From: Mobula hypostoma | Taxonomy: Eukaryota | Assembly: GCF_963921235.1 (NCBI RefSeq) | Contig: NC_086097.1 | Location: 10,850,001 to 10,914,000, forward strand | Direction of reading: 5' to 3' | DNA: 64,000 nt | In this document: piece by piece, positions 1 to 64,000 of the stretch | Numbering within the stretch: position 1 is the first letter of the stretch | Layout: each line of letters opens with the position of its first letter | Made by a program: the position numbers and the translations under genes | The notes under the pieces: model-generated | What the model saw: only the letters and a program-made list of their open reading frames with translations | Databases searched by the model: none | Told to the model about the DNA's origin: nothing

Positions 1-394
1 GAATATTCCAAGCTATGTTAGTCTTTTATTAATTTGAATTGAGATTAATCACAAAACACCAAGGAACGTGATTATACATGATTCACATTCAGTCAGTAAA
101 AGCCATTTGCTGAAAATTTTTGATGATTTAAGAAAAAATCTTTAATGTGCGCACTGAGCGATGGACCAACATTCTTTATTTTTAAAGCTGGTTCGTATTC
201 CGTCTTGGAAAGAAGACTGATATGAATTCCAAAATGGAGGGAGAGTTTCTCAGAGATTTTGGGTGCTATAGAATCATGGAGACATCAAACACTGCAGCTC
301 AGATACAGTCCTTTAGGACCATCCAGTCTGTGCTGACTGTTATTCTGCTTAGCTCCATCAACCCACAACCCTGAATTATAAGGTGAATGAGTAG

Positions 395-690
395 GTTTTG
401 GGGTACTGTCTTTATTTAAAGTCTGTGTCTTTATTGATGCTTTGCGGCACACATGAATGCTCGGTGAAGGGTGCTGATGCTTTTTGCTAGGGGGTGGGGT
501 GGTGTTGCCTTGCTGCTCCCTGTGCGTGGGAGGGGGAGTTGGAGGGGGCTTTGGGGTTCTAACGTTTTAACTGTCATTCATTCTTTGGGGCACATCCCTG
601 TTTTCATGAATGTCTACAAAGAAAAAGAATTTCAGGATGTATATTGTGTACATTTCTCTGATCTTAAATGCTCCTATTGACCTATTGAAA
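395..690 (+). mobile_element. Non-autonomous retroposon fragment ending in a Rex1/Babar-type tail variant
   Basis: 3' end 'gaaaaagaatttcaggatgtatattgtgtacatttctctgatcttaaatg' recurs near 2075-2135; no ORF. Confidence 0.5.
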
Positions 691-1400
691 CTCTCTTTAC
701 CTGTGCGATCCATGTACTGATCCAATCTCTTCTTAGATGCTGCAATCATACTTGCATCTACCACTTCTGCTGGTAGCACATTCCATGCTCGCACCACCTT
801 TTGAGTGAAAATGTTCCTCCTCAGTTTCTTCTTAAATATTCCCCACTTCACCCTTAATATATGACCTCTAATTCTAATCTCTCCCAACCTCAGTAGAAAA
901 AGCCTGTTTGCATTTATCTACCCAACCCCTCATAATTTTGGGTACCTCTATCAAATCTCTCCTCATACTCCTATGTTCCAGGGAATAAAGTACTAATCAA
1001 TTCAACCTTTCCCTATAACTCAGGTCCTCAAATCCTGGTAACATCCTTGTAAATTTTCTCTGCATTCTTTCAATCTTATTGAAATCTTTCCCGTAGGCAG
1101 GTGACTAGAACTGCACACAATGCTCCAAATTTGGACTTAACAAAGTTTTATACAACTGCGCCATAACATCCCAACTCCAGCAGTCAGAACTTTGACTTAT
1201 GAAAGCCAATGTGCCAGAAGCTCACTTTATGCCCAAATCTGCCACTTTCAAGGAATTGTGGATTCATATTCCTGATCGCTCTGGTCTATCAGAGTTCCCT
1301 CTCCACCCTGGTTTGTTCTCAAAGTGTAACACCTCACAATTGTCCGTATTAAATTCCATCCGCTATTTTTCAACTGGTCCAGATCCCACTGCAAGCTTTG
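691..1400 (-). mobile_element. CR1 LINE, degraded 3' part of ORF2
   Basis: ORF 567-887 reads RGHILRV...RRNIFTQKVVRAWNVLPAEVVDA, the CR1 ORF2 C-terminal motif. Confidence 0.8.
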
Positions 1401-1844
1401 ATAGTCTTCCTCCCCGCCCACTACTTGTTCAATACAGTTGGCACCAGGTTGGGTGCAGAGATTTTATTGAAATAAACTAAGAGAATCAAGGGAAATGAGG
1501 AAATATCAGGAATGTGAGGTTGATCGAGAAATGCAGCAATGTCCTTCCCAAACAGCAGAGCAAACCTGAGACAGTTTAACTGTGATACAATTTCTTCTCT
1601 TGGCCACTGCACAAACTATCATTTTAAGAAAGATGCTATTCTGTACATCATTAGTTTTTTTTAATTATTGTGCTGCATTTGATCTGGAGTAACAATTATT
1701 TTGTTCTCCTTTACAATTGTTTACTGGAAATGACATTAAATAAACTTGGATCTTGAATTTTTTGGTTTAAATAAATTTTTGGTCTTTGTGCAAAAAGAGA
1801 GTTGCATGTAAAAAGACAGGATAGGATATATTTTGGTTTTCATT

Positions 1845-2140
1845 GGAGGCAGAGCAAAGTGATGATGGCGCTAAACGCCACCTCCTTTGCTTGCATCTTT
1901 GGGAACAGCTCTACTTCCATCTTTAATGTCTCCATTTTCCCCTTTCAGGGTTCTGTTGAAGACCCTGACCTGGAGTTACACGCTGACTACGGTTCTTTGT
2001 GAGAATGAGATCCGCTCTTGGGGTTTCATAACATTTATTATTTAGGGCACTCCTCTGTTTTCGTGGAAGGTTGCAAAGAAAAAGCATTTCAGGATACATT
2101 TCTCTGACATTAAATGTACCATAGAAACCTTTGAAGGTAA
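1845..2140 (+). mobile_element. Short non-autonomous retroposon (GATGGCG-containing 5' end, shared tail)
   Basis: Tail matches 600-690; no coding capacity. Confidence 0.45.
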
Positions 2141-2149
2141 AGCTGAGAA

Positions 2150-2962
2150 TGACTTGAGATTTTTGGCTCTGCTGCTGTTGGAGCTTCTGATTTACATCTT
2201 GGTGGAGTGTTTTTGTCTTCTCTGAGGGTGTTCGGTGAGACATGCGGCCTTGAGACCAAGAAGCCTGGAGACGGCTGCATGATCGTCTCCAGCTGGCGCT
2301 GATCTTGCAGACTAAAGTGTCCAGGAAGACTGAAAACATCGAGGCAAGGGTGGAAGGCGAGTAGGTTTTCAGTGCCACCTACTAGCCTCTTGCTTGCTGC
2401 TGGCAGAGGAAGGTGTCTGCATGTGATTGTCTCTCTCTGTCTCTCACTCGCTGTTCCCAGAGGAAAGTCCCTGCATTTGAATGGTCTCTGTTTCCCTCAA
2501 TGCTACCGAAGGACGGTGCTGGAGTCCTGGGTCTTGGGCAAGGTTTAATTGATGCAGTTTGTGTGTTGCACTCTGTTGTTCACATTACGATGTGTTCCTG
2601 GTTTCTGGTCGCTCCTTTTTTTTGTTGCAATTTTGGGTGATTTTGATCAGAGCAGCCTACAAAAAATCAACAACACAGCACTAGCTTGAACTAGAACTGA
2701 GCTGCACAGGATATGCCTGGACTCTTTTGCTTTTTTGTTTTATATTCTGTGTTTCTCACTTGATTTTTTTCGTGCTTGGGTATAATGGAGGCCTAATTGT
2801 GTTTTGTTTTTTATTGCATGTTGAGGGGGGGAAGGTCTGATGTTTTTCTTCAAACAGGGTTCCATAGTTTTCTTTGTTGCGTGGCTGTCTGTGGGAAGAT
2901 GAATCTCAGGGTTGTACACTACATACATGCTTCGATAATAAATGTACTTTGACTTTGAATCT
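2150..2962 (+). mobile_element. Non-autonomous retroposon with Rex1/Babar-type 3' tail
   Basis: Ends 'gaagatgaatctcagggttgt...gataataaatgtacttttgactttgaa'; related copies at 20105-20460 (+) and 50835-51790 (-). Confidence 0.55.
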
Positions 2963-3484
2963 TTAAATCATTTATACTTTATTATCACTGTAAAGCTCCA
3001 CTAATCCAGCATACTGGATACTTGTGCATTCAAACCCCAACAGAATATAGTCAAACTCCGATAACCCTTAAGACTTGCTTCATGCTGGTTCATGCTAGCG
3101 GTTTCTCCAGACTATTGGATGTTAGGCCTCTAATATACCCAAGCACAATTTTATTTCACTTTTCCTTTACATGTGACACACCTGTATAATAAATTTTCTG
3201 ATGAACTTAAACAGTTTAATGGAAAATATACAAGCACTCCCATCACTACTGACCTACCCATTCCTAACTCTTGATGTCCAGATCCCAGTCCATCTCTGAC
3301 CACACACCCAAACCATAGTGTGTATCCCAGACCTGCCCTGACCAAGTTCTGAGTTCTTTGTTCTGACTGCACACTTGACTAACCTGCTGAAGTCTCGGCT
3401 CACATTCCAGACAAATGAGAAAGCCAGATACTGAACCCTCTAAATTTCTGAACACTTGTACGCTGAATTATTGGAGTGTTAAAG

Positions 3485-4041
3485 TGTAACACTCTGTAAT
3501 GTTTCACTGCTAGTGTAATGCTTTCTCTGTAGCAGCAATGTTTGGGTTATGACTAGAGATAACGGGGCTTTGGAATGTGGGGGCTATCCAATGAGAGAAA
3601 TGTTGTTCTTTCTTGTGAGTCTTGTGAGAGATTTTCACGGACTTTTGTTGGCGAGAAAAGAAGGAAGATGTCTGTAGAGAGAGCTGGTAGGCCATCGGAT
3701 GGAGTGGACTGGGAGCGAGCGTCCGAAGGTCAGCAACGCTTGGAGGAAGTCGATGGTTGATGCATAGCCATATCAATGAGCTCCAACGTGCACTTTTGAC
3801 TTTTTCCTTAAAATGGGCCCTTTTTCTTTTTTATTTTCTTTACTAACCCTATATTCAGATTAAGATTTATACAATTCAATCATTTAATTGCATATGGTGT
3901 ACTGTTGGATATTTTGCGGTGCGGATTTGTAACCGGGCGACACATCACACAGCATCCACACAAACGAGATTTCTCAGTTTGGCGGGGCCAGGAGTTGTTT
4001 TCCCCGAGACGAACACGTGCTGACCGAGTCTGAGGGTTATA
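3485..4041. mobile_element. Solo LTR, family A
   Basis: Termini TGTAAC...GTTATA (decayed GTTACA); 4-bp TSD AAAG at 3481-3484 and 4042-4045; homologous to 23305-23837. Confidence 0.8.
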
Positions 4042-4180
4042 AAAGCAAAACTCTTTAACCTAAGAAGCTAAAGTTAATTAATCAAGTAATTTGAATCAGG
4101 TTTGTACAAAAAAAAACAAACGATCCTTAGATCCTTCATGTTGCTGTGAAGTTAAAGTATGGTTAAGAAGACATGTTAGA

Positions 4181-4578
4181 GTGGCAGGGTGAAGATATCT
4201 TTCTACCAAAGGAAGGGTAAGCTACTCCTTCCCTCTGCTAGTCTGCAGGACCCCACTGGGCAAGGTTTAGCATCTGCTTAGCCCCCCCGCCCCCCGATCA
4301 GGGTTATGTCAAGCCATGGGAGCAGATGGTGGATGCTGGATGCTGGTTGCTGGATGGTATCAATGGCTGCTATATATCTCAAGTCCTGGTTATGCAACCA
4401 CTGACACCAGGCAGACAACCTCTGAAGGGTATTGATATTGGCTGGGGTCACCCAGTAAAGCTACTGCCCAGAAGAAGGCAATGGCAAAGCCACATCTGGA
4501 GAAGAACTTGTTAAGAATAATCATGGTCATGGAAAGATCATGATCACCTTTGTCATATGACAGAACACATAATGAACA
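4181..4578 (+). mobile_element. RTE-related non-autonomous retroposon
   Basis: Contains 'gaagaaggcaatggcaaagccac' (RTE/BovB/Sauria-type tail motif); copies at 8899-9110 and 38250-38595. Confidence 0.65.
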
Positions 4579-4579
4579 G

Positions 4580-5230
4580 CCGAAGAAGGCCTATGGTGTG
4601 TTAGCCTTCATTGGTTGGGCGATTGAGCTCAAGAGCCACAAAGTATGTTATAGCTCTGTAAGTCTCTGGTCAGACCACACTTGGAGTATTATGTTCAATT
4701 CTGGTCACCTCTTTACAGGAAGAATGTGGAAGCTTTCAAGATGGTACAGAGGAGAGTTACTAAGATGCAGTCTGGATTAGAGAGCATGTCGTTTGAAGAA
4801 ACACTGAGTGAAAAAGACCTTTTCTCTTTGCAGCGAAGGGGGATGAGAGGTGATTTGATAGGGGTGCATAAGATTATGAAAGGCAAAGATAGAGTGATCA
4901 GCCAGCAAATTTTTCTACCCAGGGCATCAATGGACAATACCAGAGAACATCTGTTTCAGATAAGTGGAGGAAAGTTTAGGGCAGATGTACAGAGGTAGAT
5001 CCTTACACAGAAAGTGGTGGATGCCTGGAAAGCACTGCCAGGGTAGTGGTAGAGGCTGGGAAAATAGGGACTCTTAGACAGAGACATGGGTGGAGGAAAA
5101 GCGGAGGTTTATGGGCTCTGTAGGAGGGAAGAATTTGATTGATCATGGAGTAGGTTTACATAGGTTACCACAGCATCATGAGCCAAATGCCCCATCCTAT
5201 GCTCTGGGGATCATGTTCTATATTCTCTGT
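4580..5230 (+). mobile_element. CR1 LINE 3' fragment
   Basis: EYYVQFWSPLYRKNVEAFKMVQRRVTKM...RGDLIGVHKIM, followed by a CR1 tail. Confidence 0.85.
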
Positions 5231-5509
5231 GTTTTAATTCACAAATATACTTTGGCGAAAGGATAAAACAAAATCCTATCCATGTGACTGGGTTATTCCA
5301 CAATATTTAGCCAATAAAGAGTGTTTTGTAAAATGGCCAAGGGAAGAAATTCCATTGGAGTTATCTCTTTCAAGCTTGTTCTGTTTTTAAGATAGCTGAC
5401 TTTCTATAACAAATCCGTTAGTCCAAACCCTCCCTCATATTCCTAATTCCCTTGTTGTACAAAAAAACTATTGATCTCTACTTCTATTTTTTGATCTCTA
5501 TTTTTAATG

Positions 5510-7166
5510 TCCAAGGATACACGTTGTATCCAAGGGGCAGGCAGGTAAAATTTGGAGTGGTGTGGCTCTGTTGGTACAAAATGAAATCAAATTATTAGAA
5601 ATAGGTAACATAGGTGTTGAATCATTGTGGGTGATGTTAAGGAACTGCAATGATAACGATATGCTCTACAAATTTCAATGGAGGATAGAAAATGCATGCC
5701 AAAAAGGCAATGTTATAACAGTCATGGGGGACTTGAATATGCAGGTAGATTGGTTGGTGTTGGAGCCCAACAGGGAGAATTTATAAAATGCCTAAGAGAT
5801 TTTTTAGAGCAGCTCATGGTTGAGTCCACGAGAGGATCAGCTGTTCTGGATTGGGTGTTGTGCAATGGACCAAAATTGATTCGAGAGCTTAAGGTAAAAG
5901 AACCCTGAGTGGAGAGTGATTGTAATATGATTGAATTCACCTTGAAATCTGGGAAGGAAAGTGAAAGTCAGATGTATCAGTATTATAGTGGAGTAAAGGG
6001 AATTACAGAGGTGCAAGAGAGGGGTTGGTCAAAATTGATTGGAAAAGAACACTGGCAGGGATGATGGTAGAGAAGCAATAGCTGGAACATAGACCACCAA
6101 TTTGAAGGCACAGAATATATACATCCCAAAGAGGAAGAAGTACTCTAAAGACAAAATGACACAACCATGGCTAAGAACAGAAGTCAAAGCCAACATAAAA
6201 GCCAAAGAGAGGGTATATCATCGACCAAAACTAGTGGGAAGTTAAAGGATTGGGAAGCTTTTAAAAACCAGCAGAGGGTAACCAGAAAAATCAGTAAAAA
6301 AGAAAAGATGGAATACAGAGTAAGCTAGACCATAATATTAAAGAGGATACCAGATCTTCAGATACATAAAGTATAAAAGAGAGGCAAGAGTGGATATTGG
6401 ACTGCTGGAAAATGATGTGGGAGAGATAGTAATGGGGGACAAAAAATGGCAGATGAACTGAAAAATTATTCTGCATTAGTCTTAACGGTGAAATTTCCAG
6501 AGTATGGGGTCAGAAGTGTGTGACATTACCATTACTAGGGAGAATGTTCTCAGAAAACTAAAGGGTCTGAAGATAGATAAGTCACCTTGACCAGATGGTG
6601 TAACCCCTAGGGTACTGTACGAGGTGGCTGAAGAGGTTGTGGAACCATAATTAATGATAAGTCAAGAATCACTAGATTCTGGAATGGGTCTGGAAGACTG
6701 GAAAATTGCAAATGTCACTCCACTCTTCAAGAAGGGAGAGAGACAGAAGAAAGGAAACTATAGATCAATTAGTCTGACCTTAGTTGGGAAGATGTTGGAG
6801 TCAATTATCAAGGATGAGGTCTCAAGGTACTTGGAGGGACATGACAAAATAGGCCATAGTCAGCATGGTTTTCTCAAGGGAAAATCTTGCCTGACAAATG
6901 TGTTGGAGTTCTTTGGAAGCAAAAAAGACAAAGACAAATCAGTTCACATTGTCTACTTGGATTTTCAGAAGGCATTTGACAAGGTGCCACAAATGAGGCT
7001 GCTTAACAAGTTAACAGCCCATAGTATTACAGGAAAGATACTAGCATGGAAAAAGCAGTGACTGATTGGCAGGAGGCAAAGAATGGGAATAAAAGGAGCC
7101 TTTTCTGGTTGACTGCTGGTGACTAGTGGTGTTCCACATGGGTCTTTGTTGGAACCGATCCTTTTT
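5510..7166 (+). mobile_element. CR1 LINE ORF2 remnant (APE endonuclease to RT)
   Basis: WKIANVTPLFKKG, NYRSISLT, QHGFLKGKSCLTN, YLDFQKAFDKVP motifs; many stops and frameshifts. Confidence 0.9.
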
Positions 7167-7575
7167 AAACATAGAAACATAGAAAAACTACAGCACAATA
7201 CAGGCCCTTCAGCCCACAAAGCTGTGCTGAACATGTCCTTACCTGAGAAATTACCTAGGGTTACCCATAGCCCTCTATTTTTCTGAGCTCCGTATACCTG
7301 TCCAGGAGTCTCTTAAAACACCCTATTGTATCTGCCTCCACCACTGTCGCCAGCAGCCCATTCCACACACTCACCACTCTCTGCGTAAAAAACCCTGATA
7401 TCTCCTCTGTACCTACTTCCAAGCACCTTAAAGCTGTGTCTGCTCCTGTTAGCCATTTCAGCCCTGGGAAAAAGCATCTGACTATCCACACAATCAGTGC
7501 CTCTCATCATCTTATACACCTCTATCAGGTCACCTCTCATCCTCCACCGCTCCAAGGAGAAAAGGCCGAGTTGCT
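7167..7575 (-). mobile_element. CR1 LINE 3' fragment
   Basis: LGLFSLERWRMRGDLIEVYKMMRG; tail repeat (aaacatag) at the left end. Confidence 0.85.
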
Positions 7576-7889
7576 GATCAAAGCAATATTTTTCTCTGCA
7601 TCTCAGTACACATGGCAATAAACCAATAGCATGTAATAAACCAATAATTTCACTAACATTTTTCTGTAAATATTTAAGTGTACAAGAATATCTTTTAAGT
7701 GTAATTTGTAAATACTTTTACTTTTAGTCAGTTACAGTAGAATTTTCCAAACTTTCAAGACAAAAATGCCACTATTTTGATATTTTAAAAATTTATTTCA
7801 ACAATTAATCTTTAATCAGCATTTAAATACAAATTCAACATTGAGCTCGGGATTTCAGTTCTGATATTAAACTATATGTATTCAATATT

Positions 7890-8025
7890 ACAAACGAGAA
7901 AATTTGTAGATGGTGGAAATCAAAGTAATAACACACAAAATGTTGGAGGAACTCAGCAGGCCAGGCAGCATCTGTGGAAAAGCATAAACAGTCGACAGTT
8001 CTGGCCAAGACCCTTCATCAGTACT
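7890..8025 (-). mobile_element. Short Penelope-like terminus (pLTR fragment)
   Basis: 'acacacaaaatgttggaggaactcagcaggccaggcagcatc...gacccttcatcag' matches the end of the 12366-13598 element. Confidence 0.75.
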
Positions 8026-8094
8026 CAGGATACCTCATCAGATGCAGAGATACTTGGATAATGAAACGGGGATAACAAACTTGAAAATGGTGCA

Positions 8095-8850
8095 TTCACC
8101 TCAGATGGTTGAAGAAGTTGGTATGGGTCTCCAGATCCTAAGAACTTCCCACTTTTCAGGACATTTACAAAGACGGGTGTGAAAAAAAGGGTCTGAAGGA
8201 TCATTGGGGGCCCAAGTCAGTACAACCACAAACTGTTCCAGCTGCTACCATCCAGGAAACGGTACCGCAGCATAAAAGCCAGGACCAACAGTCTCCGGGA
8301 CAGCTTCTTCCACCAGGCCATCAGACTGACTAATTCATGCTGACACAACTGCATTTCTATGTTATATTGACTGCCCCATTGTACATACTATGTATTATAA
8401 ATTACTATAAATAGCACATTGCACATTTAGACAGAGATGCAATGTAAAGATTTTTACTCCTCATGTATATGAAGGATGTAAGTAATCAAGTGTGAGCACA
8501 TGGCCAAGTGGTTAAGGCATTGGACTAGCTCCCTGAAGGTCGTGAGTTCGAGCCCCAGCCGAGGGAACGTGTTCTATCCTTGAGCAAGGCACTTAACCAC
8601 ACATTGCTCTGCGATGACACTGGTGCCAAGCTGTATGGGTCCTAATGCCCTTCCCTTGGACAACATTGGTGTCGTGGAGAGGGGAGACTTGCAGCACAGG
8701 CAACTGCCGGTCTTCCATACAACCTTGCCCAGGCCTGCGCCCTGGAGAGTGAAGACTTTCCAGGCGCAGATCCATGGTCTCACAAGACTAACGGATGCCT
8801 TTACTTTAAGTAATCAAGTCAATTCAATTCAATTCAATTCAGTTCAAATC
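8095..8850 (+). mobile_element. Rex1/Babar LINE 3' fragment, interrupted by a SINE at 8492-8806
   Basis: Very similar to 29480-30003; (aattc)n tail at 8820-8845. Confidence 0.8.
8492..8806 (+). mobile_element. tRNA-derived CORE-type SINE
   Basis: A box TGGCCAAGTGG, B box GTTCGAGCC, CORE-like 'tccttgagcaaggcacttaacc'; 13-bp TSD TAAGTAATCAAGT at 8479-8491 and 8807-8819. Confidence 0.85.
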
Positions 8851-8898
8851 CAGCAAGACAAAATAGACAAATAAGATTAATAAAAGAAATAATTTGTG

Positions 8899-9110
8899 GC
8901 GAGGTGAAGATATATCTCTTCCAAAGGAGGTGTAAGGTGCTCCTTTCCTCCGTTAGCCTGCAGGTGTCTGGGGTCATCAATCTTGTAAAGACACTGCTAG
9001 AAAAGGCAATGGCAAACCATTTCTGCAGAAAAATTTGCCAAGAGCTATCATGATCTTGGGACCATGATCGCCTACATCATGCAACACGGAATATAATGAT
9101 GATGATGATG
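8899..9110 (+). mobile_element. RTE-related non-autonomous retroposon, internally deleted copy
   Basis: Homologous to 4181-4578; (gat)n tail; TSD AATTTGTG at 8891-8898 and 9111-9118. Confidence 0.75.
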
Positions 9111-9469
9111 AATTTGTGACAAATATTGTTAACACCCAAATCGTTAACTCATAAACAGAAGAGATTCTGCAGATGCTGGAAATCTCAAACAACACGCACA
9201 ACATGCTGGAGTTCAGATTGTTCACTAATTGATTTAAAGGACAGAACATAGCGAACACTCACCCTCAGGTCAGTATCAGCTCTGCTGTTGTTCTGAGTGG
9301 AGTAGCCAGGTGAGATATTTTGAAAGTCGAACAAAAACGCCTGCAGATATTGTACATCTAAAACAAAATATAAAAACCTGCTAGAAACACTCAGCAGGTG
9401 AGACAGTAGCTGGGGAAGAGAAACAAGGTTAGAACTTCAGCTAAAGAGAACAGAAGTAATTTTTCAGCC

Positions 9470-9898
9470 TCAGAATCTGAATCAGATTTATTATGACTGA
9501 CAAATGACATGAAGTTGGTCGTTTTGCAGCAGTGGTACAGTGCAAGACATAAAAATCTACAACTTGCAAAATAAGTCGTGTAAAAATTATTACAGGATAG
9601 TGTTCATGGGATGTGGGCCATTCAGAAACCTGACAGCAGCAGGGAAGTAACTGCTCTTATATTGTTTAAGAGTGGATTTAAAGTGTGGATCTTCAGGCTC
9701 AAATGCCTCCTCCCTGATGATAGTAACAAGAAGGAGGGCATGCCACAGATGGAGAGGATTTTTGCTACCTTTTTAATACACCACCTCTTAAAGATGTTGT
9801 CAGTGGAAGATAGGGTTGTGCCCTGATGGAGCTCGCTGAGTCCATAATCTTGTGCATCAGAGGCTCCATTCCAAGCTGTGAAACAACCAGTCAGAATG
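9470..9898 (-). mobile_element. Rex1/Babar-like 3' fragment with (attctg)n tail
   Basis: Reads ...FKRWCIKKVAKIL...LLSSGRR..SLK; same tail at 14320, 21460, 27250, 60535 and 60880. Confidence 0.65.
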
Positions 9899-10290
9899 TA
9901 CAAGCAACACACATAAAAGTTGCTGGTGAGCGCAGCAGGCCAGGCAGCATCTCTAGGAAGAGGTACAGTCGACGTTTCGGGTCGAGACCCTTCATCAGCA
10001 CTAACTGAAGGAAGAGTGAGTAAGAGATTTGAAAGTGGGAGGGGGAGGGGAGATCCAAAATGATAGGAGAAGACAGGAGGGTGAGGGATGGAGCCAAGAG
10101 CTGGACTGGTAATTGGCAAAAGGAATATGAGAGGATCATGGGACAGGAGGCCCAGGGAGAAGGAAAAGGGGGAGGGGGGAAAACCCAGAGGATGGGCAAG
10201 GGGTATAGTGAGAAGGACAGAGGGAGAAAAAGGAGAGAGAGAAAAAGAATGTGTGTATATAAAAAGTAACGGATGGGGTATGAGGGGAAG
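9899..10290 (-). mobile_element. Penelope-like element 3' terminus
   Basis: Closely matches the reverse complement of 13210-13598. Confidence 0.85.
9967..10002 (-). ncRNA. Minimal type I hammerhead ribozyme motif
   Basis: Minus strand reads AGTG-CTGATGA-A-GGGTC-TC-GACCC-GAAA-C-GTC-GACT. Confidence 0.65.
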
Positions 10291-11990
10291 TCTCTCTGCA
10301 GGCTCTCTGTTTCCTCAACACCACCTGCTCCTCCACCTTTCTTTTGAAATATCGGCAAATTTAGCCACAAATCTATTAATCCCATCTTCCAAATCATTGA
10401 CATACATCATAAAAAATAGCGGTCCAAACTGTCCCCTGTGAAACTCCACTGGTAACCGGCAGCCAGCCAGAATAGGATCCCTTTATTCCCACTCTCTGTT
10501 TTCTGCCAACCAGCCAATGCTCCACCCATGCTCATAACTTCCCTGTAATTCCATGGGCTCTTACCTTGCTAAGCAGCCTCATGTGCGGCACCTTGTCAAA
10601 GGCCTTCTGAAAATCCAAGTACACCACGTCTACTGCATCTCCTTTGTCTACCCTGCTTGTAATTTCCTCAAAGAATTGCAGTAGGTTTGTCAGGCAGTAT
10701 TTTCCTTTCAGGAAACCATGCTGGCTTTGGCCTATGTTGTCATGTGCCTCCAGGTACTCTGTAATCTCATCCCTAACAATCGATTCCAACAACCTCCCAA
10801 CCACTGATGTCAGGCTAACAGGTCTATAGTTTCCTTTCTGCTGCCTCCCACCCTTCTTACATAGCGGAGTAACATTTGCAATTTTTCAGTCATCCAGTAC
10901 AATGCCAGAATCTATATCAATTCTTGAAAGATCATCGTTAATGCCTCCACAATCTCTCCACCTGCTTCCTTCATAACCGGAGGGTGCATTCCATCAGGTC
11001 CAGGAGATTTATTACACCCTCAGACGATTAAGCTTCCTGAGCACCTTCTCAGTCATAATTTTCACTGCACAAATTTCTCTTCCCTGACACTCTTCTATGT
11101 CCGGTATACTGCAGACGTCTTCCACTGTGAAGACTGATGCAGAATACACATTCAGTTCCTTTGCCATCTCTGCATCTCTCATTACAATATCTCCAGCGTC
11201 ATCTTGTATTGAGCCTTGACTCTCTTTTACCCTTTATCCTTTATATACTTAAAAAAGCTTTTGGTATCTTCTTTGATATGAGTCACAAGCTTCCTCTCAT
11301 AGTTCATCTTTTCCTTCTGAATAACCTTCTTAGTTTCCTTCTGTAAGTTTTTAAAAGCTCCCCAATCCTCTATTTTCCTATTAGCTCTGGCTTCCTTGTA
11401 TGCCCTCTCTTTTGCTTTTACTTTGGCTCTGTCAGCCACGGTAATGTCCTTCATCCCTGTGAAAATGTCATTTTATTTGGAATATAACTGTCTTGCACTC
11501 CCTTCATTTTTTGCAGAAACTCCAGCCATTGCTACTCTGCTGTCCTTCCTGTTAGTGTCCCTTTCCAGTCAACTTCAGCTAGTTCTTCTCCCAAGCCATT
11601 GTAATTTCCTTTATTCCACTGAAATACCGACACATTGGATTTTATTTTTTTCTTCTCAAATTTCAGTGTGAACTCAATCATATTGTGATCACTGTTCCCT
11701 TAGGGTTCCTTAACCTTAAGCTCTCTTATCACCTCCGAATCATTGCACAACTCCCAGTCCAGCACAGCTGATCCCCTAGTGGGCTCAACAACAAGCTGTT
11801 CTAAAAAGCCATCCCTTAGACATCCTACAAATTCCCTCTCTTGAGGTTCAGTAATGGCCTGCTTTCCCAGTCCACTTTCATGTTAAAATCCCCAACGATT
11901 ATCATGACATTGCCTTTCTGACTTGCCTTTTCTATCTCCTGCTAATCTCTCTTTGCAACCCACATCCCGGCTGCTGTTTGGAGGCCTGAG
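10291..11990 (-). mobile_element. CR1 LINE ORF2 remnant
   Basis: QHGFLKGKYCLTNLLQFFEEIT...VYLDFQKAFDKVPH. Confidence 0.9.
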
Positions 11991-12365
11991 GTGTAGTCTT
12001 CACACATACAAGATAGTAAGCACATATCAATAAAACACAACAACAGAAGCCATGTCATTGGTGAATATTTCAAGATAATCAAATATAAAATAACTACTAC
12101 CAGGCAAGGAGTACCAGTGCACCATTGGACACCATAAGTTCACATGTCATACCATAAACTTTTCAATCAACTTTAATTCCCCATCCTATCCACAGCAATT
12201 AAACCATGATCCATAGCAAGTTATTAAGTGTCTCCCTTACATTTGCAATTATATTTAGCTGAGTTAGTTCATCATTGTCTTGCCATATGTGAACAAAAGC
12301 AGACATACACATGCAAGCAAAATATAATTCTGCCGCCTCCAAGAGAACCACAACCTTGATGTAGG

Positions 12366-13598
12366 ACTATTCCTCTTCTCACCCTGTCTCTTGCAAAAAC
12401 GCCATCCCCTTCTCGCAATTCCTCCGTCTCCGCCGCATCTGCTCTCAGGGTGAGGCTTTTCATTCTAGGACGAGGGAGATGTCTTCCTTTTTTAAAGAAA
12501 GGGGCTTCCCTTCCTCCACTATCAACTCTGCTCTTAAACGCATCTCCCCCATTTCACGTACATCTGCTCTCACTCCATCCTCCCGCCACCCCACTAGGAA
12601 TAGGGTTCCCCTGGTCCTCACCTACCACCCCACCAGCCTCCGGGTCCAACATATTATTCTCCGTAACTTCCGCCACCTCCAACGGGATCCCACCACTAAG
12701 CACATCTTCCCCCCCCCCTGCATTCCGCAGGGATTGCTCCCTACACAACTCCCTTGTCCATTCGTCCCCCCCATCCCTCCCCACTGATCTCCCTCCTGGC
12801 ACTTATCCGTGTAAGCGGAACAAGTGCTACACATGCCCTTACACTTCCTCCCTTACCACCATTCAGGGCCCCAAACAGTCCTTCCAGGTGAGGCAACACT
12901 TCACCTGTGAGTCGACTGGGGTGATATACTGCGTCCGGTGCTCCCGATGTAGCCTTTTGGCGAGACCCGACATAGACTGGGAGACCGCTTTGTTGAACAT
13001 CTACGCTCTGTCCGCCAGAGAAAGCAGGATCTCCCAGTGGCCACACATTTTAATTCCACATCCCATTCCCATTCTGACATATCTATCCACGGCCTCCTCT
13101 ACTGTAAAGATGAAGCCACACTCAGGTTGAAGGAACAACACCTTATATTCCGTCTGGGTAGCCTCCAACCTGATGGCATGAACATCGACTTCTCTAACTT
13201 CCGCTAAGGCCCCACCTCCCCCTCGTACCCCATCTGTTACTTTTTTTTTATGCACACATTCTTTCTCTCACTCTCCTTTTTCTCCCTCTGTCCCTCTGAA
13301 TATACCTCTTGCCCATCCTCTGGGTCCCCCCCCACCTTGTCTTTCTTCCCGGACCTCCTGCCCATGATCCTCTCGTATCCCCTTTTGCCTATCACCTGTC
13401 CAGCTCTTGGCTCTATCCCTCTCCCTCCTGTCTTCTCCTATCATTTTGGATCTCCCCCTCCCCCTCCAACTTTCAAATCCCTTATTCACTCTTCCTTCAG
13501 TTAGTCCTGACGAAGGGTCTTGGCCTGAAACGTCGACTGCACCTCTTCCTACAGATGCTGCTTGGCCTGCTGCGTTCACCAGCAACTTTGATGTGTGT
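12366..13598 (+). mobile_element. Penelope-like retroelement, 5'-truncated (linker, GIY-YIG endonuclease remnant and pLTR)
   Basis: FKERGFP...RVPLVLTYHP; Cys linker PCKRNKCYTCPY; FTCESTGVIYCVRCSRC, with the YIG motif lost by a small deletion; 13-bp TSD ACCTTGATGTAGG at 12353-12365 and 13599-13611. Confidence 0.9.
13503..13538 (+). ncRNA. Minimal type I hammerhead ribozyme motif
   Basis: AGTC-CTGACGA-A-GGGTC-TT-GGCCT-GAAA-C-GTC-GACT; stem I AGUC/GACU; predicted cut after C13534. Confidence 0.7.
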
Positions 13599-14314
13599 AC
13601 CTTGATGTAGGGTTTGGAGGGTTGTGTGCCTCATTGGCCTGGAGAGCTATGTTGGCTGGCATCACTGCCTTGTGCTTTGGTTCTTGGTAGGGTCACCCAT
13701 GCCAAACATTTCAAAGGGTAGAGGCTGGTTCCCCAGCCCTCCAGTTTCAGGATTCAGCTCACGGAAAACAACCCAGACTGTTAATACAAAATTGTTCCAG
13801 AATCAGCAATGAAGGCTCCTTCTATGTCTGATTGAGATAGTATTCCCAGGACTTGTATGACTGACAGTAGCAAAAACCAAAAGGAAGCTACTGGCATGAT
13901 GAAAGAAGTCCCGAACACCGCCAAGACCAGGGCAGACGGAGATGGCGGACCTTAGTTGCTGCTCTAAGTACCTGCAACGTAACAAGCAGTGTCCATCATT
14001 CAGCTAGGTTTCCGTCGTCTGTGATGTCATCCTCTAATAATTTTTACTTTCTACAAACACTTCTCATGTGTTACTCAGTCACATCAGGAGCTTCTTCCTG
14101 ATATGAAGATGAGAGCCAGACTGCTCTCGGTGTGCTCTCTCAAACGCAGGAGACGCATTGCCCATCTGTTAGGGTGTTTAAAATATTAAAAGGATGCAGT
14201 AGGACAGAGAGGGAGAAACTATTTCATCTGCTAAGTGAACAAGAGCGCAGGACATAACCTTAAAATTAGTGTTGGTTAGTAGTGAAGGAAACCAGGAAGC
14301 ACTTTCACAAGTAA

Positions 14315-14745
14315 AGAATCAGAATTAGGTTTAATATCACTGGCTTATGTCATGAAATTCATTGTTTTTGCAGCAGCAGTACAATGCAATACATAGTAAT
14401 GAAACTGTGAATTACAGTAAGGCATTAATGTAGGACATTGGACCCATGAACATTACCTCACTACTTTTTTATCACTGTATATATCTCCATTCAGAAATCA
14501 GATGGCTGAGGGGAAGAAGCTGTTCTTGAATCGCTGAATGTGTGTCTTCAAGCTTCTGTACTTCCTCCTTGATGGTAGCAATGAGAAGAGTGCATGTTCT
14601 GGGTGATACGGGTCCATAATGATGGATGCCACCTTTTTGAAGCATTGCCCTTTGAAAATGGTATGGAGGCTAGTGCCCATGTTGGAGCTGACTGAGTTCA
14701 CAATTTTCTGCAGATTCTTAAGACTCTGTGCAGTAACCCCCATCC
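14315..14745 (-). mobile_element. Rex1/Babar-like 3' fragment
   Basis: ASIIMDPYHPEHALFSLLPSRRKYRSLKTHIQRFKNSFFPSAI. Confidence 0.8.
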
Positions 14746-15424
14746 GCTATAGTGTATTGGAAATTTGATTTGGAACCCTCCACCTTTCTCCCAGCCGATA
14801 GCACTGTCACAAAGTATATTGTAAATACCAGAACAATTTAATATTTCAGCATTGCAAGTAATAGATTTTTTTGAAAGGGAGAACTAGGAATATGGGGCTC
14901 GAGCTGCTGAATCAAGATGAATCAAGGTCATCTATGATCTAACTGCATGGTGAAGCAAGCTCAAGGGAGAGAGTGGCCTTGCACGTGTTGAGCATTTCCA
15001 CAACAAATGCTCTGGAAAACTAGTATGAAATGCACTTCAAACTTCATTAGTTATCCTATCAGAATATCAACAGGAAAGGCTCCAACAAGCTTTGCGAAGC
15101 TCAGAATGTTCCTACAAGTAACTATTCGCGTCTGGGTGATCATGCGTGTGCACAGAACCTCACTAATAACTCGATGATTTATAATAGCTGCTGTGAGCAA
15201 TGTTAGTGAAGAAATATGATTAACGTTTTCTTACCTACCCTCTTCAGCTGCCAGTTTCAATCAAGCCAGGTTTGTTTCGTCCCTGACAGTCTCTTTTTTT
15301 CTGTATTGCTTTGCCAAGCTACTTAACATGTTGGTAACAATATGATAGTGAGAAAGAATTTATGGTTCTGACATTGTATTGCTTGGTAATGAATTATATT
15401 GCACTAAAACAGAGATTCCAAACC

Positions 15425-15612
15425 TTATTTATTTACTTATTTATTTATAGGATACAGCATGGAACAGGCCCTTCTGGTCCTTCAAGCCAAGCTGCCTAGC
15501 ATCCCTCAACGTAGCCTTAGCCTAATCACAGGACAATTTACAATGCCTAATTAGCCTACCAACCGATACATCTATGGACTGTGGGAGGAAACCAGAACGC
15601 CCAGAGGAAATT
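15425..15612 (-). mobile_element. V-domain (HE1-like) SINE 3' fragment
   Basis: 'ggactgtgggaggaaaccag' V-domain plus CR1-like tail; homologous to 21650-21922. Confidence 0.65.
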
Positions 15613-15994
15613 TATACCATTGACCCCTACCATTAGCCGAGGAGTCCAAGGGACACCAAGTTGGAAACCTCTGCATGGAAGACAGGAGAAACATAAAGAT
15701 AAAATAATTTAAAAATCATAAGTAAATTTATGGGAAATTAAAATTTTCCTTGTGAGCAGGATAAATTCTATATTCTGAAGTTCCAGCTGAATATTTAATT
15801 TGTGGGATTTCCATTGCATAGTTCAGGATTCTTTACATCTTAGTAAGTACTGCATTGGCATCTTTCCTGTCATCCACAATACTCGAGAGACAAATGCTCT
15901 CCTTCTCTCTGTCCATATTTATGAGTTAATACTTGCTGCTAAAAAGGGCAGATACAAAATCCAGAATGAATGATAAAATATGAAAAATTATCAT

Positions 15995-16262
15995 CTCTCA
16001 ACCTTTTGCTTCACCCCTCCTCCCCCGCTCCTTGCCCACCCACTTGGCTTCACTTTCACCTTCCAGCTGAACCTCTTTCCCCTCCCCTCCACCTTCTTAT
16101 TCTGACTTCTTCCCCCTTCCTATCCAGTCTTAATGAAGAATTTTGGCTGAAACATTGACTGTTTATTCAGTTCCATCGATACTGCCTGATCTGCTGAGTT
16201 CCTCCAGCATTTTATGTGTGTTGCTCTGGATTTCCAGCATCTGCAGAATCTCTAGTGTTTAA
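15995..16262 (+). mobile_element. Penelope-like terminus, degraded
   Basis: C/T-rich tract, decayed hammerhead motif at 16125-16161, 'gagttcctccagcatttt' end. Confidence 0.7.
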
Positions 16263-16604
16263 AAATCGTACTGGTTATGATTACCAATGATGAGTTTTAT
16301 TTATCTAACAAACACATGGTCCATGAAATTTCAAACTATTTGATCATTTTCATTTCACTCAATGAAAAGAAGGTCATGAAGGGAAAGTGATTTGCTGGAT
16401 CAATGTCTCTTTTTATCAGTTTAGATTTTGCAACACTAGTTGGTGGCAGGGATATTGACAATATTGTCCAGTGATTCTTATACTCACATCTGATTGAATT
16501 AAAAATAGTGTTTCAATATTCAGCCTATTGCTATTTATCATAAGGACATATTTTTCTTCCTCTGTAGCCTCTTCCTCCTCCACTGCCTAGTCTTATTACA
16601 CATT

Positions 16605-17238
16605 AGCATTCATTTCAACAGGACTAGAATATAAAAGCAGAGATGTAATGCAGAGGCTTTATAGGGCAATGGTCAGACTGCACTTGAAATATTGTGAGCA
16701 GTTTCAGGCCTCTTATTAAAGAAAGGATGTGCTGGCTTTGGAGAGGGCCCAGAGGAAGTCTATGAGAATGATCCCAGGAAAGACAGGGTAAATGTATGAG
16801 AAGCATTTGATATCTCTGGGCCATACTCACTGAAGTTTAGAAGAATGAGAAAGGGATCATATTCAAGCCTATGGAATATTGAAAAGTTTAGATGAAGTGG
16901 ATGTAGAGAGAATGTTTCCTATAGTGGAGGAGTCTAGGGCCAGAGGACACAGAATCAGATTAGAGGGACATCCATTTAAACAGAGATGAAGAGGAATTTC
17001 TTCAGTCAGAGGGTGATGAAACTGTGGAATTCATTGCCACAGGTGGCTGTGGAGGCCAGGTCATTAGACATATTTAAAGCAGAGATTGACTGGTTCTTGA
17101 TCAGTAAGGGTGTCAAAGGCTATTAGAGGAAGGCAGCAGAACGGGGTTGAGAGGGATAATAAATCAGCTTTGTTTGAATAGTGGAGCAGACCTGATGGGT
17201 CGAATGGCCTAATTCTACTCCTATGTCTTCTGGTCTTA
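16605..17238 (+). mobile_element. CR1 LINE 3' fragment
   Basis: Homologous to 27680-28280 and 33824-34450; CR1 tail. Confidence 0.85.
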
Positions 17239-17362
17239 AACACAAAATAATCTGCAGATGCTGGGGTCAAAGCAACACTCACAACATGCTGGAGGAACTC
17301 AGCAGGTTGGGCAGCATCCGTGGAAACGATGAGTTGACCTTTCGGGCTGGAGCCCTTCGTCA
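17239..17362 (-). mobile_element. 124-bp Penelope-terminus insertion with hammerhead core
   Basis: Flanked by GGTCTTA at 17232-17238 and 17363-17369; minus strand reads (C)TGACGA-A-GGGCT-CC-AGCCC-GAAA-G-GTC. Confidence 0.75.
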
Positions 17363-17885
17363 GGTCTTATGATCTTAACTTGCTCTGAATTTTCTTCAGC
17401 TTATAGTTTCTTTTATACCTAATTTTAATTTTCCTTCAACTTTCCTGATGTTTTCCCTCTCTATTGTTCTGTAATGTCCAAAGGAAACCAAAATCAATTC
17501 AAAGAATGAAGTTCTTTTTGCACATGTACAAGAAACACTAAACAATTGTGTTATTTTCAATCACTAACTCTATCCAGTGACATTTAATTTCTCCCTTCTC
17601 TAAACTTGAGCTTGACTTGCTATCAGATGATCAATCAAAAGAAAATAAACTCAGCTATTTAAATAAATTTTTCAATATAGTTTACAGTATTAGCTAGAAT
17701 TAGAATTAGCATATTTTAATTCTAGCTAAAACTGCACATTATATTTATGTAAATAAATTATTTGAATAAATATTAAGTTAACTGAAAAAGTAACTTGAAA
17801 CTTTTCATAGCAAGCAGTAATATTTTTTATGATAAGCTACAAAATTTAATAATTTTACTTGATCATGAATCAAACTTACAATATA

Positions 17886-18900
17886 CACTCAGTGGCCACT
17901 TTATTTGGTACACATGCTCGTTAACGCGAATATTTCATCAGTCAATCATGTAGCAGCAACTCAGGGGATAAGAGCAGGCAGACATGGTTGAAGGGTTCAG
18001 TTGTTGTTCAGAGCAAACATCAGAATGAAGAAGAAATGTGATCTTAGTGACGCACACAAAATGTTGGGAAAGATCAACAGATCAGGCAGTATCTATGGAA
18101 ATGAATAGATAATCAATGCTTCAGGCCAAGCCTCCTGCAGATGCTGGAATAAAAAGGTGCAGAGAGGGAAAAGAGGCTCGCTAGAAGGTATTAGGTGAAT
18201 CCAGGTGGGTGGGAAAGGACAAGGAGTTGAGAAGAAGAAATCTGATGGGAGAGGTGAGTAGACATTAAGAGAAAGGGAAGGAGAAGGGGACCTAGGGGTG
18301 AACAGGTGAGAAGAGGTGAAATGTTAGAGCAGGGAATAGTGGAAGGCTGGGGGGGGGGGCCGTTTGCTGGAAGAATAAATCAATATTCATGCCATCAGGT
18401 TGGACGCAACCCAGACGGAAGATAAGCTGTAGGCCTCCACTCTGAGGGTGGCCTCATCTTGGCACAAGAGGATGCCATGGACCAACACATTGGAATGGGA
18501 AAGGGAATTAGAATTAAAATGTTTGGCCACTGGGAAGTCCTGCTTGTGTTGAATGGCACAGGGGTACTCGATGAAGCATTCACCCATCGCAATTTACGAT
18601 GGGTCTCTCCAATTTAAAGGAGGCTGCATCAGAAGCACTGGAAACGATTGATAACCCCAGCAGATTCACAGGTGAAACATTGCCTCACCTGGAAGTGATC
18701 TCTGTGACTTTGACTGTGGAATGATTGGTGCCAGATGGGGTGCTTTGAGTATCTCAGAAATGGCTGATCTCCTAGGATTTTCATGCACAACAATCTCTAG
18801 AGTTTACAGAGAATGGTGCAAAAAACAATTAAAAAATACATCCAGTAAGCAGCAGTTCTGTGGGTGAAAACACATTGTTACCACAGTGAGAGAGGTCAGA
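17886..18900 (+). mobile_element. Tc1/mariner transposon 5' fragment, split by a Penelope insertion
   Basis: TA followed by 'cactcagtggccactttatt' TIR; decayed transposase start MKKKCDLSD...LSISEMADLLGFSCTTISRVYREW. Confidence 0.8.
18052..18694 (-). mobile_element. Penelope-like element, 5'-truncated
   Basis: ...KQDFPVAKHFNS...LVHGILLCQDEATLRVE homologous to 12880-13200; 14-bp TSD gtgatcttagtgac/gtgatctctgtgac at 18038-18051 and 18695-18708. Confidence 0.8.
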
Positions 18901-19315
18901 CAAATTTAAAGACATATGACAGTGATATTAACAAACAAGAGAAAATCTGCAATGCTGGAAATCTGAGCAACACATATAAAATGCTGTCTGGCCTGCTGAG
19001 TTCCTCCAGCATTTTGACGGTGATATGAAACCTTGTTCTGATATGTTTACAGAAGGTACTTTAGAAAACCTAGGCATTTTTTTCAATCTAATAATCTTCA
19101 ACATCTTGATGTTACATTCAATTAAGGTTTCTATAAACAGCTGTGCTCTCACTTATGCAATGATCGAGTCGAACCTGGTCAGTGGAATGAAAATAGAAAA
19201 TTTGAATCTATCGCGTTGATGGTAACCTTTGGGGAATTTCATGAATACTTAGTTTGCCAGTGCATTGAAAGTAGGTCTGAACCTCCTTACTGGAGAGTTT
19301 TAGAATTTGTTTGCC

Positions 19316-19475
19316 TCTGTTAATAGGTTCAGACCCACTCCCCTGCGTTCATCAGCTACACCAGGCCAACTCTTTTATCTTCATTAGTGACACTGACTTA
19401 GCTTCTTTGTCTTCATTAACAATACCAGGCCAATTGCTTTGCCTTCTATAACAGGACTGGGCTGGTTCCTCTGCA
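19316..19475. repeat. Degenerate 32-bp minisatellite, about 5 units
   Basis: Units start at 19316, 19348, 19380, 19412 and 19444. Confidence 0.6.
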
Positions 19476-19568
19476 TTTGTTAGCTTGTCACAGGACTGAA
19501 CTGGCAGCAAAGATCATTTGACATCAGTTGTTTATGCTGGCAGAATGTTGGCAGGTGTATCAAAGCAC

Positions 19569-19573
19569 GTGCG

Positions 19574-19618
<45 letters not shown>
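19569..19618. repeat. (GT)n microsatellite
   Basis: Directly visible. Confidence 0.95.
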
Positions 19619-19621
<3 letters not shown>

Positions 19622-20104
19622 TGAAGCTTCACCTGTAGATCATATCAGCACCTTGTAAAATCATCTGTTCCTGTGATACCAGCACTCAAATCTTTAGATT
19701 GAGTGGTCTCAAGATCAGTGGCTTTCAATGTACAATCATTTGTTTCAAGGATAAGCAACTCATACAAATATAATACCTGTTTGTATTCAGTAAAATTTCC
19801 TCCTGATTGTGCCAATTCTAATCCAGAATGATAAAGCTTTGAAATTGAAGTCTATATTTTATTTTCAAATTTGATTTAGGTTAGTCCAGAAGCTATTAAA
19901 AATAAATTCCAATCCAGTTAGGCTTATGATTCACAAACAAAGAAGCTTTCATCTATTTTTGGCTGAAGCTATCGTAGCAGTGATGAAGAAAGGTGCAGAT
20001 AGAGAGGATTGAAAATACTGGCAGTTCTCAGCAGATTAGCAACCTTAAACATGAACTCTCCTTCTCAGTCTGCTGACACTGCCTAACCTGTTGAACCTCT
20101 CTCA

Positions 20105-20460
20105 GAAATGCAGGCATAGCTGCAGTGGCCATTGCTGGAGCGGACTTCAGGCCAGATTGGAGCAGTGGGGTTTGGACCCAGGAGTGAAAAATGAACCGAC
20201 GTTTAGCTGATTTACATGTCGAGCCAGATTGAAAAGACTAAGGCATCAAGACCGAGGATGAGGATGAAGGTTCAGTTCACTATACTCCAGACACTTCTCT
20301 CACCTCGGCGCTCAATTAACTCCATGGCTGTGGACTCACTTTTGGGGACTCTGCAGTTGATATTATTTGCTTACTTTTTTATTGTTTGCACGATTTGGCG
20401 AATATTAGGGTTGTATACTACATGCATATTTTGATAATAAATGTACCTTGAACTTGAATT
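20105..20460 (+). mobile_element. Non-autonomous retroposon with Rex1/Babar-type tail
   Basis: Tail 'agggttgtatactacatgcatattttgataataaatgtaccttgaacttgaa'. Confidence 0.5.
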
Positions 20461-21107
20461 GTAACTTTCTTTCATTAGTGAAAGAAAGATCCGCATTTGT
20501 GCTGCACCTCTCATTTACAGGCAACCCAAATTGCCGTACAACTATTTAATACTTTATTAAATGTAACCATGGTAGAGATGTAAGGAATCTGACAAATTGT
20601 TCACAGCAAACTCCCATAAATAGTATTTTGATAACGTGCTGTTATCTTCACTCAAAGCTAAATATTGGGCACACATCAGAATCAAGCTTAATAGCACAGG
20701 CATATGGATGGGTATCTTCAGACTCTTGTATCTCCCCCTTGATGGTAGAAATGAGAAGAGGCCTTGTTCTATGTTTTGCTGGCTGCCATTTTGAGACATT
20801 GTCTTTTGAAGATGTCCTTGTTGCTGGGGAGACTAGCGGCCAAGATCCTGTGCAGTGGCCCCTCCATACCAGACAACAATGCAAAGAGTTACAGTGCTCT
20901 CCATAGTACATCTATAGAAATTTGCCAGAGAAATAGCTACTTCTCTGTCAAATTAGGGCCTTTCATACCCACCTGAATTTAAAATAATATAAAAACACAG
21001 CACTTCCAGCGTTACAATCCTCCACTTGATGGTCAGGTGAGAAATTTCTGCCCCTGACTCATCAAGGAGAGTTTTGAACTTTTGAGCAGGGACTTTCCAT
21101 GCAAAAA

Positions 21108-21358
21108 TATCAGGAGTCAATCGACTTGGGACTTTGAGACTTTTTTTTTTACTGTGCCCATAGTCTGTTCTTCATCAAATTATGGTATTGCTTTGCACTG
21201 CTGTAACGATATGTTATAATTATGTGGTTCTGTCAGTGTTAGTCTTTGGTTTGTCCTGTTTTCTATGATATCACACCAGAGAAACATTGTATCATGTCTT
21301 AATGCGTGTATGCATTTCTAAATGACAATAAAAGAGGACTGAGTGTTCTCATAATCTA
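21108..21358 (+). mobile_element. 3' part of the (aatct)n-tailed non-autonomous family
   Basis: Reverse complement of the left part of 49166-49850 and 57108-57772. Confidence 0.8.
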
Positions 21359-21459
21359 AAAAACAATATGTGTGCTACTGACTGAATTACAGTCTGAGGT
21401 TTAATAGTACTTTTTTGTTCATTGATCAACAATTCACCAACTTCACTAAATTATACAAT

Positions 21460-22128
21460 CAGAATCTGAATCAGGTTTAATACTATTCAAAAATGTTATG
21501 AAATTTGTTGTTTTGTATCAGCAGTACAGTGCAATACATAATAAAGAAAACTAAATTACAATGAGAAATATATGCGTTTATGTATATATACAATTAATTT
21601 AAACAAGTGGTGCAAAAAGAGAGCAAAAGAAATAATAGCAAGGTAATTTGTTATTTATTGAGATACAGTGTGGAGCAGACCCTTCCAGCCCTTCAATCCA
21701 CGCCACCCAGCAACCCCCAAATTAATCCTAGCCGAAACATAGGACAATTTACAATGACCAATTAACCTACCACCCAGTCTGTGTTTCGACTCTGGGAGAA
21801 AACTGGAGCAGCCGGCGGAAAGCCACACGGTCACAGGGAGAACATACAAACTCGTGACAAATAGCACCTAGGTCACTGGTACTATAAAGCATTGTGCTAA
21901 CCGCTACACAACCATGCCGCCCCATACATGGGCTTATTGTCCGTTCAGAAATCTGATGGCAGAGGGGAAGAAGCTGTTCCTGAAACATTGAGTACGTCTT
22001 TTCAGGCTTCTGAACCTCCTCCTTGATGGTGGCAATAGGTATGCCATGGGTGATGAGGGTCCTTAATGATGGATGCTGCCTTACAAGTCATTGCCTTTTG
22101 AAGGTGTCCTTGATTCTGGGGAGGATCT
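21460..22128 (-). mobile_element. Rex1/Babar-like 3' fragment hosting a SINE
   Basis: (attctg) tail; 'gggaagaagctgttcctgaa' motif shared with 14500 and 61160. Confidence 0.7.
21650..21922 (-). mobile_element. V-domain (HE1-like) tRNA SINE, near full length
   Basis: Minus strand: tRNA-like head 'gggcggcatggttgtgtagcggttagc', V-domain, CR1-like tail. Confidence 0.8.
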
Positions 22129-22520
22129 TAATACAAAAACATATGTGCTGCCAACTGAGTCGCAATTGTTGTTTCAATATTATTTTTACATTAATTGATC
22201 AACCATTCACTAATTTCACTAAGTCACAGAATGCTACATTATGTAACTTCACCGTTGACTGGATGGCACATTGAAATGTTCTCTCAGAAATTATTTCCTC
22301 TTCAAAAGTAAACTGAAGAAACATCACATTACAAAAAAGATGATGATTCAATTTTAATTACTTGTGTAAATTTGAACAAATTTTCTCACACCTATTCTCC
22401 TAGGAACAATTTTATTTGAAAGATAATTTATCAGCAGTAAGCAACATATTGTTATTAGCAAGTTAGCTGTAATATTGAATAAAATGAATTCATGGAATGC
22501 AGAAGTGCTTTTCTAGTTGA

Positions 22521-22729
22521 ATATATTGAAGTAATATGTTGAGATACATGATACTGTAACGAATAGTGTGATGATTAGTATGTAGCATAATGATTTATAT
22601 ATTGAGGTAATAGGTTGGGACAGCATGCTACTGTAACGATGAGTGTTACAATTAGTATATAGCATAATGACTTATATATTGAGGTAAGATGTTGGGATGG
22701 GATGGTACTTTAGCGGTTAGTGTAACACT
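22521..22729. repeat. Tandem repeat, 76-77 bp, about 2.7 units
   Basis: 'tatattga(a/g)gtaa' recurs at 22522, 22598 and 22675. Confidence 0.8.
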
Positions 22730-23210
22730 GCTCTCTCTCTCTCACTGGCTATCCATCCCATAGGATGATGATGGTTCCTTTCAGTCATTTAGTAGGGTTG
22801 ACCCCACTCCTCAGAAAGGAACAGCGTGTGAGTGAATGGATTTTAGGTGAGTAGGAGGTGGCACAGGTCCAGACCCACCCTCTCGACATCCCCTCCCGGA
22901 TCCAGTGGCATGGTGGGGTCCAAGACGGCTGGGGAAAGTTCTGTTGCAGTGAACGGCCAAACCAAGCTTCGATGCAAGGAATGCCCTTTCCACGCTTCAT
23001 GGCAATGTTTGCTAGATGGCTGTTGACCCTATGAGAGGGTTCATCCACCCTTTGACAGGTCTTGTTTTTCATCCTGAAGGGTGTCTAGCCACCCTCCTCA
23101 CCAGGCAAGCCTGGTGGGGGAGCCGGTTTATTTGCCGACCACCCGACCATGCGACAGGTAGTACTGGGTCACATGATACCAGTAGCACTCAGACGAGTGA
23201 CCTGACCTTA
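22730..23210 (-). mobile_element. Unclassified non-autonomous retroposon, possibly RTE-related
   Basis: (ct)n tail at the left end; flanked by taacact/caacact. Confidence 0.5.
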
Positions 23211-23304
23211 CAACACTATTGACCCGGGTGCAATCCCTGTCGCTGTTCTCTCCATGATGGCGTGTGCTTCCTCCTGGTGCTCCAGTTTCCTCCCGTATTC
23301 CAGT

Positions 23305-23837
23305 TGTAACACGCTGTAAGGTTTCACTGCTAATGTAATGGTCTCTCTGTAGCAGCTATGTTTGGGTTATGACTAGAGACTTTGGAATGTGTGCTATCCA
23401 ATGAGAGGCAGGTTGTTTTTTCTTGTGGGTCTGAGAGAGGGAATTTGCATCTTTTGTTTGGCAGAAGATGTCAGAATGGCGAAGTCGCAGACTGCAGCAT
23501 GGAGTGGACTTGGAATGGGCTCAGGAGTTGACGCCTGGGCGGAAATCGATGGAGAAAACGACAGACAGGAAAACTGTGAGCTCCAACTTTGCGAAATAGA
23601 CTGCTTCATGAGAATGGGCTCTTTTTTCTCTTTCTTTACTAACCCTACAGTCAAATTAAGAATTATAATAACTCAATCATTTAATTGCATGTTGTGTACT
23701 GTTTGTCATTTTGTGGTACTGATTTGTAACGGGGAACACATCACGCAGCATCGACCCAAACAAGATTTCTCAAATTTGGCCGGGCTGAAGGCTGCCTTTC
23801 CCCAGAGTAAGCCGCTAGCCGAACCCTGAGGGCCACA
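23305..23837. mobile_element. Solo LTR, family A
   Basis: TGTAAC...CCACA; TSD CAGT/CAAT; homologous to 3485-4041. Confidence 0.8.
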
Positions 23838-24124
23838 CAATGATGTGTGGTCAGGATTAGTAAGCTGTGAGCATGCTATGCTGGTGCCGGAATCGTGACC
23901 ACACTTGTATGCCACCCAGCAAAATCATCACTGATTTGATTTGACACAAACGATGCATTTCATTATATATTTCCATGTACATGTGACATATAAAGCTAAT
24001 CTTCACTAACTAGGAAACCGACTAGTTTTGATTTGTGTTGTGGGAAAGTGTTAACTCAGGGTCTAGTTGTTTGGGGCCTGTAATGACACAGAAGCCTTCC
24101 CAGTAAGAGAGGACTAGAACTCTG

Positions 24125-24578
24125 ATGTTCAATGTTCAAAGTAAATTTTATTATCAAAGTATATACATGTCACAATACAACCCTTAGATTTGTTTCCTTG
24201 TGGGCATATTTAGTAAATCTATCAAATAGAAAATATAACAGAATCAATGAAAGATCAGCCAGAATGCAGAAGACAACACACTGTGCAAATGCAAATATAA
24301 ATAAATAGCAATAAATAATGAGAACATGAGATAATGAGATAAAGAATCGTGAGTGTGAGATCATTGGTTCTGGGAACATCTCAATGGATGATCAAGTGAG
24401 TGTGGTTATCCCCTTTTGTGCAAAAGCCTGATGGTTGAGAGATAGTAACTGTTTCTGAAGCTGGTGATATGAGTCCTGGGGCTCTTGTACGTTCTGCGTG
24501 AGAAGAGAATATGGCCTGGATGTTGGGAACTCTGATGATGGATGCCAATTTCCTATGATAGCATTTCATATAGATGTC
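24125..24578 (-). mobile_element. Rex1/Babar-like 3' fragment
   Basis: Tail 'ttcaaagtaaattttattatcaaagt'; ASII motif. Confidence 0.7.
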
Positions 24579-24744
24579 AATGAGGAACTCAAAGTAATTA
24601 ACAAAAGGTTAATTTTGGAGAAATTAATGTAAGTAAAGGATGTAAATCCCTAGAACCTGACATCCTGCATCCCAAGTTTTTAAATAATTCCAACCAGCCC
24701 ATGCCAAATAAAATGCCCATCTAAGCTAGTCATAGCTTAAATGA

Positions 24745-24905
24745 GCACCACTGTAGCATAGTGCTTAGCACAATTAGGGGACGTATGTGTTCAAAGTTCA
24801 ATCCTGCCATTCTCTGTAAGAAGTCTGTACGTTCTCCCTGTGGAATGCGTGGGTTTTCTCTCAGTGCTCTGGTTTCCTCCCACAGTCCAAAGACATACCA
24901 ATTAG
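24745..24905 (+). mobile_element. V-domain SINE 5' part
   Basis: 'gtacgttctccctgtg...ggtttcctcccacagtccaaagaca'. Confidence 0.7.
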
Positions 24906-24944
24906 ATTTCATGCCTTCTGGGGACGAAAAAAAAAATCTCCTCG

Positions 24945-25036
24945 GCTAGAGAGAGAACCACTGTCTCAGCAGTTAACAACACAGAGAAGCCATTTTATTA
25001 GCCTCAACAATAACATAAGAGAAGAAACCCCTTACA
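24945..25036. mobile_element. LTR terminal fragment, family C
   Basis: Matches 51550-51644; ends CCCCTTACA. Confidence 0.7.
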
Positions 25037-25179
25037 TCTATAATCTCTAAAGACAGTTGTGTGTGAAAATCCTAAGGGGTCAGCAATTTCTCACATACTT
25101 AAACCACCCCATCTGACACCAACAATCATTTAACGATAAAAATAAAACTTAAAACACATTTCTAGATACAAGGGGGATG

Positions 25180-25635
25180 TCAGGCTTTCACACAGAGAAT
25201 GGTGGATGCATGGAATGAACATGCATAAATAGAGTAGCCACTGAGTGTATATTGCCCCTACTTCCACTTATAGAAGAGTCCAGGATCCAAAGGCACAGCA
25301 TAGTCTTCTGCTTAGATGGGCATTTTATTTGGCATGGGCTGGTTGGAACAGCATCAGAATGAACAGACATCCCCTTAACACTTCAAACAGGAGGATGCTT
25401 TTCAGCTGGATGGTGAAGGAACTGTGAAATTCATTGGTACAGAGGGCTATGGAGGCCAGTTCATTGGATGTACTTAAAGCAAAGATTGCTAGGTTCTTGA
25501 TTGGTAAGGGAGTTATGGGATACAGGGAGAAAGCATGAGAATGGGGTTGAGAAATTTTTCAACTATGATTGAAAGGCAGAGCAGACTTGATGGGCTGAAT
25601 GGCCTTTTTCTGCTCCAACGGTCTAATGGTCTTTA
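25180..25635 (+). mobile_element. CR1 3' fragments
   Basis: Homologous to 16920-17235. Confidence 0.7.
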
Positions 25636-25934
25636 ATTTATCAGTCTAACCTATTTTATAGGACTTTACAAAAGGCCTTCTAAAATTGCAAATATAGCAC
25701 ATCCACAATGTTTCTTTTATGTATGCTACCACTTTCAGTTCTAAAACTCTAGTCGGCTTGTTCAACAAGATCGCTCTTTGTGAAATCCAGTTGATATTTC
25801 ATGAATGTCTGGTATAATATCTTTATAATATCCTTAAACATTGTCCCGACTGTTGATGATCAGCTAAATAGCCAACAGCTTGCTGTTTTATCCACTTCTC
25901 CTTAATTTTAATAATGAGGTTATTTAATTTTTTC

Positions 25935-26250
25935 AAATTATTTAGAAATACAGTGCAGAACAGGTGCTTTTGGCGCAACAAGTCACACCACCCAGCAACT
26001 CACCTATTTAATGCTAGCCTAATCACAGGACAATTTACAATGACCCATTAACCTGGTACGTCTTTGAACTGTGGGAGAAAACTCACGCACACATGGGAAG
26101 AACGTATAAACTTTCTTACAGAGGACTCCAGAAATTGGGAACCAATTTCCTTCAGGATCAATAAAGTATGACTATGACAATGACTATGGAACTGAACTGC
26201 GAGCTCTGATGCTCTAAGCAGTGGTGACATCTTGCTAATCACTATGCTAC
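25935..26250 (-). mobile_element. V-domain (HE1-like) SINE
   Basis: Homologous to 21650-21922. Confidence 0.65.
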
Positions 26251-26579
26251 CTACTTATAGTTGCTACACTTCAGTCTGCAGGAACTGCTCCATAATCTAG
26301 AGAAATAACAGGGAATAGACAGTCACTAATTAATTGACTGTCTCATTTTTTTCTGCGGGATGCAGATTATTATGTCCAAGGGATTTATTGGTTTTAGAAC
26401 CACTAATCACTTATGACTTATTTTTAATAACACTACTTCCCCATAATTCCTCCTTTCCATCAGTTTTTCAGTTTTACAGCATATCTAGGAAGTTGCTTAT
26501 ACCCTCTTCTGTGAAGACAGAACTGAAGTATAATGTCTGTCATTTCTTTGTGGGCCAATATCTGACTGTAAGGGAAACA

Positions 26580-26772
26580 CAAGCGATTGCAGCAACTGGG
26601 ATCTGGGGCAACGCAAAAGAAGCTGGAGGAACTCAGCAGGTCAGGCAGCATCTATGGAGCGAAATGGACAGATGACATTTTAGAACAAGATCCTTTATCA
26701 GAACCAGATGAAGGGTTTCGACCCAAACCTCAGCTCTCTATTTAACTCCAGAGATGATGCATTGAGTTCCTA
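26580..26772. mobile_element. Head-to-head inverted pair of Penelope termini
   Basis: A minus copy ending '...gatcctttatcag' abuts a plus copy 'cagatgaagggtttcgaccc'. Confidence 0.65.
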
Positions 26773-26879
26773 ACTGCAAGGAAGCTACATTTTTCTTCAT
26801 TAAATCTTTTCCCCCCATTTTAAGTGTTTGTAGAAACAATTCCAGTCTACATTTATACTTCTACCAGCTTACTCTAGTT

Positions 26880-27265
26880 CTCTGCATAGAATTGGAAAAA
26901 GGTGCAGAAAGTTTTACATTCAGTCAGCTCCATCATGGGCACTAGCATCCCCAGCATTGAGGACATCTTCAAAAAGCCATACCTCAAAAAGTCAGCATCA
27001 TTAAGGACCTATATCACCCAGGACATGCCCTCTTATGACCGTCAGAGAAGAGGTACAGGAATCACTTTTTCCCCATTGCAATCAGATTTCTGAACAGACA
27101 TAAACACCTCCATTATTTTTACTCTCTTTTTGCACTACATTTAATTTTTTAATGTATCTCTTATTGTAATTTAGTTTTTTAAATGTATTGCATTGTACTG
27201 CTACCGTAAAACAACAAATTTCAAAACATGTGTCAGTGATAATAAGTTAGATTTTGATTCTGATT
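26880..27265 (+). mobile_element. Rex1/Babar-like 3' fragment
   Basis: SSIMGTSIPSIEDIFKK; (gattct) tail. Confidence 0.7.
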
Positions 27266-27471
27266 TTTTCTTATCCAAACTCCTGTTTTCTTTTGTTTTT
27301 GCTGAATTCTAAACTTTTTCTAATCCTTGGGCCTGCAACATAATCTGTCAACGTTATCTCTCTACCATTTATTTAATACAATCCTTACCTTCTTTCGTAA
27401 GCCTTGGTTCCACCATTTTCCCCTGCAATGTTGTTGCTTCAGAAAGGAATGTTTATTATGTAATTCCTGCA

Positions 27472-28280
27472 TTTAGACAGATTAGGATAATGAGCCAAAG
27501 AAGTAGTAGATGGAATGCATTGTCAGGAAGTGTGTGTTCAGTACGGTAGACTATTTTCTAAATGGAGAGAAAATTCAAAATTCTGAGGTGCAAGGTGACC
27601 TGGGAGTCCTTATTCAGAATTCCCTAAAGGTTAATTTGCAAGTTGAGTTTGTGGTAAAGAAAGCAAATGTGATGTTAGTGCTCATTTCAAGAGGACTAGA
27701 ATATAAAAGCAAAGATGCAATGTTGAGACTTTGTAAGGTACCGGTGAGGTCTTGCTTGGAGTATTGTGAGCAATTTTGTGCCCCTTATCTAAGAAAGCAT
27801 GTGCTGACGTTGGAGAGGGTTCAAATGAGGTTCATAAAAATGACTCTGAGATTGAAAGGCTTGTCATATGAAGAGTGTTTGATGGTTAAATGAGAGCTGA
27901 CCGCATTGAAACTTATCAAATGCTGAAAGGCCTGATGTAGAGAGGATGTTTCCTATGGTGGGGAAATCTAATACCAAAGGACACAGCCTCAAAATAGAGG
28001 GGCCTCCTTTTAGAATGAAGAAGAGGATGAATTTCTTCAGCAGGAGACTAGTGAATCTGTTGAACTTGTTGTCACAGATAGCTGTAGAGACCAAGTCATT
28101 GGGTATACTTAAAGCAGTGGGTCATAGATTTTTTTGTTGTCAGGGTAATGAAGGGACTTTGGGAGAAGGCAGGAGATTGGGACTGAGAGAAAAATTGGAT
28201 CAGCCACGATGGAATAGTGGACTAGACTCAATGGGCCAATTGGCCTAATTTTTCTCCTATACTTTATGGTCTTATGGCTT
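27472..28280 (+). mobile_element. CR1 LINE 3' fragment
   Basis: DLGVLIQ...ISRGLEYKSKD...LEYCEQF.APYLRK...FFSRRLVNL. Confidence 0.9.
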
Positions 28281-28361
28281 TATCCCTTAAATGTTAACCA
28301 ATATCTACCCACTATCGTGTCTGCTAATGATGTTTCCAATCAATCTTTGGTAAATCACTGT

Positions 28362-28608
28362 GCCTCTTAGCCCATCTCACTGCTACAGGTATGTCTGCCA
28401 ATGATAGCAGTTCAGCAGAGCCTCCTGTCCTGCGCCAGTCTTTCAAGTTGTCCCCACATGTAGCCTATCTTCAAAGATCTCTCCTCTCCCAGGGATGATG
28501 CTTTTGGAGTTCCTGTAGCATAAGGACTTTATGGGATGGGCTTGCTAGCCCCATGTCCAACCCTCCTCCTTTCACAGCCGGGCTTGGACCCATCCATTCT
28601 GGAGTTTA
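28362..28608 (-). mobile_element. RTE-derived short non-autonomous element
   Basis: Minus-strand 5' motif 'tccaagcccggctgtgaaaggaggagggttgg...ggggctagcaagcccatccc'; related copy at 38880-39168. Confidence 0.55.
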
Positions 28609-28849
28609 AATTACTGAACTTGCTTTCATAATTAAACTGAGAAGAAAAGTCTTGGATCAAAATGGTGGCAAAATGGTTCTTAATGAAGGTTGCAAGCATG
28701 GAAAAAGACCAAGGTAACATGTCTGAACGACTGGCGTGCTATCGTGCTCACCTCAATAGGTCAATGACTACATTTGCAGTATGCCACCATCCACACTGGA
28801 CCTCTACAATTCACCAACTGACATAACCGATCAACAGATTACAGAATAG

Positions 28850-30003
28850 CCACAGCTCTACACTCGTCCTTACACATCTAGAGAAGAAGGATGCTTATGT
28901 GAGAATGCTGTTCTGGGACTACAGTTCAGCATTCAACACCATAATTCCCTCCAGGCTTGACAAGAAGCACAGAGACCTTGGCCTTCACCTTGCCTTGTGC
29001 GGCTGGATCCTGGACTTCCTGTCAGATCGCCACCAGGTGGTAAGAGTGGGCTCCCTCACCTCTGCCCCTCTGACCCTCAACACAGGAGCTCCTCAGGGCT
29101 GTGTCCTAAGCCCCCTCCTTTACTCTTTGTATACCCTTGACTGTATTGCCACCCGCAGCTCCAATCTGCTAATTAAATTTGCTGACGGTACTACATTAAT
29201 TGGCCTTGTCTTAAATAATAATGAGGCAGCCTGCAGAGAAGAATTCATTACACTGACACAGTGGTGTCAAGAAAACAACCTCTCCTTCAATGTCGCAAAA
29301 ACAAAGGAGCTGGTTGCGGACTACAGGAGGAATGGAAACAGGCTAACCCCTATTGACATCAATGGATCTGGGGTTGAGAGAGAGTGAACAGCTTTAAGTT
29401 CCTCAGCATACACATTACCAAGGATCTCACGTGGTCTGTACATACATGCTGTGTGATGAAAAAAAGCACAACATTGCCTCTATCACCTCAGACAGTTGAA
29501 GAAGTTTGGTATGGGTCCCCAAATCCTAAGGACTTTCCACAGGAGCACAATTGAGAGCATCCTGACTGGCTGCATCACTGCCTGGTATAGGAACTGTACT
29601 TCCCTCAGTCGCAGGGCTCTGCAGAGAGTGGTGTGGACAGCCCAGCGCATCTGTAGATGTGAACTTCCCACTATTCAGGACACTTGCATAGACAAATATG
29701 TAAAAAGGCCCCGAAGGATCATTGGAGACTGGAGTCACCCCAACCACAAACTGTTCTGGGAAAAGCATAAAAGCCAGGACCAACAGGCTCCGGGACAGCT
29801 TCTTCCACCAGGCCAACAGACTGATTAATTCACGCTGATACAATTATATTTCTATGTTATACGGACTCTCCTGTTGTACATAATATTTTTTATAAATTAC
29901 TATAAATTGCAGATTGCACATTGAGACGGGGACATAACGTAAAGATTTTTACTCCTCATGTATGTGAAGGATGTAATTAATAAAGTTAATTCATTTCAAT
30001 TCG
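28850..30003 (+). mobile_element. Rex1/Babar LINE, 5'-truncated (RT remnant)
   Basis: [66 protein letters not shown]. Confidence 0.9.
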
Positions 30004-30104
30004 TTAGTCTTCCTTAACAAGATTAACAAGATTATTAACTAACCCATTGTCATTGCACAAAATCAGATCTAGGATAGCTGGTTCTGTGTTTCTTTCCTCA
30101 ATGC

Positions 30105-31000
30105 ACAGAGGATGTTTCCCATAGTGGGAGAGTCTAGGAACAGAGGGCACAGCCTCAGAATAGAGGGATGTCCATTTAGAGCAGACATGAAGAGAGGTTT
30201 CTTTAGCCAGAGTGTAGTGAAACTGTGGAATTCATTGCCGTAGACAGTTGTGAAGGTCAAGTTATTGGGTATATTTACAGCAAAGATTAACAGGTTCTGG
30301 ATTAGTCAGGGTGTCAAATGTTATGGGGCGAAGGGGACACGAGGGAAAAAATTCTTCAGTCAGAGTGCTGTGAGAGTGTGGAACAAGTGGTGTATGTAAG
30401 CTTGGTTTCAACATTTCAGAGAAATTTGGATATGTATATGGATGGTAGGGGTATGGAGGGCTCTGGTCTGCGTGCAGGTCGATGGGAGTAGGCAGTTTAA
30501 ATGGTTTGACATGGACTAGATAAGCTGAATGGCCTATTTCTGTGCTGTACTTTTCAATGACTCTAAGATAGGACAATGGGTTGAGAGGGATAATAAGTCA
30601 ACCATGATTGAATTGCCAAGCAGATTCGATGGGCTAAAAGGCCTAATTCGGCTCCCTTATCTTATGGGCTTGTATAGCAGTCTGAAACAGCATCTTTTGT
30701 ACATTTCAGGAACTCGTACTCCACATTGCTAATTTCTTTTGGCCTGCCTATGACACCATGAGGAGCATAGGTCAGGTGAATGGCCACTGTCTTTTTCCCA
30801 TGATAGTGGAGTCCGAAACTGCTGAACACCAGCTTACGGTGGGGGGAGAATTTACAAGAGATCTGAGGAACAATTTTTTTCACACAAAGGGTAGTGGGCT
30901 TATGGAACAAGCTGCTAGAGGAAATGGTAACGCTGGGTACAATTTGAATGTTTAAAAGATGTGCACAGGTACATGGATAAGAAAGCTTTGGAAGAATAAT
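30105..31000 (+). mobile_element. Cluster of nested CR1 3' fragments
   Basis: Three CR1 tails: 30105-30670 with an insert at 30335-30565, and 30755-31000. Confidence 0.75.
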
Positions 31001-31466
31001 TTCTATTCCTCTCTTATGAGACCATTGAATGTATTCCTAGTGCGATACTCCTTACAATCTGCATTGTTATGATCTTGTACTTTACTGTCTATCTACAATG
31101 CACTTTCTCCAGATTGTAACATTTTATTCTGCATTGTTATTGTCTTACCTTGTTCTACCTCAATGCATTGAAAAATGAATTGATCTGTATGAACAGTATG
31201 CAAGACAAGCTTTTTACTGTACCTACATTGAAGTCAGAAGTTTACATACACCTTAGTCAAATACATTTAAACTCAGTTTTTCACAATTCCTGACATTTAA
31301 TCCTAGAAAACATTCCCTGTGTTAGGTCAGTTAGGATCACTACTTTATTTTAAGAATGTGAAATGTCAGAATAATAGTAGAGAGAATGATTTATTTCAGC
31401 TTTTATTTCTTTCATCACTTTCCCAGTGGGTCAGAAGTTTACATACACTTTGTTAGTATTTGGTAG

Positions 31467-32168
31467 TGTCACGTACCCCTTGATGGGTTAAAGAACAGCA
31501 GAAATGGAAAACACTTTGGAGTCCAGTATTACTATTAACTAGTGGTATTTATTAGTAACTACGCAATACAGTAATATAAGTGCAGATTAATCAAACAGGT
31601 TAGCTATGATTATATATAAGTAAGTGTGGAAATATATGAAAACCAAGCTTCTTCAAGTCTAGGGGTAACTAAATAGTCTTACGATGATGAGTAAAGTTCA
31701 GTTCAGTTCGTGGTATTGAGTTGAGTAGTGATGGAGAGAGAGAGAGGGAGAGATTTGAGTCTTCAGGTGAGCTGTTGCAGTCGATCTTCCCGTTGTCCCC
31801 CGAAATCCTTTAAATGTCACTGACTGTGACCACAACAAAAGGGGACCATTCTTCTGTGGTGGAGCTATCAACTCAGGCGAGGGATGGCCACACAAATAAC
31901 TCCCCACCGGTCACGCCCTGTTCACACTGCAAGAGCCACTGATCGATCCGCCTGATCAATCCTCCAAAACCCACTTTTTCTGTGGGCACAACAAAGCTCA
32001 TTCAGTGTCCAAAATCATGTGTCTCAGGTCTATCATTTGACCTTCTATTTATCTCCCCATACTGAGTACCAACTGTCTCTCAAATAACTCCTCCCTTCTC
32101 TGTCTATGTAAGAATGTACAAGCAGGTGATGTTCTTGGGAAAGTATAAACAAACTGTGAGCAGTCCTC

Positions 32169-32221
<53 letters not shown>

Positions 32222-32301
32222 AGAAGATGTCGGTGCTAAATAACTCTCTCTCTCTCTTTTCAGAAGCACAGTTCATAGGGATAATTCAGGACCCCGTCAC
32301 A
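31467..32301. mobile_element. Solo LTR inserted in the Tc1 arm
   Basis: TGTCACG...CGTCACA; TSD GTAG/GTGG; empty site 'ggtagcattg' preserved in the other arm; internal (CT)n at 32170-32215. Confidence 0.85.
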
Positions 32302-32324
32302 GTGGCATTGCCTTTAAATTGTTT

Positions 32325-33259
<935 letters not shown>

Positions 33260-35105
33260 ACATCATTTTCTGACCTCAATCCAATAGAAAATTTGAGGGC
33301 AGAACTGAAAACGCGGGTGCGAGCAAGGAGGCCTACAAACCTGACTCAGTTACACCAGTTCTTTCTGGAAAAACGAAACAAAATTCCAGCAACTTACTGT
33401 GAGAAGCTTGTGGAAGGCTACCTAAGTTAAACAATTTAAAGGCAATGCTACCAAATACTAACAAAGTGTATGTAAACTTCTGACCCACTGGGAAAGTGAT
33501 GAAAGAAATAAAAGCTGAAATAAATCATTCTCTCCACTATTATTCTGACATCTCACATTCTTAAAATAAAGTAGTGATCCTAACTGAGCTAAGAAAAGGA
33601 ATGCTTTCTAGGATTAAATGTCAGGAATTGTGGAAAAACTGAGTTTAAATGTATTTGGCTAAGGTGTATGTAAACTTCTGACTTGAACTTTAGGTATAAA
33701 TGACAATTTATGTATCAATTTATATATACCAATGATGTACCAATTTATCAGTTTACTGATTTGCCAGACCTGTTTCTCTCGCTCTGCAGATGTAGAAACA
33801 GAAAAAAGAATGTTTGCCATTTGAAGACCATAAGATATGAAAGCAGAAGTAGGCCATTTGGCCCATTGCGTCTGCTCTGCCATTCAATCATGGGTTGATC
33901 CAATTCTTCCAGTCATCCCCACTCTCCTGCCTTAACCCCATACCCTTTGAGGCCCTGGCTAATCAAGAATTTATCTATCTTTGCCTTAAATACACCCAAT
34001 GACTTGGCTTCCACAGCCGCATGTAGCAACAAATTCCACAGATTTACCACCCTCTGACTAAAGTAATTTCTCCACACCTCAGTTCTAAATGGACGTCCTT
34101 CAATCTTGAAGTCATGCCCTCTTGTCCAAGAATCCCCTACCATGGGAAATAACTTTGCCATATCTAATCTGTTCAGGCCTTTTAACATTCAGAATCTTTC
34201 TATTACATCCCCCCTCATTCTCCTGAACTCCAGGGAATACAGACCAAGAGCTGCCAGATGTTGCTCATACGGTAACCCTTTCATTCCTGGAATCATTCTT
34301 GTGAATCTTCTCTGAACCCTCTCCAATGTCATTATATCCTTTTTAAAATAAGGATCCCAAAACTGCACACAATGCTCCAAGTGTGCTCTCATGAGTGCCT
34401 TATAGAGCCTCAACATCACATCCCTGCTGTTATGTTCTTCACGTCTAGAAATGAATGCCAACATTACGTTCGCCTTCTTCACAACCGACTCAACCTGGCA
34501 GTTAACCTTTAGGGTATCTTGCACAAGGACTCCCAAGTCCCTTTGCATCTCTGCATTTTGAATTCTCTCCCCATCTAAATTATGGTCTACCCATTTATTT
34601 CTTCCACCAAAGTGTATGACCATACACTTTCCAATACTGTATTTCATTTACCACTTCTTTGCCCATTCCCCTAAACTATCTAAGTCTCTCTGCAGGCTCT
34701 CTGTTTCCTCAACACTACCTGCTCCTTCACTTATCTTTGTATCATTGGCAAATTTAGCCACAAGTTCATTAATTTTCATTAGTTCATTAATGCCGTAGTC
34801 CAATCATTGACATACATCGTAAAAATCTGCTATCCCAACACCCTTTACTCCCACTCTCTGTTTTCTGCCGACCAGCCAATGGTCCACATGTGCTAGTAAC
34901 TTCCTGTAAATCCACGGGTTCTGATCTTGCTGAGGAGCCTCATGTGCAGCACCTTGTCAAAGGTCTTCTGACAATCCAAGTACTGTACACCACGTCTACT
35001 GCATCTCCTTTGTCTACCCTGCTTGTAACTTCCTCAAAGCATTGCTGTAGGTTTGTCAGGCAGGATTTTCCTTTCAGGCCTATCATGTCATGTGCCTCCA
35101 GATAC

Positions 35106-35543
35106 TGTTGCAATGGAATGTGGCGAATGAGGTGAACCCAAGTGCAGGACACAGGCACGGAGATTGAGTTAGGATGCTTACACGGGTGTAAACGCCGAAC
35201 AGCAAACAGGAGGGATCTTGAAACAAAGCCCTGATATGAATCCTTGACACGGAGCCTTGACTCAGAGAGACGGAGTCTCATAAGTAAACCTTGAAACTGG
35301 AGCTAAACTTGGAACAGACGGTTCTAAGTGGTCGGGAAACGTTAGTTATCACACAGGAAAAAGACCAGCGATCTGGCAACTAGGGTTTGTAACGCCGGGG
35401 TTCTTATACTGCAGGTCCTGATGGAAACCAGGTGTGTCGTCATCAAAGAAAATTAGAAGCAATTGGGAAATTAACGGTTGGAACTGTGGCATAATCAAAG
35501 GAAATTAGAGGAAACTAGGGAATAAACAATCAGGACCATGACA
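35106..35543. mobile_element. Solo LTR, family B, inside CR1
   Basis: TGTTG...GGACCATGACA; 5-bp TSD GATAC/AATAC. Confidence 0.8.
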
Positions 35544-35594
35544 AATACTCTGTAATCTCATTCCTAACAATCGATTCCTACAACCTCTCAACCA

Positions 35595-35634
35595 CTGATA
35601 TCAGACTAACAGGTCTGATATCAGACTAACAGGT
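35595..35634. repeat. Perfect 20-bp tandem duplication within CR1
   Basis: ctgatatcagactaacaggt, two copies. Confidence 0.9.
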
Positions 35635-37399
35635 CTATAGTTTCCTTTCTGCTACCTCCCACCTTTCTTAAATAGCGGAGTAAAATTTGCAATTTTCCAG
35701 TCATCTGGTACAATGCCAGAATCTATCGATTCTTGAAAAGTCATCATTAATGCCTTTGCAATCTCTTCAGCTACTTCCTTCAGAACCCGAGGGTGCATTT
35801 CATCAGGTTCAGGAGATTTATCCACCCTCAGACCATTTAGCTTCCTGACCACCTTCTCAGTCGTAATTTTCACTGCACAAACTTCACTTCCCTGACACTC
35901 TTGAATGTCTGATATACTGCAGACGTCTTCCACTGTGAAGACTGATGCAAAATACTCATTCAGTTCCTCTGCCTTCTCTGCATCTCTCATTACAATATCT
36001 CCAGCGTTATTTTGTATTGGTCCTATATCTACCCTCAACTCTCTTTTACCCTTCATATACTTAAAAAAGCTTTTAGTAACTTCTTTGATATTAGTCACCA
36101 GTTTCCTTTCATAATTCATCTTTTCCTTCCTAATGACCTTCTTAGTTTCCTTCTGCAAATTTTTAAAAGCTTCCCAATCCTCTGTCTTCCCACTAGCTCT
36201 GGCTCCTCGTATGCCCTCTCCTTTGCTTTTACTTTGGTTCTGACTTTAGTTGTCATGGTAATCTCCTTCTTCCTTTTGAAAATTTCTTCTTATTTGGAAT
36301 ATATCTGTCTTGCACTTGCCTCATTTTTCACAGTAACTCCAGCCATTGCTGCTCTGCTGTCCTTCCTGCAAATGTCCCTTTCCAATCAACTTCGGCCAGT
36401 TCCCCTCTCATGCCATTGTAATTTCCTTTATTCCACTGAAATACTGACACATTAGATTTTATTTTTTTCCCTCTCAAATTTCAATGTGAACTCGATCATA
36501 TTGTGATCATTGTTCTCTAAAGGTTCCTTAACCTTAAGCTCTCTTATCAGCTCCAGATCATTGTACAACACCCAATTCAGCACAGCCGATCCCCTCGTGG
36601 GCTCAACAACAAGCTGTTCTAAAAAGCCATCCCTTAGACATTCTACAAATTGTCTCTCTTGAGATCCAGTACTGACCTGGTTTTCCCAATCCACTTTCAT
36701 GTTAAAATCCCCAATGATTATCATGACATTATCCTTCTGACACACCTTTTCTATCTCCTGCTGTAATTTGTAATCCACATCCCAGCTGCTGTTTGGAGGC
36801 CTGTATACAACTACCATTAGGGTCCTTTTACCCTTGCCATCTCTTAACTCAACCCATAGAGATCCTACACCTTCCGATCCTATAATATCCCTTTCTAATG
36901 ATTTAATATTATTTCTCATACACAGGGCTACACCATTCCCTCTGCCCACTAACCTATCTTTTCTATACAGTGTATATCCTTGGTCATTCAACTCCCAATG
37001 GCAGCAATCCTTTAGCCAAGTTTCATAGATGGCCACAACGTCATACTTGCCAACCTGTAGCTGAATTTCAAGATCGTCCATTTTATTCCTTATGCTGCGT
37101 GCATTCAAATACAACACTCTCAGTCCAGTATTTGTTATTTCCTGTTTTAAATGCACCATGCCTCTATTGCCCTGTAACTCATCTCACTGGCTGTGATTAA
37201 GCCTCATTTCCTGCCTTTTCTCTCTATAATCTCTGTTGCACGCTATCTTTGACTTATCTCTGTTTTCCCCTTCCTCAGCCCTATCACTCCAGTTCCCATC
37301 CCCCTGCTAAGTTAGTTTAAACCCTCCCTAACAGCTCTATTAAATGTGCCCGCTTGGATATTGGACCCCTTCGGGTTCAGGTGTAACCTGTTCTTTTAG

Positions 37400-37811
37400 T
37401 ACAGGTGGTACCTCCCCCAGAAGAGGCTCCAGTGATCCAGGAATCTGAATCCCTGCCCCCTGCACCAGTCTCTCAGCCACATCATGCTATTCTTGCACTC
37501 GCTAGCACGTGGCACAGGTAGCAATCCTGAGATTACTACCACGGAGGTCCTGCCTTTCAGCTTCCTACCTAACTCCCTGAATTCTCTCTTCAGGACCTCC
37601 TCCTTTTTTCTACTATGTCATTCGTACCAATGTGTACCAAGACTGCTGGCTGTTCACCCTCTCCCTTCAGAATACTCTGCACCTGATCCAAGGTATCCCA
37701 AACCCTGGCACCTGGGAGGCAATGCACCATGCGGGTATCTCTATCAGGCTGACTGAACCTCCTGTCTGTTCCCCTCACTATGGAATCCCCTATGACTACC
37801 GCATTCCTCAT
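37400..37811 (-). pseudogene. CR1 ORF1 SGNH/GDSL esterase domain remnant
   Basis: AVVIGDSIVRG...CLPGARV...VLVHIGTND. Confidence 0.85.
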
Positions 37812-38249
37812 CTTCCTCTTTCCCTATTGCACCATGGAACCAGGCTCTTTTTTTGAAATAAGATCTAAAACTTTATTTTAGATTTCCATCATATCCAATG
37901 GTTTGTTATTATAGCATGATTCTAGGTTTACCAGAGTCCACATTGAGCAAACAGTTACCCACTGCCTTTCAAAAAGTAGGCTGAGGAGGAAGATGTTGAA
38001 GACATCAATGTTATTCAGCTGCCATACCAAAAAAAAATCATTCTCAAATAGGTGCAGTCAATAAAACTAAAGGAAAAACATGATGGATGAGATGTTGCAT
38101 GCACCTTTGTAGTAATATCATTCATTCTCTATGTGCCATGTGCTTGTAGTAATATGGTGGATTTGTATCTGCAGGAGATATAAATAATGCATATCTTTCA
38201 TACAGATCAATTCATTATACTGGTGCATTAAGGTAGAATAAGAATGACT

Positions 38250-38595
38250 AATCATGGTCTTTCCATCACCATGATTGTTCTTGGCAAATTTTTCAACAGA
38301 AGTGGTTTGCCATTGGCTTCTTCCAGGCAGTGTATTTACAAGCGGGGTAACCCCAGCCATTAACAATACTCTTCAGAGATTGTCTGCCTGACGTCAGTGG
38401 TCGCATAACCAGGACTTGTGACATGCACCAGCTGCTCATACGACCATCCTCCACCTGGTCTCACGGCTTTACATGACCCTGATGAGGGGGCTAAGCAGGT
38501 GTTACACCTTACGTAAGGGTGACCTGCAGGCTAGCAGAAGGAAGGAGCTCCTTACACCTCCTTTGACAGAGATGTATCTCCACCCCTCCACCCAA
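38250..38595 (-). mobile_element. RTE-related non-autonomous retroposon
   Basis: Reverse complement of 4181-4560. Confidence 0.75.
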
Positions 38596-38879
38596 CTGAG
38601 GAAATGTAGTGGATTTATATATGCAAAATGAAGCCTCAAGGCTGACATTGTTTGTAAAAAAAAATTTTTTTTAAAGGCACAATGTTAAAGTAATGTAGAG
38701 CAAGCACAGTAATGTAAGTACTCCCAGAATACTTGGCTCTGATACTGAGTGTGATGTACGGACAATGTCTGGGTGAAGTAGTAGATGCTCTATATTTTAC
38801 CTGCCTAGAAATGGTCAATGCCAACACTAGTTAGTAAGAGAGTGAGAAATCCAGTTCATCAGAAAGGGAACGTTGAAAT

Positions 38880-39168
38880 CTTCCTCTTCTTCTTAACTGC
38901 ATCACTCCTACCGGGGCGTAGGCAGCCAACAGCAACTCAATAGAGTCCTCAGTCCTGGGTTGAAGGTTGATCGGCCTGGTGGCTTCCACTTTCACCACAT
39001 AACGTCATGCGTCTTCTAGGCGAAGGTCCTTCCTCTCCCTGGAATGAAGTCTTTGGAGCTTCCATTGGCGTTACTGTAGCTCTGGATTTTTAGGGGATGA
39101 GTTTGCGAGCCCCATACTCAAAACTCTGCCTTTCGCGTCTGGGCTTGGGACCATCCATGGTGGAGTTT
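38880..39168 (-). mobile_element. RTE-derived short non-autonomous element
   Basis: 5' 'ggtcccaagccc' motif and (aag)n tail on the minus strand; related to 28362-28608. Confidence 0.55.
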
Positions 39169-39699
39169 CAGAAAAATACTAGAAACAAGAGTTGGAGCAG
39201 GCCTAAGTAGCTGACAAAAAAATGTTTCATATCCATTACTGAGCTTGAAGTTGATATTGAAGGGAAAGGTTTGTCTGCCCCCCCATCTTAAAATCAATAT
39301 TTATAATTGCTGTTTGAAAAATAAAGCAATAAGAAAACTAATTCAAAAGTTAATCTTCTGTGCTGAATACAATTTAGCCAACCAGATAGAACCTTGACAG
39401 ATTAGGTCATCACAAGAAAACTAAATTATCTAACAGATGGTGTAAGAGGTATTTAAGGAAGATACAATTATATACGAAATATATTTTCTCTTTTATAATT
39501 TCATCTCATGACATTGCTAGGGACTAAGATAAGATGTACTAAGCCTTGCATTCAAATAACAAAATAGACTAGAAGGGTTTTTCTCATCCCTTCACAGTTA
39601 CATAAATTCTAGAAACCAAGACAGTAGCAGTAGCCATCACTTTAAGTAACAAAAACAAATCAAAATCTATCTGAAGTACTCAGCAGGTAAAATACTGTG

Positions 39700-39950
39700 A
39701 CCTATCGTTCACTTTCAAGGACTCTTCATCTCATGGTCTCGATAATCATTGTTTATTTATTTATTATTTTTTCTTTTGTATATGTATATCTTGTTGTCTC
39801 TTCTCTGTTGACCACTGACTGTCCTGTCGAGTGTCGTCTTTCATTGATTCCACTGTTTCTTAGATTTGCTGTGCATGCCTGCAAGAAAATGAATCTCAGT
39901 GTTGTATTCGGTGACATAGATTACTTCGATGATAAATTTACTTTGAAACG
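39700..39950 (+). mobile_element. Rex1/Babar-type 3' UTR fragment
   Basis: Shared 'aagaaaatgaatctcag...ataaatttactttgaa' tail. Confidence 0.7.
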
Positions 39951-40239
39951 TTTCTAATATTAAGTGTCTTCACTCCAGATCTCTGGCATCTGCAGTACTG
40001 CCCTTTGATAAATCTGAAATCCTTGACTGATTCACCCAGTCGTTTGTCAAATAACACTGAGACCAACTGAAGTGCTCGTTCTCCTTTCACTTAATCTACA
40101 ATAGATCTCTGACTGCTTGGAGACTGAGACATGCTCTCTGCTGCGAGACTTTTGATCTACAGTTATCTGCCTTCAGGGTGACCAAGAAAGACAAATTTTT
40201 CAGCAATTGATCTGAATCCAAATGGAATGCCAACATGGT

Positions 40240-40682
40240 ATGGAGCCACTCATTGTATGTCAGTCCACGGCCCCCTCGACTGCCACGATAATGGCACTCT
40301 CAGGTTGGAGAAGCAACACCTCATATTCCTTCTGGTCAGCCTCTAACCTGATGGCATGAACATCGACATCTCTAGCTTCCGGTAATTTTCCCCCTCCCTC
40401 TCTCCCTCTTCTTCAATTCTCCACTGGTCCCTTTCTTATTTCTTCTTTCCACCTCACCTGCCATCACCCCCTACCACCCAGTGTCCCTGCTTCTTCCCTT
40501 TCTCTCATGGTCCACCCTCATCTCCTTTCAGATTCCTTCCTCCCCTTCCCTTTACCATTTTCACCTGCCACAGCCCAGCTTCTTACGTCATCCCCCTACC
40601 TACCCACCTGTCTTCACCAATCAACAGAGCTTGTGCTCCTTCCCCTCCCCAACCTTCTTGTTCTCCCGTCTTCTCCCTTTTT
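40240..40682 (+). mobile_element. Penelope-like 3' fragment
   Basis: 'caacacctcatattcc...ctgatggcatgaacatcgac' homologous to 13080-13300. Confidence 0.75.
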
Positions 40683-40684
40683 TA

Positions 40685-41605
40685 TACGAACTGGAAGAGG
40701 GTACTGAGTGTAGTGTATCTAAGTTTACAGATTATACTAAATTGAGTGGAAAAGCAAATTGTGCAGAAGATATGGAGAAGATATAGAAAGGTTAAGTGAG
40801 TGGGAAAGGGTCTGGCAGATGGAGTAAAATGTTGGTAAATGCAAGGTCATCCACTTTGGAAGGAAAATGAAAGAGCAGATTAACGTTTAAATGGTAAAAA
40901 AAAAAACTGCAGCATGCTGAGCAGAGGGACTTGGGAGTGCTTGTGCACGAATCACAAAAGGTTGATTTGTAGGTGCAGCAAGCTATCAAGAAGGCAAATG
41001 GAATGCTGACCTTCATTGCTAGAGGAATTGAATTTAAGAGCAGGGAGGCTATGCTGCAACTGTATAGAGTAATGGTGAGGCTGCACCTGGAGTGCTGCGT
41101 GTAGTTCTGGTCTCCTTACTCGAGGAAGGCTTTGGAGGCAGTGCAGAGGAGGTTCACCAGGTTAATTCCAGAGATGAGGAGTTAGAATATGAGGAGAGAT
41201 TGAGTCACCTTGGACTGTACTCATTGGAATTCAGAGAGGAGATCTTATAGAAACATAGAGGCAGGAAAGTTGTTTCCACTGTTAGATGAGAGTAGAACTA
41301 GGGAACAAGGGGACATAGCCTCAAGATTTGGGGGTGTAGATTTAGGATGGAGATGAGGAGGAACTGCTTTTCCCAGAGAATGGTGAATCTGGGGAATTCT
41401 CTGCCCAATGAAGCAGTGGAGGCTACATCAGTTGATATCCAAACAAGGTTGGATAGGATTTTGCATAGCAGGGGAACTAAAGGTTATGGGGAAAAGTCAG
41501 GTAGGTGGAGATGAGTCCATGGCCAGATCAGCCATGATCTTACTGAATGGCGGAGCAGGCTTGACGGGCTAGGTGGCCGACTCCTGCTCCTATTTCTTAT
41601 GTTCT
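40685..41605 (+). mobile_element. CR1 LINE 3' portion
   Basis: SKFTDYTKLSG (decayed FADD motif) through to the CR1 tail. Confidence 0.9.
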
Positions 41606-41610
41606 TTTCC

Positions 41611-41742
41611 AAACCTGATGAAGATTGTCATCCCAAAACATCGACTGTTTATTCATTTCCATAGATGCTGCCTGACGCCTGACCTGCTGTGTTCCTCCAG
41701 TATTTTGTGTGTGTTGCTCTGGATCTGCAGAATCTCAATGTT
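41611..41742 (+). mobile_element. Short Penelope terminus starting at the hammerhead core
   Basis: 'cctgatgaag...aaaacatcgactg...gttcctccagtattttgtgtgtgttgc'. Confidence 0.7.
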
Positions 41743-42599
41743 CATGGTCTGGAGCCTGTGTGATGCCAGGATCCGTGTTGGCTGAAGGTGATGAGCACTG
41801 AACAGCAAGTCTCCTTAGTGTAGCTGAATATCCCAGAGTGCTACAGAAACTTCCAAACTAAAGAAGAAAGGATATTTCGGAGAACTGGTTGAGAATCGAT
41901 CTTAAAGCACTTGGGTGGGAAGGTAAGTGGAATAATTGGAGATTCGTGCAGGGCAACAAAGGAGCAAAAATTAAATGCTCATAAAACAGCGTATCTAATT
42001 TACTGTCTAATTAAATTCATAGGGATAACCAATTAAGATCTGCCCTATGCTAATACTATTGCAAAGAGGCAGCTAATATATTTAAGAAGCTGTGGATAGT
42101 TTTTTTGAATGCTATAAAATGGGTAATTATATTGCTGATAAGGCAAAGGTGCAATTGCACTAGAGACACGACTGGCAACTCAAAATTCCAGGATATAGAA
42201 TCTTTAAGTACATTAGTGGGGATGTAAAAGAGATGATAGTACTGCAGTTTTAATCAGTGAGTCTATTATTGCAGTAAGGAGGTAGGATATCCAAGAAAAT
42301 TCTTTGATGAGGACATGTGAATAGCACCTAGAGAACAAAAGGGAGCAATCATAGGTAGATACGGGGCAAAAGAGAGATGTTTGTACATTGGCCTTCAAAA
42401 ATCTGAGTACTGGGTGCACAAACTGGGATGTTATGTCAAAGATGTATAGAATTATTTATTTATTTAATGATACACCACAGGATAGGTCTTTATGGATCTT
42501 CGAGCCACACCACCTCAGTTACATGTGACAAACCCAATTAACCCTAACATGACCATGGAACAATTTACAATGACAAATTAACCTACCCGTTAAACTTCA

Positions 42600-43302
42600 A
42601 TCATCTCTGCTCTGCCATCATCCTTACTGGTGTCCTCCTCCATTCTACTTGGGCAAGCGCCTCTCTCATGGTTCTGTAATTCCCTTTATTCCATTGCAAT
42701 ACAAATACATATGATTTATGCTTCTCCCTCTCAAATTACAGTAGGAATTCAATCATATGATAGTCACTGCCTTCTAAGAGTTCCTTTATGTTAAATTCCC
42801 CAATAAGATCTGGGTTATTACACAACACACAACCTAAGATAACCTTTCCTCGAGTAGGCTCAAGCACAAGCTACTCTAAAAAGCCATCTCATAGGCATTC
42901 AACAAATTCCCTCTCTTGCAGTCGGACACCAACCTGATTTTTCCAATCACCTTCTATATTGAATTCTACCATTACAATTGTGTCATTACGCTTATTACAT
43001 GCCTTTTTCAGCTTCCTTTTCAATCTCAACCCCACATTTTGGCTACTATTTGGAGGCCTATATATGATTCCCATATATTTTTTTCACCCTTGCAATTTCT
43101 TAACTCCACCCACAAAGATTCAACATTCTCTGACCCTCTGTCACCTCTTTCTAAAGATTTAATTCTATCTCTCACCAACAGAGCCATATCACAGTCTATG
43201 CCTCCTGCCTGTCCTTTCGATACAAAGTATATCCTTTGATGTTAAGCCTCCAACTATGGCCTTCTTTCAACCACAACTCAGTGATGCCCACAACGTCATA
43301 CC
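42600..43302 (-). mobile_element. CR1 APE endonuclease fragment
   Basis: MGIIYRPPNSS...QEREFVECL. Confidence 0.85.
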
Positions 43303-45595
43303 GTAAGACCATAAGACAAAGGTGCAGAAGTCAGCCATTCAGCCCATCGAGTCTGCTCCGCCATTTTATCATGAGCTGATCCATTCTCCCATTTAGTCCC
43401 ACACCCCCGCCTTCTCACCATAACCCTGGCTACTCAGATACCTATCAATCTCTGCCTTAAATACACCCAATGACTTGGCCTCCACTGCCACTTGTGGCAA
43501 CAAATTCCATAGATTTACCACCCTCTGGCTAAAAAAAATTCTTTGCATCTCTGTTCTGAATGGGCATCCTTCAATCTGTAAGTCATACCCTCTCGTACTA
43601 GACTCCCCCATCACGGGAAACAACTTTGCCACATTCACTCTGTCCATGCCTTTCAACATTCGAAATGTTTCTGAGGTCTCCTCTCATTCTTCTAAACTCC
43701 AAGGAATATAGTCCAAGAGCGGACAAATGTTCCTCATATGTTAACCATCTCATTCCCGGAATCATTCTAGTGAATCTTCTCTGTACCCTCTCCAATGTCA
43801 GCACATCCTTTCTTAAATAAGGAGACCAAATCTGCCCGCAGTACTCCAAATGAGGTCTCACCAGTGCCTTATAGAGCCTCAACATCACATCACTTCTCCT
43901 ATACTCTATTCCTCTAGAAATGAATGCCAACATTGCATTTGCCTTCTTCACCACCAACTCAACCTGGAAGTTAACCTTAAGGGTATCCTGTACGATGACT
44001 CCCAAGTCCCATTGCATCTCAGAACTTTGAATTCTCTCCCCATTTAAATAATAGTCTGCCCGTTTATTTCTTCTGCCAAAGTGCATAACCATAAACTTTC
44101 CAACATTGTATTTCATTTGCCACTTCTTTGCCCATTCTTCCAATCTATCCAAGTCTTTCTGCAGACTCTCCGTTTCCTCAGCACTACCGGCCCCTCCACC
44201 TATCTTTGTATCATCAGCAAACTTAGCCACAAAGCCACCTATTCCATAATCCAAATCGTTGATGTACAATATAAAAAGAAGCGGCCCCAACACGGACCCC
44301 TGTGGAAAACCACTGGTGACCGGCAGCCAACCAGAATAGGATCCCTTTACTCCCACTCTCTGTATCCTGCCAATCAGCAATGCTCTATCCACAAATGCAA
44401 CTTTCCCGTAATTCCATGGGCTTTTATCTTGTTAAGTAGCCTCATATGTGGCACCTTATCAAAAGCCTTCTGAAAATCCAAATATACAACACCCACTACA
44501 TCTCCCTTGTCTAGCCTACTTGTAATTTCCTCAAAAAATTGTAATAGGTTTGTCAGGCAGGATTTTCCTTTAAGGAATCCATGCTGAGTTCTGCCTATCT
44601 TGTCATATATGTAGCCCCCCGGCCAAGCCTCAGGGTCGCTCGGCTCGCTGTCATCTAGGGAAACAGCCCTCAGCCCCGGCAAACTGGGTAATCACTTTGT
44701 GTGGATACTGTGTGATGTACCCCACCCCGACCAAATAACAGACAATACACCAGATATGATTAAATGATTTACAGTTTATAGATATTACTGGAACTATATA
44801 ATTAATAGAGAATAAAATGTAAAAGGAAAATAAAAGGCACCACACTTATCAAAGTTCTATCTCTTCGTGCACAAACAGTTGGAGCTCAGGACCCTTCTTC
44901 TTCACCCTGCAACCCCTCAGACGTCCTCGACCGGCCAACTGGGACCAACGACGGTGGTCGACCAGACGCTCCACACGAGTCCAGCTCTGTCTCCTCTCTT
45001 CGTCGAACGCCCCGCTCAGGGTCTGACCCCGTTAGTGGACTCGCAGCACCTGGTCCATCCTCTGTTTCTCTCTCTCCCGCCTTCTGTGCCAAAACCCCGC
45101 GCATACAATATCTTCAGACACACTAAAAGCATAACAACTATCCCAATTGGTTCGTAACACCTTTCTTATCAGTAACATGATGCAAACAAACTGTTAGCGG
45201 GAGAACTTTCTCAGCAGTTAACATAACAAAGAAGCTCTTTCAATTATAACATAACAAAGAAGCCATTTTAATTAGACTACACAGTGACGAGAAAAAGAAA
45301 CCCACTTACATATGCCTCCAGGTACTCTGTAACCTCATCCTTGACAATCGACTCCAACAACTTCCCAACCACCGATGTCAAGCTAACAGGTCTATAATTT
45401 CGTTTTTGCTTCCTTGCCCCCTTCTTAAATAGCGGAGTGACATTTGTAATCTTCCAGTCCTCCGGAACCATGCCAGAATCTATCGACTTTTGAAAGATCA
45501 TCACTAATGCCTCTGCAATCTCCACAGCTACTTCCTTCAGAACACGAAGGTGCATTCCATCTGGTCCAGTAGATTTATCTACCTTTAGATATTCA
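43303..45595 (-). mobile_element. CR1 LINE (RT to tail), interrupted by a solo LTR
   Basis: VTSGFPQGSVLGPLLFILYINDLD, KFADDTK, RPHLEYCGQIWSPY. Confidence 0.95.
44610..45310. mobile_element. Solo LTR, family C
   Basis: TGTAG...CTTACA; TSD TATA/TATG; the CR1 resumes on both sides. Confidence 0.85.
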
Positions 45596-45734
45596 GCTTG
45601 AGTACCCCACTACACTTCCTATAATCTCGTGGAGCTTTCCTGCATTCAATACTCCAAACTTGTCATGAGCTATCTTTATGTTATCTAACTCCCAATGTTT
45701 CCTGACGTCTCTTGTTGACGTTCCGCAGTCAGAA

Positions 45735-45948
45735 GTTGGTGGGAGTGTGGAACAAGCAGCCAGTGCAAGTGGTGCATGCAAGCTCAATTTCAACATTTAA
45801 GAGAAATATTGATAGGTACATGGATGGATGGAGTATGAAGGGCTATGGTCTGGGTGCGGGTCTATGGAAGTAGGCAATTTAAACGGTTCAGCACGGGCTA
45901 AATGGGCCAACAAGCCTGTTTCTGCGCTGTACGTTTCTGTAACTCTGT
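45735..45948 (+). mobile_element. CR1 tail fragment
   Basis: Homologous to 30370-30565. Confidence 0.75.
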
Positions 45949-46539
45949 GACCTTGACCTTTATCCTTATGGGAGCCCACTGGCACGAAACAATGACTATA
46001 TCATTCCTTGACTGACTTCCATGGTTATCTCTAAACTTGCCCGCAGATGACTGCATCCACTCCACTTTTGCCAGAATCTGTCTTATGATATTAAAATCAT
46101 CTTGTTTTTGTTTTTCTTAGCTATTCTGAAACTTTCTGCTCTCTGTATAATATTCTCCCACTGACACTCCCACCACTTTCTTCGGATACTGTGGAGATTC
46201 GGCATGACATCTGGAATTTTGAGAAACTTCTATGGATGTGTGGAGGAGCGTGGATTGACTGGCTGAATTATGGCCTGGTACAGAAACACCAATGCCTTTG
46301 GATGGAAAATCCTACATAAGGTACTGGATTTAGCTCATTTGGCCCTTCCAGCCACTGAGCACATCTACATCATATGCTGTCGTAGGAAAGCAGCATCCAT
46401 CATCAGAGATCCCCCATCATTCAGGTCATACTGTTTTCTCGCTGCTGCCATCAGGTAGAAGGTACAAGAGCCTCAGAACTCATACCACCCAGTTCATGAA
46501 CAGTTAATACCCCACAACCATCAGGCTCTTGAATGAAAG

Positions 46540-47731
46540 TGTTATAAGGGGCGCACTGGTAGCAGACCCGAATGCAAGACACAGATGCTGCAGTTCTAGG
46601 AACAGGACTAGGTTTGTCAAGAAAGCAAGGAGAGTCAGGAAGAAACTACGCTGGAATTGACACAGGCCCTGGACGAGACTAGGATTCAGGCCCTGGGCTG
46701 GGACTTGGGCTAGAAGCACAGGACCTGGACGTGGAACTAGGAACAAGGAGCCTGGACTAGGAACTCGGAACTCCGGAACCAGAGTCTGGACAAGGAATCG
46801 GAACCCGGGTCTTGACGCGGAACCGGAACCCGGGTCTAGGCTAGGACTTGGGACTAGGATCTTGGCAAGGACAGGACGAGGTACTCCAGCACAGGACAAA
46901 GAATCCCCCGGACTGCACGAGGAACTCCTGGGCTGGGATTGGCTCGGCTCTTGGACTCGGCTTGGTTAGGCAGTTGGGTACGGAGCCAGGACTCCTCCTT
47001 GGAGTGCAGGGCCAGGACCCTTTCTTGGATGCAGGGCCGGGATGACTGCCGAGGATTCTTGCCAAGGGAAATTGCCGAGATAAACTGCCGAGGATTCGGA
47101 TGGGGATGATCCAGCACCAGATGAGGACGCAAAGCTCAGACTTGGACAGGGCTGGAACATGGTGCGTGGACTTGGTCTTGGAACACAGGAACACAGAGCC
47201 TTGGACTTGAGCACAGGAACACAGAACACAGAGCCAGGACCCCTCCTTGGGAAACAGACTTAGGGCTGGGGCTCTACACAGAGTCAGGACGCCTCCTTGG
47301 GAACAGGACATAGGGCCGGGACTCTTCTTTGACATGGACACTAAACACAGGGACATAAAGTGACAGTTCCAAACTCAACGATAGATAGTTCCTTATCTTG
47401 GCGTGGCAAGGCTCCGGTCTCACTCTGGCAGTTGAACTTGATGGCAATTCAGACGAGGACACAGGCGAGGTTACAGACAAAGGTTACGGACAAAGTAACT
47501 GTTGAGATAAATTGCCAAAGTAACTGCCAGGGATTCAGATGGGGAGGGGAAGGGAACAGTCCAGCAGGAAATCCTTCGTTTGAAGAGGTATTTATGTGCC
47601 AGCCCAAAATGAGAATCAGGTGCCTCAATTAAGGTACCCAATGGAACCAGGGAAAACAGGAAAACCCGGAATAAGGATCGATGGACCAGACTGTGAACCG
47701 GAATGCAGACGTCACGGACTGGACCATGACA
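46540..47731. mobile_element. Long solo LTR, family B, with internal short repeats
   Basis: TGTTAT...GGACCATGACA; perfect 5-bp TSD GAAAG at 46535-46539 and 47732-47736. Confidence 0.85.
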
Positions 47732-47770
47732 GAAAGAGAACAACTACACTCACTTGACCATCTATTGAGA

Positions 47771-48600
47771 TGATAGATAGATAGATAGATAGATAGATAT
47801 ACTTCATTAATCCTGAGGGAAATTTGGTTTTGTTACAGCCGCACCAACCAAGAATAGAGCGTAAATATAGCAATACAAAAAGCCCCAACAATCAAACAAC
47901 AAAATGCAAACTATGCCAGATGGAAAATAAGTCCAGGACCAGTCTATTGGTTCAGGGTGTCTGACCCTCCACGGGAGGAGCTGCACGTTTGGTGGCCACA
48001 GGCAGGAACGACCTCCTGTACCGCCAAGTGTTGTATCACGGTGGAATGTGGCCAAAGTCCAACAGCAAAAAGTTCAATATCCAGTCTGCAAACACGTTCC
48101 TCGATCGTAATATGCCCGGATTGCACCATCTGTTGTTAACCAGATCAGTAAGCACCCAACTCCTTTACGCTTACTGCTCTCAGTGCACCTCCGGTCAGCC
48201 GGAACGGTATTACCCACTGAACTCCTCTTCTCCAAAAGTCTCTGTTGTTTCGACCCGTTCCTTTTTCCTCGGCTTTGTGATCTCCCTCTGTGTGTTTTCC
48301 TCTGGATTTCAGCAGAGGTGTCCACCGCTCTGCTCGCTAAACCGGTCGGTATTTGCTGGTTCGTGGAATACACAATGCGACCTTGTTTCTGTCCCGCGTG
48401 TCGGGATGTAACCATTTTCAGCGCTAAGGAAAACCCAAATAAAACTCTCTCTACCAGCATGTTAGAGAGGGTGCAGCTTCGATGCGTTACCGTGAGAAAA
48501 AAAAAACAAAAAATAACGTAAATTGAAAAGTAATAAGAAGAAAGTAAGAATAGATTGGAACGGTTGTACCAGGCTGCATGCACGACCGGAGCATGCGCAC
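47771..48600 (-). mobile_element. Internally deleted Rex1/Babar-like LINE derivative
   Basis: (gata)n tail; APE-like remnants (TVPADRRCTESSKRKG, GHITIEERVCRLDIELFAVGL) joined directly to the 3' end. Confidence 0.7.
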
Positions 48601-49165
48601 TAACCCATAATCAACTATCTCACTTTAAGGATTCTTTATCCTGGTATCTCATGTTCTCATTATTTATTAGAATTTATTTATATTTGCATTTGCACAGTTT
48701 GTTGTCTTCTGCACTCTGGTTGATTTTTCATTGATCCTGTTACAGTTACTATTCTACAGATTTGTTTGGTATGCCCACAGGAAGATGAATCACAGGATTA
48801 TATATGGTGAGATTATGTACTCTGATAATAAAATTTTCTTTGAGTTTTGAACATGCCCCACTCCAAAAATAAGGAGCCGGTCCAGGACTGCTTCCTCTTC
48901 CATTGTGGGACTATGCTCCTCCTGGATGGATTTACTCACTCTAACAGTCTAGGCATGTTATTTTAAGGCAATCCCATTTAATTCTGGAGAAAATGAAATT
49001 TTCTACCATTATAATCCCATGGATTTTATGCTTCTTTATGATTTTTCTACTTAACTGCTCCTCTTCTAATGATTGCTTCCTGTTTAGAGGCTAGTGGTTT
49101 GACCTGAAGCATAGGAACTAGAGTCATACAGCACTACAGGACAGAAACCGACCATTTGGCCCATA

Positions 49166-49850
49166 TAGATTAGATTATGAGGACACGCAGTCCTCTTTTA
49201 TTGTCATTTAGTAATGCCTTTGCATTAAGAAATAATACAATGTTCCTCCAATGTGATATCACAGAAACACAAGACAGACCGAGATTGAAAAACTGACAAA
49301 AACCACATAATTATAACATATAGTTACAACAGTGCAAGCAATACCGTAATTTGATGAAGAACAGGCCATGGGCACGGTTAAAAAAAAGTCTCAAAGTCTC
49401 TCGAAAGTCCCATTATCTCACGCAGACGGTAGAAGGAAGAAAACTCTCCCTGCCATGAGCTTCCAGCGCCGCAAACTTGCTGATACAGCGTCCTGGAAGC
49501 ACCCGACCACAGTCCGACTCCGAGTCCGTCTGAAAACTTCGAGCCTCCGACCAGCCCTCCGACACTGAGCACCGAGCACCATCTCTGCCAAGTACTTCGA
49601 CCCCAGCCCCGGCCGCCAGTAACAGGCAAAGCTGAGGATTTGGGGCCTTCCCCTCCGGAGATTTTCGATCGCACAGTAGCAGCAGCAGCAGCAAACCGGG
49701 CATTTCAGAAGTTACTCCAGATGTTCCTCTGTGCTTCTCACGTCTGTCTCCATCAAATCAGAATTGTGCACAGCATCCTACTTACAAATATGATATTATT
49801 CACCGGAGAGGTGGCACGCGCTGCGTCGTGCCGCCATCTTCTCCTCCCTC
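49166..49850 (-). mobile_element. Non-autonomous retroposon, (aatct)n tail, GGAGAAGATGGCG 5' end
   Basis: Colinear with 55097-55720 and 57108-57772. Confidence 0.85.
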
Positions 49851-50374
49851 CTTCCTATAATAAATATACTATTTATTATATGATAGTATATAATAAACTA
49901 TTATGCTTCCTAGTCTCACCAACTTGCACTAAGAGTATAGCCCTCCATGCTCCTCCCATCCAAGTTCAAGCTCAAGTTTAACTGTTAATCAGCGATACAT
50001 GAATATCCATGAATACAGCCAAATGAAACAGTGTTTTTCTGAAGCTAAGGATCAAAACACAGTTCTGACAGTCATATACAGCACAGGGCACATATAAGAC
50101 AGTAGTAAAATACAGTCACACAAAAAAATACAGTCCAAGTCCCTGAGTCTATGAATGTTGCAGCAGTCTTTAGTTGAACACAATACATCTTGCCTTCTGC
50201 CGAGCAAACACTGGAGGCAACACCAACTCCAGCAGGTACGCTACACCATGCTGCTTCCACTGGAGTGCACTGACTATTACACCTCTCCCCTGGGTGGCTG
50301 CAAATAGGCAATACTGCAGGTTGAGGACTAGTCCTCGTTACAGGTCTAGTAACGAGGCCTGTACTCGTTACAGA

Positions 50375-50620
50375 GAGTTAAATTGTAACAAAGAGGAAAA
50401 ATTCAAAAGGATGAAGAATGCGGGACTGAAGATACTGTATTTAAACGCGCATAGCATTCGGAATTAGGTAAAAGACAGGTTAGAGTAGATATAGGACCGA
50501 TAGAAAATGATGCTGGAGAAATTGTAATGGGAGATAAGAAGATGGCAGAGGAACTGAACGAGTATTTTGTATCAGTCTTCACTGAGGAAGACATCAGCAG
50601 TATACTGGACATTCGAAGGT
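50375..50620 (+). mobile_element. Fused CR1 fragments
   Basis: GLKILYLNAHSIRN joined to DIGPIENDAGEIVMGDKKMAEELNEYF. Confidence 0.75.
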
Positions 50621-50834
50621 CATTGATCTTTTTCGTTGAGTGGACCACTCATTGCAAACTGGACTTGGAGAAGGAGAAGGCAGCGCAAGACCAAATGGTG
50701 ATAGAGGCGGTGATAACACTCTGAATAATAGCTGAGTAATTCAATAATTCCTGAGATGTTCAGTTTCCTAAACTGGCATAGGAAGAACAATCTCTGCTGG
50801 GCTTTCATAGTGATGAGTGTAACAAGTTTAACCC

Positions 50835-51790
50835 ACTTCAAAGTACATGTATTATCAGGTATGTAGGCAGTATACAACTCTAAGATTCATCTTCCTCACA
50901 GAGAGCCACAAAACAAGGAAAACCACCGAACCCACTCTAAGAAAGAAAGCATCAAACCATCAGTCCCCCCCCCAATATGCAAAAAAAGCAAATCAAGCAA
51001 AAAGCAACAAAAAAAGAGCAAAAAACGCAGAATATATGTAACGCTCAACTCTATCAGTTCGTGTTTATCTAGGGGAAAACCCCATCCACCCGCCCGGCCG
51101 TGTCACACAGTTACGTCGTTGCTGTGTAATGCCACCTGGTACAAACTCACACATCAAATATCAGACAGCACTCAAGGTACACTTTACAGATTATAATTTG
51201 TAAATCTTACTGGGACTATGAGATTAATAGAGATACAATAAAAAGAGAAAGAGAAAGGTGCCAGACTTATCATAGTTCAATTTCTTCGTGTACACAGGTT
51301 GGAGATCAAATAACGGGTCTTTTCTTCACCCTGCGATCCCTTCCAACCCCCTCGACCCACCGCTCGGGACCAACCACGGTGGTCGACCAGAGCGCTTCCA
51401 GCACGTCCTTCTTCTCTGGGTCTCCTCCTGAAAAGCCTGCGAAACCACACGGTTCCCAGCCATAAGAAACAGAATATCACCTACAAAAAGAATAACATGG
51501 ACACCCATTGGTTCGTTCCTTCTCTTATCAGTAACATAACCCAAACAAGCTGCTAGAAAAAGAACCACTGTCTCAGCAGTTAACATCACAGAGGAGACAT
51601 TTTGATTAGCCTACGCAGTAACATAAAAGAAGAAACCCTTTACCTATAAAACACAAAATCAAAGAGCATGTCCCAGTTCATCTCAGCATTCCTTATCTGC
51701 AAGCTGCCCCGATTCAAAATCGTCTGAAAACTAGCATCAAAAAAGGAGCAGTCAGGAAAACTAAAAGCACATCATAATGTGAATTAGAGT
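50835..51790 (-). mobile_element. Non-autonomous retroposon (2150-2962 family) split by a solo LTR
   Basis: Reverse complement of the 2600-2960 region. Confidence 0.6.
51037..51644. mobile_element. Solo LTR, family C
   Basis: TGTAAC...TTTACC; TSD TATA at 51033-51036 and 51645-51648; homologous to 44610-45310. Confidence 0.8.
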
Positions 51791-52589
51791 CCAATGTATT
51801 GGTAATGGTATCACAATAGCTTTATGCACATTTTTTTCTGAGTGAAGCTTTCAAATTTTCAAATGGCTTTTAGCACCTAACAGTTATTTTTATTAGTGAA
51901 CCAATGGGAGTAATGATTGATTGTTGTTTTTTCCTGAGTAATTTGAATAAGGAATCATCATGTAAATTTATATGAACAGCAAGAAAGTTGTACTCATATA
52001 AGTGAGTTAATTGAAATATAAAACACATCATCATAAAGCATCTTGTAAAGTAATAGTGAAGCTTTGGGGATGACCTAAAGTAATCCAATGCTTAAAGTAA
52101 TTATGGAACAAAAGTTTGATTTGACTTTAGCATAGGAAATGGTGTAACATTAAGATTTCACCAGCTAGTTTCACATCTTTCCAAGACAATAGATAATTAC
52201 ATGTAAAGTTGAACACCCCAGTAGAATATTGTCATAATGTACAATAACAATTGAAATGGTTTGAGAGCAATGGTGGGTGCCTGCTAATGATATATTGGGA
52301 GAATGAAATCTTGTCCTTCAGTTGACCTGCATGTTCTCAATTCCCCAGTACTGAACTAGGAACCATCCATTATTACTTAATTAAAGTCCCTAAGATAACT
52401 GTTCCACGGCCAAAAATGTAAATACCAACTACATACAAACCTTCTATCCCAAGTGCAAGGTGCAGGAATGTTGCATCATATTCAATGATTTACAGATCTT
52501 CCCCAAGGTCTGTACATCAACTTGTCCCTTAAGATGCCTGCTCCCAGCTTTTCCCCCATGAACCTACCATTTAATGAAAACAACTTTAT

Positions 52590-53315
52590 TCGCGACTTCC
52601 TGAGAAGTTTTCAAAGATTCGGCATGTCATCTAATACATGGACAAACTTCTGCAGCTGCACAGTGGACAGTATCTTGATTGGTTGCATCACAGCATGGCA
52701 TGGAAACACTAATGCCTTTGAGCCTATAAAAAGTAATGGACACAGCCCAGTCCATCACAGGGAAAAGCACATCTACGAGGAGTATTGTCACAGGAAAGCA
52801 ACATCCACTATCAAGGATTGCCATCATCCAGGCCGAGTACTATTTTGACTGCTGTCATCAGGAAGGTGGTACGGGAGCCTCAAGACCCACACTGCCAGGT
52901 TCAGGAACATTTATTACTCCTCAACCATCAGGCTCCTGAATCAGACTGGATAACTTAACTCACTCCAACACTGAAATGATTCCACAACCCATGGATTCAT
53001 TTTCAAGGGCCCCTACAACTCGTGTTCTCAATATTTATGTATGATTATTTTGATTTTTTTCTTTCTGTATTTGCACAATTTGTTATCTTCTGCACATTAG
53101 TTGTTTGTCAGCAGCTTTGATGTGTGTTGCTTGAATTTCCAGCATCTGCAGAATTCCTGTTGTTTTAGTTTGTATGCAGTTTTTCATTGATTCTGTTGTG
53201 TTTCTTCATACTTACTGTGAATGCACATAAGAAATAGAATTTCAGGGTTCTGTATGGTGACATATAATGTATGTACTTTGATAATAAATTTACTTTGAAC
53301 TTTGGAACATTGAAC
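52590..53315 (+). mobile_element. Rex1/Babar-like 3' fragment
   Basis: FGMSSN...VDSILIGCITAWHGN; shared tail. Confidence 0.8.
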
Positions 53316-55096
53316 TTTTTGATAAACGTAGATACACCACATTTAACAATTACTGGCTTGCCTGTTAGTTTTTTACACTGCAGTCACTATTTCATTGTAA
53401 TATGTGTAAAGTTTAATTAAAAACATTCTTGCGTTTGGATTAGAAGTTGTGTGTTCTGCAACTTAGCAAAAAAAAAAATCACTCCCCTGACACTCTGCTG
53501 GAGCACTGAGGTGAGGGAGTAGGGGTGTGAGGAGCTGCCCTTTTAAAAGTATAATCTTCTTTGACAATGCATTAAATCAGGAACAGATTTCATCTCTCGT
53601 GTGACACTATTTTGAAGAAAGGCTGAGTCATAGGATAAATATTTGTCCCATGACCCCAATATGTCAAGGACTGTGTGATGACTACCCGTGCATCAGCTTC
53701 CCCATGTTAAGCAAAGTCACGCACGGGCATTCACGATTAAGGGGTGGTCACCCTAACATCCCAGGTATGTGGAGCCCAGATCGGGATCTAAAGCTACCTG
53801 CGGACCCACCAGTAGACCCTTAGGATTAGATCATACTTGACTTGAATGATCACATTCATCACACAGTATCATAACATATACCAACATTGCGAAAGATGAT
53901 CTATAATGAATGTTATCATTTAACTTCCATTTAATTATAATAAATAGTGCTACATGTTATTGTACCTGGAATCCCAATCTCATGGAAATTTCAAGTTCAA
54001 ATTCAAGTTTAATTGTCATTCAACCTTTATACAGCTAAACAACATAGCGTTCCTCCAGAGCCAAGGAGCAAAATACAGTACATACAGTCACACAAAGCAC
54101 ACAGCTCATATAGTCACAAAAATAATATTAGCCCAAATCTTTGAATAGCATGGCATGTAAATTGATAGTGCATGGCATGTTGTCCAAGAGCCACGTTTCT
54201 GCAAGAACAAGCACGCAACAGTTCCTCATCTCGCAGTGGTTCAGCAGACAAAATCAGCCTGTCAGCAGAAAGCAATGCAGTTTGTCTTCCAGAGAGTGAA
54301 CACTGGAGAGCTGCACTAACAGGAAGAGCCGGTTCCTGGCACAACATGGAGTCTAGTGCTCCTACTGGGCATTGAAATCCATGGCAGTCATAGACTATCC
54401 TCCTTCCCAGATTTTGCCGCACAGCTTTTGTGGGTAAAATTAAAATGGAGACTTTGCATTTGAATGATATCAAAACTACTGTATTTCCTTCATATTGTTG
54501 GCACATTTTCACTGAGTTTCACAAATAAGCCACAGGAATCAAATGCTGTTGCTCAGAAAAAGCTCCCACCAGGTTGTGAAGAGATTTGGGGGAGCATGCA
54601 CTGTATACGTTCAAACTCTTCTTTCTTCTAACTGAAAAATCCTCCAGGAGTAAATGCATGTTATCTGTTGTTCCAACAAACCTGAGATTTGGAGGGTCAA
54701 GACTCAGTGCAAATTCTTGAGTACTATCATGTACTTGAGTACTTTACTGTTTGTCTCATTCCCATTTTGGGAGGAGGCTATGTGGCATCCACGGGACCAC
54801 CTGACACAAACACAGTTACTTTCCCCAAGCAGTAAGGCTGATCAACACCTCCACCCACTAACCCACAGCTCCACACCCCCAACCACCACTACTTTATCAT
54901 TTCGTGTCAGGGTCACCTTATGTACAGACACCCTTGTGTCATCACTTCATGGACATACACTCTATCTATTTATATAAGCTATCTTATGTATCTATATTTA
55001 TTGTGTGTTTATTATTATTGTGTTTTTTGTGCTGCATCAGACCTTGGCTAACAATTATTTCATTCTCCTTCACACTTGTGCACTAGAAATGGCATT

Positions 55097-55720
55097 TTAG
55101 ATTAGATTATGAGGACACGCAGCCCTCTTTTTATTGTCATTTAGTAATGCAGGCATTAAGAAATGATACATTATTCCTCCGGTGTGATATCACAAAACAC
55201 AGGACAGACCAAGACTGAAAAACTAACAAAACCACATAATTATAACATATAGTTACAACAGTGCAACAATACCATAACTTGATGAAGAACAGACCATGGC
55301 ACAGTAAAAAAGTTCAAAGTCTCTCGAATGTCCCACACCTCACGCAGATGGGAGAAGGAAGAAAACTCTCCCTGCCATGCCCGACCACAGTCCGACTCTG
55401 AGTCGTCCGAAAACTTCGAGCCTCCGATCAGCCATCCGACACCGGGTACCGAGCACCATCTCTATCCGAACGATTCAACCTCAATCTTGGTTGCCAGCAG
55501 CGGGCAAAGCCGGGGATTTTGGGGCCTACCCTGCAGAGATTCCCGATCGCGCAGCAACAACAGCAGTGAGCGGGCGTTTCAGAAATTTCTCCAGATGTTC
55601 CTCTGTGCTTTCACGTCTGTCCCAATCAAATCAGAATTGTCCATAGCCCCTATTTAATGCATACGATATCATTCTCAACAGAGAGCTGCGCGCGCATGGC
55701 GCGCTGCTATCTTCTCCTCC
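55097..55720 (-). mobile_element. Non-autonomous retroposon, (aatct)n family
   Basis: Colinear with 49166-49850. Confidence 0.85.
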
Positions 55721-55994
55721 CGCTGTTGAATCTTGAACCTTGGTAGACTATTCAGTGCAGTACTGAGACCCTGAACATTCAGACAGGTAACATTGTTTAA
55801 AAGTGGATTTTACCCATTTTGGTGCACAATTTGGTAGTTATGTATATCTCCAATACCCCATCAGTGGACGCCAAACAAAATTGGTGATATTTCTCTTAAA
55901 TAATCACTTTCTTCTCCATTTCCTCCATCAACAAGACCGAAGTTAAAATGTTATTCAAAGATGCCAAAGCATCACCATTGCAAATGTCTTTTAA

Positions 55995-56670
55995 CTGGTC
56001 GTGAGCTGTCAAGAGTTTGTTTTTGCAGCAACAGTGCTGTGCAATATATAAAAAGTACTATCAATTACAATAAGAAAAATATACAGCATTTTAAAATAAA
56101 TAAGTAGTGTAAAAAGAAAGCAAAAATAGTGAGGTTGTGTTCATGAGTTGGTTCATTGTCTCTTCTGAAATTTGATGATGTAGGGGTAAAAGCTGTTCCT
56201 AAACCATTGGGTGCGTGACTTCAGGCTCTTGTACCTCCTCTCAGATGGTAGTAATAAGAAGAGAACATGCCCTGGGTTATGGGAGCCCTTAATGATGGAT
56301 GCTGCCTATTTGAAGCTATCCCACAATGCTAAGGAGGCTAGTACCCATGATAGAGATGGCTGAGTTTATAACTTCTATCAGCTTTTTTCCAATTCTGTGC
56401 TGTGCTCCCTTCACACCAGACAGTGATGCACCAGTTAGAATGCTCTTCCCAGTACGTCTATAGAAATTTGTGAAAGTCTTTGGTGACTTACCAAGTCTGC
56501 TCAAGCTCCAAAAGAAATATAGTCGCTGTCATGTCTTCTTTGAAATTCCATCTTTCTATTGAGCCTAGGATAGATCTTCAGGGATGTTGACACTAAGGAA
56601 CTTGAAACTCTTTCCACTGCTGACGCCTCAGTAAGGACTGATATGTTTTCCCTGGATGTCCCTTTCCTGA
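55995..56670 (-). mobile_element. Rex1/Babar-like 3' fragment
   Basis: KTFTNFYRRT.KSILTG; SIMGTSL. Confidence 0.7.
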
Positions 56671-56674
56671 AGTC

Positions 56675-58462
56675 AAACATTCAATACTATCATCCCCTCA
56701 ACGCTAATTAATATGCTTCAAGACACTGGCCTCAATAACTTATGTAATTGGCTCCTCGATTTCCTCACTTGCAGACCCCAGGCGGTTCAGATTGGCAACT
56801 ACACCTTCTCCACAGTCCCCAACAGCGCAGGTGCACCACAAGGCAGTGCACTTAGCTCCCTGTTTTAATTGCTTTACACATACAGGAAGGAAATTGAAAA
56901 TTTGGCTGAATGGTGTCATGCCAACAACCTCTCACTCAATGTCAGCAAGACCAAGAAGCTGATTATTAAATTCAAGGGGAGCAAAGAGGAAATCCAGGAG
57001 CCTGTCCTCATTGGGGGAATCAGAGGTGGAAAGGGTCAGCAACTTTAAATTCCTCAGTGTTATCATTTCAGAGGATCTGTCCTGGGTCCAGCACATAAAT
57101 GCAATTAGATTCCATCAGATTATGAGGACAGTCCGTCCTCATTTATTGTCATTTAGAAATGCATGCATTAAGAAATGATACAATATTCCTCCAGAGTGAT
57201 ACCACCAAAAAAAAAGGACAATCCAAAGACTAACACTGACAAAAGCATATAATTATAACATATAGTTACAGCAGTGCAAAGCAATACCATAATTTGATAA
57301 AGAGCAGACCATGGGCACAGTAAAAAAAAATCTCAAAGCTCCGATTGACTCCCGATAGTCCCGATAGCAGGCAGCAAAAGGGAGAAACTCTCTCTGCCGT
57401 AAACCTCCAGGGGCCGACAACTGCCGATGCATTGGAAGCACCTGACCACAGCCGACTCTGAGTCTGTCCGAAAACTTTGAGCCTCCAACCAACCCCTCCT
57501 ATACAACCTCCCGAGCACCATCCTCTGCCGAGCGCTTAGACCCCACCCCGGCCGCTGAGCAACGAGCAGAGCCGAGGACTCGGGGCCTTCTCCTCCGGAG
57601 ATTCTCGATCGCACAGTAGCAGCGGCAGCGAAGCAGGCATTTCAGAAGTTTCTCCAGATGTTCCGCCGTGCTCTCACGTCTGTCTCCATCAAATCAGGAT
57701 TGTGCACGGTCCCCTACTTGACACCGGAGTGGCCACTGCACGCTGCGTCACGCCGCCATCTTCTCCTCCTCCATTACAAAGAAAGCATGACAGTGCCTCT
57801 ACTTCCTTAAAAGTTTGCAAAGATTAGGCATGATATCTAAAACTCTGACAAACTTCTACAGGTGTGTGGTGAAGAGTATATAGACTGTGCATCACAGTCT
57901 GGTGTAGAAACACCAATGCCCTTGAATTGAAAATCCCACAAAATGTCATGGACATGGCTGAGTCCATCAGAGGTAAAGCCCTTCCCACAATTCAGCACAC
58001 CTACATGGACCGATGTCACAGCCTCCATCAGCAGGGACCCCCACCACCCAGGCTAGGCTCTCTTCTCGCTGCTGTCATCAGGGAGAAACTACAAGGGTCT
58101 TAGGACCACACCACCAGGTTCGGGAAGAGTTATCACCCTTCAAGTATCAGGCTCTTGGACCAGAGGGGATAACTTCACTCACCCAAATACTAAACCGTTC
58201 TCACAGGCTATTGTCTCATTTTCAAGGACTATTTATTTCATCTTCTCAATATTTATTGCAGATTTATTTATTTATTTAGTATTTGCACAATTTGTCATCT
58301 TTTGCACATTGATTATTTGTCTGCTTTGTTGGGTGTGGTCCTTCATTGATTCTATTACAGCGGTTCTTGGATTTACTGAGAAGGCCTGTAAGAAAATGAA
58401 TCTCAGGGTTGTAAATGGTGATCTGTATGTACTTAGATAATAAATTTACTTTGAACTTTGAA
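56675..58462 (+). mobile_element. Rex1/Babar LINE RT-to-tail remnant, split at 57108-57772
   Basis: Homologous to 28930-29830 (FNTIIP, GAPQG, LNVSKTK); shared tail. Confidence 0.8.
57108..57772 (-). mobile_element. Non-autonomous retroposon, (aatct)n family
   Basis: Colinear with 49166-49850; short ATTA duplication. Confidence 0.85.
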
Positions 58463-58541
58463 TGAATTCCTTGATCTTACTGATGTTGAGTGCAAGGTTG
58501 TTTGCTGTGACACCACTCAACCAGCTGATCATGTATGTTAA

Positions 58542-58985
58542 AAGTCTACAAATGCTGGAATCCAAAGCAACACACACAAAATGCTGGAGGAACTCAGCAG
58601 GTCAGTCAGCATCTATGGAAAAGAATAAACAGTTGACATTTCTGGATGAGACCTTTCTTTAGGACTGAGAAGGAAGCAGGAGGACGCCAGAATAAAAAGG
58701 AGGGGAAGGAGGGGAAGGAGAATATCTAGAAGAAGATAGGTGAAGCCAGGTGGGTGGGAAAGGTAAAGGGCTGGAGATGAAGGAATCTAATAGGGGAGGA
58801 GAGTGGGCCGCAGGAGAAAGGGAAGGAGGAAGAGACCTGGGGGAAGTGACAGGCAGGTGAGAAGAGGTACAAGGCCAGAGTGGGGAATAGAGGAAGAGGG
58901 GAGGGGGTGGGAGGAATAATTTTTTTACCGGAAGGAGAAATCGATATTCAGGGCATCAGGTTGGAGGTTACCCAGATGGAAAGTA
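58542..58985 (-). mobile_element. Penelope-like 3' terminus
   Basis: Homologous to 18052-18420; decayed hammerhead motif at 58630-58667. Confidence 0.8.
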
Positions 58986-59424
58986 ACATATTAGTCTGTA
59001 TATTCTGCAGTGGCAATCAACGTGCATGGGGTGTGAAACTACTTTCTATAGATACAGTACTTCACAATTCCATATCCTGAGGATGCATTTAAAATTGATT
59101 TGAATTTGTCTCAACATCTAGATACAAATCTGCAACCAATACAGCGAGCAAATTCTTTTCCTAGTACTTTAGTGCCCTCAGCTGGTAAGATTGGGTTAGA
59201 ATTCAATGTAATTGTGTCAGAGCACTGAGAATCCAACAGACTGGTTTAAATCTATTTAGCTTGACGCTGGAGCAGTCAGGCCATAAAAGCAGTTTGCCGT
59301 GGTTTAAAGCAATGCCCTATTTTCCGCGGAACTCCACACATTGGGAAATTGTACTTCTGGGTGGAATTCACTCCATTGTGAAATGTATCCAGTGAAGGCA
59401 AGTGAGGGGACAGGGGAATGTCGA

Positions 59425-59695
59425 TCTCTCCTTCCCTTTTTCCTATGGTCCACTCTTCTCTCCTATCAGATTCTTTCTTCTTCAGCCCATGACCTTTCCC
59501 ACCCACCTGGCTTCACCTATCACCTTCCATCTAACCTTTTTCCACTCCCCCCCACCCCACATTTTTATTCTGGCATCTTTCCCTTTTCTTCTCAGTCTTG
59601 GGGAAGGGTCTCGGCCCAAAACATCAATTGTTTACACTTTTACATAGACGCTGCCTGACCGGCTGAGTTCCAGCAACATTTTGTGCATGTTGTGA
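59425..59695 (+). mobile_element. Penelope-like 3' terminus
   Basis: 'gaagggtctcggcccaaaacatc' decayed hammerhead motif at 59593-59630. Confidence 0.8.
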
Positions 59696-59889
59696 TGGGG
59701 TAAGAGAGATTATTTTCAAGAGAAATTTCAACTATCCTGTTTTGATTATCCCTGATGGGGAATTGGAGCTGTACATATCTTCCAGAGAACGACCAAAAAT
59801 GGGTGAAATCCAACTTTTAGGCAATTTTCCTTTCAAAATGTTCTAAAGCAATTTCATTCTAAGATTCATGATTGATTGTCCATTATATC

Positions 59890-60480
59890 AGATGATGACA
59901 GTTAGATGTCTACAGTTCTGTTGTGGGTTTGCAGGTGAATGCTGTCCAAGCCATGAGCGACATAGACGTCCACAATAAGGACAAGAAAACTCTACTGGAT
60001 CTGGAAGTGGAGCCACTGCTATGGCTTTGTTTCTTTGTCAGTCAGCAATTGGTACGGCTTGGCATCTCTCCTCCAGGTTGTTGTGAGCAGCCCTAACCAA
60101 GGCTCACCAGTCACTCCAGTCTTGTGCCCTCTGTTCCAGCCATTTTGATACAAGCCCAGCGTGTGCAATGTTAGCTTTCATTCAGTCCTTGAACCTTGCC
60201 TTGATTCCTCTTGCCCATCAAAAACTCACCTATTCGGGAATGCCTCGTGGTTATGACATACCCCGTCCACCAAAGCTGTGCTTCTACTTCAACATTTGTG
60301 GACCCTGCCCTGCCGAGGACCTCTAGGTTTGTAACTCGGTCCTGCAAATGGATGCCAAGGATCAATTGCAGACTACCCATCCAGCACTTTGAGGTGCCTT
60401 CTATATACATTACTTCCCAGGTTTCACATCCACACAGGAGACAACTGAGGATACAGCCATGCAATAGCATTGCTGTAAGT
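59890..60480 (-). mobile_element. RTE-clade LINE 3' fragment
   Basis: LLCGCETW...ILGIHLQDRVTNLEVL.RAG...QLWWTGYV, the RTE C-terminal motifs. Confidence 0.8.
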
Positions 60481-60879
60481 AGCAAATATGAAAGCCTCCT
60501 TATGCAAACCTAGCTCTGACAAATTGCTATGACTATTCAGAATCAGACTCATATTTACTATGTGTCATATGACATGAAATTTGTTGTTCTGCAGCTGTAG
60601 TATAAAAATATAAAAATCTATAAATTAGAAAAATAAATGACCAGTGTAAAAAAGAGAATAGTGAGGTAGTTTTCAAGTGGTCACAGACCATTCAGAAATC
60701 TGATAATCTGATGGCGGTGGAGAGGAAGTTTTTCTGAAATTGTTGAGATTGTGTCTTCAGTCTCCTTCTTGAGAGTAGTAGCAAGAAGAGGACGTGTCCT
60801 AGATGGTAAAGTTCCTTGTTATGCTTGTTCTTAATAAAGACAAATTTAGCATAGGTAAACGCTAGAACATTTTTATTTC

Positions 60880-61180
60880 AGAATCATAATCAGAATTGTA
60901 ATCAGGTTTATTATCACCGGCATGTGACGTGAAATTTGTTAATTTAGCAGCAGCAGTTCAATGCAATACATAACCTAGCAGAGTGAAAAAAATAATAAAT
61001 ACCGTAAAATAAAACATAATAATAATAAATAAACAAGTAAATCAATTATGCATATTGAACAGATTTTAAAAACGTGCAAAAACAGAAATACTGTATATTA
61101 AAAAAAAGTGAGGTAGTGTCCAAAGCTTCAATGTCCATTTAGGAATCAGATGGCAGAGGGGAAGAAGCTGTTCCTGAATC
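60880..61180 (-). mobile_element. Rex1/Babar-like tail fragment inserted in the Gypsy LTR
   Basis: Homologous to 21460-21650 plus 21930-21985. Confidence 0.7.
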
Positions 61181-61490
61181 ACTCCAGGAATGACTCCAGG
61201 TCAACACTGAATGTGCAAGACCAGCTCCCCACCAAGGCCTCCAGTTCCGGGTGAACTGCCTGCATTTCGCACTGGGAGCTGAAGTTCTTTATTATGCACA
61301 CATATTAATACATCTTCCCCCTTTAAAGAAAAACAAACACAATACTATGTCCTCATAAACCTGCAAGGAACAATAATCATTTCCAACAAACATATCTACA
61401 TTCTGTAGCCAGTCCTTTTTTCACTTAGCAACATTCAATCACTCTCTGAGGAGTTTCAATGATCCTTTTTGGCTTGCTATTTGTTTCCAC

Positions 61491-61751
61491 GACTTGGCTG
61501 GTGGCGTATTGGCATCGGTGTCGGACTTTGGGACGAAAGATCCCGAGTTTGAATCCTGCTGGCTCCCCTGCACACTTTCCATCCGTGCTAGGTTACGAGC
61601 TGGTGATCTCTTTGGAAACTCACCCGGCAGAAGGCAATGGCAAACCACTGCTGTAACTTGCCTCGTACGCGGTTCCCCACTACATCAGAGAGGCATGGAG
61701 GGAAATTGTCTGCTTACCGGAGAAACTCTGGATGCGACGTACCTTTCCTTT
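61491..61751 (+). mobile_element. tRNA-derived SINE with RTE/Sauria-type tail
   Basis: A box TGGCGTATTGG, B-box-like GTTTGAATCC, 'gaaggcaatggcaaaccactgctg'; 13-bp TSD TATTTGTTTCCAC at 61478-61490 and 61752-61764. Confidence 0.85.
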
Positions 61752-62127
61752 TATTTGTTTCCACAGGTGTATTGCTTGCATTTAGTGTGTTAATATTTGT
61801 ATCTTTCTGAGAACTCTGATCAACATATTCATTTTTTACATCAGCTGGCCCCTTTGGTGTACTGACAGATGACATGTCACCACTTTGGGTTGGAGGTTGT
61901 AGTCATAGATCCAGATGGTTCCTTCTCAGGGGCGATCCTCACTCTGCCTGGATTTGATAGGAAGGTGGAACAACATCCTCTCACACGTATCCTTGCATGC
62001 CAGAAACGTGATCTTGGATTCACACTTGATCTCCAGGCTTCAGGACCGGTGGGCTTTTCACAGGCTTGTCGTGACACTGTTTCTGTTTTTCTTTCCCGTT
62101 TACTTTAGTCAATTTAACCTTGTGTGT

Positions 62128-62998
62128 TGTTACATACCTCAAGGAGACCTTGTGACTTTCTTGTGAGAATGATGTAGTGGTCTTTTGGAGGTCACCTGAT
62201 GTAATTTTCCTGCCGATGTGGGGTCACTTGATGACATGTTCACCACGGGTATAAAAGGGAAGATCCCTGGTGACGCAGTTAGTTTTCCAGCTAGAACGTT
62301 AGTCAGTGTCTCCGTTCCGTTGCGTATTTGTTTTATGATGCAGTTTCATTTTTAAAACGGAGTGTTATGTTCTATTGTAAGGTACAATAGTGCTGGACTG
62401 GCAGTTTACCCATTTCTGCCAGATTTGGCGATGTACTTTTTCAGTAGTATTGGAGAGTGAAGACTTTATCGAAGTACAGGACCTGAAGGATTAAGAGAAG
62501 TTGGTAATGTTCGGCAGTTTAATAAAGGATCGACCTTATTGAGTCTTCGTTGAAGAAGTAGAAATATGCATTGAAGATAACTCCTGCCAAAACAGCAAGG
62601 TAGTTCATGCAGGATTTGCTCGCCAGAAGAAAGGTCAGTTGTTTTAAGCCATTTATTTCCTTCATCGTGAATCCTTTGGACAGAACCAGCAGGAAAGTCA
62701 CGTCTATGAAGAAATCCTTCTCCACAGAAGTCTCTCCCAATTGAATGTATACACCTGTTGGACTTTTGAATTTACCATTTTAAGAACTGTATTTGACTTT
62801 ACAACTTTAAGAATTGTTTTTGCATTTATTGCTTTAAGAACCAGTACTGAGTGGCGATTTGTCGAATGGCCGCTTAGCAGTTAATTTCCGGTTAAGGTTG
62901 TCATTGTTTTTTTTATTGTTTATCTGTGTTTAATAAATGTTTGGTTGTTTTTATATAACTTGTCTCGATTGATATTCATTGTGATCGGTTACGTAACA
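62128..62998 (+). mobile_element. Solo LTR inserted in Gypsy pol
   Basis: TGTTAC...GTAACA; perfect TSD GTGT; TATAAAA at 62250 and AATAAA at 62932. Confidence 0.9.
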
Positions 62999-64000
62999 GT
63001 GTTCCTTCAGTTGTCAACGGGTTTTCATGTACTGGAAGGTTAGGGCTTACAAGTTGACCCATCAGAAGTAGTGGCACACTTCTGTAAATCATCAAACTTT
63101 TGTGCAAATCTTCTTGTCCACTTTGCACTTTCTTTATGAGACCCTTCACTACCTTGACCGAACTTTCTGCTAGGCCATTAGATTCTGCATGATGTGGGCT
63201 TGAAGTTATATGTTGAAACCCTCAATCATTGGCAAAGGACTCAAATTAACAGCTCGAAAATTGTTGACCATTGTCTAATACCACTCCACATGGAACTCCA
63301 TGCCTCGCAAACACAGCTTTCGGGACGGTGATGACCACTTTGCTGGATGTTGAGTGCAGTGTTGCAACATCTGGGTAGTTGGAAAAGTAGTCTGTTACAA
63401 CAATGTGACTCTTTCCATTACAAACAAACAAATCCACTCCAACTTTGAAGTATGGCTTGTCTGGTACAGGGTGTGGTGTAAGCGGTTCTGCTTGCTGCTT
63501 TGGTCTGTAGGTAAGACAATCTCATATGAGACAATAGTCTGAATGATGTCTTGGTTCATTCTTGACCAATATGTCACTTCCCAAGCTCTACATTTACATT
63601 TTTCCTCACCATGATGCCCTTTGTGTATCTTCTGGAGCATTTCCTTGCACAGTGACACTGAAATCACAAACCTGTTCCCTTTGAACACTGTATCTTCCAC
63701 TACTAACAGTCCAGCTCTGCCCGCACGCTGATTCTGAATACACATTGGACTGTCATTATCAGCTGCTGGCCATCCTTTTTGTATTGTCTCTTTGAGTACT
63801 TTCATTGTTTCATCCATCCCTGCTGCTGTCCCAATCTCTGGTCAATCAGGAGATACCGGAATGAAGGTGACAATTATGTCAACACAGGCCTGTATACAAG
63901 CATTAATCTTTTGGTCACTCTTTTCTTTCTTGTTGACTGCTCAAGATAGTGCATCAGCAATAAATATAGATTTTCCCAGTGCATAGTGGTTTGGATGTAA

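Follow-up and report, generated by a model that had tools for sequence, protein, structure and literature searches.

Minimal hammerhead ribozymes (min-HHRs) have been described in the pseudo-LTRs of metazoan Penelope-like elements (PLEs), with the consensus CUGANGAH (Cervera and De la Peña, 2014; PMC4209133). Table S1 of that study lists 5'-truncated PLEs that carry the motif 3' of the ORF. The same work reports weak cleavage by dimers, and places the 3' terminus of the Drosophila virilis Penelope intron at the 5' end of helix I; the dimer model is restated in a review that cites Lunse et al. (PMC6765202). A vertebrate case is the Poseidon element PAc of Anolis (Frangieh et al., 2024; PMC11167929), for which hammerhead cleavage is reported to need protein and uncut RNA to be the main substrate. 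According to that report, core mutants still insert in vitro, RNA-seq gave no ends at the cut site, a C3/G8 rescue was obtained, and reverse transcription starts inside the RNA at two sites that define a tail. Naiad elements are described as thriving without the motif (PMC8557442). Among animal non-LTR retrozymes, type I hammerheads have been reported in a preprint that also surveyed PLEs and included one chondrichthyan in its sample (bioRxiv 10.64898/2026.07.22.740005). For the elements themselves, a CX2-5CxxC linker between the reverse transcriptase (RT) and the endonuclease (EN) is given as the mark of Neptune and Nematis (PMC8557442; PMC3846280), and inverted junctions have been described for PLEs (PMC3846280).

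Here we report on a window of 64,000 nucleotides from the ray Mobula hypostoma (NC_086097.1, positions 10,850,001 to 10,914,000), numbered from its first letter; features are collected in Table 1. Very probably, a minimal type I hammerhead is present there in complete form, within the 3' pseudo-LTR of a Neptune-type PLE that is itself broken; in the parent element the motif likely worked only as a protein-assisted dimer, and in this lone copy it is likely inactive.

Table 1. Features of the focal Penelope-like element and related copies in the 64,000-nucleotide window.
Feature	Positions	Strand	Basis or remark
Target-site duplication, left copy, 13 bp	12353-12365	+	Identical to 13599-13611
Neptune-type Penelope-like element, 5'-truncated, solo insertion	12366-13598	+	One ribozyme motif
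Broken ORF remnant: RT thumb, Cys linker, GIY-YIG endonuclease	12365-13207	+	Frame breaks near 12720 and 12955; stop 13205-13207
CX4CxxC zinc-finger-like linker between RT and endonuclease	12810-12836	+	Translation
Pyrimidine-rich 3' UTR / pseudo-LTR	13208-13502	+	88% shared with the 9907-10290 copy
Splice-acceptor-like tract (polypyrimidine, CAG 13498-13500)	13481-13500	+	Two bases 5' of stem I; use putative
Stem I, 5' arm AGUC	13503-13506	+	Sequence; optional fifth pair U-G 13502/13539
Core CUGACGA (13507-13513) and extra A (13514)	13507-13514	+	Sequence; extra A between positions 9 and 10.1
Stem II, 4 bp (G-U, G-C, G-C, U-G), CUUG loop	13515-13526	+	Sequence, folding
GAAA (13527-13530); palindrome ACGU (13530-13533) replacing stem III; C17 (13534)	13527-13534	+	C17 is the predicted cut site
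Stem I, 3' arm GACU	13535-13538	+	Sequence
Conserved terminal block 3' of ribozyme	13553-13598	+	Column identity 0.83; focal copy without the optional ~30-bp tail
Target-site duplication, right copy, 13 bp	13599-13611	+	Identical to 12353-12365
Copy of the focal subfamily	9967-10002	-	Core intact; G.G mismatch at stem I closing pair
Copy of another subfamily	17332-17367	-	Stem II differs on both sides; C15.2 (palindrome) and two stem I pairs lost
Decayed copy	59594-59629	+	Four core changes; given as 59593 in the first-pass annotation
Decayed copy	7990-8025	-	
Decayed copy, nearest same-strand copy to the focal one	16126-16160	+	Four core changes; given as 16125 in the first-pass annotation
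Head-to-head inverted pair of decayed copies	26670-26735	26670 -, 26705 +	Joined at stem I
Decayed copy	41611-41646	+	
Decayed copy	58631-58666	-	Given as 58630 in the first-pass annotation
Further remnant	18100-18135	-	Absent from the first-pass annotation; 5' half of motif unrecognisable

The RT core is missing from the focal copy. A Pfam search of three window pieces returned nothing significant, and the element class is taken from relatives. One full-length relative (P0019) carries RVT_1 and GIY-YIG domains and aligns to the element by tblastn in three pieces over 12368-13183, at 45-51% identity. A 118-aa piece of the ORF matches 47 of 130 candidate proteins, with those from Mobula (95%) and Hypanus (89%) at the top. 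By its RT/GIY-YIG layout, and by a linker mark that Neptune shares with Nematis, the host element is classed as Neptune-type. Because identical 13-bp repeats bracket the element, it represents one solo insertion with one motif; self-comparison of the window gave no tandem partner. Non-LTR retrozymes are defined by tandem units that each carry a complete hammerhead, and the focal copy stands alone between its target duplications. Other mobile remnants in the window include a Tc1-type transposase piece (32881-33345, minus strand), LINE RT and endonuclease pieces (43601-44431 and 36455-37183, minus; 28827-29384, plus) and a zinc-binding piece of an LTR-element integrase (63398-63841, minus); four further window ORFs had no Pfam match.

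The ribozyme motif lies 296 bp 3' of the stop codon, in the sense orientation of the ORF. For its identification we coded the RNAmotif form of the min-HHR descriptor in Fig. S7 of PMC4209133 (stem I of 3-7 bp, CUGANGA plus an optional base, stem II of 3-7 bp, and GAAANNUH) and ran it on both strands of the window, where 13503-13538 is the sole match; dinucleotide shuffles gave 5 matches per 1000. A looser descriptor of our own likewise found one match with a stem I in the window, and matches in 6 of 300 shuffles. Descriptor and position agree with the first-pass annotation, which had read these letters, correctly, as a minimal type I hammerhead at a PLE terminus, with stem III cut down to the palindrome ACGU; the predicted cut is after C13534. 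The palindrome occupies the 15.1-16.1 segment and forms no stable helix III. The same annotation drew stem II with 5 bp, which would leave just two bases for the loop; a 4-bp stem under a CUUG or CUCG tetraloop fits better, and for CUUG loops a partly formed internal C-G pair has been documented (PMC10401711). It had also taken the extra A, present in 10 of 11 window copies, for a family variant. This is instead a published general feature: by our count of the rows in Fig. S3 (PMC4209133), 54 of 56 motifs have the extra base, which is A in 30 of the 56 and in 10 of 11 vertebrate rows. The same ACGU occurs in 29 of the 56, and none of the 56 rows is from a shark or ray.

A profile search of the window yielded 12 strong matches, 11 of which cover the motif region. 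Scored position by position, only the copy at 13503 keeps core, stem I and palindrome together. All copies listed by the first-pass annotation do exist in the window, but those at 9967, 17332 and 59593, which it had grouped with 13503 as kept, are damaged. The minus-strand copy at 17332 is short, starts at the core and has a 7-bp target duplication; that at 9907-10290 (minus) begins at the counterpart of 13216, some 10 bp beyond the stop codon, and is almost exactly one pseudo-LTR. A second head-to-head inverted pair of repeat ends, joined in the downstream block, lies at 18933-19023. Abundance is clearly high, with 11 ribozyme-region copies in 64 kb and 15,484 contigs on a 241-bp stretch in one public run. 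That the repeat disperses very many ribozyme motifs is right as far as motifs go, but not if working ribozymes are meant: of the 11 window copies 10 are damaged, and in the public contigs variation is about as frequent at catalytic CpG positions as at other CpG.

Five of ten copies (7990-, 17332-, 41611+ and the pair 26670-/26705+) show no likeness to the long copies upstream of stem I. Starts near the 5' edge of the motif may mark a preferred reverse-transcription stop or an RNA 5' end. We set aside a clustering of 5' ends at this edge (4 of 9 insertions; P of 0.004 or lower under a uniform null), since still shorter copies exist and truncation is biased toward short copies.

We also assessed pairing across 11 copies and nine pairs, in which 74% of 96 cells pair. 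Both-side changes occur at 4 of 9 pairs, compared with 2.7 +/- 1.3 in shuffles, and 133 of 500 shuffles reach four; the shuffles match or beat the observed value for paired cells in 171 of 500 cases and for the covariation score in 155 of 500, a comparison of low power with 11 decayed copies. Slid structures pair less (20-43%), as expected when the structure was derived from the same sequences. The stem II changes that had been called compensatory are accordingly within what shuffling produces: 13503, 9967 and 59593 differ on one side only (G-C/G-U, U-A/U-G), and the sole both-side difference, at two pairs, sets 17332 apart from 9967 in a single copy. Nor does the core stand out from its flanks. 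Column identity is 0.84 and 0.81 for the two core halves, 0.74 for stem II, 0.76 for the linker and 0.83 for the downstream block, so that within the window the core is no better conserved than the block 3' of it.

Variation was further examined in public contigs from four runs, aligned on 13400-13640 at 80% likeness (4634, 15,484, 15 and 1349 contigs). Contigs cannot show RNA ends; none of the four runs is recorded as RNA, although one (X1) is possibly RNA. Among the loose ends listed, the main break points fall before 13503 and behind 13539, that is, at the motif borders (65 and 79 contigs in X1, 431 and 450 in X20, 43 and 37 in X13); others listed lie behind 13598 and 13605. Behind 13539 the letters match the other window subfamily; before 13503 they form a mixture in which insertion flanks may be present. 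In terms of sequence, break points at the motif borders fit a motif common to subfamilies with different flanks. Weighted by depth, G8, G12 and C17 are changed in 6-13% of the X20 data and in 11-22% of the X13 data, much like the CpG sites nearby. At 15.2/16.2 and at 17/1.1 the C>T rate is roughly the same as the paired G>A rate. Neutral decay after insertion would give such a pattern. Core CpG changes in X1 are just 1-2%, so that transcripts may come from some copies that are young and intact, and these could encounter one another in trans. A separate scan of metagenome contigs for the downstream block gave 0 matches.

The pair that closes stem II (G10.1-C11.1) is G-C in five of the 11 copies, G-U in four, including the focal one, and something else in two. 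In three runs, position 13526 is U in 39-86% and C in 14-61% of the data, and its CpG partner is changed in 1-11%. Simple CpG decay was rejected as the source of U13526, U being far commoner than the partner change. The G-U pair looks like an inherited subfamily state, with reference bias a possible influence on these proportions.

In the predicted fold of a 43-nt fragment, stems I and II are present (p 0.87-0.97), but the cut-site triplet is taken up in pairs with the core (p of at least 0.98), and in a 131-nt context the hammerhead helices are lost (p of at most 0.01). Nearest-neighbour energies are -11.1 kcal/mol for the active dimer, -11.7 for each misfolded monomer and -33.5 for the misfolded dimer. 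On these predictions the monomer is inactive, and the active dimer is not the favoured state. A second palindrome, GUCGAC at 13532-13537, straddles the cut site and in folding favours a competing inactive dimer.

At the 3' side, each of the ten copies inspected continues for 40 nt or more beyond C17, and no copy has its start at G1.1; most end about 65 nt past C17, or about 100 nt with a tail. Where the 3' end of a copy is intact, it lies far beyond the cut site, and the templates were therefore likely uncut, in line with the Anolis report (PMC11167929). In 17332 and 58630, folding predicts pairs between the optional tail (also present at 16125+) and the start of the downstream block; the block is conserved like the core and is a candidate reverse-transcription start signal.

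These observations can be arranged into a working model. By analogy with published motifs, two motifs in a tandem parent transcript would join through ACGU in a common stem III of 4 bp, exchange their stem I arms and be cut after C17, probably helped by the element protein. For a single motif the prediction is instead an inactive, rod-like fold, with the core bound up in pairs with the cut-site triplet. The likely start of reverse transcription is some 65-100 nt 3' of the motif, on mostly uncut RNA, which would explain why 3' ends carry the whole motif. After insertion, copies would decay like other DNA, mostly at CpG. As for the focal copy, a single motif lies within its 13-bp duplication, and in the nearest copy on the same strand the core is changed at four positions; with neither an intact partner in cis nor an intact ORF, it is likely inactive. 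Against the model count the missing Rfam match, the lack of a covariation excess, a core no better conserved than the block 3' of it, the folding results, G-U in place of the conserved G-C that closes stem II, and the low rate of core CpG changes in X1.

Several of the same observations would suit a motif that is hammerhead-derived and is kept as a recognition signal for the element protein (or as a signal at the DNA level), with cleavage vestigial even in active parents, a possibility that we consider rather unlikely. Window copies extend past C17 and the active fold is not favoured, and the literature adds the Anolis core mutants that were without effect on insertion in vitro, the reported lack of RNA-seq ends at the cut site (PMC11167929) and the success of Naiad elements that have no such motif (PMC8557442). 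However, the catalytic letters are common to subfamilies with different flanks, published dimers do cleave, if weakly (PMC4209133), and the Anolis motif shows the C3/G8 rescue (PMC11167929).

Another explanation starts from the acceptor-like tract next to the motif: the ribozyme would be coupled to splicing, with a pseudo-LTR intron that ends at stem I, so that spliced and unspliced RNAs differ in the 5' context of the ribozyme and host genes can exonize the motif. We regard this as unlikely. A polypyrimidine tract with YAG at or just 5' of stem I is found in five of five long copies, and two of four inspected copies, the focal one not among the two, have a donor-like GTAA that overlaps their stop codon. 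In the account of D. virilis Penelope, too, the intron runs right up to helix I (PMC4209133). A profile search of the repeat-end translation against 1.84 billion proteins gave three matches, of which two are relevant: P0048 and P0049, both Mobula gene models that pass from host sequence into the repeat. In P0049 the likeness to the element begins with the codon that AG 13499-13500 splits, as splicing would predict. The third (P0050) was dropped, as it matches at just 11 positions in a repetitive protein. On the other side, the whole pseudo-LTR is pyrimidine-rich and has a second acceptor-like CAG at 13552-13554; the relevant proteins are just two, both predicted gene models, and P0048 is ambiguous, with two more residues shared with the unspliced element. 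The contigs aligned on 13400-13640, a stretch without the donor region, showed no spliced read, and word-index protein searches for host proteins with the repeat end found nothing. Pieces of the element are contained in three ray gene models, P0048, P0049 and P0004 (a STARD3NL isoform, an uncharacterized protein and a chitinase-domain isoform). The broader proposition, that in the Neptune elements of rays a spliceosomal intron persists with its 3' splice site next to stem I, as in Drosophila Penelope, that this coupling of intron and ribozyme is ancestral across Penelope clades and that dispersed ends serve as acceptors for host mRNAs, we hold to be doubtful at present.

Mere accidental likeness to a hammerhead is very improbable: although Rfam gave no match anywhere in the window at gathering score (and four weak chance matches, none a hammerhead, at E <= 10 over 13400-13640) and covariation is not significant, shuffles yielded just 5 matches in 1000, and the motif sits at exactly the published PLE place and in the published orientation.

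With the locus read as a minimal hammerhead at the end of a broken Neptune-type PLE, rays join the many animals for which the pattern was published in 2014; no cartilaginous fish was then among the 56 motifs. Our literature search found no study devoted to PLE hammerheads of cartilaginous fish, although supplements of the retrozyme preprint may list chondrichthyan families, and no publication that joins Penelope, exonization and hammerhead. A solo broken copy does not settle what the motifs do for Penelope-like elements. The family itself is useful material: its copies are extremely numerous, fall into several subfamilies and stop at clear 3' end points, and would allow a genome-wide test of constraint and of the reverse-transcription start. 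Were the acceptor lead real, it would tie together in a vertebrate two oddities of these elements, introns and ribozymes, and the very numerous dispersed ends would serve as preformed acceptors by which host mRNAs take up a dimer-gated ribozyme.

The min-HHRs of metazoan PLEs are the closest known counterpart. They share the type I layout, the base after A9, ACGU for stem III and a short stem I, and likewise lie 3' of RT-EN in truncated copies, mostly solo; the Neptune motif of Acropora digitifera (Fig. S3, PMC4209133) has the same layout as the focal one. The focal motif differs from the published ones in its stem II, which is only 4 bp long and has a closing G-U in place of the conserved G10.1-C11.1. 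With Anolis PAc, as far as its published description goes, the locus shares a motif that lies upstream of where the genomic copy ends, a pair of 3' end points spaced by about 30 bp (the optional tail) and a probably uncut template; PAc belongs to the Poseidon clade and its activity has been measured, whereas the focal element is of Neptune type and its activity is a prediction. The D. virilis motif is described with a 2-bp helix I and a longer palindrome, and the intron shown there is only putative at the focal site. Non-LTR retrozymes, reported in one chondrichthyan genome, carry type I hammerheads related to PLE ends but are, as described, tandem non-coding repeats, whereas the focal copy is a solo fragment of a coding element with a target duplication.

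Follow-up and report, generated by a model that had tools for sequence, protein, structure and literature searches.

An aged copy of a probable right-right derivative of a Sleeping Beauty-type Tc1 transposon family in a ray

Architecture of the element

The window, the whole 64-kb stretch of DNA analysed here, contains one copy of a Sleeping Beauty (SB)-type Tc1 transposon, which occupies 31226-33690 on the minus strand; comparison of the window with itself revealed no other copy of this family. Roughly half of the window consists of sequence that recurs elsewhere in it, and retroelement remnants lie at 63398-63841 on the minus strand (Integrase_H2C2) and at 28827-29384 on the plus strand (RVT_1). 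A Pfam scan of the 211 window open reading frames outside repeats returned no host-gene domain; its three matches were RVT_1, Integrase_H2C2 and ALKBH8_N, the last of which we take to be a common hit to LINE tails. The features of the element are listed below.

31224-31225, no strand: TA target-site copy on the left side, read from the sequence
31226-31466, minus strand: native right end, with the last transposase codons and the stop (31453-31455); both DR cores exact
31226-31255 (outer) and about 31424-31453 (inner), minus strand: DRs of the native end; tip with a 1-nt loss
31467-32301, no strand: later insertion of 835 bp, TGT...ACA, with 4-bp flanks GTAG/GTGG; splits the transposase near codon 337
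32302-33259, minus strand: transposase body, which begins with the final base of codon 19 and runs to about codon 337
33258-33272, minus strand: 15-nt piece of the left 5' UTR, comprising the 10-nt filler (33260-33269) and microhomologies
33270-33461, plus strand: inverted copy of transposase codons 274-340 and the stop; near 33420 it has lost 14 bp, a deletion private to this copy
33459-33690, plus strand: second right IR/DR, in place of the left IR/DR; tip changed at 33685 and 33690
about 33461-33490 (inner) and about 33661-33690 (outer), plus strand: DRs of the second right IR/DR; cores exact
33691-33692, no strand: TA target-site copy on the right side, read from the sequence

Both ends of the element are right ends, since each runs directly into the 3' end of the transposase gene. 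The first-pass annotation of this DNA had described 33270-33690 as a 421-bp inverted copy of the transposase 3' end plus the right IR/DR, and the mirror alignments bear this out. The IR/DR parts of the two arms (31220-31466 and 33696-33448) are 95% identical over 249 nt (E 1e-109), and the coding parts (32302-32497 and 33451-33270) are 84% identical over 196 columns, including the 14-nt deletion in the inverted copy. The gap between the mirrored stretches that it had given, 31226-31466 and 32306-32497, is accounted for by the later 835-bp insertion. Altogether, 26 of the 419 sites aligned between the arms differ, in addition to indels, with 16 substitutions in 178 sites of the coding part against 10 in 241 of the IR/DR part (Fisher p = 0.063). 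We make no claim of an older, separate donor for the inverted copy: its apparent excess of changes was non-significant (p about 0.05-0.06, with the sites split between the arms by hand and partly from recall), and the count was 5 versus 5 at the protein level.

Each end carries two DRs, spaced by 197 and 198 nt, and all four cores are exact; neither arm contains a third core-like site at two or fewer mismatches. The left IR/DR with its half-DR enhancer is absent from the element, and no left IR/DR was found anywhere in the window. That the SB left end carries the enhancer, as the first-pass annotation had stated, is documented (PMC7827188, PMC5224488). Both tips are damaged relative to the SB tip as given in a primer in PMC5224488, by a 1-nt loss at 31226-31228 and by changes at 33690 and 33685. 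Such damaged tips (31226-31230, 33685-33690) beside exact DR cores resemble the symmetric 'self-inflicted wounds' described for Tdr1 in the same source (PMC5224488).

Without the 835-bp insertion the element measures 1,626 bp, or about 1,640 bp once the 14 deleted bp are added back, which is near the wild-type length (1,638 bp for SB; PMC6362248). Similarly, the distance from transposase residue K20 is 446 nt to the new tip and 444 nt to the old one. This preserved length may be a chance agreement noticed post hoc, or may reflect an in-register switch between arms lying side by side. The 835-bp insertion is found only in the native arm, the inverted copy being without it, and its termini and flanks suggest a solo-LTR-like sequence. 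It has a long TC microsatellite and is single-copy within the window; two of its reading frames gave no Pfam match. Folding of 32302-33451, run without a shuffle control, only mirrors the inverted repeat.

The transposase remnant and its family

The minus-strand transposase aligns to a full-length relative (P0001) from residue 20 (33258), and the Pfam HTH_SB match likewise begins at profile position 20; thus, 19 codons are missing, in agreement with the first-pass annotation, which had the reading frame stopping about that far short of its start at 33259. The remnant contains the Pfam domains HTH_SB, HTH_Tnp_Tc3_2 and DDE_3, and its identity to P0001 is 88% over residues 20-234 and 83% over residues 233-338. 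In the inverted copy, residues 274-323 and 326-340 can be read. Nonsense codons at 146 and 151, a frameshift near 32618, the insertion and the loss of codons 1-19 all disrupt the reading frame. With the intact 340-residue frame lost, the element is, as read from its sequence, non-autonomous. In the native arm, 7 bp at 32482-32488 are inverted with respect to 33279-33285 of the inverted copy; this micro-inversion and an adjacent change together convert DLNP to DHNW.

The closest named proteins are salmonid Tc1 transposases (78-88% identity). A Mobula hypostoma record (P0050) has 9 of the 24 residues, between 52 and 234, in which the transposase body differs from P0001/P0002, one of the 24 being a frameshift artefact; this sharing points to a ray as the host. 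A Mobula gene model, LACTB2 isoform X2, likewise holds a piece of this family. As its SB-type transposase is 83-88% identical to proteins of salmonid type yet lies in an apparent ray genome, the family is a candidate for horizontal transfer; the list of Jia et al. 2022 contains no SB or SB-like element from Chondrichthyes (PMC9777934). In related genomes the family reaches very high copy number, as judged from sequencing runs matched to 32520-33900.

The junction

The first-pass annotation had placed a 10-nt filler between the truncated transposase and the inverted copy. The filler is present at 33260-33269, but it is not random. Positions 33258-33272 are identical, at 15 of 15 nt, to the 3' end of the pT2 primer PT2-R (PMC6353907), which identifies the filler as templated, a piece of the element's own left 5' UTR. 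The probability of a 15-nt match by chance in 1.6 kb, counting both strands, is about 3e-6, and that for the 10 free nt alone is 3e-3. In P0025, a protein read through from the left end, the inner DR is followed by AWKIPENDF-MALEASDRL, for which the window has SENDV-KSGSSLG; this sets the UTR piece just inside the left inner DR.

The piece is bounded by microhomologies of 2 nt at 33258-33259 and 3 nt at 33270-33272. Read in the sense of the element, the inverted right arm meets the UTR through three shared bases and, 10 nt further on, the UTR meets codon 19/20 through two. This second jump omits 171 nt of UTR and codons 1-19, the distance from the Met of MALEASDRL in P0025 to K20 being 57 codons, or 171 nt (four other proteins). 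Since the filler is templated and flanked by three and two shared bases, the junction consists of two microhomology jumps, and the UTR origin implies that a left end existed in the progenitor and was then overwritten or deleted.

A second copy in a TTC33 gene model

The open reading frames that cross the junction were searched against proteins. The plus frame gave 262 matches; among the 120 listed, the best, and the only one that spans the junction, is isoform X3 of TTC33 from Mobula hypostoma (XP_062905703.1, P0087), which is also the sole Mobula entry among them and scores 74 bits against 54 for the next match. This record begins with 139 TTC33 residues and continues through the antisense transposase N-terminus, the filler TSFS and residues 274-340 into the inner DR, its transposon-derived part corresponding to 33205-33490 of the window. 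The junction peptide is EPNL-TSFS-DLNLIENL in the record and EPDL-TSFS-DLNPIENL in the window. A search of P0087 against the PDB found similarity to TPR and SB100X only. The predicted terminal exon of TTC33 isoform X3 would be an exonised right-right junction, seen at the protein level in a gene model. No exon for TTC33 residues 1-139 was found within the window.

The two junction copies have diverged. They differ at 11 of 72 residues, and the record does not have the 14-bp deletion of the window. No derived residue is common to the record and the inverted copy of the window alone, and over residues 274-323 the private changes number five in the native arm, five in the inverted copy and four in the TTC33 copy. 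Such a divergence is star-shaped, as would be expected of copies from one burst. The simplest reading to which these comparisons point is two independent insertions of one progenitor, the second copy being seen as a predicted protein. A natural right-right non-autonomous lineage, as the first-pass annotation had proposed, gains support from the junction in this independently diverged copy.

The other searches gave no further copy. The junction was found in none of the 21 protein matches of the minus frame, in neither of the two matches of that frame among representative proteins, and in no viral contig. The full-length element DNA was not found in the plasmids, genome contigs and viral contigs searched. 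Both of the metagenome-contig matches to the junction were rejected as chance, since each lies in the coding sequence native to an unrelated transposase-like repeat and resembles the element nowhere else. These contigs are apparently animal and have in common a short transposase-like motif that mimics the junction pattern (L001:1063-1102, L002:981-1020). Three matches to the flank motif in viral contigs were likewise set aside, as all three cover only the 18-19-nt motif.

Among the 24 sequencing runs listed, the best word share was 0.42, and four of the 24 were compared with 32520-33900. None of the four covers the unique flank at 33742-33900, so they are uninformative for the copy number in the host. 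Loose read ends at 33259 (4/4 runs) and at 33270 (at least 3/4) continue as normal element, and those listed, 15 of the 359 joints and 24 of the 3,841 loose ends, include no junction.

Target site and flanks

A TA lies directly beyond both tips (31224-31225 and 33691-33692), as the first-pass annotation had noted. The insertion site is a 10-bp palindrome, of a kind present at only 18 of the 3,821 TA sites in the window. Presumably the host repeat is continuous across the site, with a nearly palindromic tail. The only clear relative of the left flank within the window, 38188-38242, ends before the insertion site. As an empty-site control, 21492-21601 (63%, E 0.002) was rejected, since the match is AT-rich and belongs to a different repeat family. 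The single TA on each side is compatible with transposition of the whole element, and just as compatible with a head-to-head double insertion followed by deletion or with an in-place conversion; the palindrome could mean that the flank was copied in place along with the right end. The earlier proposal that the rearranged form transposed as a unit thus stands on the same junction in the diverged second copy, but its flank argument is weak because other routes also leave one site. The case for mobility is carried by the second copy, not by the flanks.

Alternative explanations

The divergence between the two junction copies also bears on whether the rearrangement occurred only here, by a head-to-head double insertion at one TA with deletion or by conversion of the left end, the TTC33 copy then being the same insertion in a sister species. 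Both routes give back a single TA site, head-to-head tandems and junction deletions are known in DNA transposons (PMC5932611), the palindrome is rare, and the window has no host gene to argue against its being part of a long TTC33 intron. Nevertheless, orthologues should have common changes that predate speciation, and none was seen, as against the 11 residue differences and the 14-bp deletion. The distance between the window and the TTC33 copy is moreover similar to that between the arms, and for the two to be orthologues in sister species, the species would have had to part practically when the element inserted; if the window and the TTC33 record are of the same species, they would mean different loci. 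We regard such a one-off event as unlikely. It is very unlikely, in our estimation, that a junction formed a single time was multiplied through segmental duplication or ectopic gene conversion rather than by right-right transposition. The TTC33 copy is known without its flanks and its other end, and the very high copy number of the family in related genomes would offer many templates; however, the star-like divergence, at the depth of the family's arms, places the copying in the time when the transposase was active, and the window copy has a TA right beyond both tips.

Long inverted repeats are characteristic of fold-back artefacts, and the first-pass annotation had named an assembly artefact as one alternative. 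The 26 differences in 419 sites between the arms rule out both a fold-back artefact and a recent conversion. The indels, the 835-bp insertion in one arm only and the same junction in the independent record XP_062905703.1 also argue against a fold-back read or a mis-join. Autointegration products of SB hold both left and right ends with an internal duplicated TA (PMC3952818), whereas no left IR/DR is present here. An artefact or an autointegration product is therefore scarcely credible.

Proposed origin and spread

We consider it probable that the element is an old, decayed member of a right-right, non-autonomous offshoot of a ray SB-type Tc1 family, and that this offshoot, of which two copies are known, was mobilised as a lineage. 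In the proposed origin, which would have occurred once, the left IR/DR and about 30 nt of UTR gave way to 435 nt copied from the right end in inverted orientation, which became joined by the 3-nt microhomology to the 15-nt remnant of the left UTR; the subsequent 2-nt microhomology would have deleted the 171 nt of UTR and codons 1-19. Repair synthesis may have switched templates after priming in the outer DR common to both ends, or a head-to-head dimer may have lost its palindromic centre, two routes that are indistinguishable without the progenitor locus. Either would yield an element about 1,640 bp long, in which all four DR cores are intact and the inverted repeats measure 435 bp, but which lacks the half-DR enhancer and the transposase start. 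Judging from the two copies, this product would have spread by cut-and-paste in trans into TA sites, through the transposase of full-length relatives and at the time when the SB-type family was active. Its later decay is recorded in the separate changes in each arm, the damaged tips and the LTR-like insertion in the native arm.

Whether the right-right form was abundant, with tens to thousands of copies, and efficiently mobilised without the left IR/DR and enhancer is a tentative matter, to which we give somewhat less than an even chance. If true, the end asymmetry of laboratory SB would be dispensable in a natural IR/DR family, or would be offset by the 435-bp perfect inverted repeats. As a weaker extension by analogy, read-through transcripts like the TTC33 isoform could form transposase hairpins that help to silence the family. 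Mu killer of maize offers a silencing parallel for such hairpins.

Comparison with known systems

SB is a clinical gene-transfer vector designed around unequal ends. In the work of Izsvak 2002, right-right SB constructs reportedly transpose poorly. The end preference of SB is credited to the same work in PMC4505599. The left-end half-DR is described as enhancing but not essential (PMC7827188, PMC5224488); a doubled left end raised activity 2-3 fold (PMC8151067), and a solo right end gave no transposition whereas a solo left end gave 0.56% (PMC3952818). A natural right-right lineage is a test of the weight that unequal ends carry in a genome, and shows whether the enhancer can be made up for by long perfect TIRs. 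The element has in common with the SB/Tss1 IR/DR subgroup the two DRs per end about 200 bp apart and the TA duplication (PMC7827188, PMC5224488, PMC6362248, PMC9777934). Unlike that subgroup, it has no left IR/DR, half-DR enhancer or start codon, and it resides in a cartilaginous fish. A comparable case may exist in a bony fish whose SB TIRs reach 415 bp according to Table 1 of PMC9777934.

The nearest likeness is to the mariners Rpmar49 and Rpmar17 of Rhodnius prolixus, as described by Filee et al. (2015; PMC4678618), in which the 5' part is likewise replaced by the inverted 3' part, giving non-autonomous elements with long TIRs that contain transposase sequence. As in the Rpmar49 type, one breakpoint occurs in at least two copies, here at the protein level only. 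Rpmar49 was amplified to 13 copies, and deletion between adjacent copies by abortive gap repair was proposed (PMC4678618). These insect elements nevertheless differ from ours in being DD34D mariners with single short TIRs and mostly under 1 kb (PMC4678618), whereas the present element is a vertebrate Tc1 element of the IR/DR type, about 1,640 bp long, with a two-step junction that retains a UTR remnant, and its relative SB has functionally unequal ends. In the Drosophila mariner MITEs Dromar7, 11, 28 and 36, an end is also replaced by the inverted opposite end, with long TIRs, and the rearranged forms spread from a single progenitor; however, all seven Drosophila cases are left-left, the 3' end being replaced by the 5' end, whereas ours is right-right (Wallau et al., 2014; PMC4161770). 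MITEs are usually of high copy number and under 1,000 bp (Wallau et al.; PMC4161770), so that the present element, at 1,626 bp, falls outside the size criterion. Galileo of Drosophila mojavensis likewise has TIRs lengthened from internal sequence, with repair from the opposite TIR proposed, but it belongs to the P-element superfamily, its TIRs are near-identical and no specialised end was lost (PMC3573991).

Our searches of mainly open-access literature listed no report of a natural right-right IR/DR element. Right-right end replacement is already known in insect mariners; what appears new here is its occurrence in an IR/DR element, and no new class of element is proposed. The templated two-jump junction gives a base-level record of how an end replacement forms, a process that Wallau et al. 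(PMC4161770) called elusive.
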